This document shows, one piece after another, positions 1 through 64,000 of a stretch of DNA of 64,000 nt (position 1 is the first letter of the stretch; each line of letters opens with the position of its first letter). Below the pieces are notes generated by a model. It was given only the letters and a program-made list of their open reading frames with translations, was not told the DNA's origin and ran no database searches. The stretch is from positions 416,001-480,000 of the forward strand of contig OZ243913.1 in the NCBI GenBank assembly GCA_965213705.1, read 5' to 3'. The DNA comes from Trueperaceae bacterium (GTDB lineage: Bacteria; Deinococcota; Deinococci; Deinococcales; Trueperaceae). The position numbers and the translations under genes are program-made.

Positions 1-63
1 ATTTTCTTGTTCCAACCGGGTTGGTTTGGCGGGCGTCGTCCCAAAACGGTACTGCGAGCAAGT

Positions 64-1332
64 TCAGTTCGGTAAGGGGTCCGACGGGTGCCGTGGCGGG
101 GTTGCGAAGACAAAAAACATCGAGCCGAGCGCGGCAAGCCCGGACAACACCAAAAAACCCAGGGTGTAAGTGCCGAACCGGTCCGCAAACGCGCCCGCCA
201 AAATCGGCCCGCTGATGGTCCCCAGCGTCACGATGATGTTTGAAAAGCCCAAAATCTGCGCGAACGACGTGCGCCCGAAATAGTCCGCGCGGAGCGACTG
301 CATCAGCGGGCCGCGCAGCCCCCACGCCACGCCGTGGATGACCGCAAAGGCGACGACCCAGGGTAGCGTCTGTCCAAACGCCAAAATCAGCAAACCGACC
401 GCGTGTCCGAACATCGCGCCGGTCGCCAAAAAACGCTTGTTGAAGGCGTCGCCCAAAAAGCCGCCCAGGAGCTGCCCGACCACGCTCATCGTCGTCATGA
501 CGGCGACGAGCGTCGCGGCGAGCTGCAGCGAAAACCCCAAATCCTGCTCCAAGTGCAAAACGAGGTGCGTGAGCACGGCGAACACCACCATGAGCGCGGT
601 CGCGTGACCAAAGGAAAGCAGCCAAAACGCCCTCGTTTGCAAGGCTTCCGTGACGGTAAAGTCGCGTTTTTTTGCGGCGGGTACGCCGGAACCCGGCTCG
701 GGTCGTACGCCGTCGGGCGCCAAGCCGTAGTCCTCGGGGCGGTTGCCGACCAAAAAAGTGAGCGGGATGCCGAGCAGCAAGACGATGACGCCCGTAAAAA
801 ACGCGGTCGAGCGCCAGCCGTTCGCGACCAGCGACCAAGCGACCAACGGCACGAGCAGGCCGCTCGAGCTAAGCCCGGTTTGCAGCAGCGCGAACGCGGT
901 CGAGCGCCGCCGCTCGAACCACTGCGCCGCGACCGAGTTCAGCGTCAAGAACCCTGCAAAACTCGCGCCGACCGAGATGAGCGCGTAAACGAGGTAAAAC
1001 GCCGTGAGCGAGTTCACTCGGCTGAACAACATCAGCGCGACCGAGAAAATGACGATGCCGACGCGCAGAATACTCCGCGCCCCGAAGCGCCCGATGAGCC
1101 AACCCTGGAGCGGCCCCAAAATCCCGCTGCCCGCTTGCTGAATCGAAAAAGCCACCGCGAACGAGGTGCGACTCCAACCGAATTCGGGCTGCATCACCGA
1201 GATGTACGCGCCGAACGACTGCAAGGTAAAGTTCGAGGTCAGAATTTGCAAGCCGAAACAAGCCGCCAGCACCCACCAGCCGTAAAAAACGTTCTCAGCC
1301 CACTGTCTCGTCCGCGCTATCGCCCCAAACAC
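64..1332 (-). CDS. MFS transporter (MCT/OFA-like)
   Basis: 422 aa, about 12 hydrophobic segments, YGWWVL N-terminus, 'GWLIGRFGAR' motif A, 'RADYFGR' loop. Confidence 0.9.
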   Translation of the reverse strand: MFGAIARTRQWAENVFYGWWVLAACFGLQILTSNFTLQSFGAYISVMQPEFGWSRTSFAVAFSIQQAGSGILGPLQGWLIGRFGARSILRVGIVIFSVALMLFSRVNSLTAFYLVYALISVGASFAGFLTLNSVAAQWFERRRSTAFALLQTGLSSSGLLVPLVAWSLVANGWRSTAFFTGVIVLLLGIPLTFLVGNRPEDYGLAPDGVRPEPGSGVPAAKKRDFTVTEALQTRAFWLLSFGHATALMVVFAVLTHLVLHLEQDLGFSLQLAATLVAVMTTMSVVGQLLGGFLGDAFNKRFLATGAMFGHAVGLLILAFGQTLPWVVAFAVIHGVAWGLRGPLMQSLRADYFGRTSFAQILGFSNIIVTLGTISGPILAGAFADRFGTYTLGFLVLSGLAALGSMFFVFATPPRHPSDPLPN

Positions 1333-1441
1333 GAGTGTTTACCTTAACGCGGGCTCTACAGGAGGTGTGTCTTGTACGGCGAACCCCCCGGAAAAGTCCA
1401 CCTAGAAAAGTCGACGGGGCACACCATCAACCACCCGGTTT

Positions 1442-1516
1442 GTCATTCCGGGCGAAGCGGAAGAATCTCGCTTTCACCGTACCTGTAGGGATTCTTTCGC
1501 TAACGCCAAGAATAAC
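1442..1516. repeat. REP/MITE-like long imperfect palindrome (GTCATTC...GAATAAC)
   Basis: GTCATTCCGGGCGAAGCGGAAGAATCTC ... GGGATTCTTTCGCTAACGCCAAGAATAAC; the arms are imperfect reverse complements; intergenic. Confidence 0.6.
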
Positions 1517-1590
1517 GGGTTGGGGGTCGACCCGGATGATGGGTTAGGGCTCGAGCCCTTCGTCACATGGCTCGGGGCCACAAAAGCAAC

Positions 1591-2376
1591 TCAGTCCGGC
1601 GGGTCGTCTCGAGCCTCCAGCTTGTCGAACAGCGTCCGCAGCATCACGCGCTCGGTCACGCCCGGGAGCCAGCGGCCCAGCGCGGCGAAGAGTTTGTTGC
1701 CCGCTCCGGGAACGTAGCGCCGGCGTTTTTGCTGGACGGCGCGAACTATACCTGCGGCCAGCACCTCGGGCGGCATCCTTTTGTGTTCGCGGCGGTTGTC
1801 CGGGCTGTGCTCAGCGGCGTGCGGCGTGCGCGTCGGGCCGGGGAAAACGCTCAGGACGTGAATCCCTTGCGGGGCCAGCGCCACGCCCAAACTGCGGGCG
1901 TAAGCGGTCAGCCCGTCCTTGCTCGCCGCGTAAACCGCCGCGCCCGGATAGCCCACGAAGTGCGACAACGACAAAATGAAAACGACGCTGCTCCCGCGCA
2001 CCAGCACGCCCGCGGCGAGCAACGCCCGCGTGAGCTGCAACGGCGCGCGCAAGTTTACGTCCAGCACGGTGCGCTGTACTCCTAAGTCGGAATGTTCGAA
2101 CGCGCCGACGGCGTTGATGCCCGCACTGTGGACGAGGATGTCCACGGGCTCTGTTCCGAGCGTCGCCGCCAGCTCGTTCAAGTCGGCGGGGTCGGCCAAG
2201 TCCCCGAACAAAAACCGTGGTTCCACCCCCGTCTCAGCCCGGATTTTTTCCGCGACTTCGGCGGCACGCCGTTCGTCCCGGTCGATGCCGACGGTCGCCC
2301 AGCCGAGCGCGGCGTAGCTTTGCAGGAGCGCCGCCCCGATGCCGCTCGCCGCGCCCGTCACGACGACGCTCTTCAC
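1591..2376 (-). CDS. SDR family NAD(P)-dependent oxidoreductase
   Basis: TGAASGIG, HSAG, YAASK motifs. Confidence 0.93.
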   Translation of the reverse strand: MKSVVVTGAASGIGAALLQSYAALGWATVGIDRDERRAAEVAEKIRAETGVEPRFLFGDLADPADLNELAATLGTEPVDILVHSAGINAVGAFEHSDLGVQRTVLDVNLRAPLQLTRALLAAGVLVRGSSVVFILSLSHFVGYPGAAVYAASKDGLTAYARSLGVALAPQGIHVLSVFPGPTRTPHAAEHSPDNRREHKRMPPEVLAAGIVRAVQQKRRRYVPGAGNKLFAALGRWLPGVTERVMLRTLFDKLEARDDPPD

Positions 2377-3116
2377 CCGCGCCTGCGTGCGGCCGCGTCG
2401 ACCACAGCCGGCAAGTAACGCCCAAACGCCCGCAACGTTTTGTTTCCCAAACCCGGCGTGACCGTGTGACGTTTCGACGCGGCAGCCCGGTACACCTCCT
2501 TAGCCACTTCCTCGGCGCTCGAGAACCGTTCGACCTTGAACTTTCCGGCCGGCACACCGCTTTTTCGGTGCATCGGGGTACGAATCGCGCCGGGGTAAAA
2601 GGTCAGCACGCCGACCACGCCGCCAAGCTCGAGCCGCAAGTTCCGCGCAAAACCCGCCAGCGCCGCCTTGGTCGCGCCGTATACCGCATAGTCGGGCGCG
2701 CCCAAGTCCGCAGCGACCGAAGCAACGAACACGACCTTGCCGCCCGCACCTTTGAGCAACGGCAACAGCGCCCGCGTCAGCAAGATGGGGGCGTAAAGGT
2801 TGACCGCTAAAAGTTCCTCCACACTCAGTTCCGACTGCCGCACCGGGTCGCCGTACCAGCCGACCGCCGCGTTGTGGACGAGCAGGTCGAGGTGGTTGAT
2901 GTTGTGAGCGGCCAGCCAAGCCGTAAACGTCTCGGCAACATCGGAACGCCCTAAATCGCAGCGGAGATAGGTCGCTTCAGTAAACAAAGTCTTGTCGAGG
3001 TCTTGCAGGGGTTTTCGGCCGCCGAGAACGAGGTTTGAGTCGCCGGCGTAAAGCCGCGCCAGCTCTAAACCGAGCCCGCTCGTCGCGCCGGTGATGAGGA
3101 CGGTTTTCGGGGTCAT
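2373..3116 (-). CDS. SDR family oxidoreductase
   Basis: TGATSGLG, HNAA, YGATK; 4-bp overlap with the next SDR. Confidence 0.93.
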   Translation of the reverse strand: MTPKTVLITGATSGLGLELARLYAGDSNLVLGGRKPLQDLDKTLFTEATYLRCDLGRSDVAETFTAWLAAHNINHLDLLVHNAAVGWYGDPVRQSELSVEELLAVNLYAPILLTRALLPLLKGAGGKVVFVASVAADLGAPDYAVYGATKAALAGFARNLRLELGGVVGVLTFYPGAIRTPMHRKSGVPAGKFKVERFSSAEEVAKEVYRAAASKRHTVTPGLGNKTLRAFGRYLPAVVDAAARRRG

Positions 3117-3169
3117 GAGGGTTTACTGTACCAAACCCGAGAAACCCCCTCTTCCCCGCTTCACGACCC

Positions 3170-4012
3170 CTACCAACTCCCGCGCGGCTTTCCCCTTTCG
3201 GTGATGCCGGTAAGCCTTTGTTTTATAAGCTTGTCGAAGGGCGCGTGCGTAAGGACATAAAAGGTGTCGGCCTCAACCGCCTCGAAAACGGTTTTGGCGA
3301 TGTCGGCGGGTTCCGTACCGCCCTCGACCAAACCGGAAATCGTGCCCGCCACGCCGACGCTTTTGGGGTCGAGCGTGCGCGGGTCGGTGCGCTCGGTACG
3401 GGCGCGGTTGCGTTCGGACGTGTGGATTTGCGTCTTAACCCAGGCCGGACACAGAACCGACACGCCGACGCTCGAGTCCGCCTCTCGCAAGTCCAGGTAC
3501 AGCGTCTCGCTCAGCGCGACAACCGCGTGCTTGGTCACGCCGTAGGCGTTCATGCGGGCGTTGCTGATGAGTCCGGCAATCGAGGCCGTGTTGACGACGT
3601 GCGCTCCCTCACCGTGCGCCAACATGCGCGGCACGAACGCCTTGACGCCCCACACGACGCTCATCAGGTTGACGCCGACGACCCAGTCCCAGTCGCTCAA
3701 GCTGCTTTCCCACACCGGTTTCGGCGCGCTGCTCACGCCCGCGTTGTTAAAGAGCAGGTGAACCGGGCCGAACCTTTTTTCAGCTGCTTCGGCGAGATGT
3801 TCCACCGCCCCATAATCGCTCACGTCGGTCGGGACGCCCAGGGTGTCGGCACCTGTGGCTTTAAGTTCGGCTTCGACCGTGCTGAGGTCTTGCTCATTGA
3901 TGTCGGCGAGGACGACGTTCATGCCTCGGCTTGCAGCTTCGTGCGCCAGCGCCCGCCCGATGCCGCTGCCCGCGCCCGTGACGACGGCGGTTTTGCCGGC
4001 AAAGTCTTTCAC
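3170..4012 (-). CDS. SDR family oxidoreductase
   Basis: TGAGSGIG, NNAG, YGVTK motifs; SD AAGGAG. Confidence 0.95.
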   Translation of the reverse strand: MKDFAGKTAVVTGAGSGIGRALAHEAASRGMNVVLADINEQDLSTVEAELKATGADTLGVPTDVSDYGAVEHLAEAAEKRFGPVHLLFNNAGVSSAPKPVWESSLSDWDWVVGVNLMSVVWGVKAFVPRMLAHGEGAHVVNTASIAGLISNARMNAYGVTKHAVVALSETLYLDLREADSSVGVSVLCPAWVKTQIHTSERNRARTERTDPRTLDPKSVGVAGTISGLVEGGTEPADIAKTVFEAVEADTFYVLTHAPFDKLIKQRLTGITERGKPRGSW

Positions 4013-4170
4013 AGGCTCCTTTCTACAGACAGCCAGCCCTCGGCGGCCTCACAAAGGTTTGCAAGCAAGCCCCCAAGCGTTTCTCCCTGAGTAGCACAAC
4101 CCGGCAAAGTGGGCACCTCCGCCCAATAATCGCCCTCTTCGGCCTCGTGAACGACGATGTTCGGCTTCAC
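4009..4170 (-). CDS. Short HicB-family (UPF0150) antitoxin-like protein, 53 aa, not in the ORF track
   Basis: Manual translation MKPNIVVHEAEEGDYWAEVPTLPGCATQGETLGGLLANLCEAAEGWLSVERSL*; SD AAAGGAGG 6 nt before GTG; stop overlaps the SDR start (GTGA). Confidence 0.75.
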   Translation of the reverse strand: MKPNIVVHEAEEGDYWAEVPTLPGCATQGETLGGLLANLCEAAEGWLSVERSL

Positions 4171-4224
4171 ACTCATCCTCCTTTTGAAAGTCGGATTTCC
4201 AACAACCCGTGCAGCGTAACGACT

Positions 4225-5241
4225 TCAGCCGCCCGAATCCTCGGACACCTTGACCATCAGCTTGCCTGTTTTGTCGCCGGTAAACAGCTTGTTGATAACG
4301 GTGGGGGCGTTCTCGAGACCCTCTTCGACCGTCGTCTGGTACTGCAGCTTGCCCTCTTGCAGCCACCCGGCCAACTCCTGCACCGCTTGGGCGGCGCGCT
4401 CAAAATAGTCGAGAACCAAAAAGCCCTCTATCTTGGCGCGTTTGCTAATCAAGACCGCCAGGTTGTGAATTCCCGGCCCCGCCTCGGTCGCCGCGTACTG
4501 CGAGATGTAGCCGCACAGCGGCACCCGCGCGCCGATGTTGAGTTGTGGTAGCACCGCGTCCAGGAGCGCGCCGCCGACGTTCTCAAAGTAGATGTCGATG
4601 CCGTCTGGACAAGCTTTGCGCAGACTCTTGTAGACGTTTTCGGTTTTGTAGTTGACGGCGGCGTCCGCGCCGAGTTCGTCACGCAGGTAGGCGCACTTCT
4701 CGTCGCTCCCGGCGATGCCGACGACGCGCAAGCCCTTAATCTTGCCGATTTGACACACCACCGAGCCGACCGCGCCCGCCGCGCCGGACACGACCAGGGT
4801 TTCCCCCACCTGCGGTTTGCCAACGTCGAGCAGCCCGTAGTACGCGGTGATGCCGGTCATGCCGAGCGGCCCCAGGTAAGCCTCCAATGGTACCCCCGTT
4901 CGCGGCAAGGTCTGCAACCCCTTGCCGTCGCTCAGCAAGTATTCTTGCCAGCCCGTCATCCCGCTGACAATGTCGCCTTTTTTGAAGGCCGGGTTTTTGG
5001 ACGCCTCGACCACGCCCAAGCCGCCGCTGCGCATGGTCGCGCCGATTTTTACGGCAGGCAGGTAGCTGTCGGTTTGCGCCCACATGCGCTGGGTCGGGTC
5101 GAGGGACAAGTACAGCACGCGGACGAGAACCTGGCCGTCGCCGAGTTCGGGCACGGCCTCTTCATGCCAGGTGAAGTCTTCGGGTTTGAAGAGGCCTTCG
5201 GGTCGCTGGGCGAGCCGCCACTGGTGGTTGGTCGGGGGCAT
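4225..5241 (-). CDS. NADP-dependent oxidoreductase (MDR; PTGR/CurA-like)
   Basis: YLSLDP, GMTGITAYYG, VSGAAGAVG, DIYFENVGG, GKLMV motifs. Confidence 0.93.
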   Translation of the reverse strand: MPPTNHQWRLAQRPEGLFKPEDFTWHEEAVPELGDGQVLVRVLYLSLDPTQRMWAQTDSYLPAVKIGATMRSGGLGVVEASKNPAFKKGDIVSGMTGWQEYLLSDGKGLQTLPRTGVPLEAYLGPLGMTGITAYYGLLDVGKPQVGETLVVSGAAGAVGSVVCQIGKIKGLRVVGIAGSDEKCAYLRDELGADAAVNYKTENVYKSLRKACPDGIDIYFENVGGALLDAVLPQLNIGARVPLCGYISQYAATEAGPGIHNLAVLISKRAKIEGFLVLDYFERAAQAVQELAGWLQEGKLQYQTTVEEGLENAPTVINKLFTGDKTGKLMVKVSEDSGG

Positions 5242-5315
5242 GGGTTTCCTCCATTACAAGCTCGAGCCTTTGCAAAAAGGGAAAGGTCAACCCTCTCCCC
5301 TTTTCAGGACGCGCG

Positions 5316-6476
5316 TCAGTAGCGGTACACCGCCGCTACCAAGCCTCCGTCGGGTACTTCTTCTTTAAGCACGGCGTAGACTTTGCCACCGTTCAACAGG
5401 GTTTGCACCGCGGCCAAGTCGAGCAGGTCTTCGTCGCCGGACTGCTGTTCGTCGTGCAGTTCCAGGGTGCGGCTGTCGGGGTCGAAGCTGCCCCACTGCT
5501 GTTCGCCCAGGCCGACGACGAGCGTGTCGACGCGCGCGTCCACCGCCGCCAAGACGACCTCGTTCAGGTCGCCGGAGGCCGTGTCCAGGTGCGCCTGCGA
5601 GGCGTATTTCTCCAGCGCTTCTTGTCTGGCCCGGTCGAAGTGCGGCTCGACGACCGCCCAGGCTTTCTCTCGCACCTCGTCGTCGCGCCACTCGTCCGGG
5701 TTGCCGGTGACGGGTTCCGGCATGAGGTGGTTGTAGTGATTGGCCTCCTGGTAGAGGCTGAACAGGTAGTCCACGCCCGCGAACACCAACGGGGTGGTGC
5801 CCTCGTCGAGTTCGTCGGTCACGCCGTTCTCGAGCATCTTGAAATACCGCAAGATGTCCTCTTTTTTGTCGTTGTCGCTCGCGCCCGAGCCGTGAAAGGC
5901 GATGTCGGGCCGCGCCGCGCCCGGTCGACTGCCGGAAACCGCGTGGTACTGCAAGGACTCTTCGGGGTCGTCGAAGCGCAACGCCTCGGCCATGCTCGTC
6001 GGCACGTCGTCGGCAAGCTTGACCTCGGTGACGCTGTACTGCGTCGCCGCGAACAGCCGCGCCTTGTTCAGGCTCACCGCCAGCACGTGAAAACGGCCGT
6101 CGCCGGTCAACATGGGCAGCAGCGGTTTGAGGTGATAGCGCTCGGAGACGACCGTGAGGCTTTCGAACTCGACCGGCAAGCTGTAGGGGTGCGACTCGCC
6201 CTCGCTCAAAAACATGGCGAAGCCGCCGTACTGGTGCTGCCACAGGTCGTCGTCGTCGATAAGGGCCTGCGCCGGCGCGAGCAGCGCGGTCACCTCACGC
6301 GGGCCTAAACCCTTTTCTTCCAGCATCGCCGCGGCCTCTTGCACGCGGTTTTTGAAACGGATGGGGTTCTCGCGGGTGTCGGGGCCGGCCTGGTGCATCG
6401 GCGCGTAGAGCGAAACGGCGTATCCGCCTTTTTGAGCGCTCAGGGCAGTCAGGTCTTCTTTGGTCAGGGTATCCAT
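5316..6476 (-). CDS. Bacterial archaeo-eukaryotic release factor family protein (baeRF3/7-like)
   Basis: Start moved to MDTLTKEDL (SD GAGGAGGA); VSLYAP..PIRFKN, HLKPLLP, GNPD, ARVDTL, DLLDLAAVQTLLNGGKVY, AAVYRY; no GGQ. Confidence 0.8.
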   Translation of the reverse strand: MDTLTKEDLTALSAQKGGYAVSLYAPMHQAGPDTRENPIRFKNRVQEAAAMLEEKGLGPREVTALLAPAQALIDDDDLWQHQYGGFAMFLSEGESHPYSLPVEFESLTVVSERYHLKPLLPMLTGDGRFHVLAVSLNKARLFAATQYSVTEVKLADDVPTSMAEALRFDDPEESLQYHAVSGSRPGAARPDIAFHGSGASDNDKKEDILRYFKMLENGVTDELDEGTTPLVFAGVDYLFSLYQEANHYNHLMPEPVTGNPDEWRDDEVREKAWAVVEPHFDRARQEALEKYASQAHLDTASGDLNEVVLAAVDARVDTLVVGLGEQQWGSFDPDSRTLELHDEQQSGDEDLLDLAAVQTLLNGGKVYAVLKEEVPDGGLVAAVYRY

Positions 6477-6566
6477 AGTGTCCTCCTCATAAACATCGTA
6501 AACGTTCAGGCAGCATGGCACAGCCACACAAAAAGGACTGTAAGGTCGCTCGTTGGGTCCAAAATC

Positions 6567-6598
6567 ACATTGACAAACATCAATGTATTGACTAGAGT
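6567..6598 (+). promoter_or_regulatory. ars promoter TTGACA-N17-TAGAGT with overlapping inverted-repeat operator ACATTGA-N6-TCAATGT
   Basis: -35 at 6570-6575, -10 at 6593-6598, perfect 7-bp IR at 6567-6586; GTG start lies 6 nt after the -10. Confidence 0.8.
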
Positions 6599-6604
6599 AG
6601 TTTT

Positions 6605-6940
6605 GTGCCTCGAGTCCTGTTGCCCCCGGCCGCCGCCCCAAACACCTCGCTCACGGCCGAGGTCCGCACCTTCAAGGCGCTCGCCGACGAGGCGCGGCTC
6701 AAGATTTTGGCGCACCTCGTCAGCCAAGACGCCCGCTGCTGCACGCCCGGTGAAAGCGTGTGCGCCTGCGACTTGGAGGGCGTTACCGGCTTGTCCCAAC
6801 CCACCGTCAGCCACCACATGAAGGTGCTGATACAGGCCGAACTCGTCAGCGGCGAAAAGCGCGGCCGTTGGATGTACTACCGCGTCGACCCACAGGGTTT
6901 GGAGCTTGCCAAAGCAGCCCTGACGAGGCTCGGCGGCTAA
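6605..6940 (+). CDS. arsR: ArsR/SmtB family metalloregulator
   Basis: FKALADEARLKIL, CC..VCACDL, LSQPTVSHHMKVL, GRWMYY. Confidence 0.9.
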   Translation: MPRVLLPPAAAPNTSLTAEVRTFKALADEARLKILAHLVSQDARCCTPGESVCACDLEGVTGLSQPTVSHHMKVLIQAELVSGEKRGRWMYYRVDPQGLELAKAALTRLGG

Positions 6941-6955
6941 AAATTTTCGACTCAC

Positions 6956-6975
6956 ACATCGACACAGTTCAATAT
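6956..6975 (+). promoter_or_regulatory. Second, degenerate ArsR operator copy ACATCGA-N6-TCAATAT
   Basis: 12 of 14 arm positions match the promoter operator, same 6-nt spacer; directly before the SD of the next gene. Confidence 0.6.
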
Positions 6976-6986
6976 GGAGGGAAACC

Positions 6987-7475
6987 ATGAACACCCAAAT
7001 CTTTTTGGACGAATTGAAAGAATTGAACCCCGACCTGAGCCTCATCTTCCGCTACGGCGGGGAAACGGTGAGTCCCGGCTACCACGTCACCGAAATTATG
7101 AACACGCTTTACGAGTCGGTGGACTGCGGCGGACAGGCGAACACCTGGCGCGAGACCGTCGTCCAGCTCCAGGGTCCGCGCGCTGACGACGCGCCCGCGT
7201 TTATGACGGTCGGGAAGTTTTTGAGCATTTACGGGCGTGTCACCCAAAGCTTGGCGGTGCAAGACGAGGCTGAACTGAGGCTCGAGTACGGCGACCCCGC
7301 CACGCCCGCGCTGCGCTATCACGTGACGGCGGTCGAGCCTCGAAACAACGCCGTAACCGTCAACCTCACACCGCCGGGCGTAACTTGCAAGGCGCGGGGC
7401 CGCGTGCAAACCAGTTCGACAGGGGCGGACATGACGCTGCTCGAGGTCGCCGACCCACAAAAGGCTTGCTGCTGA
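6987..7475 (+). CDS. DUF6428-like ars-associated Cys-containing protein
   Basis: GYHVTEI..SVDCGG...W.ETVVQL, TCKA, C-terminal CC; SD GGAGG. Confidence 0.75.
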   Translation: MNTQIFLDELKELNPDLSLIFRYGGETVSPGYHVTEIMNTLYESVDCGGQANTWRETVVQLQGPRADDAPAFMTVGKFLSIYGRVTQSLAVQDEAELRLEYGDPATPALRYHVTAVEPRNNAVTVNLTPPGVTCKARGRVQTSSTGADMTLLEVADPQKACC

Positions 7476-7567
7476 AGAGTCTTGTACAGTAAGCGTGTGA
7501 TTCACTCCCGCCCAGCGGTCGCGCTGACAAGTCGCGTTGCCAAAAGGACGACCGTGAAGGGACGGCC

Positions 7568-8797
7568 GTGACCCGCTACTACGGCTGGCGCATGGTCTGG
7601 GCTTTGGCCGTCACGCAGACGGTTGGCTTCGGCGTGCTTTACTACGCCTTTAGCGTGTTTATCGCGCCGATGGAAGCCGAGCTGGGCTGGACGCGGACGC
7701 AAACGTCGGGCGCGTTCTCGCTCGCGCTGCTGCTGTCGGGCGTCGGGGCGCTGCCCGCCGGGCGTTTTGTCGACAAGCACGGCGCGCGCGGACTCATGAC
7801 CGTGGGCTCGCTGCTCGGGGCGCTCCTCGTGTTCGCCTGGTCGGGCGTCCAGAGCTTGAGCGTTTTCTACCTCGTCCAGGGCGCTATCGGCTTGGTGGTG
7901 GCGGCGGTGTTGTACGACGTGGCGTTTACAGTAGTCACCGTGTGGTTTCGGCGCGACCGCGCATCCGCCCTCCTCGTCGTCACGCTCGTGGCAGGGTTGG
8001 CAAGCACGATTTTTATTCCGCTCACGACGTTTTTGACTGAAGTCTTCGGCTGGCGCGACGCGCTAAAAGTTTTGGCCCTCGTTCTCGGGTTGACGACGGT
8101 GCCGCTGCACGCGCTCGTGTTGCGGCGGCGTCCGCGGGATTTGGGCCTCGAGCCCGACGGCGTCTCACCGACGACCTCTCCCCTGCTCCCCGAGCGCAGC
8201 GTCCGCCCTGCCCAAGCCCTGCGCGCGCCGAGCTTTTGGTGGCTCTCGAGCGCCTTTTCTTTGTCCCGAGTAACGATGGTTGCCGTCGCCGCGCACCTCG
8301 TCCCACTGCTTTCAGAGCGCGGTTTCGCGCCGACGACGGTTGCCGCCGCCGCCGGTTCCGTGGGACTTTTTCAGCTCGCGGGCCGCCTTTTTTTTACGCC
8401 CGCCACCGGCCGCGTGCCGCTCACGACCCTCACCGCGGCCACTTTCAGCTTTCACGTCGCCGCGCTGCTCGTTTTGCTCCTCATGCCGGGGCTGACAAGC
8501 ATTTGGCTGTTTGCCGCCCTGTTCGGGATGGCGAACGGCGCGGGCACACTTGCCAGGGCCGCCCTCGTCGCCGACACCTTTGGCGCGGGCCACTACGGCA
8601 GCATCAACGGGGCAATGGCGACGCTTATCGCCGTGGTGCAGACCGTCGCCCCTTTGGGCGCGGGTGCGCTGCACGACACGTTCGGGAGCTACACCCCGGT
8701 GTTGTGGGTGCTCGTCGGGGTCTCGAGCCTCGCTGCGCTGCTCGTCGCGCAAGTTCAGCCTCACAAAGAAGAGGGTGAAGCCGCCTATGCCGACTGA
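7568..8797 (+). CDS. MFS efflux transporter, ArsK-like
   Basis: 12-TM MFS; N-terminus WALAVTQTVGFGVLYYAF, TLVAGLASTIFIPLT; ars operon context. Confidence 0.75.
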   Translation: MTRYYGWRMVWALAVTQTVGFGVLYYAFSVFIAPMEAELGWTRTQTSGAFSLALLLSGVGALPAGRFVDKHGARGLMTVGSLLGALLVFAWSGVQSLSVFYLVQGAIGLVVAAVLYDVAFTVVTVWFRRDRASALLVVTLVAGLASTIFIPLTTFLTEVFGWRDALKVLALVLGLTTVPLHALVLRRRPRDLGLEPDGVSPTTSPLLPERSVRPAQALRAPSFWWLSSAFSLSRVTMVAVAAHLVPLLSERGFAPTTVAAAAGSVGLFQLAGRLFFTPATGRVPLTTLTAATFSFHVAALLVLLLMPGLTSIWLFAALFGMANGAGTLARAALVADTFGAGHYGSINGAMATLIAVVQTVAPLGAGALHDTFGSYTPVLWVLVGVSSLAALLVAQVQPHKEEGEAAYAD

Positions 8798-9284
8798 CCT
8801 GAAAGTTCGCCCCACCGTCCACGCCGACTTGAGTGCCGTCGCCAACATCTACAACCAGGGCATCCGCGGTCGCCATGCGACGTTCGAGACTCGAGAACGT
8901 CATCCGGAAGAGTTGGAGGCGTGGCTTGAACGCCCCTACCCGTTTCTCGTTACCGAACGTTCAGGTGAGGTCGTGGGTTGGGTTGCAGGCTCGGAGTACC
9001 GCCCGCGCGACTGCTACCGCGGCGTCGCCGAGTTTTCGGTGTACGTGGCTGAAGAGGCCAGGGGCCAAGGTGTCGGCGACGCGCTGATGGCTGCCTTTTT
9101 GGAGGCTTGCGAAGCGGCAGGATTTTGGAAAGTTTTGTCGCGCATTTTTCCCGAGAATGCGGGCTCGAGAGCCTTATGCCGCCGCCACGGTTTCCGCGAG
9201 GTCGGCGTGTACGAGCGTCACGCGCAACTGGGCGGCGTGTGGCGAGACGTGGTCATCGTGGAGCGGCTGCTGAGCGCAAGCTAG
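8787..9284 (+). CDS. arsN: Arsinothricin-resistance type GNAT N-acetyltransferase (ArsN1-like)
   Basis: Start moved to ATG 8787; IYNQGI..ATFET, CYRGVAEFSVYV, RGQGVG, FWKVLSRIFPEN, GVWRDVVIVERLL. Confidence 0.8.
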   Translation: MPTDLKVRPTVHADLSAVANIYNQGIRGRHATFETRERHPEELEAWLERPYPFLVTERSGEVVGWVAGSEYRPRDCYRGVAEFSVYVAEEARGQGVGDALMAAFLEACEAAGFWKVLSRIFPENAGSRALCRRHGFREVGVYERHAQLGGVWRDVVIVERLLSAS

Positions 9285-9302
9285 TGAAGTGCTCCAAGGG
9301 CT

Positions 9303-9704
9303 TCAGTCGGGGTAAACAAACCCGAACACCCACAACAGCCACACCGCCAGGTTTTTCACCGGACGGTAGATGAGGACGATGGTCACGAACGCCACCCCGA
9401 CCATAAGCGGCGTCAAGCCCTGAAAAAAGCCGTACCTCAAAACGAGGATAATTCCGACGGCAAGACAAACCAAAACAGTGATGAAGTACGAAAGAACGGC
9501 TGACACCAGAAAGTTGCCCTCACCGCGCCGCTCGAAGCGTGCGCCGCACAGCTCGCAGGCGTCTTTGTTTTGCAAGAAGTCTTTAGCGACGCGCCCTCGA
9601 GCGCAGACAGGGCAACGTCCCCCGAAGGTGGTCGTGAAAAAGCGCTGGAACGCCAACCCGACATCCCGGACGGGCGTGTCTTTCTGTTGTCGATGCGTGC
9701 TCAT
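9303..9704 (-). CDS. DUF983-like zinc-ribbon membrane protein
   Basis: RCPVCARG...CELCG followed by two TM helices. Confidence 0.75.
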   Translation of the reverse strand: MSTHRQQKDTPVRDVGLAFQRFFTTTFGGRCPVCARGRVAKDFLQNKDACELCGARFERRGEGNFLVSAVLSYFITVLVCLAVGIILVLRYGFFQGLTPLMVGVAFVTIVLIYRPVKNLAVWLLWVFGFVYPD

Positions 9705-9734
9705 GGTTTTGAGAACAGGCTCGAGAGACGAACC

Positions 9735-10865
9735 TCAGGCTCGAGCCTCTTCCTTGTCCTCTTTTTTCTTCTTACCGCCGAAAAAGCCTTTAATTTTTTC
9801 CAGCACCGTTTCGTGCTCGTGTATTTCTTCGCCGACTTCTTGGGCGTAGGCGCTGAGCAAGTCTTTAGCTTTGGCGCTGAGCTTGCTGGGCACTTCAACT
9901 CTGGCCGTCACCACCTGGTCGCCCAACCCGACCTGTCGCAGCCGCGGCATCCCCTTACCGCGCAGGCGGAACTCGGTGCCGGGCTGCACGCCCGCGGGCA
10001 CCTGCACGACCGCCGGGCCGTCGAGCGTCGGCACCTCGAACGAACTGCCTAAAGCCGCTTGGGCGAAACCGAGCGGCAGGTTGTAGTAGAGGTCGTCGCC
10101 CTGGCGGGTCAGGTGCGGGTGGGGTTCTAAGTCGATGTAGACGTACAGGTCGCCGGGCGGCCCGCCGTCCACGCCCGCGTTGCCCTGTTGCGGCAAGCGC
10201 AAGCGGTAGCCCGCGTCGATGCCCTTGGGCAACCCGACCTCGGCCTGGCCGGGCTTACGGGTGCGCCCCGCCCCCCGGCACGCCTTGCAGGGCGTGGTGA
10301 TAATCTCGCCCACGCCGCGGCACTGCGGACACACGGCTTGCGTGACCATCGTACCGAGGAAAGACTGCACCTGCTGGCGCACCTGGCCCGCGCCGCGGCA
10401 CTGGGGGCAGGTCTGTTTGCCGTCCGTGCCGGGTTCGGCGCGTTCGCCGTCGCAGTGGTCGCAGACGCCCAAGCGCTCCACGTCCAGCAGCACCGTTTCG
10501 CCGGCCCTGGCCTGCTCCAAGGTCACGGTGAGTTGCGCTTCTAAGTCTTCACCTTGCGCGCCACGCCCCGCCCGACTTCCTCCAGAAAAGCCCCCGCCGA
10601 ACACCGAGGAGAAGATGTCGAAAATGTCGCCCGAGAACTGCGCCTGCGGGTCGGCCGTGCCGAAGCGGTCGTAGTGCGAGCGCTTTTGCGGGTCGGACAA
10701 TACTGCGTAGGCCGCGTTGATGTGTTTGAACTTTTCTTCGGCCTCATGGTCGCCGGGGTTGCGGTCGGGGTGGTACTGGAGCGCCAGTTTGCGGTAAGCG
10801 CTTTTGATTTCCTTACCGTCCGCCGTGCGCGCCACGCTGAGGGCTTCGTAATAGTCTACAGTCAT
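9735..10865 (-). CDS. dnaJ: Molecular chaperone DnaJ
   Basis: J-domain with HPD, four CxxC zinc-finger repeats, GDLYV, LRGKGMP C-terminal domain. Confidence 0.97.
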   Translation of the reverse strand: MTVDYYEALSVARTADGKEIKSAYRKLALQYHPDRNPGDHEAEEKFKHINAAYAVLSDPQKRSHYDRFGTADPQAQFSGDIFDIFSSVFGGGFSGGSRAGRGAQGEDLEAQLTVTLEQARAGETVLLDVERLGVCDHCDGERAEPGTDGKQTCPQCRGAGQVRQQVQSFLGTMVTQAVCPQCRGVGEIITTPCKACRGAGRTRKPGQAEVGLPKGIDAGYRLRLPQQGNAGVDGGPPGDLYVYIDLEPHPHLTRQGDDLYYNLPLGFAQAALGSSFEVPTLDGPAVVQVPAGVQPGTEFRLRGKGMPRLRQVGLGDQVVTARVEVPSKLSAKAKDLLSAYAQEVGEEIHEHETVLEKIKGFFGGKKKKEDKEEARA

Positions 10866-11008
10866 AGGGACAGAGTATACCGGAAACCCTTCAGAAAGCT
10901 TGTATAAACCGACTCACATCTGTTGAGTGCGGGAGGGGAGGGTCAGGGTTAAAAAGGTGGGGAATAGGAGAGTAAAGGCCTTCGATTTTACCTCCTACTT
11001 CCTCTTCC

Positions 11009-11461
11009 CTACCTCATCTTTACAAACCGCGGCGGCTCTATCCCGACCATCCGCGCCATCATCCAAGCTTGCCCCTTGTGGTGCGCCTCGTGGTCGCGCA
11101 GAAACTCGAGCAGGGTCGAGAGCGGCATCTTGCGCCCGCCGAAGGCCTCTATCATCGTGCCGAGCTGTTCTTCGCTCAGGTTGGACAAGGTTTGCTGCAT
11201 GGTTGTGGCGTTGTCGCGCAGGCGCTGTTTGGCGCTCGAGAAGTCCGGGGACGGTTCCGGCTTTTGCGGCGTTTCACCCCGCAGCATGGCGAGGCTGCGC
11301 TCGCTCGCGCCCGCTAAGTGGTCGGTGAGTCCTTGAAAGCTCATGCCGCCGTCCCACGCGGCAAAGTCGCCCTGGTCGTCGGGTAGTTGGTCCAAAAGTT
11401 CCAAAAGCGCCCCGCGGTGCATCATAAAAGCCGCGGCGTGGTCTTGTCCTGTGTTCGTCAT
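11009..11461 (-). CDS. DinB/YfiT family protein
   Basis: 150 aa; H...DHEAHHKGQ metal-binding motif; SD AGGAGG. Confidence 0.85.
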   Translation of the reverse strand: MTNTGQDHAAAFMMHRGALLELLDQLPDDQGDFAAWDGGMSFQGLTDHLAGASERSLAMLRGETPQKPEPSPDFSSAKQRLRDNATTMQQTLSNLSEEQLGTMIEAFGGRKMPLSTLLEFLRDHEAHHKGQAWMMARMVGIEPPRFVKMR

Positions 11462-11510
11462 GTCCGCCTCCTAAAGCTCTGAGGCTACCACGCGGCGTTT
11501 GGTCTTGTTC

Positions 11511-14471
11511 CTACTTCGGATAAAGCTGCCGCTGCGGGACGAGGTGTTTGGTGTAGGGCCCGTACTGCCACCACAACTGCGCGAACGCGCCGCCGCTGCC
11601 GTCGAACAGTTCCAGGCTGACGGGGCAGGTTTGGCCGGCGCTCAAGGTTAGCTTGCCGCTGTTGGGCTGCGGCCCGTGGTAGGTCGTGTCGTTGAACAGG
11701 ACTTGCCCGCAGACTTCCAGGCGCACACCGTCGTCGGTGACGGTGGTGAAAGTGTACTCGCCCGCCTCGGTCGCCTGCACCGCGCCCGTCCAGCGCACGG
11801 TGAAGTCGTCCGCGCGCACGCCCGCAACGGGCGACCCCGGCCACTCGAAGTTGATAACAGGGTCGAGGCGCGTGACCGCCTCACCGCTGAAGTCGCGGCT
11901 GTTAAAGTACGCGCCCGTCAAGCCGGTGCCGCTGCCGGTCACGGGTGGGGGCGGGCCGCCATTTTTGACCTCGAGCTGGTCGTAGTCGTCCGCGGTAATC
12001 ATTTTGACGTGCAGCGTTCCGGCGTCGCCGTCGTAGTAGTAGCTCGGTTTGGAGGCGGTCTCGAGCGCGGCCAAGTCAACTGTCGAAGACAGTTCCCGGC
12101 CGTAGCGGCTGACGACGGGTAGCGCGTCGGCGAAAGGGATTTTCAGCCGCAGGGCGCGGGCCGCGCCCTGTTGCAACACAACGCGGAAAGTCGCGGGTCT
12201 TGCGCCCGCAAAGCCGAGCGTGTACTCGCGCTCCGGCAACAGCAACGTGCGAAAATGTTTGCTCGGCGACGCGCCCGTGCCGAACAGCGTGTGGGTCACG
12301 CCGTCGTCACGGCTGAGGCTGACCGAAACTCGGTCCTCGTCCAAGTTCACACTTAAAGCCGCATAAGTTTCGTCGCACACCCACGCCGTCCACTCGGCGC
12401 GGGCGCTGCACTTGTCGGTCAGCAAAAACGGGTTGTCCACGACGACGTAGCGCTCTGGCGTGCCGGTCACGCTGCCGTCCCGGTCCAAAAACACGGCGCT
12501 GCGGTAGCCGTCCCGGCTCCCCTTGGTGGGGTCTCCGGGTGGCATGGCGCTCTCGTCCAGCTCCAAGTACACCCGCTTTGTGCCGTCGCCTTCAAAGCTG
12601 AGCCCGCCAGCCTCGTTGCGCGGGTCGACCGAGAACGCCGTAAACCGCAGGTAGCTCAGCGCCGAGGCCTGTCGCCGGCTGTTCGGGACGAAGCGCGCAA
12701 AGTGCGAGGCTTCAGCCGACACCTTGCCGTCGTAAAACTCGAAACCGCGCACAGGAAAGTCCGGCTCCCAGGGTTTGGGCAAGCTGCGGCCGTCGGCTCC
12801 AACTTTGCCGTCCTCGACTTGCCAGGGCGGGGGCGTGCCCCTGTTCGCCGTCTCGCCGACGAACAGGCTGTCCGTCACGCTCGTGTCTTGCGAGGCGAAA
12901 GTCGCGCCGACGGCGTTGTCAGCCAGGCGTGCGTCCGTCAAGACGTGGTGCGCCCCGCGCAGCCACACGCCGCGGTTGCGGTTTTTGTAAGCGGTAAACC
13001 CTGTGAACTCGGCGGTGACCGGTTGGGAGGTGTTGCGCCCGTTTTCGACGGCGGTAGGAGTTTCGCTGGGCCGGTAGAAGCTCGTACCCACCGTGCCGTC
13101 CTCGCCGGGACCGCCGTCCACGTGCAAGCCGTCGCTGTTCGCCGAGTGAGCTACGTTGTTCGCAAACAAAGCTAGCGGCGTGTAGCGAGGCCACACCGCC
13201 GCGGTTTTGGACAGGCCGGTCGGGTGTTCGGGCAGGGCCAGCCAAAACCCCGACCCTTCCGAACCCGCGGCGACGTTGTCGGTCAAGCGGTTGGCGGGGT
13301 TGGTTAGCCAGTATACCGCCGGGCCGCGAAAGTCCCGGTCGGAAGGCAACAGGGCGTGTTCTGAGGCGGGTTTGTAGATGCTCAGCCCCAGGTTGTGGTC
13401 GAACACGTTGTCGGTTTCGGCCCCGTCTTCCAAAAAGAAGCAGTGGCCGGGCGCGTCGAAAGCCACGTTGTCCTGGACCAGCACGCCGTTCGAGCCGTGG
13501 ACGGTCACGCAGCGGTTGAAGCTGTGGTGGACGCTCGAGCCCACCACGAACTGGCCCCTGGAGGCGTCCCCCAGCATGTGCCAGTGAACGGGATAGCGGC
13601 CCATTCTGAAACGCTGGCCCATCCGGTAGAGTTCCGTACCGCTGACAAAAAGCCCCCCGCCCATCGCCATAAAGTGCCCGCCGAAACCGTCCACTTCCGA
13701 CGCGGCGTCGCCCTGAACCCGCACGTTGCGGCTCAGCAAACCGACCTCGGCGCGCATTTCAACGGTTTTGCCGCCGTAGGTTTCCCGACCGCTCCAGTGT
13801 GAATAAGCGGCGGGTTTGTCGAGCGACACCTTTGTGCCGGACACCCCGACGACTTCAAACACCTCGGCTTGTCGGTAGTCGAAGTCGGTCGAGGCGACGA
13901 CGACGGCGTCGCCGACGCGCCAGTCGGGGGCGGTGTCCAGCTCGAGCACCGTCCCTCCCTGGTCCAGGGTTTTAGCCAAGCGCGCCCAACTCGTCCTGGG
14001 TTCGCCGTGCAGTTGGACGACGCCGCCCGACATCGCGACCAAAAACTTGCCGCCCATCTTCATGACGTTTTCGTCCGGGCCGGTCAAGGTGATGACGGCC
14101 TTGTGGCTGAAAGGCCGCTCAAACGAGCCGACCTCGAGCTTGCCCGTTACTTCTATCCACCTCGCGCTCAAGCTCAGGTCCTGCGCGTCGAAAACGAGCG
14201 CGCCCCGAATGCTCAGGCTGCCCAGCTCGGGCGGGTTCACGTCGAGGAGGACGTTTTTGCCCGCGGGAATGGTGACGTTTTCGCCTGCACCCGGCACCGC
14301 GCCGCCCCAAGTGGCGGGGTCCGACCAGAGGGCGTTGGGAACGGTCGGAGGGGGTGGAGCGGGCACTTCGGCAGGAGGCGTCTCCGGGGGCGGCTCGGCG
14401 GGTGCGGGCGGCGGGCCGACCTGCTGACACGCGGCGAGCGCCACAAGAAGCGTTAGAAAAAAGCGTTTCAC
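11511..14471 (-). CDS. CEMIP/TMEM2-like lipoprotein: G8 domain, parallel beta-helix, C-terminal PA14 domain
   Basis: Lipobox LAA-C; Pro-rich linker; G8 (WSDPATW..VPGAGENVTI); RYPVHWH, SFNRCVTVHGSNG, GHCFFLEDG, LLPSDRD, FPVRGFEFYDG; PA14 (GTGLTGAYF..FTVRWTG..DDGVRL). Confidence 0.85.
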   Translation of the reverse strand: MKRFFLTLLVALAACQQVGPPPAPAEPPPETPPAEVPAPPPPTVPNALWSDPATWGGAVPGAGENVTIPAGKNVLLDVNPPELGSLSIRGALVFDAQDLSLSARWIEVTGKLEVGSFERPFSHKAVITLTGPDENVMKMGGKFLVAMSGGVVQLHGEPRTSWARLAKTLDQGGTVLELDTAPDWRVGDAVVVASTDFDYRQAEVFEVVGVSGTKVSLDKPAAYSHWSGRETYGGKTVEMRAEVGLLSRNVRVQGDAASEVDGFGGHFMAMGGGLFVSGTELYRMGQRFRMGRYPVHWHMLGDASRGQFVVGSSVHHSFNRCVTVHGSNGVLVQDNVAFDAPGHCFFLEDGAETDNVFDHNLGLSIYKPASEHALLPSDRDFRGPAVYWLTNPANRLTDNVAAGSEGSGFWLALPEHPTGLSKTAAVWPRYTPLALFANNVAHSANSDGLHVDGGPGEDGTVGTSFYRPSETPTAVENGRNTSQPVTAEFTGFTAYKNRNRGVWLRGAHHVLTDARLADNAVGATFASQDTSVTDSLFVGETANRGTPPPWQVEDGKVGADGRSLPKPWEPDFPVRGFEFYDGKVSAEASHFARFVPNSRRQASALSYLRFTAFSVDPRNEAGGLSFEGDGTKRVYLELDESAMPPGDPTKGSRDGYRSAVFLDRDGSVTGTPERYVVVDNPFLLTDKCSARAEWTAWVCDETYAALSVNLDEDRVSVSLSRDDGVTHTLFGTGASPSKHFRTLLLPEREYTLGFAGARPATFRVVLQQGAARALRLKIPFADALPVVSRYGRELSSTVDLAALETASKPSYYYDGDAGTLHVKMITADDYDQLEVKNGGPPPPVTGSGTGLTGAYFNSRDFSGEAVTRLDPVINFEWPGSPVAGVRADDFTVRWTGAVQATEAGEYTFTTVTDDGVRLEVCGQVLFNDTTYHGPQPNSGKLTLSAGQTCPVSLELFDGSGGAFAQLWWQYGPYTKHLVPQRQLYPK

Positions 14472-14525
14472 AAGTTTCCTCTCACAGGAGGCTGAGAAAG
14501 TATCGGCAACTCAAAAAGTCGCCCT

Positions 14526-14600
14526 CAGCCGGTTGCGCTACTCGCTCCCCTCGTCCTAAAGCGCCCAAATGATGAGACGAGGTTCACAGCATTCCGAGAC
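14526..14600 (-). promoter_or_regulatory. c-di-GMP-II riboswitch
   Basis: Minus strand CGGAAUGCUGUGAA-CCUCGUC...UUUGGGCGCUUUA-GGACGAGG-GGAGCGAGUAGCGCAACCGG fits the class II consensus, with a GCGCU/AGCGC pseudoknot; 5' UTR of the lipoprotein gene; TAGACT -10 at 14633-14638. Confidence 0.85.
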
Positions 14601-14675
14601 AACGTTCCGAGAGCGAAAGACTCTCAGGGTCCAGTCTAGCGGACGCCGCTCTGAAAAGCTGTCTAAAGTTCCACG

Positions 14676-15149
14676 CTAGCGGCGTGGGTAAACAACCCAG
14701 AACCGTTCGCACACCAGCGGCATCGTCTCGTCGAACGCATACCCCGACGCTTCGCCTTCGCGGATGAAAAAGCGTTTGTGCGCCTCACGCCAGTAAGCGA
14801 GCGACCGGTCCCCTTCTCCCTCGGCCCGGGCGAAGTCCGCGCCGACCTCGCCGTAGGGTTTGACCTCGACCCGGGTCGTTTCGATGACGCACAAGGGCTC
14901 TCCCCTGCCGTCCAGAACGATGCTGAGGCGGCCGGTTTCGGGAACGGGTTCGCCGTCCAGCTCGAGCCCCCGCAGCGAACAGCAAGTCGCCGTTTTCGTT
15001 CCCGCTGTGACCAGGCGGCCCAACTCGTCCGCCATCTCCGAACTGTCGCCGAAGCTCCAGGCTTCGTACTCGCTGGGGCGTTCGGCGTCGGGCAGAGATG
15101 CCAGATAAGCTTGCCAAAACGCTTCGACCTGCGGACCGACCTCACTCAT
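14676..15149 (-). CDS. ASCH domain protein
   Basis: AWSFGD..ADELG.LV..GTKTATC, FARAEGEGDRSL.YW, VCERF. Confidence 0.9.
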   Translation of the reverse strand: MSEVGPQVEAFWQAYLASLPDAERPSEYEAWSFGDSSEMADELGRLVTAGTKTATCCSLRGLELDGEPVPETGRLSIVLDGRGEPLCVIETTRVEVKPYGEVGADFARAEGEGDRSLAYWREAHKRFFIREGEASGYAFDETMPLVCERFWVVYPRR

Positions 15150-15283
15150 CGGCTTTTTTCACAACGCTTCACCTCGCGGTTTGGGAGACTTCTCTCGCTC
15201 AGTAGCAACCACATAACCGAATAATCCCTCTTCGATAAAACTTTTGCAAATTCGGTCTAAACGAAGTCAAAGCTCTCACTGCT

Positions 15284-15745
15284 TCAGCGGCGTTTGAGCG
15301 CCTGCAACCGCTTCGTCGCCTCGTCGGCGTTCAGCTCGCCCCGCTCGAGCGCGCTCAACACCTCGGCGCGTTCGTTTTTGGTTTCTTCGACGCTTTCAAA
15401 AGCCTCGTAGCCGAGGGTGCGCAGCAGCGTCTCGAAGCGCAGTCGCACGGTCGGGTAACTGAGACCCAGGATGCGCTCGACCTCTTTGAGGTTGCCCCGC
15501 ACCTTGACGAACAGGCGCAGGTACTCGAGCTGTTCCTCGGGCAGCAGCGCGAACTCGTTGGGTTGAAACCGGCCCTCGATGCTCACGCCGCTCGTCGGGC
15601 ACTCCAAGCGGGTAACCTCCAGCGGCTCGCCCGTCGCCGGGCACTTTACGGGCATCGGCAACTTGGACGTCGGCGGTCTGGACGTCGGCAACTTGGACGT
15701 CGGCGGTTTAGACGTCGGCGGTTTGTCCTGTTGAGACTCAGCCAT
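15284..15745 (-). CDS. DUF2089 family (zinc ribbon-HTH-SHOCT-like) protein
   Basis: CPATG..LEC, RGNLKEVERILGLSYPTVR, VLSALERGELNADEA; TGATG coupling to the upstream gene. Confidence 0.88.
   Translation of the reverse strand: MAESQQDKPPTSKPPTSKLPTSRPPTSKLPMPVKCPATGEPLEVTRLECPTSGVSIEGRFQPNEFALLPEEQLEYLRLFVKVRGNLKEVERILGLSYPTVRLRFETLLRTLGYEAFESVEETKNERAEVLSALERGELNADEATKRLQALKRR
15655..15724. repeat. In-frame 15-bp tandem repeat, about 5 copies (KPPTS/KLPTS)
   Basis: tcggcaacttggacg / tcggcggtctggacg / tcggcaacttggacg / tcggcggtttagacg / tcggcggttt. Confidence 0.9.
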
Positions 15746-16140
15746 CACACGACCTCAATGGTGACGGTCACTTCGTCGGTCGCGCCGCCCGCTTGGATGT
15801 CGACCAGGGGGCCGCTCGGGAAGTTGCCGTCCAGCGAGCCCAAAAGCTCGTCCAAGTCGATGCCTTGCCGGTCTAGGTGGGCGCGCGCCTCTTTGGGGAT
15901 GAACCGCTCGGCGAACTTGGCAAGCCCCAAGGGCACGTTGAGGTTCAGCGTCGACTCGTCGGTGCTGTCCGAAGCGCAAATGCTGATGCGCAGCACCCGA
16001 GCGATGCCCTTGGGCGCGGGCGGCGCGGGCGGTGGGGGCGGCGTACTCGCCGAGCCCAAAGCTTCTAAAAGTTGGGCGGCTTCGTCGGCGGTCAGTTCCC
16101 CGGCGACGAGCAGGTCTAAAATGCGGCGTTGTTCGGTCAT
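15745..16140 (-). CDS. SHOCT-like (YvlB/LiaX N-terminal-like) domain protein
   Basis: Start moved to MTEQRRILDLLVAGELTADEAAQLLEAL; NLNVPLGLAKFA; DUF2089 operon context. Confidence 0.8.
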   Translation of the reverse strand: MTEQRRILDLLVAGELTADEAAQLLEALGSASTPPPPPAPPAPKGIARVLRISICASDSTDESTLNLNVPLGLAKFAERFIPKEARAHLDRQGIDLDELLGSLDGNFPSGPLVDIQAGGATDEVTVTIEVV

Positions 16141-16144
16141 GGAT

Positions 16145-17050
16145 TCAGCCACAGCGCACCTCCAGGTCGCCCGCGCTGACCGACACCTCGAGGCTTGCCT
16201 CGCCCCCACCGACTTGCCCGACCAGACTGCTGCCCATACCGATTCGCCGAACGGACAAGGGGGCGTCGGCGGCCACGTCGCCCATACTTATCCCGCCGGT
16301 CACGCGCACGCTCGAGCCCTCCAGCAGGGTGATGTTCAGGTCGCCTGCGGACAGTTTGACGCGGTGCTCGCCCTTCGTCAGACGCACGCTTGCGTTTACG
16401 TCGCCGGCACTTAAGCCGAGGTCGACGCCGCCCACGTCCTGCACGTTCAGGTCGCCTGCCAACAACCTGGCCTTGACAAAGGGTGCGCCGCTTACCCGAA
16501 CGTCCCCCGCCTTGCTGTCCACGACGACGCCGAACCCCGCCGGAATCCTGATTTTCAGGTCGCCCATGCGCTCAAAAAGACCGCCGACAAACTCGCTGAC
16601 CCCGTCGACGAGGCCGTCCAACCCCTCACGACGTGGCACCTTGTCTTTTTTGCGCTTGAGGGGTCGAATGACGAAGTCGTCGCCGTCTCGTTTGACTTCA
16701 AACTGTGCGGCCTCACCGTCGACTTCCGGCTCGCTGAGGGCGGGGTCTACGCAAATGTTCAAGTCGCCCGTGAGCATACTGGCGCGGACCCAGCGCAAAC
16801 CCTGGGGCAAATCGTCTTTTTTTTGGGCTCGAGCCAGTGCGGCTCGGGCGACGTCTCTCGCTTCCTGAACCACTTCCGCACGAGGGCTTTCGCGCTCAGC
16901 CTCGCGCTCAGCCTCGCCCGTTTCTTCAATTTCCGAATTTTTCAAAGCACTAAGGAGCCGCGTGGCCTCCTCCTGCGTGATTTTCCCCTTGGCAACCAAG
17001 GCCTGAATGCGTTCCTGGTCGGTCTTGCCGCCGGTCGTGTCGTCTGCCAT
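16145..17050 (-). CDS. DUF4097-like beta-strand repeat protein with N-terminal SHOCT-like helix pair
   Basis: Start MADD (SD GAAAGGA); LVAKGKITQEEATRLL; repeated (S/L)AGD(V/L) turns. Confidence 0.78.
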   Translation of the reverse strand: MADDTTGGKTDQERIQALVAKGKITQEEATRLLSALKNSEIEETGEAEREAERESPRAEVVQEARDVARAALARAQKKDDLPQGLRWVRASMLTGDLNICVDPALSEPEVDGEAAQFEVKRDGDDFVIRPLKRKKDKVPRREGLDGLVDGVSEFVGGLFERMGDLKIRIPAGFGVVVDSKAGDVRVSGAPFVKARLLAGDLNVQDVGGVDLGLSAGDVNASVRLTKGEHRVKLSAGDLNITLLEGSSVRVTGGISMGDVAADAPLSVRRIGMGSSLVGQVGGGEASLEVSVSAGDLEVRCG

Positions 17051-17051
17051 G

Positions 17052-17243
17052 TCAAAAGGTCCTTTCAAACGTGAAGTCCTGTGCGGCTTCGGGCTCGAGG
17101 TGTGCGGCCAGCGCCCTCAGCAAAGACGCGAAGTGGTGGCGCAAACTACCTCTTCGAACTTGGCTGCGCCACGCCGCCTCACGTTCGTACCGCTCTACTT
17201 TTGCCCGACCCACCCTTAAAAGCTCGTAGGGATGTTCGTTCAC
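17052..17243 (-). CDS. Small hypothetical protein, first gene of the DUF4097-DUF2089 operon
   Basis: 63 aa; strong SD AAGGAGG; ends 1 nt before the next start. Confidence 0.65.
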   Translation of the reverse strand: MNEHPYELLRVGRAKVERYEREAAWRSQVRRGSLRHHFASLLRALAAHLEPEAAQDFTFERTF

Positions 17244-17263
17244 GGCCCTGCCTCCTTGAGGGC

Positions 17264-17292
17264 AGTGTAGATGGTTTTTTATGCATTGTCAA
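17264..17292 (-). promoter_or_regulatory. Sigma70-type promoter TTGACA-N17-TACACT
   Basis: Plus strand agtgta at 17264-17269 and tgtcaa at 17287-17292; AT-rich sequence upstream. Confidence 0.75.
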
Positions 17293-17330
17293 CTATTTTT
17301 TACATTATAACAACTTGAATAACTTTATAA

Positions 17331-18161
17331 TTACAAAAGTTTAGTCTGTTTTTCTAAAAGATAAGCCTGGTCCAGAAACCGAGTAACGGTGTAGCCGTTG
17401 TCAAGATAGGTTGTTAGAACATCTCGAGCCGCCATACGCCACGCCAAAGCTGTTTCAGGGTTGTGGTGCAGGTAGTGGGTGAAGTTGTCGGGAATCTCGG
17501 CGCGCAAGCGTGGCTCGGTACGGGTCTTGTCGGGCGCGCCGGGCAGGCCGCCGTTGTTGCTGAGGACGAGGGGCAGCGCCTCGAGGTCGGCAACCGACAC
17601 CGAGTCCGAGGGCGGTGAACCTTGCGCTAGTCGTGAGGGTCTGGTGCCGGCGAGGTCCCAAAAGGCCAGCAGTCGGTCGGTCGGCAGCGTGCCGGCCAGG
17701 GCACCTCCTAGAGTGCCGTACTCGTCGACGCGGTAGGTTTTAGCGACCGCGCCCAAGTGCTCGAGGTTCAGCCGGGCGTTCTTCGCTTGCAAAGGGTCGA
17801 AGGTCCAAGTCATCCACGGCAGACCTTGTGCCAGACACCAGTCACGCTGAAACCACTTGAGCGCTTTGCCTAGGCCCCGACCTTGGTACTCAGGCAACAC
17901 TGCCAACAAATGTGAGTGTAAACCGGTTGGGTGAAACTGCCGCGGTTGGTGGGACGGAAACCCAAAAACGAACCCCGACAGGTCCTCGCCCGACGTTCCT
18001 TTCTCAGGACCGTCGTTGAAAGCGCCCGCAGCCATGCCCCCGGCGTGGCACAACGCCACCATGTCCGTAGCGTGGAGGACGGTTTCGGAACCCCAAACCC
18101 TCTTTTGCAAAACTGCGCATTTTTTTAGGTCTTGAACCTCCGTCAAAAGTCTTATAGCCAT
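17331..18161 (-). CDS. GNAT N-acyltransferase (COG3375-like, succinyltransferase type)
   Basis: Start moved to MAIRLL; GFVFGFP, LHSHLLAV, QGRGLGKALK, WTFDPLQAKNARLNL, PTDRL. Confidence 0.82.
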   Translation of the reverse strand: MAIRLLTEVQDLKKCAVLQKRVWGSETVLHATDMVALCHAGGMAAGAFNDGPEKGTSGEDLSGFVFGFPSHQPRQFHPTGLHSHLLAVLPEYQGRGLGKALKWFQRDWCLAQGLPWMTWTFDPLQAKNARLNLEHLGAVAKTYRVDEYGTLGGALAGTLPTDRLLAFWDLAGTRPSRLAQGSPPSDSVSVADLEALPLVLSNNGGLPGAPDKTRTEPRLRAEIPDNFTHYLHHNPETALAWRMAARDVLTTYLDNGYTVTRFLDQAYLLEKQTKLL

Positions 18162-18288
18162 AAACGTCAGTCTACAGTCAAGCGAACCCCCAACCGTCCT
18201 AGTTCTTTGTTCAACCCTGAGGTTCTGTCCGATTTCCTTTGTGACCTGAAACCAAATCTTGATGGCGGTTATCTCGTTTACTTGGAGA

Positions 18289-18326
18289 AAGGTTTGTACA
18301 ATGTGTGTGCAAACCTTGTGTAAGCT
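18289..18326. promoter_or_regulatory. Candidate CarH/LitR-type operator (11-bp-period TnnACA repeats) and 12-bp inverted repeat upstream of the fasciclin gene
   Basis: TGTACA 18295, TGTGCA 18306, TGTGTA 18317; AAGGTTTGTACA-N5-TGTGCAAACCTT. Confidence 0.45.
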
Positions 18327-18351
18327 AAGCACAAGAAAGGGAAAGGTAAAA

Positions 18352-18861
18352 ATGAAAAAGATTTTAGCGCTTTTGGGAGCATTGTTAGTTATGGGTATGG
18401 TCATGGCACAAGACGCCATGCCCGCCACCGTCGTGGATGTTGCGGCGGGCAACGAGGACTTCTCGACGCTCGTTGCGGCAGTTGAGCAAGCAGGTTTGGT
18501 AGAGACACTGTCCGGTGAGGGTCCATTTACCGTCTTCGCCCCGACGAACGAGGCTTTTACCGCAGCGCTCGAGATGATGGGCATGACGGCCGACGAACTG
18601 TTGGCTAGCGAAGACCTGAGCAGCATCTTGACCTACCACGTAGTCGCCGGTAAGTTGTTGGCCGCCGACGTTCTTGCCGCGGTCGAAGCAGGTGGCGGTA
18701 CCGCCGAAGTAGAAACGGTAAACGGCGCACCCATCACTGTCGAGGTTGTCGACGGCAACGTCGTCATAAACGGCACGGCCACGGTGACCATGACGGACTT
18801 AGAAGCTGGCAACGGCGTGGTTCACGTGATCGACGCTGTCCTTACGCCCCCTATGGAGTAA
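18352..18861 (+). CDS. Secreted fasciclin (FAS1) domain protein
   Basis: Signal peptide MKKILALL..AQ; FSTLVAA, GPFTVFAPTNEAF, ILTYHVV, NGVVHVID. Confidence 0.95.
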   Translation: MKKILALLGALLVMGMVMAQDAMPATVVDVAAGNEDFSTLVAAVEQAGLVETLSGEGPFTVFAPTNEAFTAALEMMGMTADELLASEDLSSILTYHVVAGKLLAADVLAAVEAGGGTAEVETVNGAPITVEVVDGNVVINGTATVTMTDLEAGNGVVHVIDAVLTPPME

Positions 18862-18882
18862 CACTTCTCAAGCAAAAGTCAT

Positions 18883-18915
18883 ACAAAGAAGCCGCCATGA
18901 TGGCGGCTTCTTTGT
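18883..18915 (+). terminator. Intrinsic terminator after the fasciclin gene
   Basis: Perfect 15-bp IR acaaagaagccgcca-tga-tggcggcttctttgt. Confidence 0.85.
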
Positions 18916-18956
18916 GCAACTCCACAACCGGCCCAGAAATGGGATAGTCTCTTGGG

Positions 18957-19859
18957 GTGGAAGCGCTAGGAGTTGCCTTAAACGCCATTTTACCCACCTT
19001 TTTCCTCATTGCCTTGGGAGGTTTTGCAGACAAGCTGTTTCCGGACTTACACATGGAAACGTTGGCCCGACTCAGCGTTCAGGTGCTCATCCCCGCCCTT
19101 ATTTTCAACGCGTTGGTCAGCACCGACCTCACGCTCGGTTCCGCGCTCCGTTTGAGTGGGGCTTATCTTTTGTATTTAGTGGGTTTAGCCGCTGTCGTGG
19201 TGTTGGGCTCGAGAAAGCTGCACCGTCAGCAGGTCATGGGCGTCATGGTTACCACCCTCTTCGGAAACACAGGCAACATGGGCTTGCCGATAACCCTGTT
19301 CGCCTACGGACAAGCGGGGTTCGAACGTGCCGTTGTGCTGCTGGTCGTGTCACTCACCGCCATGTTTATAGCGGGACCTACCTTGTTGGCCGGAGACACG
19401 GGCAGACTCGGGGTGCGCTTTAGAGAAGCCTTCAAGCTCCCCCCTATCTGGGCAACCCTGGCGGGGCTGTTGGTCAATGTCTTTTCTTTTGAGTTGCCCT
19501 TGAGCGCGACGCGGGGGGTGTCCCTGCTGGCCGGCGCAGCTATTCCCATCATGTTGCTGTCGTTGGGAATTCAGATGCGCCGCAGTTGGGTCTGGGAAGT
19601 CGGGCCGGCCGCCCTCAGGACGACCGCTTTTCGCTTGGGGCTGGGACCTTTTATCGCGTACGGCGCTGCGAAGATGTTGGGGCTCGAGCCGCTCGACCTG
19701 AAAGTGTTGGTGCTGAGCGCCGCCATGCCGGCTGCCGTGACGATGTTTGTCGTTGCCGTAGAGTTGAAGGGGGACTACAGGGGGGTCGCGCGCTCGGTCG
19801 TGGCGACGACGGTGGGTTCTCTTGCGGCTATCACCGCCGTGCTGTTCTTTTTTCCTTAG
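18957..19859 (+). CDS. AEC family transporter
   Basis: About 10 TM; IPALIF, FGNTGNMGLP, AAIPIMLLSLG, AMPAA. Confidence 0.9.
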   Translation: MEALGVALNAILPTFFLIALGGFADKLFPDLHMETLARLSVQVLIPALIFNALVSTDLTLGSALRLSGAYLLYLVGLAAVVVLGSRKLHRQQVMGVMVTTLFGNTGNMGLPITLFAYGQAGFERAVVLLVVSLTAMFIAGPTLLAGDTGRLGVRFREAFKLPPIWATLAGLLVNVFSFELPLSATRGVSLLAGAAIPIMLLSLGIQMRRSWVWEVGPAALRTTAFRLGLGPFIAYGAAKMLGLEPLDLKVLVLSAAMPAAVTMFVVAVELKGDYRGVARSVVATTVGSLAAITAVLFFFP

Positions 19860-20064
19860 CTACCGCAGCAGGGTCGCCCGAATATCTGGACGAGCGCCGA
19901 CAACACGTCCGGCGCAGCCGCGCTGGTTTTTCGCTGTTGGTGAAACCTGTTTTCCCCGGCCACTAGAGCGCGCCATCCACAAAAGCTCGACGCCCGGTTG
20001 TTGCAACCGTTTGCGTTTCCGGGCTGCTTGCTCGAGATACCTCTCGCGCAAGCCAAACGAATTC

Positions 20065-20505
20065 CTACTCTCGGCAGCTCGGACAAAGCCCATAGAAGTT
20101 GAGGTTGGGCTCGTCAACACGCCAACCCGAGTGCGTTTCTATCCGACCTCTGTAGAACTTCGCCGCCTCTTCTGTTGCAAACCCACCTGGTAAATCGGTT
20201 ACGACGCCGCAACCCTTGCAAATAAGGTGATAATGAAGTGAGTTGTTGCTGTCGTAAAGAGCTTCACCACCTCTACCCCGAAATTCGCGGATGGCTCCGG
20301 CTTGCTTCAGGGCACCCAGGTTCAGGTACACGGTCGACAAGCTAAAGCTGTGACCCCGAGCTTGTAGGGCCCGGTAAAGGTCCTCGGCGGTTACGTGTTT
20401 CGCGCCCTCGCGAAAGTAGGTGAGCATGGCGCCGCGCGGACGGCTGTAACGCAGGCCGTACTCACTCAGCAACTCTCGGATATTTGCTTGGTTGGTCGTT
20501 GCCAC
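20065..20505 (-). CDS. Fur family transcriptional regulator (PerR-like)
   Basis: HVTAEDLY, SLSTVYLNL, HYHLICKGCG, GLCPSC; start codon uncertain. Confidence 0.88.
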   Translation of the reverse strand: MATTNQANIRELLSEYGLRYSRPRGAMLTYFREGAKHVTAEDLYRALQARGHSFSLSTVYLNLGALKQAGAIREFRGRGGEALYDSNNSLHYHLICKGCGVVTDLPGGFATEEAAKFYRGRIETHSGWRVDEPNLNFYGLCPSCRE

Positions 20506-20572
20506 GATAACTGCCTTACACCTCCACTGACAGTTTACCACGAACTAAACGGGGGAAAGGTTTTAACAAACG

Positions 20573-20602
20573 AACAGTCTCGGTTCAAAAAGCCGAGACT
20601 GT
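20573..20602. terminator. Hairpin downstream of mdh
   Basis: aacagtctcgg-N8-ccgagactgtt. Confidence 0.6.
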
Positions 20603-20633
20603 TTTTAGGTTGGGGCGATTAGGGGAACTCTTC

Positions 20634-21611
20634 TCAAAAAAGGTGCGAAACAGCGTCCCGCTCTTCCAGCAATTCCTGTTCGGTCGCAGTCATTTTTTCG
20701 CATATGAGAGAATTCAGGTCCAGACCTTCGACGACGCTTATCCGTCCCTCTTCGACACGAACGGGAAAAGAGTAAACGAGGTCGGGCGAAACGTTGTAGT
20801 GACCCTCACTCGGGATAGCCATACTTACCCACTCACCCGTGGGCGTACCGCTCACCCAGGTGCGCATGTGGTCGACAGCGGCCGAGGCGGCCGAGGCGGC
20901 CGACGAGGCACCCCTCGCGTCGATGATGGCGGCACCGCGTTTTTGAACGGTGGGAATGAACGTCTCTTCTATCCAGGGGGCGTCCACCATCTCGGGGGCC
21001 GCCCTGTCCCCTACTGTGGCGTGAAAAGGGTCGGGAACTTGCGTGCTCGAGTGGTTGCCCCAGATAATCACGTTTTTTACGTCCCTCACGGGTGTGTTTG
21101 TTTTGGTAGCAAGCTGACTCAAAGCTCGGTTGTGGTCGAGCCTTGTCATGGCGGTGAACTGTGCCGGTTTCAGGTCGGGCGCGTTCTTCAGGGCGATGAG
21201 CGCGTTGGTGTTTGCAGGGTTACCCACGACCAACACTTTGACTGTTTGCGCTGCGTGGTCGTTGAGCGCTCGTCCCTGACTTGTAAAAATGGTTCCGTTG
21301 GCTTCTAACAAGTCCTTCCTTTCCATCCCCGGACCGCGGGGCCGGGAGCCGACCAACAGCGCGTAGTCCACAGAATTGAAGGCTTTGTCGGCCTGGTCGT
21401 AGGCTTCGATAGTTTCGACCAAGTCGAAAGCTCCGTCGTTAAGCTCCATAATGACGCCTTCCAACGCTTTCATGGCCGGCGTAATCTCGAGCAGTTGCAG
21501 AACGACGGGTTGGTCTTTACCGAGCATGTCACCTGCCGCAATCCTGAACAACAGCGAGTACGCTATTTGCCCGGCCGCACCGGTGACGGCAACCTTTACA
21601 GGTTTTTTCAT
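20634..21611 (-). CDS. mdh: Malate dehydrogenase
   Basis: [52 protein letters not shown]. Confidence 0.97.
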
Positions 21612-21652
21612 GGTTCACTCCTTAGAAGCCTCTGTTGTGCAAAAGTCGGAAA

Positions 21653-21668
21653 TGTTTCACGTGAAACA
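21653..21668. promoter_or_regulatory. parS: parS centromere site 1
   Basis: Perfect TGTTTCACGTGAAACA immediately after the parB stop codon. Confidence 0.95.
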
Positions 21669-22484
21669 TCAGGGTTCATATCCTAAAAGCCCGAGCAGCC
21701 TCGTCAACTCGTCTGCCGAGTGGAAAAATAGCTCAAGCCGACCCTTGTCCTTACCCTTGATCTTTACCTTGGCCCCCACCTGGCGGGTTAAATCCTCTTC
21801 CAGACGTTGGTAGGTACCGGTTTGGGGTTGAGGTACGGGTTGGCTTACCTTGCGTGGCTGGAGCGCTTCGGCCTGTCTCACCGACAACTGTTTCGTCAAA
21901 ATCTCCTTCAGGGCCCAATCGCGGTCGGCTTCAGGTAGCGCCAAAATCGCACGCGCGTGACCCGCCGACACCTCATTTTTCTCCAAAGCGGCAAGAGCCT
22001 CGTCGGGTAGGTTTAACAGTCGTAACGTGTTGGCGACAGCGCTGCGGCTTTTCCCTACCGCCTTGGCAACGGCCTCCTGGTTGAGCCCGAAGCTCATCAA
22101 CTGCTGAAAGGCGCGCGCTTCCTCGACCGCGTTCAAGTCTTCTCGCTGCAGGTTTTCGATGATGGCTATCTCGAGCGTTTCTTGGTCCGTCAGCGTGCGA
22201 ACGACGGCGGGGACCGACACCAAGCCGGCCTGTTTGGCTGCTCGGAAACGTCTTTCGCCTACGACTATCTCGAAACCTTCCGTGACGGGCCGCACCAACA
22301 GCGGTTGAATTACCCCTTTGAGAGCGATTGAAGCCGCGAGTTCGGAAATGGCCTCGGCGTCTATGTGCTTTCTCGGTTGAAACGCCGAAACGTGTAAGGC
22401 GTCGAGGTTTATCTGGCGAACGCCTTCGGACTTGGGTAATAGGGCGTCCAAACCACGTCCTAAACTGCTACGTTTGGCTGACAC
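21669..22484 (-). CDS. parB: Chromosome partitioning protein ParB/Spo0J
   Basis: Start GTG MSAKRSSLGRGLDALL; QPRK, GVIQP, GERRFRA, ENLQREDL, SRSAVANTLRLL. Confidence 0.96.
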   Translation of the reverse strand: MSAKRSSLGRGLDALLPKSEGVRQINLDALHVSAFQPRKHIDAEAISELAASIALKGVIQPLLVRPVTEGFEIVVGERRFRAAKQAGLVSVPAVVRTLTDQETLEIAIIENLQREDLNAVEEARAFQQLMSFGLNQEAVAKAVGKSRSAVANTLRLLNLPDEALAALEKNEVSAGHARAILALPEADRDWALKEILTKQLSVRQAEALQPRKVSQPVPQPQTGTYQRLEEDLTRQVGAKVKIKGKDKGRLELFFHSADELTRLLGLLGYEP

Positions 22485-23226
22485 GCTGCAAAACCTCCTC
22501 TCCCAAAGAGCGGTAGGCCGACGCGCCCTGCGATGTCGGCGCGTAGCTGAAAACGGGTTGTCCATAAGAGGGTGCCTCAGCCAGACGCACGTTGCGAGGA
22601 ATGACCGTCGTAAAAACCAACGCCTTGAAGTGTTCTCTCACGTTGTCTTCGACCTCCTGCGACAAGCGCGTGCGACTATCGAACATAGTCAGTAGGATAC
22701 CCAAAATATTCAGACTGGGGTTCAGCGACGCTTTGACGCGGTTTACCGTGTCCATCATGCCCGCGATACCCTCGAGCGCGTAGTATTCCGTCTGCAGAGG
22801 AATAACGAGTTGGTCTGCAGCCGCCAGCGAGTTGAGTGTCAGCGCCCCTATGGAAGGGGGCGAGTCCACAACTATAAATTCGTAGCTGGGTCTTACGGCT
22901 AGAAGTGCTTTGGAGAGTAACTTGACGCTGTCACTCATGGCGTCCAGCTCGAGGGCTGCAGCTGCCAAGTCAGGTGAAGCGGGCAACACGCTCAGGTTCT
23001 CTGTCGACGTCGGGACAATGGCGCGGCGCGCCGAGGCTTCGCCGACCAGCACGTCGTAGACGGTCTTTTCCGGTCTGACGATGCCGACGCCGCTACTGGC
23101 GTTGGCTTGGGGGTCGAGGTCGACGAGCAGCGTTTTGCGCCGCGCTGCCAAGGCTGCGGCCAGGTTGATAGCCGTCGTTGTTTTGCCTACACCACCCTTT
23201 TGATTTATGACACCTATGATCGGCAA
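22468..23226 (-). CDS. parA: ParA/Soj ATPase
   Basis: NQKGGVGKTT, DLDPQAN, DSPP, EYYALEG, RLAEAPSYG. Confidence 0.96.
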   Translation of the reverse strand: MPIIGVINQKGGVGKTTTAINLAAALAARRKTLLVDLDPQANASSGVGIVRPEKTVYDVLVGEASARRAIVPTSTENLSVLPASPDLAAAALELDAMSDSVKLLSKALLAVRPSYEFIVVDSPPSIGALTLNSLAAADQLVIPLQTEYYALEGIAGMMDTVNRVKASLNPSLNILGILLTMFDSRTRLSQEVEDNVREHFKALVFTTVIPRNVRLAEAPSYGQPVFSYAPTSQGASAYRSLGEEVLQRVSQT

Positions 23227-23822
23227 ACCGAGCCTCCCGCGACAACAACTGCGACAAGCGTACCATGCGTTTTTGCGGGGACGGCGACAACCTCAATCAT
23301 CCTGTGACCCAGTCTTGCTTCTAAAGCAGTGACTTCATGACGAAAGTTGTCACCCTTGCGGCTCAAAAGGGTAATTTTTTCTTCGTGAAGGTGACGGGTC
23401 TCGCAGTACAATTTCTCAAACGTCCCGACGGCGAGGGCGGAGACGAGCGCTACTCGTATACCCACGACATCTCGAACGTCTTGAGCATGTACAACGACGT
23501 TTTCAAGACCCAACTGACTTTTGACGAGTCTTAAAAAGGCGGCCCGGCGTTGACGCCGTTCGACGAGGTGAAAACGCCAGCGGGGTTGGGCCAGGGCCAT
23601 CGGGATGGCGGGCAGGCCCCCACCCGAGCCAATGTCGAGGACCGAAGGTGGGTTTGAAGCGGGTCTTTTTGCAAGTCTGACGTAGGACAAGCTCTCGGCG
23701 ATTTTTCTGTCTACGTCCCCAAGAGCTTGGTCAGACATGAGGTCTAATGTCGAGTGGTACTTGTTCAACAAACCCTTATAAGCCGCAAGAGCCTCAGGCA
23801 GCGAATGTTTCACGTGAAACAT
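23214..23822 (-). CDS. rsmG: 16S rRNA m7G527 methyltransferase (GidB)
   Basis: LDIGSGGGLPAI, LVE....RAAFL; lies between mnmG and parA; start overlaps parS. Confidence 0.88.
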   Translation of the reverse strand: MFHVKHSLPEALAAYKGLLNKYHSTLDLMSDQALGDVDRKIAESLSYVRLAKRPASNPPSVLDIGSGGGLPAIPMALAQPRWRFHLVERRQRRAAFLRLVKSQLGLENVVVHAQDVRDVVGIRVALVSALAVGTFEKLYCETRHLHEEKITLLSRKGDNFRHEVTALEARLGHRMIEVVAVPAKTHGTLVAVVVAGGSVCRS

Positions 23823-25611
23823 CCTTGGCCTTTACGTGAACGAGCAGGGCGGTCAGGTCGCTGTCCCTGACCCCTCGAAGCCGCTGAACCGCACCCAGGG
23901 TTGCGGGTCGCGCCCTGCGGAGGGCCTCTTTGCCCTCGGTGGACAAACTGGCTACTTTGTCGTAGTCAATCTTGTCAAGACTGAGCGTTTCGTAGCTCGA
24001 GCGCAGCTCCAGTTCTTTACGGCTTCGCTCGATGTAGGCTTCGTACTTCACCAAAATCTCGACTTTGGTCTGCTCGGAACTCGTCAGCCCGACCTCGGAA
24101 GGCCCGATGAGGTCGACGACGTCTGCATAAAGCATTTCAGGGCGACACAACAACTTGCTCGCCAAAGTGCCGCCGTGCCTCGTCGCAGCTAAACGCGCTA
24201 TCTCCGTTTGTACTCTGTCTTGACTAGCTAGTACGGTGTTCAGGGCGTCCGTACTTACCAAACCCCACCCGTGACCGACAGGGGAGAGGCGTTCCGCAGC
24301 GTTGTCTTGTCGGTGCAAAAGTCGGTACTCGTTTCTCGAGGTCAACATGCGGTAGGGTTCGTCTATCCCCCACCTTACAAGGTCGTCAATCAACACGCCG
24401 CTGTACCCCTGGTCGCGCCGCAAGGTGACGAGTTCTTGTTTTCCGGCGTGGCGCGCGGCGTTCACCCCAGCTAGCAAACCCTGCAGGGCCGCTTCCTCGT
24501 AACCGCTCGTGCCGTTGATTTGGCCGGCGCTGAACAAACCTGAAACACGTCTGGACATCAGCGTCGGGCTGAGCTGCACGGGGTCGAGTGCGTCGTATTC
24601 CACCGCGTAAGCGTAACGTTGCACGACTGCCCGTTCGAAACCGGGTAGGGTGCGAATCATGTCGTCTTGTAAGTAAGGCGGTAAAGAGCTCGAGAAGCCT
24701 TGCAGGTAAACCTCGCTTGTTTCGACCCCGTCGGGCTCCACAAACAACAAGTGGCGTTCCTTGTCGGCAAAACGCACCACCTTGTCCTCGATCGAAGGAC
24801 AATAACGCGGTCCTTGCCCCTCTATCGCACCGCCGTATATGGCGGAATGCTCGAGGTTTGCCTGGATGAGGGCGTGGGTTGCAGGTGTCGTGTGGGTCAA
24901 CCAAGTGGGACTGCTCGACACATTTTTGCCTGGTTGGCCGGTGAACGACGCGGGCGGGTCGTCTGCGGACACGGTTTGTAAAACGCCGAAGTCGACCGAG
25001 TCTGAACGCACCCTGGGGGGGGTGCCCGTTTTGAAGCGCAGGAGGTTATGGCCGGTGGCGTGCAGACTTTTCGACAGGTGACGCGCCGGCGCTTCGCCCT
25101 GGCGACCCGCCGCTCGTTGCTGCTTGCCGTACCAGACAACGCCCGCCAGAAAAGTACCCGTACACAGGACGACGCTGTCGGCACTCAGTATTCTTCCGTC
25201 AGTCAACGTTGCGCCGACGATGCTTTGCTCGGCGGTCAGTAGGTCCGCGACTTCACCCCTGACGATTTCGATGCCGGGTGTGGTCTCGAGCAAGTTTCTT
25301 GCAGCCGTCGCGTAGGCGTCACGCTCGTTCTGCACCCGCAACGATTGGACGGCCGGCCCCTTGCTGCTGTTGAGCGTGCGGGCGTGGATAGCGGTTTCGT
25401 CAGCGAGGCGGCCCATCACGCCGCCGAGCGCGTGCAACTCGAAAACAAGTTGAGACTTGCCCGGGCCGCCGATGGCCGGGTTGCAGGGCATCAACCCGAT
25501 TTTGGCAGGGTCTGGCAAAACAACAGCTACCCGTTTGCCGAGTCGCGCCGCCGCGTGCGCCGCCTCGACCCCGGCGTGACCCCCACCCACAACAATGACT
25601 TCAAAATTCAT
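23794..25611 (-). CDS. mnmG: tRNA uridine-5-carboxymethylaminomethyl modification enzyme MnmG (GidA)
   Basis: VIVVGGGHAG, MPCNPAIGG, RFKTGTPPR, GPRYCPSIEDK, AGQINGTSGYEEAA, EPYRMLTSR. Confidence 0.97.
   Translation of the reverse strand: MNFEVIVVGGGHAGVEAAHAAARLGKRVAVVLPDPAKIGLMPCNPAIGGPGKSQLVFELHALGGVMGRLADETAIHARTLNSSKGPAVQSLRVQNERDAYATAARNLLETTPGIEIVRGEVADLLTAEQSIVGATLTDGRILSADSVVLCTGTFLAGVVWYGKQQRAAGRQGEAPARHLSKSLHATGHNLLRFKTGTPPRVRSDSVDFGVLQTVSADDPPASFTGQPGKNVSSSPTWLTHTTPATHALIQANLEHSAIYGGAIEGQGPRYCPSIEDKVVRFADKERHLLFVEPDGVETSEVYLQGFSSSLPPYLQDDMIRTLPGFERAVVQRYAYAVEYDALDPVQLSPTLMSRRVSGLFSAGQINGTSGYEEAALQGLLAGVNAARHAGKQELVTLRRDQGYSGVLIDDLVRWGIDEPYRMLTSRNEYRLLHRQDNAAERLSPVGHGWGLVSTDALNTVLASQDRVQTEIARLAATRHGGTLASKLLCRPEMLYADVVDLIGPSEVGLTSSEQTKVEILVKYEAYIERSRKELELRSSYETLSLDKIDYDKVASLSTEGKEALRRARPATLGAVQRLRGVRDSDLTALLVHVKAKDVSRETFAA
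23806..23821. promoter_or_regulatory. parS: parS centromere site 2
   Basis: Perfect TGTTTCACGTGAAACA inside the mnmG/rsmG overlap. Confidence 0.95.
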
Positions 25612-25800
25612 ACAACTCCACCTCAATAATACTCCCCAAGGATATAAACCTGCCTTGGTCCCGGGTTTTGACGGTATCTACAACCGGACCTTCTCACCGA
25701 CTCCCAGTATAGCGCAGGACCCTTGAGAACCTGCGGCACGGGCAAACCATAAGTTTGTTAGACTGCCTTTTTATCCGGGGTGACGGAGGAACTGGCGAGC

Positions 25801-27141
25801 ATGAGCATGGGCAGGCAAGAAAGCGCGATCTGGGAAGACATCATGGGCTACGTCAAGGAGCACATTCCCGACGTCGAATTCCGAACCTGGTTCAAACAGG
25901 TGCGCCCGCTGGGGATAGACGAGGGAACCTTCACTATCGGTGTGCCGCACTCGTTCGCGAGGGACTGGCTCAAAGACCACTACGGCGACTTGATAGAACA
26001 AGCTCTCAAAGACCTGGGCGCGTCTTCGCCCAGGGTGGGCTTTAAAGTCGTGGCGTTTCCAAAAACAGAACAGCAAGACATGTTCACTTCGGCGACACCC
26101 GCCGAAGAAGCGCCGCGCAAGGCGACGGCGCGGCTGAACCCGAAGTACATTTTCTCAAACTTTGTCGTCGGGCCGAACAACAACCTCGCCCACGCCGCTT
26201 CTTTGGCGGTCGCCGAGGCCCCGGGTCGCGCCTACAACCCGCTTTTTTTGTACGGCGAAGCCGGGTTGGGCAAAACCCACCTTATGCACGCCGTCGGACA
26301 CGCGGTTTCCGAAAAATATCCGAGTTTGCAGGTCGAGTACGTGACGACCGAAGCCTTTACCAACGACCTCATCAACGCCATCCGAGAAGACCGCATGGCG
26401 CTGTTCAGGGACCGCTACCGCTCCATCGACCTGTTGCTCATCGACGACGTACAGTTTATCGCCGGCAAAGAGCGTACTCAAGAAGAGTTTTTTCATACTT
26501 TCAACTCGCTGTACGAGTCCGGCAAACAGATTATCTTGTCGTCCGACCGGCCGCCCAAGGACATCCCGACGCTCGACAACCGCATTCGCAGCCGCTTCGA
26601 GTGGGGCCTCATCACCGACGTGCATCCGCCCGAGTTGGAGACGCGCATCGCCATCCTGAAAATGAACGCCGAGTACCGCGGCGTGCGCATTCCGGGCGAG
26701 GTGTTCGACTTTATCGCCAGGCAGGTCACGTCGAACATTCGGGAGTTGGAGGGTGCCTTGATGCGCGTCATCGTCTACGCGAGTATGAACCAGTCCGACA
26801 TCACCCGGCAGACGGCGGCGCGGGCGCTGTCGGACGTGTTTACCCAGAGCGAACTCAACCTGACGATGGACGATATTTTACGGGTCACCTCACGCCACTA
26901 CGAAACCGACCAGCAGGACTTAAAGTCCAAAGGCAGACGCCACGAACTCGTGGTACCTAGGCAAGTCGCCATGTACCTCATCCGCGAACTCACGCCCCAC
27001 TCTTATCCAGAAATCGGCCAGTTTTTTTCGGGCCGTGACCACTCCACTGTGATGTACGCCGTCCAAAAAGTGACTGAACAGCTCGAGCAAGACAGTGAAC
27101 TAGAGGTGCGAGTAAGAGACATAAAGGAAGAACTCATCTAG
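25801..27141 (+). CDS. dnaA: Chromosomal replication initiator DnaA
   Basis: [52 protein letters not shown]; start could be 25780, 25801 or 25807. Confidence 0.98.
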
Positions 27142-27212
27142 TATGGCCTCCCTTTTTACCTTAATAAAAGAGCCTTTCCACTCACAATCCCTCATAAAAG
27201 GGGTCTTTTGCT

Positions 27213-27450
27213 TGTGGATAACTCTGTGGATAACTTGTGGATAACTTGTGGATAAGCTGCGGATAACTTGGACTTTTTGGGTGCCTGTGGATAGCTGTGG
27301 ATAACTCGAGGGGTTATCCACAGGCAAGGGCGAGTTATCCACAAAATTATCCACAGGCTGTTTACCCTCCTGGACGGCCCAAACCAGGGTTATCCACACT
27401 ATCCACAGGCCCTACTATAGATAGGTTTCTCAAATTAAAAGTTTAGATAA
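27213..27450. other. oriC: oriC: 12 DnaA boxes, GGCCC spacer, DnaA-trios and an AT-rich unwinding region
   Basis: TGTGGATAA orientation at 27213, 27225, 27236, 27247, 27258*, 27286*, 27296; TTATCCACA orientation at 27314, 27335, 27347, 27390, 27399* (* = one mismatch); lies between dnaA and dnaN. Confidence 0.95.
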
Positions 27451-27481
27451 CAGTCAACCTCTAAAGAAGGGATTCTCATAA

Positions 27482-28567
27482 ATGAAGGTCCATGTACCCA
27501 GAAAAAACTTAGCCGACAGCTTGAGTCATGTCGAACGCATCATCCCAAACCGGAGCAGCAACCCCGGACTAAGTTTGATGCGCATTGCAATCGCTGAAAA
27601 AACCATGACCCTGAGCGGCAGCAACCTAGACATCGACATCGAAGCGAAGATGGGCGCCGACACAACTGAAAAAGGCCACTTCGCCCTACCGGCTCAGGTG
27701 TTTGCGCAAGTGGTCAGGGCGTTGCCCGGCGAACTGGTAGAGCTGGAATTCAAAGAAAACGAGGTCGATATTTCTTCGGGCAGTTACGCGACGAAGTTGC
27801 AACTTGCCGAAGCGGGCAACGCGGTCAGTTTGGAGTTCCCCGATAGTTACCAGGGTTCGCTCGCCGCCTCCGAACTGGCGACCGCGCTCGGTCACGCCCG
27901 CTACGCCGCGGCGGTGGCCGAATACCAGGCGATTTTCAGGGGAGTCAAGCTGGAATTCTCCGACCGCAAAACGCGGGCGGTGGCGACTGACGGGTTTCGC
28001 TTGGCTTACTACAACTTGGAACAAGCGAGCGGCTTGGAGGGCGAGGCGGTGCTGCCCGCGCGCAGTGTCGACGAACTCACCAAATTGCTCGGTGACGGGG
28101 AAGCGCACCTCGCCCTAGCGGACGGGCAACTCTCGGTTGCCAACGGCGGCATCCGCACCAACCTCAAACTGATGGAAGGAACGTTCCCCGACTACGAGCG
28201 CGTGATTCCGGCCACGTTTCCGGTCAGCATCAGTTTAGAGGCGCAAGCCCTGGCCGAAGCGGTGTCGCGCGTGGCCGTGATGGCCGACAAGACGGCCAAC
28301 AACCGGGTCGACCTGTTTATCAAGGGTGGCACCCTCCAAATCACCGCCGAGGGGGGTTACGGGCGCTCTCGAGAGGCGCTACAAGTCTCCCAAGAGGGCA
28401 CCGACCCCGAAATCGTCCTGGCTTACAACGCCAAGTACTTGGGCGACGCGCTGGCACCGGTAACGGGCGAGGTGCGCTTGTCGTTTTCGGGCACGACTAC
28501 CCCGAGCGTGATGTCGAGTTTGAAAGACCCCAACTACCTGGCGATGATCGTGCCGTTGCGGTTGTGA
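27482..28567 (+). CDS. dnaN: DNA polymerase III beta clamp
   Basis: AVATDGFRLA, MEGTFPDYERVIP, AYNAKYL, MIVPLRL; follows dnaA. Confidence 0.96.
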   Translation: MKVHVPRKNLADSLSHVERIIPNRSSNPGLSLMRIAIAEKTMTLSGSNLDIDIEAKMGADTTEKGHFALPAQVFAQVVRALPGELVELEFKENEVDISSGSYATKLQLAEAGNAVSLEFPDSYQGSLAASELATALGHARYAAAVAEYQAIFRGVKLEFSDRKTRAVATDGFRLAYYNLEQASGLEGEAVLPARSVDELTKLLGDGEAHLALADGQLSVANGGIRTNLKLMEGTFPDYERVIPATFPVSISLEAQALAEAVSRVAVMADKTANNRVDLFIKGGTLQITAEGGYGRSREALQVSQEGTDPEIVLAYNAKYLGDALAPVTGEVRLSFSGTTTPSVMSSLKDPNYLAMIVPLRL

Positions 28568-28618
28568 GACACGGTTGTCACACACGGTTGTGAGGCGGAC
28601 TGCTGTGAGGCGGACTGC
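28559..28618. repeat. Short tandem repeats after dnaN (13-bp x about 3, then 15-bp x2)
   Basis: cggttgtgagaca/cggttgtcacaca/cggttgtgagg; tgtgaggcggactgc twice (28589-28618). Confidence 0.75.
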
Positions 28619-28798
28619 AGGGCTCGAGCGAGCCTGCTTGACTCGCAGTATTGTCAACCGGTTTTTTCATCGGTGGTCAAAACTCGATTACCATTCACAC
28701 AAAGAGGGCTCCCTTTTGGTTTCTTTGCACTTTGCTTAAGGTCGTAGGGTAGAGTGACGGCTGAACGGACTGAACGCAGGACACGAGCATTCGCTTAG

Positions 28799-31509
<2,711 letters not shown>

Positions 31510-31631
31510 TTAGAGTCCGCAGTCGGCTTTGGAAGCCGAAAGGGTGCAAGCTCGTAAGGTTTGCAACTTCCCCGAAGATAGACGGGTTTTCAAGCTGTCG
31601 AGGCTGGTACTCAGCTCGAGCCCACCGAACG

Positions 31632-32726
31632 CTACTCGTAGGACTCAACGGTTACACCCGTCGCCTTGTCAAACACGTGGCAGCTCGAGAAGTAGAACCT
31701 CAGCCGCTCCGGTAGCACTCGGTCAGGGTGTACAACGGCGGCGTGAAACGGCGCATCTCCGACCCGGCCGCTCAGCAGCGTGACGGGTTTGGTCGGCAGG
31801 TCGAGGCGTTCGGTCACGGTCGCTTCAACGCTGAACTCAGGACCGGGCTCGAGGCTCAAGTCTTCGGGCCGCACGCCCACAAGTTTGCCGCTGAGTCCCC
31901 TGCCGAGCGCGCCACCGACAAGTTCGCCGTCCAGCACGTTCAGCGCCGGGGTGAGCGGCTCGGGGTTTAGAAAGTTGGCGACGAACAAATTCCTGGGCAG
32001 GCGGTAAAGCTCGCGGTAGCTGCCCACCTGGGCAATCTTGCCCACGTCCATCAGCGCGACGACGTCGGCCAGCAGCAACGCTTCGGTTTGGTCGTGCGTG
32101 ACGTACAAGGTGGTAATTCGAAACTCGCTCAAGAGGCGTTTTAAGTTGACGCGGTACTTGTCGCGCAGGTTGGGGTCTAAGTTGCTGAAGGGCTCGTCGA
32201 GCAAAAACAGCGCCGGGTTTCGGGTGATGCAGCGCGCCAGGGCGACGCGCTGTTGCTCACCGGGCGACAACCCCTTGGGTTTGCGCCCCAACAGGTGAGC
32301 GATGTCGACGCCCATGAGGTCGCTCGTGCGCTGGTAGATGCGCCGCGCCTGTTCGTCTTTGGGCGTCTTGCCGCGAAAAAAGAAATAGGCCAGGATGTTC
32401 TTCTCGACCGTGAAGTTCGGGTAGAGCGCGAACGTTTGAAACACCATGCCGACGCGTCTGTCCCGAGCCGGCAACCGCGTGACGTCCTCGCCGCCCACAA
32501 AGACCTGCCCGCCGTCCGGCCGCACGAGGCCCGCGACGATTTTTAACAGGGTACTTTTGCCGCAGCCGCTCGGGCCGAGCAGGACGGTCGTGCGGCCGGA
32601 CGGCAGCGTCAGGTTGACGGGACCGAGGCCGAACGACGCCGACTCGGTGCTGGGCGGCCGTTTGGGGGTGCGTTCGCCGCGCGCGGCGAACCTTTTTTCT
32701 ATGTTTGAGAGCGTGACCGTCGCCAT
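31632..32726 (-). CDS. MalK-like ABC transporter ATP-binding protein
   Basis: Walker A GPSGCGKST, Q-loop MVFQ, signature LSPGEQQR, Walker B FLLDEP, YVTHD. Confidence 0.9.
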   Translation of the reverse strand: MATVTLSNIEKRFAARGERTPKRPPSTESASFGLGPVNLTLPSGRTTVLLGPSGCGKSTLLKIVAGLVRPDGGQVFVGGEDVTRLPARDRRVGMVFQTFALYPNFTVEKNILAYFFFRGKTPKDEQARRIYQRTSDLMGVDIAHLLGRKPKGLSPGEQQRVALARCITRNPALFLLDEPFSNLDPNLRDKYRVNLKRLLSEFRITTLYVTHDQTEALLLADVVALMDVGKIAQVGSYRELYRLPRNLFVANFLNPEPLTPALNVLDGELVGGALGRGLSGKLVGVRPEDLSLEPGPEFSVEATVTERLDLPTKPVTLLSGRVGDAPFHAAVVHPDRVLPERLRFYFSSCHVFDKATGVTVESYE

Positions 32727-32842
32727 TTGAAAAGCTTATACCGGGGGGGCGTGCGCGACGGTTCGGCACCTGCTTTTCGCGCTCGGGTCCAGCCTCCGGC
32801 ACACCGCAAAGCGTGCCGGCAAGACCGTCGCTCCAAGCAGGT

Positions 32843-33811
32843 TTAAGAGGCGACCGGCGAAGCCGCCGCTTCCGCGCTCAACGGGTGAGGGGTCGTCCGG
32901 GCGTCGGCGTACATGCGGCGGTCCGCCTCAACGACGACGGCGTCCACGTCGACGACGCCGTCGGTCTTGTAAAGCCCTATCCGGGCCTCGACCACCAGGA
33001 AACCGCTTTTCGTGGTGACGGGTTCTTCGAAAACTCGGCGCAGTCTGGTCTCTAAGTCGGGGGCCGCGCTCGCCGCGATAAACTCGTCGCCGCCGTACCG
33101 AAACAAGACGTCGCCCTGACGGAGCGTGCGTTGGAGGCGCTTGGCCGTAATCGCCAAAACCTCGTCGCCCACCGCGTGGCCGTAGCGGTCGTTCACAGCC
33201 TTGAAGTTGCGCAGGTCGATAAAAGCGAGGGTCAAACCGTCGCGCCCGCCCGCCTGCGCGAGTTCTTCCAAACCGGCCCGGCGCGTTAAAACGCCGGTCA
33301 GGCCGTCGGTACGGTGGTTGCGCCGCTCGAGCACCACCGACAGCGAGACCGCGCTGGCGACCACGACGCTGAGGGTCTGCACTACCGCGTAGGCGAGCGG
33401 CTGACTCGTTTCGCCCGCGTGGGCCATGAGCACCAGCCAAGCGGTGAGGCCGTAAAAAGGCAGAAGAGTGGGTTGGCCCTTGCGCAAGTTGGCGACGGTC
33501 GTCCCGATGAGCCAAACAGGCACCAGGGCTTCGAAAGCCGGAGCGTGCGAGGGCAAATGGACGAGGCCGACGAGGGCGGGCAGGTCGCCCAAGGTGAGTA
33601 AAAAGTCACTCGCCTGTTCGCTGCGCGAGCGCAAACCAAAAGACAAGCCATAAAGTGTGACCGCCGAGACACCGATGAAGCCCGCAAAAAACGCAAAGCT
33701 GTGAGAGAAAAAAAGCGTAACAGCAACGATGACGAGCACACGTAAACCGACGCGGAAAAGGTAGCGGCGGTTCGCTTCACGGCGGATGGAGCTGGCGACG
33801 ACGTTGTTCAC
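32843..33811 (-). CDS. Membrane-anchored GGDEF diguanylate cyclase
   Basis: About 5-6 N-terminal TMs; DGLTG, FIDLRNFKAVNDRYGHAVGD, RYGGDEF, ADRRMY. Confidence 0.9.
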   Translation of the reverse strand: MNNVVASSIRREANRRYLFRVGLRVLVIVAVTLFFSHSFAFFAGFIGVSAVTLYGLSFGLRSRSEQASDFLLTLGDLPALVGLVHLPSHAPAFEALVPVWLIGTTVANLRKGQPTLLPFYGLTAWLVLMAHAGETSQPLAYAVVQTLSVVVASAVSLSVVLERRNHRTDGLTGVLTRRAGLEELAQAGGRDGLTLAFIDLRNFKAVNDRYGHAVGDEVLAITAKRLQRTLRQGDVLFRYGGDEFIAASAAPDLETRLRRVFEEPVTTKSGFLVVEARIGLYKTDGVVDVDAVVVEADRRMYADARTTPHPLSAEAAASPVAS

Positions 33812-34051
33812 GCCACAAGTGTACGATGTTCAACAAAATTCACGAGCTAAAATTGTAACTCAGGCTTTATAAGCGAAAAATAAACAGAAGCCGCGCTTGC
33901 CAGTTCGTCCTAAAACTACCCGAAGTAGAACGTGCGGTTCTACCGTCACGGGCTTCAAAAAGGCAAAAAACCTCTTCCGACCCTGTTCAGCGCGTTGCTG
34001 CGCACGAACGCCGCTGCCTACACATGCCGCTGCGCACAGACACCGCATAAA

Positions 34052-35248
34052 TCATGGAGCGGGCGAAGGTTCAGTGCGTTGCAGCGTTTCCCGCACGCCG
34101 AAGGCGAACGTGGCTGCGGCCGCAGCCCCAACCCCCGCCATCACCACTGCCGCCAGTGACAAACTCAGCACGTCGGCCACCGCCCCGACAATCAGGGGGG
34201 CTCCGGTCGCGCCTCCGTCGCCGATGAGCCGCCACACGCCCAAAAATTCACCCAGCGCGTCCCGCGGCGCGAGGTCCGCGCCGAGCGTCATCATCGTGCC
34301 GGACCCCAAACCGTTGCCGAAGCCGATGAGCGAAGCGGCCAGCAACAGCGGGACGAAACCGGTCGTCACGGGAATGAGCAGCACGCCTACCGCCTGGAGC
34401 GCAAAACAGGGTACGATGGCGAACTTGCGGCCCCAGCGGTCCATGATGACGCCCGCCGGATAAAACATCGCCATGTCGACGAACGACGACACGCTCAACA
34501 CGAGCCCGACCGCCTCGACACCCAAGCCGAGTACGTCCGCTCCGTAGAGCGGGATGAGAATGCGGCGGCTGGCGCGCACCATCTGCGCCAACAGTTGCGC
34601 CGTACCTGCGGCGGCCAGGACGCGCCGCTGCGCTTTCAAAACGTGCCACAGGTTGTGCGTGGGCCGCTCGAGCGCGGAAGTCTCGAGCGGTTCAGCCTTT
34701 TCGATAAACAACAGCGCGAGGACGACCGTTACTCCGGCCAGCACGCCGTAAAGCACAAACGTCGCCCCGAACCCGAACATGCCTGCAAGCACCCCGCCCA
34801 CCGCCGGACCTGCAAACGTGCCCAGACGGTTCGTGCCGCCGAACAGCGCGATGGTGCGGCCGCGCTGGGCGCTGACCGTGGCCTCGGCCAAGTAGGCGTG
34901 CCGGGACAGGTTCCACAGCGCCCCGCCGACCCCGGCCAACAAGCGGTAGCCCAGCACCTCTGCAAGCGTGCTCGCCCACAGCAACGCCAGCACCGACACC
35001 CCGACGAGCGCGACGCCCAAGACCATCACCCACTTACGGTCCATGCGCCGCAGCAGACTTCCGGCGGGCACGTCGGCTAGTAAGGTGCCCAGGGCTTCAC
35101 CCGCCAGGACGAGCCCGATAAGGCTGTAGGCGTCGGTAAACGTGCCCGCGTAAAGAGGCAGGACGGGCAACAACAGCCCGTTGCAAAACGATAAAATGAG
35201 GGTCGGCAGGTAAACGGATAACAAAAGCTTGCTGAGGGTTTGGCGCAC
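34052..35248 (-). CDS. MFS transporter
   Basis: 12 TM; GVIMDRWGRK, MMTLGADLAP, FLGVWRLIGDGG. Confidence 0.9.
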   Translation of the reverse strand: MRQTLSKLLLSVYLPTLILSFCNGLLLPVLPLYAGTFTDAYSLIGLVLAGEALGTLLADVPAGSLLRRMDRKWVMVLGVALVGVSVLALLWASTLAEVLGYRLLAGVGGALWNLSRHAYLAEATVSAQRGRTIALFGGTNRLGTFAGPAVGGVLAGMFGFGATFVLYGVLAGVTVVLALLFIEKAEPLETSALERPTHNLWHVLKAQRRVLAAAGTAQLLAQMVRASRRILIPLYGADVLGLGVEAVGLVLSVSSFVDMAMFYPAGVIMDRWGRKFAIVPCFALQAVGVLLIPVTTGFVPLLLAASLIGFGNGLGSGTMMTLGADLAPRDALGEFLGVWRLIGDGGATGAPLIVGAVADVLSLSLAAVVMAGVGAAAAATFAFGVRETLQRTEPSPAP

Positions 35249-35328
35249 GGGGTCACTTTAACCTCAGTGAGGCTGAACGGAGCGGCTTAGAATCACCCAG
35301 AACGGTTGAGACGGTTGGGCTCGAGCCC

Positions 35329-36159
35329 CTACTTCAGCGCCCCCGAGGTGAGCCCCTTGACGATTTGCTTGCTCGCGAACAGGTACAGAACGAGCAGCGG
35401 CAGCGCTGTGATGGTCAGTCCCGCAAACAGCAGCGCCCAGTCGCTCTGGTGCTCACCGAAAAAGCTGAACAAGCCCAGTGGCAGCGTCTTGAAGCGTTCC
35501 GCCCGGATAAAGATGAGCGGAAAAAAGAAGTCGTTCCACCACGGGATGAAGTTGAAAATTGCCACGGTAGCGAGCGCCGGGCGCACCAGCGGCAGCATGA
35601 TTTGCCAGTAGATGCGAAACTCGCCCGCGCCGTCCAAACGGGCGGCCTCTTCCAGCTCTTTGGGTAAAGTCTCGAAAAAGTTGGCGAGGACGAAGATGGT
35701 AAAGGGCAGCCCACTCGCCGCGTAGACCAAAATGAGGGACCAGGGCGTGTTGAGCAGCCCTAAGTTTTTCATCAGAAAAAAGAGCGGCAAAATCCCCAAG
35801 CGAATCGGCAACATCAGTCCGGCCAAAAAGTAGATCATGAGCCACTGTTTGCCCCGGAAGCTGTAGCGCCCGAGCGGGTACGCGGCGAGGCTGCCCAAAA
35901 CGAGGACGAGCAGCAGCGACAGCCCCGTCACGAACACGCTGTTGCCGAAGTAGGTCGAAAAGTTGCCGCGGCCCCAAGCTTCGGTGTAGTTGTGAAAACT
36001 CCAGCTTTCGGGCAGGGCGAAAGGGCTGCGGAAAATCTCCCTCGTGCTCTTGAACGACGACAGCACCATTAAAAAAATCGGATAGAGGACGGTCAGGCCG
36101 TAAGCGACGAGCATCGTGTAGATAAGTGTTCCTTTGGTCAGGTTGAGTGCCTTAGTCAC
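35329..36159 (-). CDS. Carbohydrate ABC transporter permease (MalG-like)
   Basis: EEAARLDGA EAA motif, WNDFFFPL, GLTSGALK. Confidence 0.93.
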   Translation of the reverse strand: MTKALNLTKGTLIYTMLVAYGLTVLYPIFLMVLSSFKSTREIFRSPFALPESWSFHNYTEAWGRGNFSTYFGNSVFVTGLSLLLVLVLGSLAAYPLGRYSFRGKQWLMIYFLAGLMLPIRLGILPLFFLMKNLGLLNTPWSLILVYAASGLPFTIFVLANFFETLPKELEEAARLDGAGEFRIYWQIMLPLVRPALATVAIFNFIPWWNDFFFPLIFIRAERFKTLPLGLFSFFGEHQSDWALLFAGLTITALPLLVLYLFASKQIVKGLTSGALK

Positions 36160-36180
36160 TCAGTTCACGCGCCTTTCTGG

Positions 36181-36266
36181 AAAGTGGGGAGTGGGGAGTG
36201 GGGTAGTAGGGGCGAAAAGGCTTTTGACCTCACTTTTTACTTTCCACTCGGTACTCGGTACTTTCC
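36181..36266. repeat. Heptamer-periodic intergenic inverted repeat (GTACCGA family)
   Basis: aaagtgg ggagtgg ggagtgg ... cactttt tactttc cactcgg tactcgg tactttc. Confidence 0.7.
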
Positions 36267-36277
36267 CCGCACCACAA

Positions 36278-37222
36278 TCAGTCATACGTCACCTCGCCGC
36301 GCCGGACGATTCGCAAAAAAATGACCGAGACGAGCGCGATAAAGCCGAACATCGTGACAGCCAGCGTCGAGCCCATGCTGACGGCCTCTTGCCCGGTGCC
36401 GAAGGCGGTGCGGTAGAAAAACGTGCCGAGCACGTCGGTCGCGCCGCCGGGCGAGCCGTCCGAGCCGGCCATCACAAAGATGAGTTCGAAGGCGTTGAAG
36501 TTGCCGATGAAGGTCAGCACCGTGACGATGACGAGCGAGGGCCGGAGCAGCGGGAACTGGATATGCCGGAAAGTTTGCCAGGAACTCGCGCCGTCCAAGC
36601 GAGCAGCCTCCAAGTAACTCTCGGGAATGCTGCCCAAGTTCGCCAGAAAGAGCATCATTGGAAAGCCCAGCCAGGCCCAGGCGTTCACCGCGACGATTGT
36701 GGGCAGCGCGGTCGTCGGCGTGCCCAGCCAGGGCTGCGCCAGCACGCCGAGCCCGAGCGCCTTGAGCCCCTTGTTCAGCGGGCCGAACAGCGGGTTTAAG
36801 ATAAGGTTCCACAAAAAACCGATGAGCACCGTGGCGAGCAGGTGCGGCATGAAAAACAAGTTTTGAAAAAAGCGGCTGAGATACTTGAGGTTGTACAGCA
36901 CGACCGCGAAAAAGAGCGCCACCGTGTTCTGCACGAGCATGGTCAGGCCGAAAAAGACGAGGTTGTGCCAGAACGCCCGCCACAAGTTGCTGCGCCAGGG
37001 TTCCTGGGTGAAGAGCTTGACGAAGTTGTCCAAGCCTGAAAACGCGCCGCGCTGCAAACCCCGCCACTCGAACAGGCTGTAACTCACCGCGTTCAGCAGC
37101 GGCCAGACGATGAACAGGCTGTAGAGGATGAAGGCGGGTAGCCAAAACGGGGCGAAGCGCCAAAAAGGGGAGAGCTTGAAGGCTCTCCCTTTACCGGTTG
37201 CGGTTCGACCTCGAGCAGCCAC
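36278..37222 (-). CDS. Carbohydrate ABC transporter permease (MalF-like)
   Basis: GLDNF, LEAARLDGA, FNAFELIFVM. Confidence 0.93.
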   Translation of the reverse strand: MAARGRTATGKGRAFKLSPFWRFAPFWLPAFILYSLFIVWPLLNAVSYSLFEWRGLQRGAFSGLDNFVKLFTQEPWRSNLWRAFWHNLVFFGLTMLVQNTVALFFAVVLYNLKYLSRFFQNLFFMPHLLATVLIGFLWNLILNPLFGPLNKGLKALGLGVLAQPWLGTPTTALPTIVAVNAWAWLGFPMMLFLANLGSIPESYLEAARLDGASSWQTFRHIQFPLLRPSLVIVTVLTFIGNFNAFELIFVMAGSDGSPGGATDVLGTFFYRTAFGTGQEAVSMGSTLAVTMFGFIALVSVIFLRIVRRGEVTYD

Positions 37223-37240
37223 GATGTTAGGGCGTCAAGG

Positions 37241-38464
37241 TTAAGACGTGGGCGTAAACCAGGTCGCCATTTTGGTCTGCAGGTCGGCGGCGACCTCCTC
37301 GGGCGTCATGCTGTCTAAAAACAGCCTTTGGATGTCCTCGCCGATGACGGTTGTCCCCGACGGGTCGCCGTAGCGGAAATGAACGAGCAGCATGTAGGGC
37401 GTAGCGTTTTCTTTCCACATGCCGTCGATTTCGCTCAGCAACGGGTCGGTCGGCGTGACGCCCTCGACCGGCGAGAGGACAAGGAGTTTGTCGCTGTAGG
37501 CTTGTGCGTACTCTTTAGAGCCGAGCCAGTCGGCGAACTCGACGGCGGCGTCCTGGTCTTCGGCGCTGGTCGTCACGGCCCAAGCACCGTCGACAAACCA
37601 GGAGACCATTTTCTCGTCGCTACCCTTGGCCGGAACCGCAAAGACGCCCAACTCCAACTCCGGGTTTTGGGCGCGGAAGTAGGCCGCTTCCCAGGAGCCG
37701 CCCGGAAACATCGCGGCGAGTTCGTTGATAAAGAGGTTTTGGGTGTCGGTGTAGGACACCGCGGTCACGTCGGGCGGCATGAAGGGTTGCAGTTCTTTAA
37801 CTGCTGCCAAGCTCTCGACGAACGCGGGGTCGTCGAAGCTGCGGCTGCCGTTCAAAATCCCTTTGACGAAGTCGTTGCCGCCATAGCTGCCCGCGCCGAC
37901 GATGGAGTGAAAAATTGGCAGCATCCATGCGTCCTTGCCGGTAATCGCCAGCGGGATGTAGCCCGCCTCCAACAGCGTTTCGTTGATGGTGAGAAATTCG
38001 TCCCAGGTTTCGGGTTCGGACAAGCCCAACTCCTCGAAAATCGCCTTGTTGTAGTACATTTGCAGGGTTTGAATGGCGAACGGCACGCCGTAGACTTGGC
38101 CGTTTTCCTGGCTGCGCACCGCGTCGAGGGCGGTGGGGGAGAAGTTGCTCAAATCGACCTTGTCGTCCAGCGGCACGAGGTAGCCGCCGTCTATCCACGG
38201 CTTGACGCCGCCGTAAGAGCGGGTCATCACCACGTCGCCCGCCTCGCCCGCTTGCAGCGAGGTGGCGGTGAGGGTGTTGTATTCGGTGTTGAGAAACGCC
38301 TCGAAATTGATGTCGACGCCCTCGTGCTCGGCCTCGTAAGCGCTGAACAGTTCGTTGTAAGCGTCTACGTCCTCGGTGCGCCAGGACCAGGCGTCCAGGG
38401 TTTGGGCGAAGGCGGCGGAGAGCAGCAACACGGCAAACAAACTAGCGGCCAAACGTGATTTCAT
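37241..38464 (-). CDS. Sugar ABC transporter substrate-binding protein (family 1)
   Basis: Start MKSRLAAS (SD GGGAGG), signal peptide AFA-Q; VYGVPF, YYNKAIFEELGL..PETWDEF. Confidence 0.92.
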   Translation of the reverse strand: MKSRLAASLFAVLLLSAAFAQTLDAWSWRTEDVDAYNELFSAYEAEHEGVDINFEAFLNTEYNTLTATSLQAGEAGDVVMTRSYGGVKPWIDGGYLVPLDDKVDLSNFSPTALDAVRSQENGQVYGVPFAIQTLQMYYNKAIFEELGLSEPETWDEFLTINETLLEAGYIPLAITGKDAWMLPIFHSIVGAGSYGGNDFVKGILNGSRSFDDPAFVESLAAVKELQPFMPPDVTAVSYTDTQNLFINELAAMFPGGSWEAAYFRAQNPELELGVFAVPAKGSDEKMVSWFVDGAWAVTTSAEDQDAAVEFADWLGSKEYAQAYSDKLLVLSPVEGVTPTDPLLSEIDGMWKENATPYMLLVHFRYGDPSGTTVIGEDIQRLFLDSMTPEEVAADLQTKMATWFTPTS

Positions 38465-38486
38465 AGCAACCTCCCTTGATGGATAG

Positions 38487-38514
38487 AGCATACCAGTTGT
38501 AGACCATTTGTCAA
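38487..38514 (-). promoter_or_regulatory. Promoter TTGACA-N16-TATGCT with NagR/DasR-like operator
   Basis: Plus strand ATACCAGTTGTAGACCATTTG at 38490-38510; near-identical copy at 45215. Confidence 0.65.
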
Positions 38515-38519
38515 CCGGG

Positions 38520-40037
38520 TTACTTTCTCGGTTTGAGAGAAACGGGTGGCGTTCCGCTCGTTGCGGTTCCGGCCAACACTTCGGCGACCGCCCGTAGCGA
38601 CTTAGGACCAAACCCGAAACTTACTACCGCCGGGCCGGGCAAGTCCTCGACGTGGTACGGGTTCCAGAGGGCGACATGAATGAAGTTTTCGGCGGCGCGC
38701 GCGACCTCGAGCCCCCACCCCACTTCCGCTTTTTCCATTCGCGTCCTCGAGGTCGTCACGAAAACCGTGTTGTCGGTTTGTCCAATCTTGGCAAAAACGT
38801 CTTCCTTTTCAAGCCGTTCCCGGTCGTAAAACGCGCGTGTGACTGAAAAGCCTTTGCGCTCGAGTTCGGCCGCAAACGCTCCGGCGGGCGTGTCAACCTT
38901 GTCGCTGGCCGCGCCGCCCACCGCACTGTCGGGGGCGACGAGGGTGAGGCTCGAGCCTTTGGGAAGGGGCTTGAAACCGCCGAGCACCGTCACGGCGCGC
39001 TTTGCGGCGTCTTGCAACATAACTTCGTCACCATCGCGCCAAGCCCCATCGGGGTCGGGTCTCGCAGGGAAACGTCGGGCGAGGTTTTGTAAGCGCTCGA
39101 GTGAAGTTTCAACTTCGTCCGGGTCCAAACGACCTTCGGCAAGCGCCGCGTCGATGCCCTTCAAGATAGCTTCGTGCGTCGAAACAGGCCCGGTATGCAC
39201 GTCGTAGAGCGGCATGTCAATCCCCGCCCGGAGCGCCCGCACCACCGACTCGGCGGGGCTGTGGCGGGCGGCGATGGCCTGCATCTCGAGGGCGTCGGTA
39301 AAGGTCACGCCGTCGAAGCCCAGTTCACCGCGGAGCAGGTCGGTGACGATGTGCCTTGACAGGGTCGCCGGAAGCTCAGGGTCGAGGGCTCTGACAGTGC
39401 CGTGGTAACTCATTACGGCAGCCACGCCCGCTTGAATCGCGGCTTTGAAGGGAACAAGCTCAACGGCGTGCAACCTCTCCAAACTCACGCCCAGAGTGGG
39501 CAGCGCCAGGTGTGAATCCACGCTCGTGTCGCCGTGGCCGGGAAAGTGCTTCACCGTCGCCGCGACGCCCTCGCTTTGCAGCCCCTCCACAAAGGCGACA
39601 ACGTGTTTGGCGACGGGCTCGGGCACGCTACCGAACGACCGCTCGCCGATGACCGGGTTGAGCGGGTTGTTGTTCACGTCGGCGACAGGCGCGAAGTTGA
39701 CGTTGATGCCCATTGCACGGAGGCCTCGAGCCGTAGCCGCGGCAACCTCACGGGTCAAGTCGGCGTCGTCCGCCGCGCCCAACGCCATCGTGCCGGGTGG
39801 GTAGGGCACGTCCCGCGCGCGCACCACCCCGCCGCCTTCCTGGTCGGTGGCGATGAGCAGGTCCGCGCCGAGAAGCGAACGCAACTCGGCGGTAAGGTCG
39901 GCGGCTTGATGGCGGTCAACGAAGTTACGACTAAACAAGCACACGCCGCCAATTCGATAATCCTTGAAAAAAGCCCGCTCGTCGGGGGAGAGCGTCGGGC
40001 CGGATAAGTCGAGCATCAGTAGGCGGTGGGGGGGCAT
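38520..40037 (-). CDS. nagZ: Beta-N-acetylhexosaminidase (GH3)
   Basis: Start MPPHRLLM; ATDQEGG, NFAPVAD, RSFG, KHFPGHGDTSVDSH, TDALEM. Confidence 0.92.
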   Translation of the reverse strand: MPPHRLLMLDLSGPTLSPDERAFFKDYRIGGVCLFSRNFVDRHQAADLTAELRSLLGADLLIATDQEGGGVVRARDVPYPPGTMALGAADDADLTREVAAATARGLRAMGINVNFAPVADVNNNPLNPVIGERSFGSVPEPVAKHVVAFVEGLQSEGVAATVKHFPGHGDTSVDSHLALPTLGVSLERLHAVELVPFKAAIQAGVAAVMSYHGTVRALDPELPATLSRHIVTDLLRGELGFDGVTFTDALEMQAIAARHSPAESVVRALRAGIDMPLYDVHTGPVSTHEAILKGIDAALAEGRLDPDEVETSLERLQNLARRFPARPDPDGAWRDGDEVMLQDAAKRAVTVLGGFKPLPKGSSLTLVAPDSAVGGAASDKVDTPAGAFAAELERKGFSVTRAFYDRERLEKEDVFAKIGQTDNTVFVTTSRTRMEKAEVGWGLEVARAAENFIHVALWNPYHVEDLPGPAVVSFGFGPKSLRAVAEVLAGTATSGTPPVSLKPRK

Positions 40038-40191
40038 AGCGTTCCTTCCATAACCAAGTTTTATCGACCTGCAAGTCGTTTGGCTGAACAAGCTGTCAGC
40101 GGCTCGAGTCATAGGTGGAAACGGTCGTCGGACCGCGCTCCTTTTTGCAATCATAACTCATGAAGTTTTCATGCTCATTCGTGTATTTTGA

Positions 40192-40296
40192 AGTCACAGG
40201 GGAGTAGCCGCCCACACCCAACAACGGGCGTGCGTTGTCGTCAGCACAGGGGTCAAAGACCTCTCGGTAGCGCACACACAAGGCGAGACCTGGAGC
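40192..40296 (+). promoter_or_regulatory. yybP-ykoY (Mn2+) riboswitch
   Basis: CAGGGGAGUAGC (40197) ... GUCGUCAGCAC ... GGCGAGACCUG (40282); AGACCU can pair with the RBS region AGGUCU (40313-40318). Confidence 0.85.
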
Positions 40297-40321
40297 GCCG
40301 TCGGCGCCGCAAAGGTCTTTT

Positions 40322-41230
40322 ATGTCTGTCGTGTTGGTTGCTGTGGGCGTCGGTCTTTTGTATTTGGGTGGGGAACTGCTGGTCAGGTTCGCTTCTAGTC
40401 TCGCGTTGCGCTTTCGGCTCAGCCCTCTGGTCGTCGGTTTGACGGTGGTGGCGTTCGGCACGAGCGCGCCCGAACTCGCCGCGACCTTGACGGCAGCTTT
40501 GAATGGCTCTTTTGCCATCGCCGCGGGCAACGTCGTCGGCTCCAACATCGCCAACTTGGGCCTTATCCTGGGTCTGTGTGCTGTGCTGGTGCCCATAAGC
40601 GTCACCAAGGCTGTGCTGAGGCGCGAACTGCCCATCATGTTGCTGGCGAGCGCGCTGCCGGTGCTGTGGTTTACGGACGGCGTGATGAGCCGTACCGAAG
40701 GGGGCGTCACCTTTACGCTGCTGCTTGCCTATCTCGTCTGGGCGCTGCGCCGTCCTAGCGAAGAAGCTGAGGTACCGACCCGGAACGAGCCGCTGTGGCT
40801 CACGCTTTTGGGGATTTTGGGCGGCTTGGTCTTGCTCGTTTTAGGCGCTCAGGTTTTGGTGGAGGGAGCCACGACGCTGGCTCGAGCCTTCGGGGTGCCC
40901 GAACGCGTTATCGGCCTTACGCTCGTGGCCGTGGGCACGAGCCTGCCCGAGCTGGCGAGTTCGCTCGTCGCGGTGGCAAAGCGCCAAACCGACATAGTGC
41001 TCGGCAACCTTATCGGCTCGAACATCTTCAACGTTCTCGGAATCTTGGGTTTGTCGAGTCTCGTTGTTCCTTTTGAACTACCCTTCGTCTCGCTCAGCCT
41101 CGACCTGTACATCATGCTGGCTTTTGGCTTTGTTACCTTAGTTTTCTTGTCAACGCGCAAAAAGCTCGTGCGCTGGGAAGGGTTGGCGCTGGTCACGGCT
41201 TACGGTGTTTACGTCGGCTGGCTGTTTTGA
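40322..41230 (+). CDS. Calcium/sodium antiporter (CaCA, YrbG-like)
   Basis: Alpha-repeats VAFGTSAPE...GNVVGSNIAN and VAVGTSLPE...GNLIGSNIFN. Confidence 0.93.
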   Translation: MSVVLVAVGVGLLYLGGELLVRFASSLALRFRLSPLVVGLTVVAFGTSAPELAATLTAALNGSFAIAAGNVVGSNIANLGLILGLCAVLVPISVTKAVLRRELPIMLLASALPVLWFTDGVMSRTEGGVTFTLLLAYLVWALRRPSEEAEVPTRNEPLWLTLLGILGGLVLLVLGAQVLVEGATTLARAFGVPERVIGLTLVAVGTSLPELASSLVAVAKRQTDIVLGNLIGSNIFNVLGILGLSSLVVPFELPFVSLSLDLYIMLAFGFVTLVFLSTRKKLVRWEGLALVTAYGVYVGWLF

Positions 41231-41236
41231 CGGGTC

Positions 41237-42352
41237 TCACCTCATCTGCGTGTCCGCCGCGTCGCGCAACGCGTCGCCCGCGAAGTTAAAGGCGAGCACC
41301 GCGATGATAATCATCACGCCCGGCGCGAGCAGCCAGGGGTAGAGACTGAGCGTTTGAAAGTTTTGCGCGTCTTTTAAGAGCAGGCCCCAAGAGGTCATCG
41401 GCTCCTTGACGCCCAAACCCAAAAACGACAGCGCGCTTTCGCCGAGGACGTAACCCGGCAGCGCCAGCGTCGCGGCCACGACGAGGTACGAGGTCAGGTT
41501 TGGCAGCAGGTGGCGCAGGATAATTCGGAGGTCGCCGCTGCCGAGGGCTCGAGCGGCCTGCACGTAGTCGGCTTCCCGCGCCGACAAAACCTGCCCCCGC
41601 ACGACCCGCGCCAAACCCGCCCAGCCGATGAGCGCCAGCACCGCGACGATGCCGACGTACACGTAGGTCGAGGGCCAGTTTTGCGGGATGATGGTGGCGA
41701 GCGCCAGCAGAATCGGCAGCCGCGGGAACGACAGCAACACCTCGATAAGCCGCTGGATGACCGAGTCGACAAAGCCGCCGTAGTAACCGCTGACCCCGCC
41801 GACGACGATGCCGATGCTGAACGAAATGAGAATCCCCACGATGCCCACCGTCAGCGACACCTGCGAGCCCACCAGCATCCGACTCAGCAGGTCGCGCCCG
41901 AACTTGTCGGTGCCGAGCGGGAAGTAAACGCCGTCCGCCACGCCGAACAGGTGCCAGTCGGTGGGAACGAAGCCGAACAGCTTGTAGGGTTCACCGCGAA
42001 TGAAAAAGCGCAGCGGCTTCGGTTGAGACTCGTCTTCGGTGTAGGCGAGCTGAAACGTCACCGGGTCGCGCTCGCGGGCCAGGGCGTAGACGAACGGCCG
42101 CACGGGCACGCCGTCGCGCACAAAGTGAAGACTTTGCGGCGGTAGGTAAGGATAGTCGACGTGCTGGACGGTGATGCTGTACGGCGACAAAAAACCCGCG
42201 AACAGCGCGACGAGGTAGAGGACAACGAGGACGACGCCCCCGGTCATGCCGACCTTGGAGCGCCGAAACCGCCGCCACGCCAGGCGCAGCGGCCCGGCGG
42301 AGGATTTGACTCGAGAAGCCGCCGGGCCTCCTGAAACGACAGCCTCAGCCAT
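41237..42352 (-). CDS. Opp/Dpp-type ABC permease (OppC-like)
   Basis: AWRRFRR, LGTDKFGRD, YVQAARALG, ESALSFLGLG, GDALRDA. Confidence 0.93.
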   Translation of the reverse strand: MAEAVVSGGPAASRVKSSAGPLRLAWRRFRRSKVGMTGGVVLVVLYLVALFAGFLSPYSITVQHVDYPYLPPQSLHFVRDGVPVRPFVYALARERDPVTFQLAYTEDESQPKPLRFFIRGEPYKLFGFVPTDWHLFGVADGVYFPLGTDKFGRDLLSRMLVGSQVSLTVGIVGILISFSIGIVVGGVSGYYGGFVDSVIQRLIEVLLSFPRLPILLALATIIPQNWPSTYVYVGIVAVLALIGWAGLARVVRGQVLSAREADYVQAARALGSGDLRIILRHLLPNLTSYLVVAATLALPGYVLGESALSFLGLGVKEPMTSWGLLLKDAQNFQTLSLYPWLLAPGVMIIIAVLAFNFAGDALRDAADTQMR

Positions 42353-42357
42353 GTTTA

Positions 42358-43329
42358 TCAGCCATAGCGAATGCGCGGGTCGGTCCAGGCGAGGGCGAAG
42401 TCGGCGAGCAGGTTGCCAATCATGAGGAGGAGGCTCGAGAACAGCAGTAGCGTCATTGCCACGTACTGGTCTTTGGCTAGAAGTGAGTCGTACAGCAGCG
42501 GCCCGATGGTCGGCAGGTTGAGCACAATCGCCACGATGATGGTGCCGTTGATGAGTTCGGGCAAACTCAAGCCGGCCAGCGTGATAAGGGGGTTGACGGC
42601 GTTACGCACGGCGTGCCGGTAGGTGACGCGGTGGTCGGTCAGTCCCTTGGCCCTTGCAGTCCGCACGTAGTCCGCACCGAGCACGTCGAGCAAGTTAGCG
42701 CGCATCTGCCGCATCACAAAAGCGATGCCCGCGGTGCCGATGGCGAGGACGGGTATCCACAAGTGGTTGAGCAGGTCGAGCACTTTCGCCAGACTCCACG
42801 GCGCGCCGATGTACTGCGCACTGAACAGCCCGCCCACCTGCGTGCCGCCATAGTTCAACACGAGCGCGACGAGCAGCAGCGCCGCCAAAAAGTCCGGAAT
42901 CGCCAGGCCGATGTACCCAACAAAACTCGCCACCGCGTCGGTAAAACCGTTGCGGTGGACCGCCGTATAAATTCCCAGCGGCACCGCGATAAGCCACGAA
43001 AACAACATGGTGAGGCTGGCGATGACGACCGTCCAGACGAGCCGTTCCCCAATCATGGTCACGACCGGGCGGTTGGCGAAAAACGAATAGCCGAAGTCGC
43101 CGCGCGTGACGATGCCCCAGACCCAGCGCGCGTACTGCTCGTAAGCCGGGCGGTCCAGCCCGAGCTGCGCGCTGATACGGTCGACCGTCGCCTGCGTAAA
43201 ACGCGGGTCTTCCAAGTAGCGGTCGGTAAAGCTGCCCGGCTGCAGTTGGATGACCGTGAAACACACGACCGACACCAGAAACAGCGTCGGAATCACGACC
43301 AGGACGCGGCGAACGAGATAGGTGAACAT
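42358..43329 (-). CDS. Opp/Dpp-type ABC permease (OppB-like)
   Basis: YLVRR, GDFGYS, DYVRTARAKGL, RHAVRNA, DPRIR. Confidence 0.93.
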   Translation of the reverse strand: MFTYLVRRVLVVIPTLFLVSVVCFTVIQLQPGSFTDRYLEDPRFTQATVDRISAQLGLDRPAYEQYARWVWGIVTRGDFGYSFFANRPVVTMIGERLVWTVVIASLTMLFSWLIAVPLGIYTAVHRNGFTDAVASFVGYIGLAIPDFLAALLLVALVLNYGGTQVGGLFSAQYIGAPWSLAKVLDLLNHLWIPVLAIGTAGIAFVMRQMRANLLDVLGADYVRTARAKGLTDHRVTYRHAVRNAVNPLITLAGLSLPELINGTIIVAIVLNLPTIGPLLYDSLLAKDQYVAMTLLLFSSLLLMIGNLLADFALAWTDPRIRYG

Positions 43330-43334
43330 GAAAT

Positions 43335-43407
43335 AAAGTACCGAGTACCGAGTGGAAAGTACCGAGTCAAACCACTTTCAACTCGGTACTCAGAACTCGG
43401 TACTCTT
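43335..43407. repeat. Heptamer-periodic intergenic inverted repeat (GTACCGA family)
   Basis: aaagtac cgagtac cgagtgg aaagtac cgagtca ... caactcg gtactca gaactcg gtactct. Confidence 0.75.
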
Positions 43408-43411
43408 CTGG

Positions 43412-45178
43412 TTATTGCCCTATAAAGTACAGCGGGACGGGGTTGTAGCCCGGAATGACGCCGAGCGTGTAGACGAAGTTGTTGACTTTGTCGTACACGG
43501 CCGCCGAGTTCGCAGGTTTGGCAATCATGATGACGGGCAGGTTCTCGGCGTTCAAGACTTGCCACTCTTTGTACAACTCGACTCGAGCATCCTGGTCGGT
43601 GAGCCTGGAGCCCTCGTCGAAAATCTCGTAGATGCGGCGTTCCCAGTCGGTCATGGCGTCGAAGTTCGCGCCCGCGCCGTCCTCAGCCGGTTGCGTGCTG
43701 CGGTGCCAGTAGTAGAGCGAGCCGCCCGGCTGCCAGATGGGTTTGCGCAGTTCGGGGTCGGGCTGGTTGCCGAAGGCGAGGATGATCGAGTCGAAGTCGC
43801 CTGCTAAACCGGTACTGAACAGCGCGCTCGCCTGGATGCCGACGAGGTCAACCTTGACGCCGATTTGGGCGAGGTCGTTTTGGAGGATGGTGACGATTGC
43901 GGGTGTGGTCGAAGACTCGACGCTGTAGGTGAGGCCGAACTCGAGTTCTTTCTCAGACGTGATGTTGCGCACCCCGTCGCCGTCGGTGTCGGTCAGGCCC
44001 ATCTCGTCGAGCATGGCCGCGGCGGCGTCTAAGTCGAAGCTGCCCAACAGCTCGGTCGTGTCCTCGTAAAAGGTGCCGTCGACCGGCGCGGTCGGCGTGC
44101 CGGGCAGGGTCGCTAAGCCGTTGTACACGGTCTCGATAATGCGCTGGCGGTCCACGGCCGACTGCATCGCCTGACGAAAGCGCAGGTCGCTGAACACGTT
44201 CGCCAGGTCCGGGTCGCTGGCGTCGAAGTTGAAGGCCAGGTGGGGCGGCGAGCCGAACAGCGCGGTGCTCTGCACCACGCGGAAGTCCGCGCCCGCGACC
44301 TCGCGCGACTTCAGGTCGGGAAACTGCGCGCCGGAAATGTTGAGTTCGTCGATGTTGCCCGCCAAAAACTGCGCCAGTTGCGCCTCGGCCCCGCGGATGA
44401 TGAGGAATTCCAAGGTGTCGATGTAGGGCAGTTGCGTGCCCGTGCTGTCAGTTTTCCAGTAGTTCGGGTTTTTCTGCAGGGTGACTTTTTGCCCCGGCAC
44501 GTAAGCGCTGAGCATGTACGGCCCCGTCCCGACGACATCTGTTACAGGACCGGTAGTCGGCCAGGCATTGTTGATGTCGGCGGCCTGCGCGCCGCCTTCG
44601 ACGCTGAACGACTCCAACTTGTGCTTCGGCATGATGAAAAAGCGCTGCTGCAGCAAAAACGCCGCCGAAGCCGTCGGCAGGGTCATCCGCACGGTCAGGT
44701 CGTCGACTTTCTCGAACATAACCATCTGGTCTTCGCCGTCCACGTTGAAGGTAAAGTTCGCTGCGTCGCCCGACTTGGCCTCGGGGTTAGTGATGATTTG
44801 GTCGTAGGTGAAGACCACGTCGTCGGCGGTAAAGGGTTCGCCGTCCGACCAGGTCACGCCGTCGCGCAGGTTGAAGGTGTAAACCGTGCCGTCCTCGCTT
44901 ATGTCCCAGGACTCGGCCAGACCGGGCTCTAACTCGTAGGTGTCCAGGTTGAATTCTACCAAACTGTCGAACATCTGTTGCGCCAACACGGCCACGTTGT
45001 TGTTGATTTCACCGTAGTAAAAAAAGGTCGAGGGTGAGTCGTCGAGCGGGAGCGTAAGCATTCCGCCGGGCGTGCCGGGTTGAATGTCTAAGCTGCTGTA
45101 GTCGGGCACCGTCTTGGGTTGGGCCAAAACGCCGCCGACCAGCAAGGTGACGAGCAGGGCGATAAAACGTGCTTTCAT
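43412..45178 (-). CDS. ABC substrate-binding protein, family 5
   Basis: Start MKARFIALL (SD AAGGAGG); PGLAESWDISEDG.VYTF.LR.GV.WSDG.PFTADDV, VGTGPY, KNPNYW. Confidence 0.93.
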   Translation of the reverse strand: MKARFIALLVTLLVGGVLAQPKTVPDYSSLDIQPGTPGGMLTLPLDDSPSTFFYYGEINNNVAVLAQQMFDSLVEFNLDTYELEPGLAESWDISEDGTVYTFNLRDGVTWSDGEPFTADDVVFTYDQIITNPEAKSGDAANFTFNVDGEDQMVMFEKVDDLTVRMTLPTASAAFLLQQRFFIMPKHKLESFSVEGGAQAADINNAWPTTGPVTDVVGTGPYMLSAYVPGQKVTLQKNPNYWKTDSTGTQLPYIDTLEFLIIRGAEAQLAQFLAGNIDELNISGAQFPDLKSREVAGADFRVVQSTALFGSPPHLAFNFDASDPDLANVFSDLRFRQAMQSAVDRQRIIETVYNGLATLPGTPTAPVDGTFYEDTTELLGSFDLDAAAAMLDEMGLTDTDGDGVRNITSEKELEFGLTYSVESSTTPAIVTILQNDLAQIGVKVDLVGIQASALFSTGLAGDFDSIILAFGNQPDPELRKPIWQPGGSLYYWHRSTQPAEDGAGANFDAMTDWERRIYEIFDEGSRLTDQDARVELYKEWQVLNAENLPVIMIAKPANSAAVYDKVNNFVYTLGVIPGYNPVPLYFIGQ

Positions 45179-45209
45179 CAAAACCTCCTTGGGTCGTTTG
45201 AGACGGTCA

Positions 45210-45238
45210 AGCATATACCAGTTAGAGACCAATTGCAA
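45210..45238 (-). promoter_or_regulatory. Promoter TTGCAA-N17-TATGCT with NagR/DasR-like operator
   Basis: Plus strand ATACCAGTTAGAGACCAATTG at 45215-45235, 18 of 21 identical to the 38490 site. Confidence 0.65.
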
Positions 45239-45287
45239 TTCGGGCGGGGGCGGCGGTCTTCATACTTTTGGGGTGGGGGTTTGAGAG

Positions 45288-45326
45288 AAGTACCGAGTAC
45301 CGAGTGAAAAGTACCGAGTGAAAAGC
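45288..45326. repeat. Heptamer repeat cluster (GTACCGA family), single arm
   Basis: aagtac cgagtac cgagtga aaagtac cgagtga aaag. Confidence 0.7.
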
Positions 45327-45350
45327 GGTTCTCAGTTTTGTTCTGTCAAC

Positions 45351-47117
45351 TCACGTTCTCACCTCCTCGAGCCATTCGCCCAAACTGGCGGCGGCTGAGG
45401 TCGGAGCGTCTAAAGATAGGGCGAGCACTTCTCTTTCGGTGGGGGAAAGGGGTTTGTCCAGCCCCAGCTCGAGCGATGCAAATCTTTCGCTCTCGGGGGT
45501 CAGGCCGCCCGCCAACACAAAACGCTGCGCGGCTTTGAACAGGGGATGCTCCAAAGGCACGTCCACCGCCCAAGCCAGAAGTGCGCCGCCCGCCAACAGG
45601 CGCGTTTGGAGTTGCTGGGTCAAACCATCACTCTCCCAAACCCGCCGGGGTGTCACTTTGTGCTCGAGACAAAAACTCGCCAACGTCCCCGCCGCCTCGC
45701 CGACCGCCCACTCGACCGGGTGCAAGCGGTACGCACCGTTCGACAGGTGCGTCGTACCGATGTTTTTGCAGGCCGCGAGCAGGTTGCGGGTCGTCTCAGG
45801 GATGAGCGCGCCCAGGGGGATTTGAAACGGCAACGTAGGCGCGAACATCGTCACCTCGTCGTTGCCGACCGACGGGTGAAGGTCCAGCTGATACCAGCCG
45901 ACGCCGACCGAGTTGGGATGGGGGCGGGCTCGAGCGCCCCGATTCGGCCCGGCGGCGACGTCTTGTTCGGTGACGCGCTCGAGGGCTTTAATGCGCCGCG
46001 ACTCGCGGATGTAGGGGTCTTTGGAAAGCCCGTCACGCGTGCCCATCGCGTCTTTGCAAAGTTTGAGTTCGGGGTAGCCGTAGCCGCCTTCGTCGCGTGG
46101 GCACTCGGTCTGGAGCCAGTACAAAAAGCCGAGCGATAGACGTTTGGCCTCGTTCAAAATCCGTTTTTGCTCAGTTTTAGACTTGTCGATGAGGTTGGCG
46201 AAGCGGTAGTCGTTCCCCGCCCAGTTGATTAAGGCGAGGTCGTGGCCCGTGCCCAACAAGCCAGCGTCGAACACGCGCCGGTAGCTCCAAAAGGGCAACT
46301 CGCCTCTCTCGCCGCGCTCGAACATCTTAAAGTGCGTCTCGTTCGGCTGGCCCACGTTCAGGTGCAGCGCGTAGGGTTGGGTGTCTCTGAAATACTCGTA
46401 GCCCGCGGGTTTGGTGACGGTGTGGTTTTCGCCGGAGCGGTACTCGAGCACAAAACCGTAAGTAAAGCTCTGCACCTCGTCCGGCGCGGCCGGCCCGACT
46501 TTAGCGTGAGGTTCACCCGTATCGTCCCGTGACTCTGCGCCCGTCACATAAGCTGTACCGGTGAGCGGCAGCAGGTCGCCCAAATCGGTCGCGTCGAGGA
46601 AATAGCTCGCTGCTAGAGTGACCTCTGCATTTTTGGGGCCGCGCAGCGTGACGGTTTCGACCTTGTTGTTCTCAACCTTCGCCTTGATGGGTCGGTGGCG
46701 CTTCAGGACCGTCAGCTTTCCGCTGAAGAGGTAGGGCTCGAGCATCTCCCTAAGCACCTGCTCGCCCACGCGCGGCTCGAAGCAGAGGCGGCTCACCCAG
46801 CCGTTGCCGGGGTTGAGGGGCGTCAGCCCGTCCGGCATCGTCGGCCCAACGTCATAGCGGTCTCGGTAATGCTCGCGGATGCGTTCTCGTAACTCGCAGT
46901 ACCTCCGCGTCCCGCCGAAGGTTTCGATGTGTAGGTGCTCATCAAAGGCCGACACCCCTTGCGCCGTCATCTGCCCGCCGAGCCAGTCGGTCGCCTCGGT
47001 CAACACGACCTTGTGACCGGCCTCGAGCACTGCCAGCGCCGCCGCCACCCCGCCCATGCTGCCGCCGACGATGGCGATGTCGCAGGTTAGGTCGGTCTCG
47101 AGCCTCACGTTCGTCAT
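45351..47117 (-). CDS. FAD-dependent oxidoreductase (PF12831-like)
   Basis: DIAIVGGSMGGVAAA, WLGGQMTAQGV, FLDATDLGDL, PYIRESRRI, AYRLHPVEWAVGEAAG. Confidence 0.88.
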   Translation of the reverse strand: MTNVRLETDLTCDIAIVGGSMGGVAAALAVLEAGHKVVLTEATDWLGGQMTAQGVSAFDEHLHIETFGGTRRYCELRERIREHYRDRYDVGPTMPDGLTPLNPGNGWVSRLCFEPRVGEQVLREMLEPYLFSGKLTVLKRHRPIKAKVENNKVETVTLRGPKNAEVTLAASYFLDATDLGDLLPLTGTAYVTGAESRDDTGEPHAKVGPAAPDEVQSFTYGFVLEYRSGENHTVTKPAGYEYFRDTQPYALHLNVGQPNETHFKMFERGERGELPFWSYRRVFDAGLLGTGHDLALINWAGNDYRFANLIDKSKTEQKRILNEAKRLSLGFLYWLQTECPRDEGGYGYPELKLCKDAMGTRDGLSKDPYIRESRRIKALERVTEQDVAAGPNRGARARPHPNSVGVGWYQLDLHPSVGNDEVTMFAPTLPFQIPLGALIPETTRNLLAACKNIGTTHLSNGAYRLHPVEWAVGEAAGTLASFCLEHKVTPRRVWESDGLTQQLQTRLLAGGALLAWAVDVPLEHPLFKAAQRFVLAGGLTPESERFASLELGLDKPLSPTEREVLALSLDAPTSAAASLGEWLEEVRT

Positions 47118-48610
47118 TTTTGCTCAACCGTAAAAGGAAACACGCCCGTAAACAGGCGCGGCCAGGCGAGGGTGGGGGTTTGCCAGGAAAGCGTCAAACC
47201 TTCTTCGGCAAAGTATTTTTCCCAGAAGTTGAGCGCCAACGGTTTAATAAACCTGCCGACCAAGTACTTCGCCTCTTCAAGTTGTTCGCCCAGGTCGAAG
47301 GGGCTGGGGTTGTGAAGTTGCTGCCGCACCCCCTCACGCACGCGCGCTTGGTAAAAATAATCATCGACGAAGCGGTTGAAAAGTGTTTCCATCCAAACAG
47401 CGCGGTTCTGAATACGGCTCGAGACCACACCCAGCGCCAGCGCACCGCCCAAGGTGTTTCCCGCCGTGTTCCAGGCACTAAAGCCCGCAAGTTTGCTCAG
47501 CGGGAGGGCGTCCAGCAGCGTCATCAACCTGCGCTCGGCCCCGTTGGCGTAGGCGATGTCGGCGACGGTGACAGGTGTTTCCGCCTCGAGCCTGCGCTGA
47601 ATAAAATCCACAAACGCCGGCAAGTGCCGCGCGGGCGTGTCGACCGTGGCGAAGTCCGGCTGCGCGCCCGCTTGCTTGGTCGCAGGCGTGTTGACGACCA
47701 GCACGAGGTCGGCCTCGGCTAGAGTATCTGTTTGCACACAGCCCGCCGCGCGCAGGTGCGCCGTGACGAGTTCGCCCGCCGGACGGTCTTCGTACAAGAG
47801 TTCTGCCGCCGCGCCGAGCACGCTCGAGTAGCGCACGTACACTTTCGTCGGCGTGTCCTGCAAAACCCGTGCCAGCAGCGTCACCCCCACCTCGTCCGCG
47901 CCGGGGTAGATGTCGACTTTGGACCACAAGCCGAGCGCGTCCGTTCTCGCCTCGAGCCCGCGCCGGTCGTGCGCGGCGAGCCCGTAGGTGCTCGTGTCGT
48001 CGAGGGTGAGGCAGAGGTGGTTGATGACGTTTGCGTGGACAAGCTCGAGCGCGCCCAAGTGCAACTGATGGTTGCGCCGCCGCGTCGCCAGCCAGTCGTC
48101 CAAAATTTTGCTCGGCACGGCGGCGAGGGCGCGTTGCAACCGCGTTTCGTCCTCGGTCGTCCCGTGGCGCTCGAAGCGGTCGAAGGCCTCGCTGTAAAAG
48201 CGCAGCGCGGGGCCGTGCTCGCCGTAGTAGGGCTTTTCTTCCAGAGGGTCGTCGTCGTGGGCCACCCGCACCACCACGCCGCCCGCGAGGATTCTGAGGT
48301 CGGGGTTGAGACGTTTGAGGTCTTGAAGAAGCTCGAGCCGTTCCAGCACGGTTTCCAGCGGCGTGTCCACGATGCGCGCCGGAACCATGCCGCCTAAAGT
48401 GAGGGTCTCGAGGGAGAGGATGAGAACGTCTGAGTTCGAAGTTTGCTCCTCGAGCCAACTCCTGAGCGCCCCAAAGTCGCCGGGACGGTTGAGCCAGTTC
48501 AGCGCCTCGGGCGGCGGAGTTGCAACCTCCACACCCGCCGCGCGCGCCAGCCCGACCGGAAAATCAAGCGTCGGCGGGCGCGTGTCGGGCGGGACGAGGA
48601 GCATTTTCAA
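47114..48610 (-). CDS. DUF4127 family protein
   Basis: Start moved to TTG MKMLLVPPDTRP; GGMVPAR, LDDT, YPGADEV, VADIAYANG, FSAWNTAGNTLG, RFVDDYFYQ. Confidence 0.82.
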   Translation of the reverse strand: MKMLLVPPDTRPPTLDFPVGLARAAGVEVATPPPEALNWLNRPGDFGALRSWLEEQTSNSDVLILSLETLTLGGMVPARIVDTPLETVLERLELLQDLKRLNPDLRILAGGVVVRVAHDDDPLEEKPYYGEHGPALRFYSEAFDRFERHGTTEDETRLQRALAAVPSKILDDWLATRRRNHQLHLGALELVHANVINHLCLTLDDTSTYGLAAHDRRGLEARTDALGLWSKVDIYPGADEVGVTLLARVLQDTPTKVYVRYSSVLGAAAELLYEDRPAGELVTAHLRAAGCVQTDTLAEADLVLVVNTPATKQAGAQPDFATVDTPARHLPAFVDFIQRRLEAETPVTVADIAYANGAERRLMTLLDALPLSKLAGFSAWNTAGNTLGGALALGVVSSRIQNRAVWMETLFNRFVDDYFYQARVREGVRQQLHNPSPFDLGEQLEEAKYLVGRFIKPLALNFWEKYFAEEGLTLSWQTPTLAWPRLFTGVFPFTVEQK

Positions 48611-49788
48611 GGGTTTGCCTGCAGCGCTGCCGGGTCGTAGGCTCGAGCCACCACCCCGATAGGCAAGCACGAAAAGCCCGGCGGTGTGAAATCGAACCGG
48701 AACGTGCCCGTCTCGCCCTGCTCCACGGCGACTTGCCCGATGGCCGTGCCCAGGTTGTTCACGTCGAGCACGCCCAAATTGTCCTCGGGCAGTTTGAAGG
48801 TGCGGCCGTCCTCGAGTCGCACCGCCCCCGAAATCACGCAGCCGATGTTGACCACGTAAAAACGCACTATCTTGTCCGCGCCGGTCTCGTTCGTCACCGA
48901 GGCGTCGACGTGGTAGAGCATCCCGTAGTTGCCCCGGTTTTGCGCCTCCGCATCGGTCATTCCGTCCACGCCGAAAACCCAGTCCGTTCCCGGCGCGACC
49001 GTGAAACCTTGCTCTTCGTCGCTGTCGAAGGTCAAACCTACTTCGACGTTGCGCTCCGCCCCCGGAAAAGTACCGCGGCCCGCGCCTGTGGTGTTGGCGG
49101 GGATGTCCGGCAAACCTTCGACGCCTTCGGTCCCTTCGTCCAGCGCCACGACGAGGACTTCGACCGGGCCGCTCGTTTCCAGTTCGGCCTGCAACGTCGC
49201 GCCTTCGCGGCGTTCGACCAGGGTTTCGGGAAGCGTGGGCTCGAGCCACGCCCACGCACCGGGCTCTAGTATGAGTGGGTAAGGCTCGAGCGGGCTCAAA
49301 ACCTCGTAAGCCACCTCCTGCCCGCCGTAGCGCAGCCCGTAGCGACCCGCCTTGGCCGTGCCGAGCGCGGTCACAGTAACGCTGACCTCGTCTTTTCCAG
49401 GGTTTCTTACCGCCACGCCGAAGCGCTTCTTTGTTAAGTCGGCGTTAACGTGGTAAAAGTACACGCTGCCCGCGCCGTCCACCACACCCCGGTACAACAC
49501 ACCCTCGCCGGACACGTTCTCGGGCCGGTTGCTCATAACCTGCGTGCGGCCGAGCGGTGTAATTGTCGTTGCCACGGCCGCCGCCTCGAACTCTTTTTTG
49601 GTGTAGCGCCAACCCATCTCGATACTTTGGCCGAGTTCCAACGGCGGCGTGCCGAACACGGCATCCTCCAAAACAACTTTGTCCTGAGCTAAACCGAGTC
49701 CGCCGACGAGCAAGAAAACGATAAAACCGATACAGCGAGCGTGCTCCAACGTTCGATTTGTCCTTTCGAAAGCGTTACTCCTCTTCAC
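48607..49788 (-). CDS. Secreted hypothetical protein of unknown function
   Basis: Hydrophobic signal ending GLA-Q; SNRPE.V..EGVLYR..YHVN, RGTF, NRGNYGMLY motifs; coupled to the next gene. Confidence 0.7.
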   Translation of the reverse strand: MKRSNAFERTNRTLEHARCIGFIVFLLVGGLGLAQDKVVLEDAVFGTPPLELGQSIEMGWRYTKKEFEAAAVATTITPLGRTQVMSNRPENVSGEGVLYRGVVDGAGSVYFYHVNADLTKKRFGVAVRNPGKDEVSVTVTALGTAKAGRYGLRYGGQEVAYEVLSPLEPYPLILEPGAWAWLEPTLPETLVERREGATLQAELETSGPVEVLVVALDEGTEGVEGLPDIPANTTGAGRGTFPGAERNVEVGLTFDSDEEQGFTVAPGTDWVFGVDGMTDAEAQNRGNYGMLYHVDASVTNETGADKIVRFYVVNIGCVISGAVRLEDGRTFKLPEDNLGVLDVNNLGTAIGQVAVEQGETGTFRFDFTPPGFSCLPIGVVARAYDPAALQANP

Positions 49789-49809
49789 TTTTTCCTTTCT
49801 CCTTTTCCC

Positions 49810-50661
49810 TCAATAATTCCTATCCGTCACCGCCCGCGCCGTCGCCGCCACCGCACTTTCCGCGCCGTCGCGCCTCGCGAGGAGGGCGGCGAACAGGGCG
49901 TCGAGCAGCAGAAGTTGGCCCAGCTTGCTCGGAATCGAGCCGCCGGTCAGCGGTGACTCAGGAAGGGCGGTAAAGAGGGTGAAGTCGGCGACGGCCGCGG
50001 CGGGACTTTTGGCACGCTGGCTCACCGCGACGGTGGTGACGCCGCGCGCGTGCGCAAGTTCCAACGCCCGCACCGTGTCGATGGTCGAGCCCGAGCGCGA
50101 AATGCCTATCATCACTGCGTTCTTCGGCAGCGTGGCGGCGGCCATCGCGGCGAGGTGAGCGTCCTCCAACACGTTCACGTGGTAGCCGAGGCGCAAAAAC
50201 TTGTAGCCGAAGTCGCGCGCCGTGACCCCGGACGCGCCCGCGCCGAAAACGAGAATTTGGTCGGTGTTCAGCAGGGCCGTGACGACCCGCTCGAGCACCC
50301 CCAAGTCAAGCAGCGCCTTGGTTTCCTGAACGGCTTGCAGGGCGCTGGCGGTCACGCTTTCCAAAATGCTCGAGAGGTCGCCCGCATCACCTAAGGCTTC
50401 GGCGCGCGGACTCAGCGCTAAGTCGGCGGCGAGGGCGAGTTTGAAGTCCTGAAACCCTTTGAAGCCCAAGTCGCGGCACAGGCGAATCACGCTCGCCTCG
50501 CCCACCTTGCCAAGCTCGGCGAGTTCGGTGACCGACTGGTAGATGGTTTCTTCGGGAGCCTCGAGCACCACCTTTGCCAAGCGTTTCAGCGCGGGCGTGA
50601 GGTAGTCCAGGCCGGAGCGCAAACGGGCCAAGGCCCCGGTGGAGGGTGCTGTTTGGGTCAA
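49810..50661 (-). CDS. MurR/RpiR family transcriptional regulator
   Basis: Start moved to TTG overlapping the nanE stop; SVTELAE..VGEASVIRLCRDLGFKGFQDFK HTH; SIS domain FGAGAS, GISRSGST. Confidence 0.92.
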   Translation of the reverse strand: MTQTAPSTGALARLRSGLDYLTPALKRLAKVVLEAPEETIYQSVTELAELGKVGEASVIRLCRDLGFKGFQDFKLALAADLALSPRAEALGDAGDLSSILESVTASALQAVQETKALLDLGVLERVVTALLNTDQILVFGAGASGVTARDFGYKFLRLGYHVNVLEDAHLAAMAAATLPKNAVMIGISRSGSTIDTVRALELAHARGVTTVAVSQRAKSPAAAVADFTLFTALPESPLTGGSIPSKLGQLLLLDALFAALLARRDGAESAVAATARAVTDRNY

Positions 50662-51329
50662 GGCGCTGTGGCTTGAAGGTTCAGGGCGTCCCGAAACCAG
50701 CCCGTCACCACCTCGGGCCGGGTGATGGCGCTGCCCACGACGACGGCGTGAGCCCCGCGCTCGAGCGCTTGCCTCGCTTCTTCCGGGTTGCGAATGCGTC
50801 CCTCGGCGATGGGCCGAATCCCGAGCGCCGCGAGGTCGCTGATGATTTTCAAGTCGGGACCGTCTTGCTGCGGCGAATAACTCGTGTAGCCCGAGAGCGT
50901 GGTGCTGACATAGTCCGCCCCGGCCTCGAGCGCCCAAACCGCTTCCTGCACGGTCGACACGTCGGCCAGCGCGAGTTTCGAACATCCGTGAACGGCGTCG
51001 ACAAGCTCCTTGACCGTCACGGGCCGTTTCCGCGTGGTGGCGTCGAAAGCGATGATGTCCGCGCCCGCCGCGGCGACTGCCGCAACGTCGTCGAAGTGCG
51101 GCGTGATGTAGATGTCGCCAAACTCGCCACTGCGCCGTTTGGTCAGGCCGATGATGGGTACGTTTTGCTCTGAACGCACCGCGCGGATGTTGGCGGCACC
51201 CTCGAGCCGCAACGCCGACGCCCCGCCGCGCACCGCGGCCTCGGCGAAGGCGGCGATAAACTCCGGCTTGCCGAACGGGCTGCCGGGGTCGGCTTGGCAA
51301 GAGACGACCAGCGCCCCCCCATCAATCAT
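50658..51329 (-). CDS. nanE: N-acetylmannosamine-6-phosphate 2-epimerase
   Basis: LVVSCQA, PIIGLTKR, IYITP, IIAFDAT, TTLSGYT, IAEGRI, VVGSAITRP. Confidence 0.95.
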   Translation of the reverse strand: MIDGGALVVSCQADPGSPFGKPEFIAAFAEAAVRGGASALRLEGAANIRAVRSEQNVPIIGLTKRRSGEFGDIYITPHFDDVAAVAAAGADIIAFDATTRKRPVTVKELVDAVHGCSKLALADVSTVQEAVWALEAGADYVSTTLSGYTSYSPQQDGPDLKIISDLAALGIRPIAEGRIRNPEEARQALERGAHAVVVGSAITRPEVVTGWFRDALNLQATAP

Positions 51330-51339
51330 CTCTCCACCC

Positions 51340-52212
51340 TCATCCCTTGACCGACCCGGCCAAACCCTCGATAAAGTAGCGCTGCAACAGCAAAAAGATG
51401 AGGATGACCGGGATAATCGAAATCACCGTCGCCGCCGCCACGTTGCCGAAACTCAAAGACAACTCGCCGGTCGTCAACCTCGCAATCGCCACCGAGAGTG
51501 GGAACTTGTCGGTGTCTTTTAGTACAATCAGCGGCCACTGGTAGATGTTCCAAAACGCCACGAACTCCAAAATCGTCACGGTGAGCAGGGCGGGCCGCAC
51601 CAGGGGCAGCATGATTCGCCACCACAGCACGAACTCGTTGGCCCCGTCGATGCGCCCGGCGTCCTCCAACTCCTGCGGCACCGACACGAACGCCTGCCGA
51701 ATCAAAAACACGTTGAACACCGTGACCGCGTTCGGCAGCACCACGCCGGTAAAGGTATTGGCGAGGTTCATCTTCACGAGCGTGAGGTAGTTCACCACGA
51801 TGTTGAGCGTCGTCGGCAAGACAAGCGTCGAGACGATGAGGAAAAAGATGATGTCGCGCCCCGGAAAGCGAATCCGCGCCAGCGCGTAACCCGACATCGA
51901 GGCCAGAACGAGGTTGGCGAGCACGCCCCAGGAGGTAATCACAAACGTGTTCCACAAAAAGCGCGGCATGTTCTGCGTTTGCCACACGGTGACAAAACTG
52001 CCGAAGTTGACCGGTTTGGGCAGCAGTTGCGGCGGGTAACTCAGCAAGTTCTGCCCGCTCTTGAGCGAGGTCGAGAGCAGCCACAAAAACGGCCCGATGG
52101 CGACCAAGGCGAAGATTATCAGCAGCGTGTAGAGAAGCAGCATTACCAGCAGACGTTTTACGTTGAACGGCCGGGCTCGAGCTTTCGTCGAAGCTTTCGT
52201 AACGGCCGCCAT
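51340..52212 (-). CDS. Carbohydrate ABC permease (MalG-like)
   Basis: Start moved to MAAVTKAS; ELEDAGRIDGA, LLQRYFIEGL. Confidence 0.92.
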   Translation of the reverse strand: MAAVTKASTKARARPFNVKRLLVMLLLYTLLIIFALVAIGPFLWLLSTSLKSGQNLLSYPPQLLPKPVNFGSFVTVWQTQNMPRFLWNTFVITSWGVLANLVLASMSGYALARIRFPGRDIIFFLIVSTLVLPTTLNIVVNYLTLVKMNLANTFTGVVLPNAVTVFNVFLIRQAFVSVPQELEDAGRIDGANEFVLWWRIMLPLVRPALLTVTILEFVAFWNIYQWPLIVLKDTDKFPLSVAIARLTTGELSLSFGNVAAATVISIIPVILIFLLLQRYFIEGLAGSVKG

Positions 52213-53183
52213 CAGTAGTAGTTCAATCCGCCGCGCCGGTTGAAAATGAACACGCCTACAGACGCTATCAAGACCACAATCCCGAGCGCGATGCCGACCG
52301 CCGCCGCGTAGCCGAACTCGAACTGGCTGAAACCGGTTTTGTAAAGGTAAACGTTCGCCGTCAGCGTCGAGTTGATGGGGCCGCCCGCCGTCATCACCCA
52401 AACCTCGTCGAAAACGCGCAACGCGGCAATGGTCGAGAGGAGGCTGCACAGCAGCACGTAGGGCCGCAGCAGCGGAATCGTCACAAACCACAGCACCCCC
52501 GCCGGACCCGCCCCGTCGATGCGCGCCGCCTCGCCGAGTTCGCTCGGGATACTCTGCAAACCCGCTAAGTAAATCACCATGTAGTAGCCCAGCCCTTTCC
52601 ACAGCGTCACCGCCATGAGCGACCACAGCGCAATGCGTGGGTCGGTCAAAAAGCCTATCGGGTCGAGCGGATGAACCAGGCCGAGCGAGGCCAGCGCGCC
52701 GTTCAAGAGACCCCGGCTTTGAAACAGCCACTTCCAGGTAATCGCCACCGCCACCATCGAGGTGACGACCGGGATGTAGTAGAGCGTGCGGAAAACGCCA
52801 CGTCCGGGGATTTTTTGGTTGACGAGCACGGCTAGAACAATCGACAAAATTTGCAGCGGCGGCACGACCAGAAGGTACAGTAGTGAGTTTTTCATCGCCG
52901 TCCAAAAGTTGCTGTCTCTCATAAGTCGTTGAAAGTGCTCGAGGCCCACGAACGTCGGCTGCAAGGTGAGCGAAATGTCGAAAAACGCGAGCGGGATGCT
53001 CAAAAAAATAGGAAAGATGACGAACACCAGAAAAATAATCAACGTTGGCAGCACGAACAAAAAGCCGAACAGCGCGCGGTTCCGTTTCGAGCGGTTGCGG
53101 CTTGCGGGGATTGCGATGGTTGCGGTTTGCGCAGGAGCGGCCAAGACGGGGCCTCCTTGTGTTTTGGGGTGGGCAAAACTCAC
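52212..53183 (-). CDS. Carbohydrate ABC permease (MalF-like)
   Basis: WKGLGYYMVIYLAGLQSIP..EAARIDGA, GGP, FGYAAA. Confidence 0.92.
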   Translation of the reverse strand: MSFAHPKTQGGPVLAAPAQTATIAIPASRNRSKRNRALFGFLFVLPTLIIFLVFVIFPIFLSIPLAFFDISLTLQPTFVGLEHFQRLMRDSNFWTAMKNSLLYLLVVPPLQILSIVLAVLVNQKIPGRGVFRTLYYIPVVTSMVAVAITWKWLFQSRGLLNGALASLGLVHPLDPIGFLTDPRIALWSLMAVTLWKGLGYYMVIYLAGLQSIPSELGEAARIDGAGPAGVLWFVTIPLLRPYVLLCSLLSTIAALRVFDEVWVMTAGGPINSTLTANVYLYKTGFSQFEFGYAAAVGIALGIVVLIASVGVFIFNRRGGLNYY

Positions 53184-53211
53184 ACCTACGAGCGTGACGA
53201 CCTTTTGTCAG

Positions 53212-53263
53212 GTAGAGGGGTAGGGAAGAAAAAGCTTCCGACTTTACTTCCCTACCCCTCTAC
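53212..53263. repeat. Perfect 17-bp inverted repeat between the SBP and permease genes
   Basis: gtagaggggtagggaag-N18-cttccctacccctctac. Confidence 0.8.
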
Positions 53264-53300
53264 TCCCCTACTTCTTTCTCTTCGCTTTCTGCGTGACGAC

Positions 53301-54524
53301 TTACTCTTTGGCTAAAACGCTCACCGCGGTGGCGGCGTCTTCCAGGGCTTGCTCGGCCGTTTTTTGCCCGATCATGGCCTCGCCGAAAGCCTTGCGGATT
53401 TCGTCCTTGATGTCCTGGCGCACCTGGTTGTCGAAGCTGCGGTCGATGGACTGCGCTTGGATACAGCGCGCCCGGCCCTCCAAGGACTCCTGGTCGCTGC
53501 AGAAAAACTCGTCGCCGGCGGCCTCAACGGTCGAGGGGAAAATCGATACGAGTTTGGCAAACGCGAGCTGGTTGGCGTCGTTGGTGACGAAGTTGGCGAG
53601 TTCGATGGCTAAGTCGACGTTGTCGCTCGCCGCGGGCACGACCATGTTCTGAATCGCATTAGGGATGATGCCGGTCGCGGTTTGCGGGTAGGGCGCTAGG
53701 CCTAAGTTCGCGTAAACGTCGGGGCCATCGGACTCGACCGTGCGCAAAAACTGCGGCCCGGTCACAAGCATGGCGGCCTGGCCGCCCGCGAAGTCGCCGA
53801 TGGCTTTTTGGTAGTCGAAGTTGATGGCGTCTTGGCTCACCGCGCGGTTTTCAACTGCGTCCACGTACGTTTGCAGCGCGGCGACGCCTTCGGGGGTATT
53901 AAAGGCGGGCTCAGTGCCGTCTTCGCTCAGGATGTCCACGCCGTTTTGCACGAGCCAGTCTTCGGGAAAGGGCAGCGGCGCGATGCCTTCTAAAAAAGTC
54001 GCCTCACGAATGGTTTGCGCCAGTTGAATAGCCTCTTCGTAAGTGGTGGGTGCGCTTTCGGAGTCCAGCCCGGCTTGTTCGAAGATGCCCTTGTTGTACA
54101 TGAGAATCGTCGGAGCCTGATACCAGGGGAAGGCGTACACGCTGCCACCTACCGAACTCGAGTCCAGCAAGCTCGGGAAGTAAATCGACAGCTGCTCGGG
54201 CGTGGCGTTCTCACTCAAATTCACGAGCGCGTCTTCTTTCACAGCCAAACGCATCCTCGAGGTGTTCAAGTTCACCACGTCGGGCGCTTGGCCCGCCGCG
54301 ATGGACGCGAAAAACTTGTCCGGAAAGCCGCCGTCGGGCAGGTCGACCCAGTTCACAGTGACGCCGGGGTGGTCGGCTTCAAACTCGGCGACGACCCCGT
54401 TGATGTAGTCGTCAAACGTCGGGGACAGCGCCAGGGTCCACATCTCGAGTTCCTGGGCGACGGCGCTGGACAGGGCGAACAGCGCCAGCAGGGGCAACAA
54501 AAGCGTCAAAAAACGTTTTTTCAT
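53301..54524 (-). CDS. Sugar ABC substrate-binding protein (family 1)
   Basis: Signal peptide AVA-Q; WTLALSPTFDDYI, APDVVNLN, YAFPWY, NQLAFAK..IFPS. Confidence 0.92.
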   Translation of the reverse strand: MKKRFLTLLLPLLALFALSSAVAQELEMWTLALSPTFDDYINGVVAEFEADHPGVTVNWVDLPDGGFPDKFFASIAAGQAPDVVNLNTSRMRLAVKEDALVNLSENATPEQLSIYFPSLLDSSSVGGSVYAFPWYQAPTILMYNKGIFEQAGLDSESAPTTYEEAIQLAQTIREATFLEGIAPLPFPEDWLVQNGVDILSEDGTEPAFNTPEGVAALQTYVDAVENRAVSQDAINFDYQKAIGDFAGGQAAMLVTGPQFLRTVESDGPDVYANLGLAPYPQTATGIIPNAIQNMVVPAASDNVDLAIELANFVTNDANQLAFAKLVSIFPSTVEAAGDEFFCSDQESLEGRARCIQAQSIDRSFDNQVRQDIKDEIRKAFGEAMIGQKTAEQALEDAATAVSVLAKE

Positions 54525-54603
54525 AATCCTCCCGTGACAACCTATACGACAAGTGGCCCCTAAGGGTTAGGAGCTTGGAAAGCTGAGGTTGTCCTTCGTG
54601 TTC

Positions 54604-54660
54604 AGTATGACTTTTGGAGTAATGTTTTGTCAAGGGAAAGAATTTTGGAGTATTCCTTCA
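54604..54660. promoter_or_regulatory. Divergent promoter region with duplicated TTTTGGAGTA (candidate RpiR operators)
   Basis: Copies at 54612 and 54643, 31 bp apart; minus-strand TTGACA at 54628-54633. Confidence 0.45.
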
Positions 54661-54773
54661 TTAAGGTTTGTAGCTTGTGGGTTGTAGGTTGTGGGAAAAT
54701 CAAAACCTATAGGCTACAAACTACAGGCTGCCGAAACGGGGTAGGCTGGGTGTCGGCAGAAGTGAGGTGAGAC

Positions 54774-55799
54774 GTGAAACGAGTGGGCATCGTCGGGGCG
54801 GGGTTGATGGGCAACTGGCACGCGGAGAGGTGGCGGGGGTTGCCCGTAGAACTGGCCGGGTTTTACAACCGCTCTCGTCCCGCTGCGGAGGCTTCGGTAG
54901 CGCGCTTCGGGGGCGAGGTGTTCGGGACGCTCGAGGCCCTCGTCGACTCGGTCGACATCGTCGACGTGTGTACCCCGACCCCGGCCCACAAAGAGGGTGT
55001 GCTGGCCGCAGCGGAAGCAGGCAAGCCGGTGGTTTGTGAAAAACCCCTGGCCCGGCACCTGAGCGACGCAGCAGAGATGGTCGCGGCGTGCGAGGCGGCG
55101 GGCGTGCCGCTGTTCGTCGGACACGTGGTGCGCTTTTTCCCGCAGTACGTGGCGGCTAAAAAAGCGCTGGACCGCGGTGACTTGGGCGAGCCCGGCGTCA
55201 TCCGACTCGTGCGGGCGGGCGTGTTTCCGCGCGCGACGCCCGACACCTGGTACAACAGCTTCGAGCAGGGCGGCGGCGTGGTGATGGACTTGTCCATCCA
55301 CGACCTCGACTTCGCTAGGTGGTGTTTCGGTTCGGTCGAACGGGTGTTCGCGCGCGGCCTCACCTTTACGGGCAAAAGTATGCTCGACCACGCGCTCGTC
55401 GCGCTACGCTTCAAAAACGGCGCGCTGGGACACGTCGAAGGAAGTTGGGCCTCGCCGCCGAGCGTGTTCCGCACCGCGCTGGAAATTGCCGGAACCGGGG
55501 GCATTGTCGAGTGGGACGCCACGGACCCCGCCCCGCTGCAAGCCTCACTCAAGGTCACCGACGAGGCCGAGCAAAAAGTTCCCCAGAGCGCCGACAACCC
55601 GCTCGCCCCCGCGGATGACCCGTACCGGCAGGAACTCGAGCACTTCTTACACGTCCTCGAGCACGGCGGACGTTTCCGCGTCACCCCGCAAGACGCGCTC
55701 GCCGCCCTCAAACTATCCCTCGCCACGATAGAGTCGTTGCGCTCCGGCCGTCCGGTCGCCCTCGCCGACTTTGCAGAAACGAAAGAGGTGCGCGCGTGA
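54774..55799 (+). CDS. Gfo/Idh/MocA family oxidoreductase
   Basis: VGIVGAGLMG, VCEKPLA, GGGVVMDLSIHDLD. Confidence 0.93.
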   Translation: MKRVGIVGAGLMGNWHAERWRGLPVELAGFYNRSRPAAEASVARFGGEVFGTLEALVDSVDIVDVCTPTPAHKEGVLAAAEAGKPVVCEKPLARHLSDAAEMVAACEAAGVPLFVGHVVRFFPQYVAAKKALDRGDLGEPGVIRLVRAGVFPRATPDTWYNSFEQGGGVVMDLSIHDLDFARWCFGSVERVFARGLTFTGKSMLDHALVALRFKNGALGHVEGSWASPPSVFRTALEIAGTGGIVEWDATDPAPLQASLKVTDEAEQKVPQSADNPLAPADDPYRQELEHFLHVLEHGGRFRVTPQDALAALKLSLATIESLRSGRPVALADFAETKEVRA

Positions 55800-56794
55800 G
55801 GGTCGGGATGCTGAGCTTCGCCCACATGCACGCCCACAGCTACGCCGCCGCGCTGCTCAAGCTGCCGGACGTGGCGCTGGCAGGAATTTACGACGCGGAC
55901 GGGGCTCGAGGCCAAGCTGCTGCCGACCGCCACAGAACGAAATTTTTTGCTGACCTCGAGGCCCTTTTAGGTATGAACTTGGACGGCGTCGTCGTCTGCT
56001 CCGAAAACGTCCACCACCGCGCGTTGGTCGAACGCGCCGCTGAAAAAGTGCCCTACATCCTCTGCGAAAAACCGTTGGCGACGACCCTTGAAGACGCTTC
56101 CGCCATGATAGAAACCTGCGCCGAGCACGGGACCAAGTTGCAAACTGCCTTCCCGGTACGCTTCGCGCCGCCGGTTCAGAGCCTCAAAAAGATGCTGGAC
56201 GCGGGTGCGCTTGGCAAAGTCATCAGCGCCGTTTGCACCAACCACGGACGGATGCCGGGGGGTTGGTTTGTGGACAAAAGTTTGGCGGGCGGCGGCGCGG
56301 TCATGGACCACACGGTTCACGTCGCCGACCTGCTGCGCTGGTTTTGGGGCACCGAAATCAGCGAGGTCTACGCCGAAGTCGGCCACAGCCTGCTGCACCC
56401 CGACACCGACATCGACGACGCCGGACTGTTGTCGTTCACGCTTCAAAACGGCGTCTACGGCACCCTCGACACGAGTTGGTCGCGGCCTGCAAACTATCCC
56501 GTCTGGGGCGACGTGAAGCTCGAGCTTTTGGGTGAAAAAGGCCTGGTCCGCGTCGACGTGTTTCGGCAACATCTCACCCTGACCTCCCTAAAAAGCGGAA
56601 CGCAGTACCTGAATTGGGGTAGCGACGCCGACCTCGGCCTTATTAAAGACTTCGTCGAAACCATGCGTCACGACCGCACGCCCTCGATTACCGGCGAGGA
56701 CGGCCTGAGGGCGCTCGAGGTCGCGCTGGCGGCCTACGAGTCGGCAAAGACGGGTGAGGTCGTCGAGTTGGGAAGTAGGAAAGCAGGGAAGTAG
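55796..56794 (+). CDS. Gfo/Idh/MocA family oxidoreductase
   Basis: LSFAHMHA.SY, LCEKPLA, GGGAVMDHTVHVAD. Confidence 0.93.
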   Translation: MRVGMLSFAHMHAHSYAAALLKLPDVALAGIYDADGARGQAAADRHRTKFFADLEALLGMNLDGVVVCSENVHHRALVERAAEKVPYILCEKPLATTLEDASAMIETCAEHGTKLQTAFPVRFAPPVQSLKKMLDAGALGKVISAVCTNHGRMPGGWFVDKSLAGGGAVMDHTVHVADLLRWFWGTEISEVYAEVGHSLLHPDTDIDDAGLLSFTLQNGVYGTLDTSWSRPANYPVWGDVKLELLGEKGLVRVDVFRQHLTLTSLKSGTQYLNWGSDADLGLIKDFVETMRHDRTPSITGEDGLRALEVALAAYESAKTGEVVELGSRKAGK

Positions 56795-56859
56795 ACCGAC
56801 ACCACTTTTCACTTTCTACTCGGTACTTTTCAGCAGATAGTTTTGAAAGGATTGTAAAC

Positions 56860-57708
56860 ATGGCAACTCCCCTCCGAATAGGCGTCTCGAGCTATTCCTA
56901 CTGGCACTTCACGCCCGAGAAGGTGCCACTCGAGTTTGTGATTGACCGGGCACACAGTCTTGGGCTGTTCGGGGTCGAAATCCTGCAGGAGCAGTTGGAG
57001 AGCGAGGACAACGGCTACTTGCAACAGCTCAAACGCCACGCGTTTCGCAAGGGCGTCGCGCTGTACAACCTCGGCACGTCGCAGAGTTTCGTGTGGGACG
57101 GAGTTGACAAGCGCCGCGAAAACGTCGAACACACCAAGCGCTGCATCGACCTGGCCCACGCGCTCGGCGTGCCGTCCATCCGCGTCAACGCAGGCACCTG
57201 GCGGCGGGAGGGCTCGGGCAGCTTGCAGGACACGCGCGGTTGGAGCGAACCCTGGCCGGGCGCAACACAAGACGACGGTTTCGACTGGGCTATCGAAGGC
57301 TTGCGCGCTTGCGTAGAGCACGCCGAACAGCGGGGGGTGATGCTTCTTTTGGAAAACCATTGGGGCCTCACCACCACCGCCGCCGGGATGTTGCGGGTGC
57401 TGGAGGGTGTAAACTCCCCGTGGCTCCGCGCCATTCTCGACATGGGCAATTTTTATTATGATGGCGACATGTACACGGCGATGGAAAAAGTCGCGCCCTG
57501 GGTCGATTTAGCCCACGCTAAGACTTACCCCGGCGGTGGCTTAGTATTCACCATTCCCATCGACTTCGAGCGGGTGTTTCGGATGTTGAAGGCGGCGAAT
57601 TTTACGGGTTATGTGTCTATCGAGATGGAAGGCCGTGAGAGTGCTGAGACGGCGGTGCCGAAGAGTATTGAAACGTTACAGAAAGCTTGGAAAGATGCCT
57701 CGAGCTAG
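56860..57708 (+). CDS. Sugar phosphate isomerase/epimerase (AP-endonuclease-2 TIM barrel)
   Basis: GVEIL, LLLENHWG, LDMGNF, HAKTY, GYVSIEMEG metal ligands. Confidence 0.9.
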   Translation: MATPLRIGVSSYSYWHFTPEKVPLEFVIDRAHSLGLFGVEILQEQLESEDNGYLQQLKRHAFRKGVALYNLGTSQSFVWDGVDKRRENVEHTKRCIDLAHALGVPSIRVNAGTWRREGSGSLQDTRGWSEPWPGATQDDGFDWAIEGLRACVEHAEQRGVMLLLENHWGLTTTAAGMLRVLEGVNSPWLRAILDMGNFYYDGDMYTAMEKVAPWVDLAHAKTYPGGGLVFTIPIDFERVFRMLKAANFTGYVSIEMEGRESAETAVPKSIETLQKAWKDASS

Positions 57709-58607
57709 CTCTCACTCGTGTTTAGACTGTTTCGTTGGATGGTTTTGAAGTCCGACCAGCTTTTTAGAACCATGCTCTCGAGCGCCTCTGGATACACAAA
57801 TCCGTAGCGTTCGGCGAGGTCGCGTCCTACCTTGGTGACGTGAGCGTTCAAGCGGTCAATGGCCTGGAAAATTTCGTCTCGGTTGCGACTTGGCAGGCCG
57901 AGGGTCTCGAGGAGGTCGGTCTCGTCCAGGGTGCGGCTGACGGGTGTCATACTGTGAATGGTGAGGCGGCTGATGTCGCCGCAATCCCGCCCCGTCTCGC
58001 GGACGTAGAGGAGCCGCATCAGCACGGGGCGGAACCGGTTGAGTCCTTCCCAGGCGAGGGTGTCGAGCCCGCGGTACAAAACTTTCCGATTTTTGTGGGC
58101 GTTCAGCCAAAAGAAGCCGATAAGCTTTTCTAGTTCGTCGGCGTTCGCCTGTGGATAGTCGAGCACCTGTTCCGCTGGAGGTGTGACCAGCTTTTCCGCC
58201 CAGCGCTCGTCGCGACAGCCCAAAACGAGTCGCGCTTCGGGCGTGAGAGACGCCGCGGTGCTCTGCACATAAAGGTCGTAGATGTCGCCGTTGGGGGCGA
58301 GCAGGTGGTGCAGGACGGCTCCCTCCCTAAACTGTAAAACGTGATGGACGAGAGGTGCCGTTTTAAAGACAGCGGTCAGGGTGGGATTTTCCCAAGCGGC
58401 GAAGTTTTCGGGTGTAACCGCCACGCGCAGGTCGATATCGCTGTAAGGGTCGCCCTTGCCACTCCCCAAGCTGCCGCCGAGCCAGACCGCAACAATCTCG
58501 GAGCGTTGCCACAGCTTGCCGACGACCTCTTTCAAAAAAGGCGTTTGTGGCAAGTCGGGAAGGTGGCCTAGAATCAGGTTGCCGTTTCCGGACGTATCAT
58601 GGGTCAT
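57705..58607 (-). CDS. Pol-beta-type nucleotidyltransferase domain protein
   Basis: AVWLGGSLGSGKGDPYSDIDL motif plus a helical C-terminal domain. Confidence 0.8.
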   Translation of the reverse strand: MTHDTSGNGNLILGHLPDLPQTPFLKEVVGKLWQRSEIVAVWLGGSLGSGKGDPYSDIDLRVAVTPENFAAWENPTLTAVFKTAPLVHHVLQFREGAVLHHLLAPNGDIYDLYVQSTAASLTPEARLVLGCRDERWAEKLVTPPAEQVLDYPQANADELEKLIGFFWLNAHKNRKVLYRGLDTLAWEGLNRFRPVLMRLLYVRETGRDCGDISRLTIHSMTPVSRTLDETDLLETLGLPSRNRDEIFQAIDRLNAHVTKVGRDLAERYGFVYPEALESMVLKSWSDFKTIQRNSLNTSES

Positions 58608-58655
58608 GTGTTACCTCACTCCTGAGCTTACCCAAAGTCGCCGTGCTGAGTCCTT

Positions 58656-59309
58656 GTGTTGAGCAAAAGCGACCTCCGCGAACTCTACGACGCCTTCGGC
58701 AGCAAGCAGGACCGAGCGGCGCGTTACGAGGAGCCTGCGCTTGACAAGCTGCTCGAGCACGCCCACTTCGGCACAGCTAGGGCCGTGTTCGAACTCGGCC
58801 CCGGCACCGGCCGCTTTGCGCAGAATTTGCTGACGAACTACCTGCCTAAAACCGCGACCTACACCGGCGTCGACCTCAGTTCTACGATGGTTGCGCTGAC
58901 TAAGGAACGCCTCGCTCCTTTTGCAGACAGAGTCGAAGTGCAGCAGTCGGACGGCGCGCTGAAGTTTGACGAGCGAGACGCCTCGGTGGACAGGTTTGTG
59001 TCTACCTACGTCCTCGACCTGTTATCCGAAAACGACATTCACACGGTTCTCGCCGAGGCGCAGCGGCTGCTCGAGCCCGGCGGCTTGTTGTGTCTGGCGG
59101 GGTTGACCTACAGCCCGCAACCGCTGGCGAGGTTGAAAATCACCTTGTGGGAACTCGCCTACCGGGTGAACCCCAAGTGGCTGGGCGGCTGTCGGCCGCT
59201 GCGGATGCTCGAGTTTCTGCCGCAAGACGTGTTCAGGCTCGAGTACCACGGGGTTGTAGTTGCCGCTGCCACGCCGTCGGAAGTCGTGGTGGCAAGAAAG
59301 CTGGGTTGA
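58656..59309 (+). CDS. Class I SAM-dependent methyltransferase
   Basis: VFELGPGTG, GVDLS, RLLEPGG. Confidence 0.88.
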   Translation: MLSKSDLRELYDAFGSKQDRAARYEEPALDKLLEHAHFGTARAVFELGPGTGRFAQNLLTNYLPKTATYTGVDLSSTMVALTKERLAPFADRVEVQQSDGALKFDERDASVDRFVSTYVLDLLSENDIHTVLAEAQRLLEPGGLLCLAGLTYSPQPLARLKITLWELAYRVNPKWLGGCRPLRMLEFLPQDVFRLEYHGVVVAAATPSEVVVARKLG

Positions 59310-59396
59310 CCCCTGCCCGCGCTTTGCCGCTACACCAAACCGACTTTCTTTCAGTCAAAATAGGCTAAACTGGGTTTACACTTTTGGGGAGGGGCA

Positions 59397-59906
59397 ATGC
59401 AGTCTGAGAGCGACGAACAGCTTGTTCAGCGCCTGGCGGAGCGGGACGAGTCGGCCCTGTTAAAGCTTCACAGCCGTTACGCTCACCAACTGGTCGCGTT
59501 TATCGGGCGTATCTCGAGCGACTCCGACGAGGTCATGCAGAGCGCCCTGGACACCTTCGCCTACGTTTGGAACCACGCCGGGGAGTTCGAGCCCGAAAAG
59601 ATGAGCGCTCGCGCTTGGTTGGTGACCGTCGCTCAGCGCACCGCCCTCAACCATCGTCGTGGCGGCGACTTAGAGCCTATGCCTTTACGCTGGAACGTGC
59701 CTGCACGCCACCCGGCCGAGCATATTCTGGAGGTTGTCGCCGACCTCAGTCCAGAGGCGCGTGACTATTTAGAGCTTGCCTTTTACCGGGGTCTTTCGCA
59801 GCGTCAGGTTGCTGAGGAAACGGGCAAGCACGTCGACGCCGTGCAGGCCGAGATGCGCCAGGCGCTTCACCAGCTGCGCCAGCGGCGGGCGGGGGGTGAG
59901 CCGTGA
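59397..59906 (+). CDS. ECF sigma factor (SigK-like, divergent)
   Basis: SDEQLV..D.SAL, VW..A..F, AWLVTVAQRTALN, LELAFYRGLSQRQVAE. Confidence 0.82.
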   Translation: MQSESDEQLVQRLAERDESALLKLHSRYAHQLVAFIGRISSDSDEVMQSALDTFAYVWNHAGEFEPEKMSARAWLVTVAQRTALNHRRGGDLEPMPLRWNVPARHPAEHILEVVADLSPEARDYLELAFYRGLSQRQVAEETGKHVDAVQAEMRQALHQLRQRRAGGEP

Positions 59907-60154
59907 CCCTCGGTGAAGACATCCTTATCAACTACGTGATGGGCGCGCTCTCGAACGCCGAAGAACGTGAAGTCGCCCTTTACCTGAACGACCATCCTGA
60001 AGAGGCGGCCCTGGTTCGCGACTTTTTCGAACTGCTGGCCGTTCTCGCGCTCGACCAGGAGCCCGCCCACCTGCCCCCCGACGTCGAGATGATTTTGCTG
60101 CGGCGCATTCGGCAGGAAAAAGAGGCCGGTCCGGCCGGCGAAGAATCTACATAA
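59903..60154 (+). CDS. Short anti-sigma-like protein (RskA N-terminal-like only)
   Basis: 83 aa; YVMGALS..EE.EV..YL, PP.V...LL.RI; GTGA coupling to the sigma gene; no TM. Confidence 0.65.
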   Translation: MTLGEDILINYVMGALSNAEEREVALYLNDHPEEAALVRDFFELLAVLALDQEPAHLPPDVEMILLRRIRQEKEAGPAGEEST

Positions 60155-60197
60155 AACCTGCGTAGAGACGCGCCCTTCCGCCTCTCGTGAACACCTC

Positions 60198-61280
60198 TCA
60201 CCGCAACGCTTGTAAGAGAGGCGCGGGGCGCTCGCAGGTGCTCTCGAGCACGACGCGTCGCCCCGTTTCCGCCGCGGTGAAAAAGGCTTGCAGCGTCTCG
60301 AGCACGTGGTACGCCAGTTCGCCGCTCGCCCGGTGGGGGCGGTTTTCACGAACGCCCTGCACAAAGTCGGCGAGGGCGAGGCCCCAGTCTCGCGGCAAAT
60401 CGTCGTAAGGGTTGACGAGCGGCAGTTCACGCCAGGTTTCGTCGTTCGCGCCGCGAACGCGCACCGGCCCGGCGAAGTCGTTGGGCGCGCGCAGCGAGAG
60501 CGTGCCTTTTGAACCGTAGACCTCGAATTTGGGCACTTCCGAGTGCCACACGTCGAAGCTCGTTGTCAGGGTGGCGACCGCGCCGCTCGAGAACTCCAAA
60601 AGACCTGCGACGTGCGTAGGTGTGGTGACTTGGAAAGTCTCACCGGCTTTTGCGCCGCTGCCGACGGTGCGCTCCGGGAAAGTAACGCGCGCCGAGCCGA
60701 GCACCCGCTCGACCGGCCCGAGCAGCGTGACCAGGGCCGCGACGTAGTAAGGTCCGATGTCGAGCAGCGGGCCGCCGCCGGGTCCGTAGAAGGGAGCCGG
60801 GTTCGGGTGCCAGCTCTCCATGCCCCGGCTCGCCATAAACGCGCTCGCCGCCACAACCCTCCCGATGAGCCCGTCGTCGACAGCTTTGCGCGCGGTCTGC
60901 ACCGCCGCGCCCAAAAAGGTCGACGGCGCGCAGGCGACACGCAAGTCTCGTTCTCGAGCGACTTTCAAGACTTCCCACGCGTCCTCGAGCCCGGTCGCCA
61001 AAGGCTTTTCGCTGTAGACGTGTTTGCCCGCACGAAGCGCTCGCAACGACACGCCTGCGTGCGCCGCCGGGACGGTCAGGTTGACAATTGTTTCAACCTC
61101 GGGGTGCCTAAGCAGTTCGTCGACGCTTAAAACCAGTGGGACGCCGAACTCTGCGGCTCGAACCCGTGCCAAGTCCAGGTCGAGGTCGCTGCAGGCGACG
61201 AACTTTACGCCTTTGAAAAACTGGGCAGCCCTAAAGTAAAGCGGGCTGATGTTGCCGCAGCCGACGACGCCGAGGTTCAC
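60198..61280 (-). CDS. Gfo/Idh/MocA family oxidoreductase
   Basis: GVVGCGNIS, HVYSEKPLA, WHPNP.PFY..GGGPLLDIGPYY. Confidence 0.93.
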   Translation of the reverse strand: MNLGVVGCGNISPLYFRAAQFFKGVKFVACSDLDLDLARVRAAEFGVPLVLSVDELLRHPEVETIVNLTVPAAHAGVSLRALRAGKHVYSEKPLATGLEDAWEVLKVARERDLRVACAPSTFLGAAVQTARKAVDDGLIGRVVAASAFMASRGMESWHPNPAPFYGPGGGPLLDIGPYYVAALVTLLGPVERVLGSARVTFPERTVGSGAKAGETFQVTTPTHVAGLLEFSSGAVATLTTSFDVWHSEVPKFEVYGSKGTLSLRAPNDFAGPVRVRGANDETWRELPLVNPYDDLPRDWGLALADFVQGVRENRPHRASGELAYHVLETLQAFFTAAETGRRVVLESTCERPAPLLQALR

Positions 61281-61386
61281 GGGACGCAGGAAGCGGGCGG
61301 GAGGAAACTCGGCATGGATATTTCCTCGTCAGGACTTGTAGCTCGTAGCTTGTAAAAACACGAACTACGGACTGTCAAGCTCGAAA

Positions 61387-62973
61387 TCATCGGGACAATA
61401 CCCTTTCGGCGACGCGCTGCAACAGCTCGGGCAAGGTTTCGAACGCGTAGGGTGCGTGGACGCGCTCGAGCCGCTGGTGGTAGTCGTGTCCCCACGGGCC
61501 TAAGTTTACAACCGGGCAGGGTGCCGGGGATGCGGTTTCGACTCGGGCGAAGGGCGTGTGTGCAGCTACGAAGGCTCGAGCCGCCGCGTCGTCCGAAGGA
61601 CTGAAAAAGCTCATGTCGGAGATGCCGTCGAAAAAAGGGCGCACGGCGACGCCGACCTGTTCGACTTCGCGCTTTAGAAGCTCTACGACCTCCCCATGCC
61701 GCTCGCGGTTCACCTCCGAGCGAGGATAGTAGGGCGGCGCGAAACCGACGACGGCGGCGGGTCCGTCAAGACCAACCAAATGCACCAACGCCTGTGCGAC
61801 GGCGTTGCAGCGCTCCACAATCTCGGCACCGGGAAGGGTGTCGCGGAGAACGCGCTCGGTCGCGGCCTCGTCCAGAGACCGAGCGCGTTCCAGCAGCATC
61901 TCGAAAGTCAACACCGTCGGTGACCAAACCGTCGGTGACCAGGGCGGTATATTCGCCTCGGTTCCGCTGCGCTGCGCGTGCTCGGCGTGGCGCTCGTTCA
62001 AAAGAGCGAGGCACCGCGCCAAGCTCTCCCCGGCGAGTGTTTCGAACCCGGCTAAAACCTCACTCGGCGAGCGGTGGTGGGTGAGCACGTTCACGGCGCA
62101 AAACGCCGTGGTGGGCGTGGTCACGTCGTAGTGGGAGCGGTTGTCGCGCTGGTAGAGTACGCTCGGCGGGGCCGGGTAAGCGGCTCGTCCCGCGGCGTCG
62201 CCGTAAGCTGGATTGGCTTCGATGTGCGTCGCAAAGTCGGCTGCTAAAAGTGCCGGGTTGACGCCGCCGAAGGGCGCGCCCACGTGGGTGGGGCGGCCGA
62301 CGAACAACACGAACGGGAGCAGCTTGCCCACGCTGCCTAAAAACAGCGCCGGTTCGGCGGACACGTCCAAGTTGACGGCCAGCTCGAGCCTCAACTCCCG
62401 CTCCCGGCATACCCCCGGCAACTGCCGCACGACCGAGCGCATCCCGTGCGAGGCGACCTCCTCGTCGGGAACGGCGACGAACAGCAGGTTGCCCGGCCGC
62501 TCGGCACGCTCGCTCCAGGCGTGCAACACGCCGAGTCCGGCGGCCAGTCCACTTTTCATGTCGAGTAACCCGCGGCCCGGCAAAAAGTCGGTCTCGAGTT
62601 GCTGTAAAACCTCGTCTTCCTCGCCCCGGCTCGCCGTGCGCAATTCTTTCAAAAGCGCCGCGCGCAGCGCTTCGGGGTTGCAAGCGAGGGGCTCGAGGGG
62701 TCCATAATTTTCCGTACTCACCGTGTCGTAGTGGCCGGTTAAAAGGAGAGTTTGCGGCCCGTCCCCCCGCACCAGCGCGAACAGGCTGTAGCGCTGGTGC
62801 GGGTCGTCCAAGGTGCGCTCTAACCACAAGTTTTCGGGGTGCGCTTGAAGAACGGGCCATCCTGACAAGAGTTTTTTCAAAAACGGCGCGAAGTCGCGTT
62901 CGCCCGGTGTGCCGGTGACGCTTTTGAAGGCGGTAAGCTGAAGGGCTAGAGCCTTTACGGCGTTAGGATGCAC
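61387..62973 (-). CDS. M20 family metallohydrolase, RocB-like
   Basis: LTGHYDTV, GRGLLDMKSG, VPDEEVAS.GM, GSVGKLLP, GISDMSF, NLGPWG.DYHQ. Confidence 0.85.
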   Translation of the reverse strand: MHPNAVKALALQLTAFKSVTGTPGERDFAPFLKKLLSGWPVLQAHPENLWLERTLDDPHQRYSLFALVRGDGPQTLLLTGHYDTVSTENYGPLEPLACNPEALRAALLKELRTASRGEEDEVLQQLETDFLPGRGLLDMKSGLAAGLGVLHAWSERAERPGNLLFVAVPDEEVASHGMRSVVRQLPGVCRERELRLELAVNLDVSAEPALFLGSVGKLLPFVLFVGRPTHVGAPFGGVNPALLAADFATHIEANPAYGDAAGRAAYPAPPSVLYQRDNRSHYDVTTPTTAFCAVNVLTHHRSPSEVLAGFETLAGESLARCLALLNERHAEHAQRSGTEANIPPWSPTVWSPTVLTFEMLLERARSLDEAATERVLRDTLPGAEIVERCNAVAQALVHLVGLDGPAAVVGFAPPYYPRSEVNRERHGEVVELLKREVEQVGVAVRPFFDGISDMSFFSPSDDAAARAFVAAHTPFARVETASPAPCPVVNLGPWGHDYHQRLERVHAPYAFETLPELLQRVAERVLSR

Positions 62974-63047
62974 GGGACATCCTAGCTGTTTACGACCAGG
63001 CTTGTGCTGGATGAGATTTCTTGAAGGCCCTTTTTAAGCTCGAGCCC

Positions 63048-63446
63048 TCACTCCAACACCTGAAATAACGGGTGCTTACTCGCTCTCCGGTCGAACGTAA
63101 CCGTCGTTTTGCAGCCCTCTTGTTGATTTTTGTGTCCAATTAAGTAGTCTGCGTAGTCAGCGTTTCCCACTTCGAAATCTCGTAAGGCTGCCCAGGCGAC
63201 ATCCGGAGTTTCGACGGTAAACTCGGCGGTGCTGAGCACCTGCTTGAGCACTTCGGCAACCGTGCCTTTTGGGTAGTGGTAGGCGTAGCGCAGCACCCAA
63301 ACAAGCTCGCACAAGACGACGTGGTTGACGTAACCGGGCGTTTCTTTGGTACAGGATGTTTCTAAAAAGGCTGTGGCGACAGGCGTTTGCTCGGGGTCGT
63401 CCTGCGCGATGTAGCGCGCTAAAACATTCGTATCAAGACCGGTCAA
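63048..63446 (-). CDS. vapC: PIN-domain (VapC) toxin
   Basis: GLDTNVLARY..DD, LCELVWVL, DYADYLI, TVTFD. Confidence 0.9.
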   Translation of the reverse strand: MTGLDTNVLARYIAQDDPEQTPVATAFLETSCTKETPGYVNHVVLCELVWVLRYAYHYPKGTVAEVLKQVLSTAEFTVETPDVAWAALRDFEVGNADYADYLIGHKNQQEGCKTTVTFDRRASKHPLFQVLE

Positions 63447-63672
63447 AACCGGCCTCTCGAATAGCTCTGTCCATCTCTTCCAAACTCACGGGTTTGTTCG
63501 GTTTGGGAACCATGCCTTTGAGTTTTGTGAGTGAAGACGTAACCGGGAAGAGTTCGACGGAACCGTTTTCGTGAACAAGAAACTTGAGTTTGTCCCCCGC
63601 CTTTAACCTCAGCTTTTCCCGCACCTTTTTGGGAAGAGTGATTTGACCCTTGCTTGTCAGAGTAGCAATCAT
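63433..63672 (-). CDS. AbrB/MazE/SpoVT family antitoxin
   Basis: ATLTSKGQITLPKKVR..L.LKAGD; overlaps the PIN gene. Confidence 0.9.
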   Translation of the reverse strand: MIATLTSKGQITLPKKVREKLRLKAGDKLKFLVHENGSVELFPVTSSLTKLKGMVPKPNKPVSLEEMDRAIREAGFDRS

Positions 63673-63782
63673 TCCTTACTATAGCCCTTTTCCCTTACAT
63701 AAGGGTAAGAAGGTTTTCAAACGGCCTTGCAACTCCGGCTCGAGACTTGTGCCCGACGAAGTTTCCGGCGTACAATGTACAC

Positions 63783-64000
63783 ATGGCACGTTACACCGCA
63801 ACCGACGCCCGCCGACATTTCTTCCAACTGCTCGACGCTGCCGAAAGGGGTGAGCAGGTTGTTTTGGAACGCCACGGCGTCCGCTTCAAACTTGTTTTGG
63901 AAGGGGCTGAAGGTGTCGAAACACCCGCAGCCGTTTTGATTGTGAACGACCCCGAAGTCCTGCAAGGCGATTGGACTTGGACGAGCGATAAACAGGGCCA
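63783..64000 (+). CDS. Phd/YefM family antitoxin, partial (runs off the window; not in the ORF track)
   Basis: Manual translation MARYTATDARRHFFQLLDAAERGEQVVLERHGVRFKLV...; TACAAT 6 nt upstream; GTACAATGTAC palindrome. Confidence 0.75.
   Translation, partial: MARYTATDARRHFFQLLDAAERGEQVVLERHGVRFKLVLEGAEGVETPAAVLIVNDPEVLQGDWTWTSDKQG

Follow-up and report, generated by a model that had tools for sequence, protein, structure and literature searches.

The locus analysed here joins a c-di-GMP riboswitch to the gene of a surface lipoprotein that resembles the animal proteins TMEM2 and CEMIP, and it raises the question of what this protein does and in which direction c-di-GMP would control it.

The lipoprotein and its TMEM2-like fold

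The following features of the protein were located in the window, the whole 64-kb stretch of DNA that was analysed.

11511-14471 (-), CEMIP/TMEM2-like lipoprotein gene, 986 aa, GTG start
14334-14471 (-), signal peptide with lipobox LAAC (Cys15) and Pro-rich linker, residues 1-46, from the sequence; pLDDT of the linker low
13974-14312 (-), G8 domain, residues 54-166, start of a continuous beta-helix (Pfam PF10162, E 7.5e-31)
13125-13688 (-), CEMIP beta-helix core (CEMIP_beta-hel), residues 262-449 (Pfam PF24606, E 2.9e-69)
13578-13598 (-), RYPVHWH, residues 292-298, candidate catalytic Tyr/His motif
11952-12356 (-), domain-X-like beta-sandwich, about residues 706-840; the model aligns up to residue 840/TMEM2 1159
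11547-11927 (-), PA14 domain, residues 849-975, likely sugar-binding (Pfam PF07691, E 2.6e-17)

The open reading frame, the lipobox cysteine and the Pfam matches bore out the first-pass annotation of a lipoprotein with G8, beta-helix and PA14 domains, and all five motifs quoted there were found. The likeness to TMEM2/CEMIP that it had pointed out was also confirmed when the structure comparison was run: the protein matched TMEM2 (8C6I) in phmmer with E 3.6e-97, and the predicted model superposed on TMEM2 with Z 39.9 and rmsd 1.8 A over 754 aligned residues at 34% identity. Tested for the superfamily of G8 plus CEMIP beta-helix (PF10162 and PF24606), it had both domains above the cut-off and a TMEM2-like fold. 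After TMEM2, the AlgG/AlgE epimerases ranked next (Z about 21-23), followed by tailspikes and RbmB (19.0). No family for the protein core was found in an NCBIfam search, and a match to KduI/IolB was ambiguous. The PA14 domain, which matched the RsgI3 PA14 structure with E 3.9e-44, was missing from most homologues; these bear varied binding modules and are spread over many phyla.

The human TMEM2/CEMIP2 ectodomain (8C6I) and CEMIP (KIAA1199/HYBID) have the order G8, small beta-sandwich, beta-helix and domain X in common with the bacterial protein, and RYPxHxH, RCxTxHG, GHCFFLEDG, LLPxD and RGF..YDG are common to it and TMEM2. Unlike TMEM2/CEMIP, the bacterial protein has a lipid anchor, a C-terminal PA14 domain and riboswitch control. 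The GG-1 lectin domain of TMEM2 was absent (8C6I chain 170-338 was skipped in the alignment), its insertion point holding 18-19 residues in 96/96 homologues, and GG-2 was absent as well, the alignment stopping at TMEM2 1159 with PA14 coming next. In the literature searched, the GG lectin domains hold every residue tied to hyaluronan activity (R265/D273/D286 and H248/A303), and the residue at the H/N248 position of TMEM2/CEMIP, Asp170, was not conserved. The CEMIP/TMEM2 likeness proposed earlier was upheld in homology and fold, but because both lectin domains are missing, hyaluronan would be a very improbable natural substrate. The TMEM2 loop 627-662, which blocks the groove (PMC10206443), was about 19-21 residues shorter in the bacterial protein, while a second blocking loop (TMEM2 733-756) was kept at similar length.

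A conserved Tyr/His set in the beta-helix core

The conservation figures rest on 96 close and 41 long homologues. R292, Y293, P294, H296 and H298 were present in 96/96 close homologues, and R292-Y293-x-x-H296-x-H298 together with H325/E348 was invariant in all of them; the invariant residues of the beta-helix core were H296, H298, R320, H325, H343, E348, E352, W388, W410 and H442, those facing the groove being judged from strand positions and in/out alternation. The riboswitch-linked copy in the relative G053 has His at the R292 position. The R-Y-x-x-H-x-H/H325/E348 set was kept in TMEM2 (R546/Y547/H550/H552/H585/E608, numbering counted by hand), in CEMIP and in the first fibrocystin-L repeats. 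H296, H298 and H325 were found in 38, 38 and 39 of the 41 first repeats of long homologues (gaps 2, 2 and 1) and in 0/21 later repeats, so the three His are not needed for the fold. This invariance and its loss in later repeats are new in the present analysis. The invariant His cluster suggests where the active site would lie, a position that is disputed for the human proteins, and the invariant His/Glu residues suggest chemistry rather than binding alone. The protein is probably a glycan-active enzyme and likely cuts or modifies a polysaccharide.

The TMEM2-homology regions of fibrocystin and fibrocystin-L (PKHD1, PKHD1L1) likewise consist of G8, beta-helix and domain X without GG domains, with PA14 in the same chain (bioRxiv 10.64898/2026.10.19.758525). 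The first fibrocystin-L repeat keeps the His/Glu set, vertebrate PKHD1 itself lying outside the sequences compared. Compared with fibrocystins, the bacterial protein has one repeat, lacks the IPT chain and is a lipoprotein; according to the 2026 preprint, it is unclear whether fibrocystin repeats are enzymatic. AlgG and AlgE4/6/7 were the best non-TMEM2 folds (Z 22.8, 22.4, 20.9; V. cholerae RbmB lyase 19.0) at 13-15% identity in the superposition, and R292-Y293-x-x-H296-x-H298 is spaced like AlgE7 R148-Y149-x-x-D152-x-H154, with His in place of Asp (Y-x-x-H-x-H against Y-x-x-D-x-H of AlgG/AlgE). The fragment 286-470 started at AlgG 309, which is compatible, at AlgE4/E6 168 and at 8jaz/8ja4 110, and TMEM2 itself started about one rung early. 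Sequence-level membership in the AlgG/AlgE epimerase-lyases was rejected on the motif Y-x-x-H-x-H and on a 96-sequence profile that gave no match to AlgE/AlgG at E up to 10, and the likeness is taken as a works-like lead, not as membership.

The riboswitch and its direction

The elements upstream of the coding region were located as follows.

14633-14638 (-), putative -10 element TAGACT; transcription would start near 14626
14607-14627 (-), 5' leader hairpin, which uses a duplicated copy of the P1 5' strand
14518-14603 (-), c-di-GMP-II riboswitch aptamer (RF01786), canonical GCAACC type, by Rfam covariance model
14490-14530 (-), anti-P1 helix of the predicted ligand-free state (GGCUGAG/CUCAGCC and GGCGACUU/GAGUUGCC, 8-nt bulge)
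14499-14493 and 14484-14477 (-), switching strand UUUCUCA and SD region UGAGAGGA, predicted to pair when ligand holds P1

The class II aptamer annotated earlier was recovered at 14518-14603 (-) over the full model (1-84); its 58.6 bits exceed the gathering score of 53.5 (E 1.9e-10), and no other Rfam match in the 64-kb window passed the threshold. In the Rfam alignment its pseudoknot was intact (GCGCU 14564-14560/AGCGC 14539-14535, 5 bp) and the conserved pocket segment GCAACCG was present, while P1 contained several G-U pairs and one bulge. It lies 46 nt upstream of the lipoprotein ORF. A sigma-70 scan did not call TAGACT at 14633-14638; the same hexamer occurs about 20 nt 5' of the aptamer in the relative G021. 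The stretch was covered, with no differences listed, by DNA contigs from 2 runs of a single sample, which may be the source of the window itself. As predicted from sequence, the riboswitch very probably controls the lipoprotein gene. Its decay into a relic caught in the anti-P1 fold, leaving the gene unregulated, is scarcely credible: the score just 5 bits above cut-off, the imperfect P1, a strongly favoured free fold and the lack of an aptamer at most homologues would fit it, but the pocket segments and pseudoknot match the consensus, the competing helix is improbable by chance and the link to the gene is kept in 5 genera.

The competing GGCUGAG/CUCAGCC pairing proposed at first proved real and, with GGCGACUU/GAGUUGCC, extended to a 15-bp helix (-25.1 kcal/mol, z -2.87, equalled by 3/200 shuffles); the duplex energy of -19.6 was matched by 0.6% of 1000 shuffles. 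The helix excludes P1, as expected of an expression platform. The alternative pairing with the SD was likewise reproduced, UUUCUCA(G) pairing onto UGAGAG in the MFE with the aptamer withheld. Intrinsic terminator control was rejected and the earlier translational reading retained: the full anti-P1 helix is followed by UCCUGUG instead of a U-tract, an inner hairpin at 14523-14505 that was flagged terminator-like has a poor tail (GAUACUUU after the hairpin), and a U-tract follows the anti-P1 helix in 1/66 aptamers, so such control is rare.

Without ligand, the 15-bp helix would capture the P1 3' strand and leave the SD in a 4-bp hairpin only; with c-di-GMP, P1 would be held and UUUCUCAG freed to pair over GAGAG of the SD, so that translation would occur mainly when c-di-GMP is low. 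Opening the SD cost 6.3 kcal/mol in the bound and 4.6 in the free state by RNA folding, an OFF margin of +1.3 to +1.7 kcal/mol for the SD and of 0.5-1.3 over wider windows. The free fold was about 10 kcal/mol more stable than the P1-enforced fold, the latter computed without the pseudoknot, so switching must be kinetic or use tertiary energy. Among 45 curated aptamer sites, 17 were OFF, 5 ON and 19 neutral, and in 4 the RBS window overlapped P1 (non-cognate control, 29% OFF and 18% ON). By the same calculation 5/7 riboswitch-linked UTRs came out ON, 2 of those 5 being biased by overlap with P1. The four C. difficile class II switches (Cdi-2-1 to Cdi-2-4, RF01786) also score above gathering, have an intact pseudoknot and lie 5' of cell-surface proteins, but 4/4 are ON, three before adhesins (PMC6200980); the window's switch differs in its lack of an intrinsic terminator and of a group I intron, and in its predicted translational control leaning OFF. 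The leader paired directly with the P1 5' strand in 6/7 linked UTRs, a competition that occurs in relatives and is a further difference from the C. difficile switches. The earlier claim of OFF at high c-di-GMP is thus weakly supported by a small modelled margin, against the linked UTRs and the C. difficile switches, and OFF is slightly favoured.

Relatives, regulon and competing explanations

When the UTRs of homologues were checked, the riboswitch link proved to recur: the aptamer lay directly upstream of the gene in 7/48 testable loci of family f1, in 5 genera, and was lacking in 41/48, with 0/14 in other families; the gene was present in 49/128 family genomes. A scan of a collection of genome contigs yielded a single locus, which had no Rfam match. 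In a quick, midpoint-rooted protein tree of 51 rows, from which G053 was left out, five aptamer-linked proteins grouped together (SH-aLRT 94), interspersed with Chloroflexota proteins and a paralogue that lacks an aptamer, and the G021 protein fell outside this group. A lipobox ORF followed 41/68 riboswitch sites, compared with 141/3813 background ORFs, and 18/53 scanned targets were GH26, GH99, apiosidase, beta-helix or AlgF; the targets also include 7 subtilases and small secreted proteins without Pfam family. The gene belongs to a riboswitch regulon that spans the family and has surface lipoproteins as targets, many of them glycan-active; it does not form a dedicated system.

The cassette as a whole was absent as a block in G001, of the same genus.

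11478-14685 (-), whole cassette of promoter, riboswitch and gene

There ASCH joins DinB; in the window the neighbours are ASCH, DinB, DnaJ and DUF2089, the last common to G000, G021, G108 and G109. Dedicated EPS-operon lyases of the PslG/AlgL/RbmB type are encoded inside an EPS synthesis cluster. Such a context was rejected here, as no EPS synthesis operon was found beside the gene in the window and no EPS cluster in 9 relatives, of whose 237 called ORFs the 80 closest to the gene were scanned; there, only a GH26 (convergent, in G109) and a GT1 (near the gene in G056) came up. The genome has 30 GGDEF matches and an algF-MBOAT-algX block, and encodes Rho. Of the matrix-dispersal system first proposed, the surface lipoprotein with its riboswitch stood, but a 'dispersal system' is conjecture, since the gene is one of many regulon targets with no EPS operon beside it.

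We tentatively favour, at somewhat less than an even chance, a riboswitch-gated, membrane-anchored TMEM2-fold protein which would likely cleave or trim an acidic extracellular polysaccharide and be made mainly at low c-di-GMP. The substrate could well be the cell's own matrix, matrix rather than food being about evenly balanced. An ON switch, by which the protein would be a matrix-building or glycan-binding surface protein (an adhesin or EPS-processing factor) at high c-di-GMP, would agree with the C. difficile precedents, the linked UTRs, the terminator-like inner hairpin, the encoded Rho and the AlgF and small secreted proteins of the regulon; it is unlikely, as the anti-P1 helix excludes the SD at the window's site, where the tail is a poor U-tract, the family-wide lean is OFF and the invariant His/Glu suggest chemistry. 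Distinctly unlikely is a foraging enzyme that would act on environmental polysaccharides (algal or microbial EPS) and that c-di-GMP would repress along with the GH26, GH99, apiosidase and subtilase lipoproteins: the secreted hydrolases of the regulon, the varied modules and many phyla of the homologues and the patchy cassette speak for it, but no transporter or catabolic gene adjoins the gene, the genome, 98% complete, yielded no unsaturated glucuronyl hydrolase of the GH88 family, and the controlling signal is one of lifestyle, no sugar regulator being encoded next to the gene.

The conserved site may also be non-lytic, as a polymer epimerase, another metal-dependent modifier, or a metal or structural site in a non-catalytic scaffold, which some have proposed for human TMEM2. 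C5-epimerases are the best non-TMEM2 folds, one AlgE7 site does both epimerase and lyase reactions, three to five His with Glu/Asp would fit a metal site, and purified human TMEM2, which keeps all the residues, was inactive in one study and active in another. This reading is less probable still than foraging, as the Arg before the Tyr is the AlgE7 lyase determinant and was present in 96/96 close homologues, and mouse TMEM2 and CEMIP depolymerise hyaluronan. A broader proposal, doubtful as a whole, extends the favoured trimming enzyme to a minimal, ancestral-type enzyme of the TMEM2/CEMIP/fibrocystin superfamily, in which RYPxHxH and His/Glu (TMEM2 Y547, H550, H552, H585, E608) would form the catalytic centre, either a Tyr/His site like that of alginate epimerase-lyases or a His3-Glu metal site. 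On this view the GG domains of the animal proteins would contribute no more than specificity for hyaluronan, fibrocystin-L would have an active glycan enzyme in its first TMEM2-homology repeat and a dead one in its second, and the Trueperaceae c-di-GMP-II regulon would turn matrix-trimming enzymes off by a leader-versus-P1 switch.

The enzyme status and active-site location of TMEM2/CEMIP are openly disputed; activity has been reported in one paper (PMC10474455), and another calls the location an open question (PMC10206443). The bacterial protein offers a soluble-domain version that lacks the lectin domains and has a shorter blocking loop and few invariant residues, lost in the degenerate fibrocystin-L repeat. 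This short list in a lectin-free version makes the active-site question directly testable, for the bacterial protein as well as for TMEM2. The large class II riboswitch regulon lies outside Clostridia, no description of it having been found in the literature searched, and it ties a bacterial TMEM2-like family to c-di-GMP lifestyle control.

The aptamer, its gene and their linkage

The first-pass annotation described a class II c-di-GMP aptamer preceding a lipoprotein with G8, beta-helix and PA14 domains, and this anatomy held. The aptamer scored 58.6 bits against the Rfam cut-off of 53.5 and was the sole Rfam element in the 64-kb window; its pseudoknot (GCGCU/AGCGC) and GCAACCG segment were both intact. 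The ORF had a Cys15 lipobox and a Pro-rich linker along with all three domains (G8, CEMIP beta-helix, PA14). The features of the locus were as follows.

14518-14603 (-): c-di-GMP-II aptamer
11511-14471 (-): 986-aa ORF, GTG start 46 nt 3' of the aptamer
15284-17068 (-): operon of DUF4097, SHOCT-like and DUF2089 genes, conserved next to the cassette on its upstream side
5316-6641 (-): baeRF release-factor-like gene (families 7/3)

The gene was present in one copy in the genome, in the vicinity of dnaA, with ASCH and DinB/DnaJ genes as neighbours. In a search of mainly open literature, no paper was found on class II riboswitches in Deinococcota, nor on a bacterial G8/CEMIP protein or its conserved histidine set; the available part of PMC12564702 described class II riboswitches as mainly clostridial.

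Within the host's family, 49 of 128 genomes contained the gene and 115 an aptamer. Among 54 fetched loci, 48 had enough upstream DNA, and an aptamer lay within 150 nt of the lipobox gene in seven, from five genera (as kin, not independent), so that the linkage recurred in homologue UTRs (G000, the window's own genome, and G017, G021, G046, G053, G108 and G109). A DUF2089 neighbour was common to G000, G021, G108 and G109. No aptamer was located upstream of the gene at 14 loci in the three other gene-bearing families, and the entire 11478-14685 block was absent from the same-genus genome G001. Four of the linked aptamers (L010 in G017, L128 in G046, L131 in G108 and L132 in G109; 118-165 nt) carried long insertions in the loop that surrounds the pseudoknot strand, and as they score under the Rfam cut-off, the family is undercounted; that of G109 was assigned by motif match and reading alone.

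The c-di-GMP-II regulon

Genome G000 contained six c-di-GMP-II aptamers (four over the cut-off), 30 GGDEF matches and Rho. Across 14 genomes, 71 aptamer hits were collected, of which 68 yielded an ORF; a lipobox ORF followed at 41 of the 68 sites versus 3.7% in the background, with tandems counted twice and some true ones missed. Pfam scanning of 53 of the 62 distinct ORFs revealed 9 GH26, 2 GH99, 2 apiosidase, 4 beta-helix, 1 AlgF, 7 subtilase and 2 GGDEF proteins, and 16 without family. Given such varied targets, the CEMIP/TMEM2-like gene is one interchangeable member of the regulon.

No EPS cluster adjoined the gene at the window locus or appeared among its nearest neighbours scanned in 9 relatives, and no GH88-family gene was found in G000. 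An algF-MBOAT-algX acetylation block without adjacent synthase (G000:C1 1340660-1343755; L187, L188) suggested an acetylated surface glycan as a possible substrate. An AlgF gene was also located 3' of an aptamer in G002.

The second-best aptamer of the genome (L069:446, G000:C1 ~127845) preceded a signal-peptide ORF stopping after 44 codons; this could encode a small protein or reflect a frameshift or pseudogene. Two subtilase lipoproteins that are led by aptamers and bear GG(R/V)(S/R)AW repeats (L071 and L072, G000:C1 877521-878873 and 3132922-3136231) each preceded a large gene, the second with a GGDEF domain. Tandem aptamers, recorded in Paraclostridium in the available part of PMC9481103, were detected in Trueperaceae-like genomes (L080, L089, L090, L093, L102, L121), often ahead of GH26 lipoproteins. 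Additionally, a family of YRCYWP-motif proteins of 84-92 aa without Pfam match followed aptamers in two genera.

L110:410-661: YRCYWP small protein
L110:972-1247: YRCYWP small protein
L087:3618-3887: YRCYWP small protein

Direction of control

Translation had been proposed to be probably OFF at high c-di-GMP, through a helix competing with the aptamer 3' end and pairing of UUUCUCA to the SD region. Both pairings appeared in the predicted folds. The unliganded fold took the 3' strand of P1, the basal aptamer helix, into a 15-bp helix (14530-14490, z -2.87), and when the aptamer was withheld from folding, the freed UUUCUCAG paired over GAGAG. Opening the SD would then cost 6.3 kcal/mol, vs 4.6 in the free state (a difference of 0.5-1.3 in wider windows), so the model tips slightly towards OFF logic, at a thin margin. 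A firm OFF assignment did not stand: 5 of 7 UTRs preceding the CEMIP/TMEM2-like gene leaned ON, and each of the four class II switches of C. difficile is reported as ON in the available parts of PMC6200980 and PMC6366702. Among 54 sites with a signal-type ORF, 45 were kept, the nine excluded having incorrect starts, a tandem copy upstream or too great a distance; 17 leaned OFF, 5 ON and 19 were neutral, and 4 had an RBS window overlapping P1, while non-cognate aptamers gave 29% OFF and 18% ON. The downstream anti-P1 pairing was hardly enriched across the regulon (48% vs 33-40%). An inner hairpin was flagged terminator-like, yet the next sequence is GAUACUUU; a U-tract was found at 1 of 66 aptamer sites.

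In 6 of the 7 UTRs, a strand of the 5' leader paired with the 5' strand of P1, and such complementarity occurred at 59% of 68 sites in the 14 genomes versus 24-25% in controls. At the window locus, a short duplicated copy of the P1 5' strand (14607-14627) absorbs the leader pairing. Elsewhere in the regulon, L114 (G002:C433) and L117 (G002:C60) have their SD (GGAGG) embedded in the 3' strand of P1, 3-5 nt upstream of the starts of subtilase lipoproteins, and read as its plainest predicted OFF switches.

Fold and candidate active site

The proposed likeness to TMEM2/CEMIP was confirmed by phmmer (E 3.6e-97 against TMEM2, 8C6I) and by an AlphaFold2 model built from 96 sequences (pLDDT 91.2, pTM 0.83; the PA14 part of lower confidence). 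Model residues 41-840 superposed on TMEM2 112-1159 (Z 39.9, rmsd 1.8 A over 754 residues; Foldseek E 1.1e-52), followed by AlgG/AlgE epimerases (Z 22-23), then tailspikes and RbmB, a lyase. With 2466 matches among 8000 candidates scored, the family is large; it has no functional name, and Atlas clusters are labelled 'G8 domain protein'. The same-family genome G017 encodes an 898-aa homologue.

Hyaluronan, the implied substrate, was not supported. The GG-1 lectin domain (8C6I chain 170-338) is skipped in the alignment, which ends ahead of GG-2; just 18-19 residues occupy the GG-1 insertion point in 96/96 close homologues. R265, D273, D286 and H248/A303 are located in GG-1 according to the available parts of PMC10206443 and PMC12423501. 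These absences argue that the protein is a superfamily member outside the hyaluronan depolymerases proper. In the parts of the sources available, TMEM2 activity is reported (PMC10474455), and activity is left open by bioRxiv 10.64898/2026.10.19.758525 (fibrocystin), PMC13424714 and PMC11781568.

The following residues were invariant in 96 of the best 120 homologues: R292, Y293, P294, H296, H298, R320, H325, H343, F346, E348, E352, W388, W410, H442, W503, R505, Y580 and D581. By DSSP on the model, they lie on, or immediately N-terminal to, successive helix strands, alternating with variable hydrophobic residues, which suggests that they face outward. Human TMEM2 keeps R546, Y547, H550, H552, R580, H585, H603 and E608, as counted from the phmmer alignment (offset 82, checked against N248, C554 and C750). 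Loop 627-662 of TMEM2, which blocks the usual groove, is ~19-21 residues shorter in the lipoprotein, whereas loop 733-756 is retained.

In 41 long homologues (algal and invertebrate fibrocystin-L-like proteins, a single mammalian CEMIP and large bacterial proteins), the first repeat kept H296 in 38, H298 in 38, H325 in 39 and E348 in 41, versus 0/21 for each histidine and 5/21 for E348 in later repeats. Since the fold persists in repeats without them, the three histidines appear to be conserved for function. One riboswitch-linked homologue has His in place of R292. Close homologues P0004-P0009 and P0017, two labelled Chloroflexota, carry an added cupredoxin domain, most also PA14, which fits the possibility that the histidine cluster has a metal or redox role.

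The AlgE7 site consists of R148, Y149 (acid), D152 and H154 (base), and lyase activity requires R148, according to the available part of PMC8824271. R292-Y293-x-x-H296-x-H298 has the same spacing, and a profile search with the 96 homologues gave no sequence match to AlgG/AlgE-type enzymes. When the folded fragment 286-470 was used as a register test, the outcome was mixed: the alignment began at AlgG 309, close to D317 (presumably catalytic), but at 168 in AlgE4/E6 and at 110 in 8jaz/8ja4, with even TMEM2 one rung early. D317 is the residue mutated in structure 4nk8. The main value of the finding is a testable active-site hypothesis for the whole superfamily.
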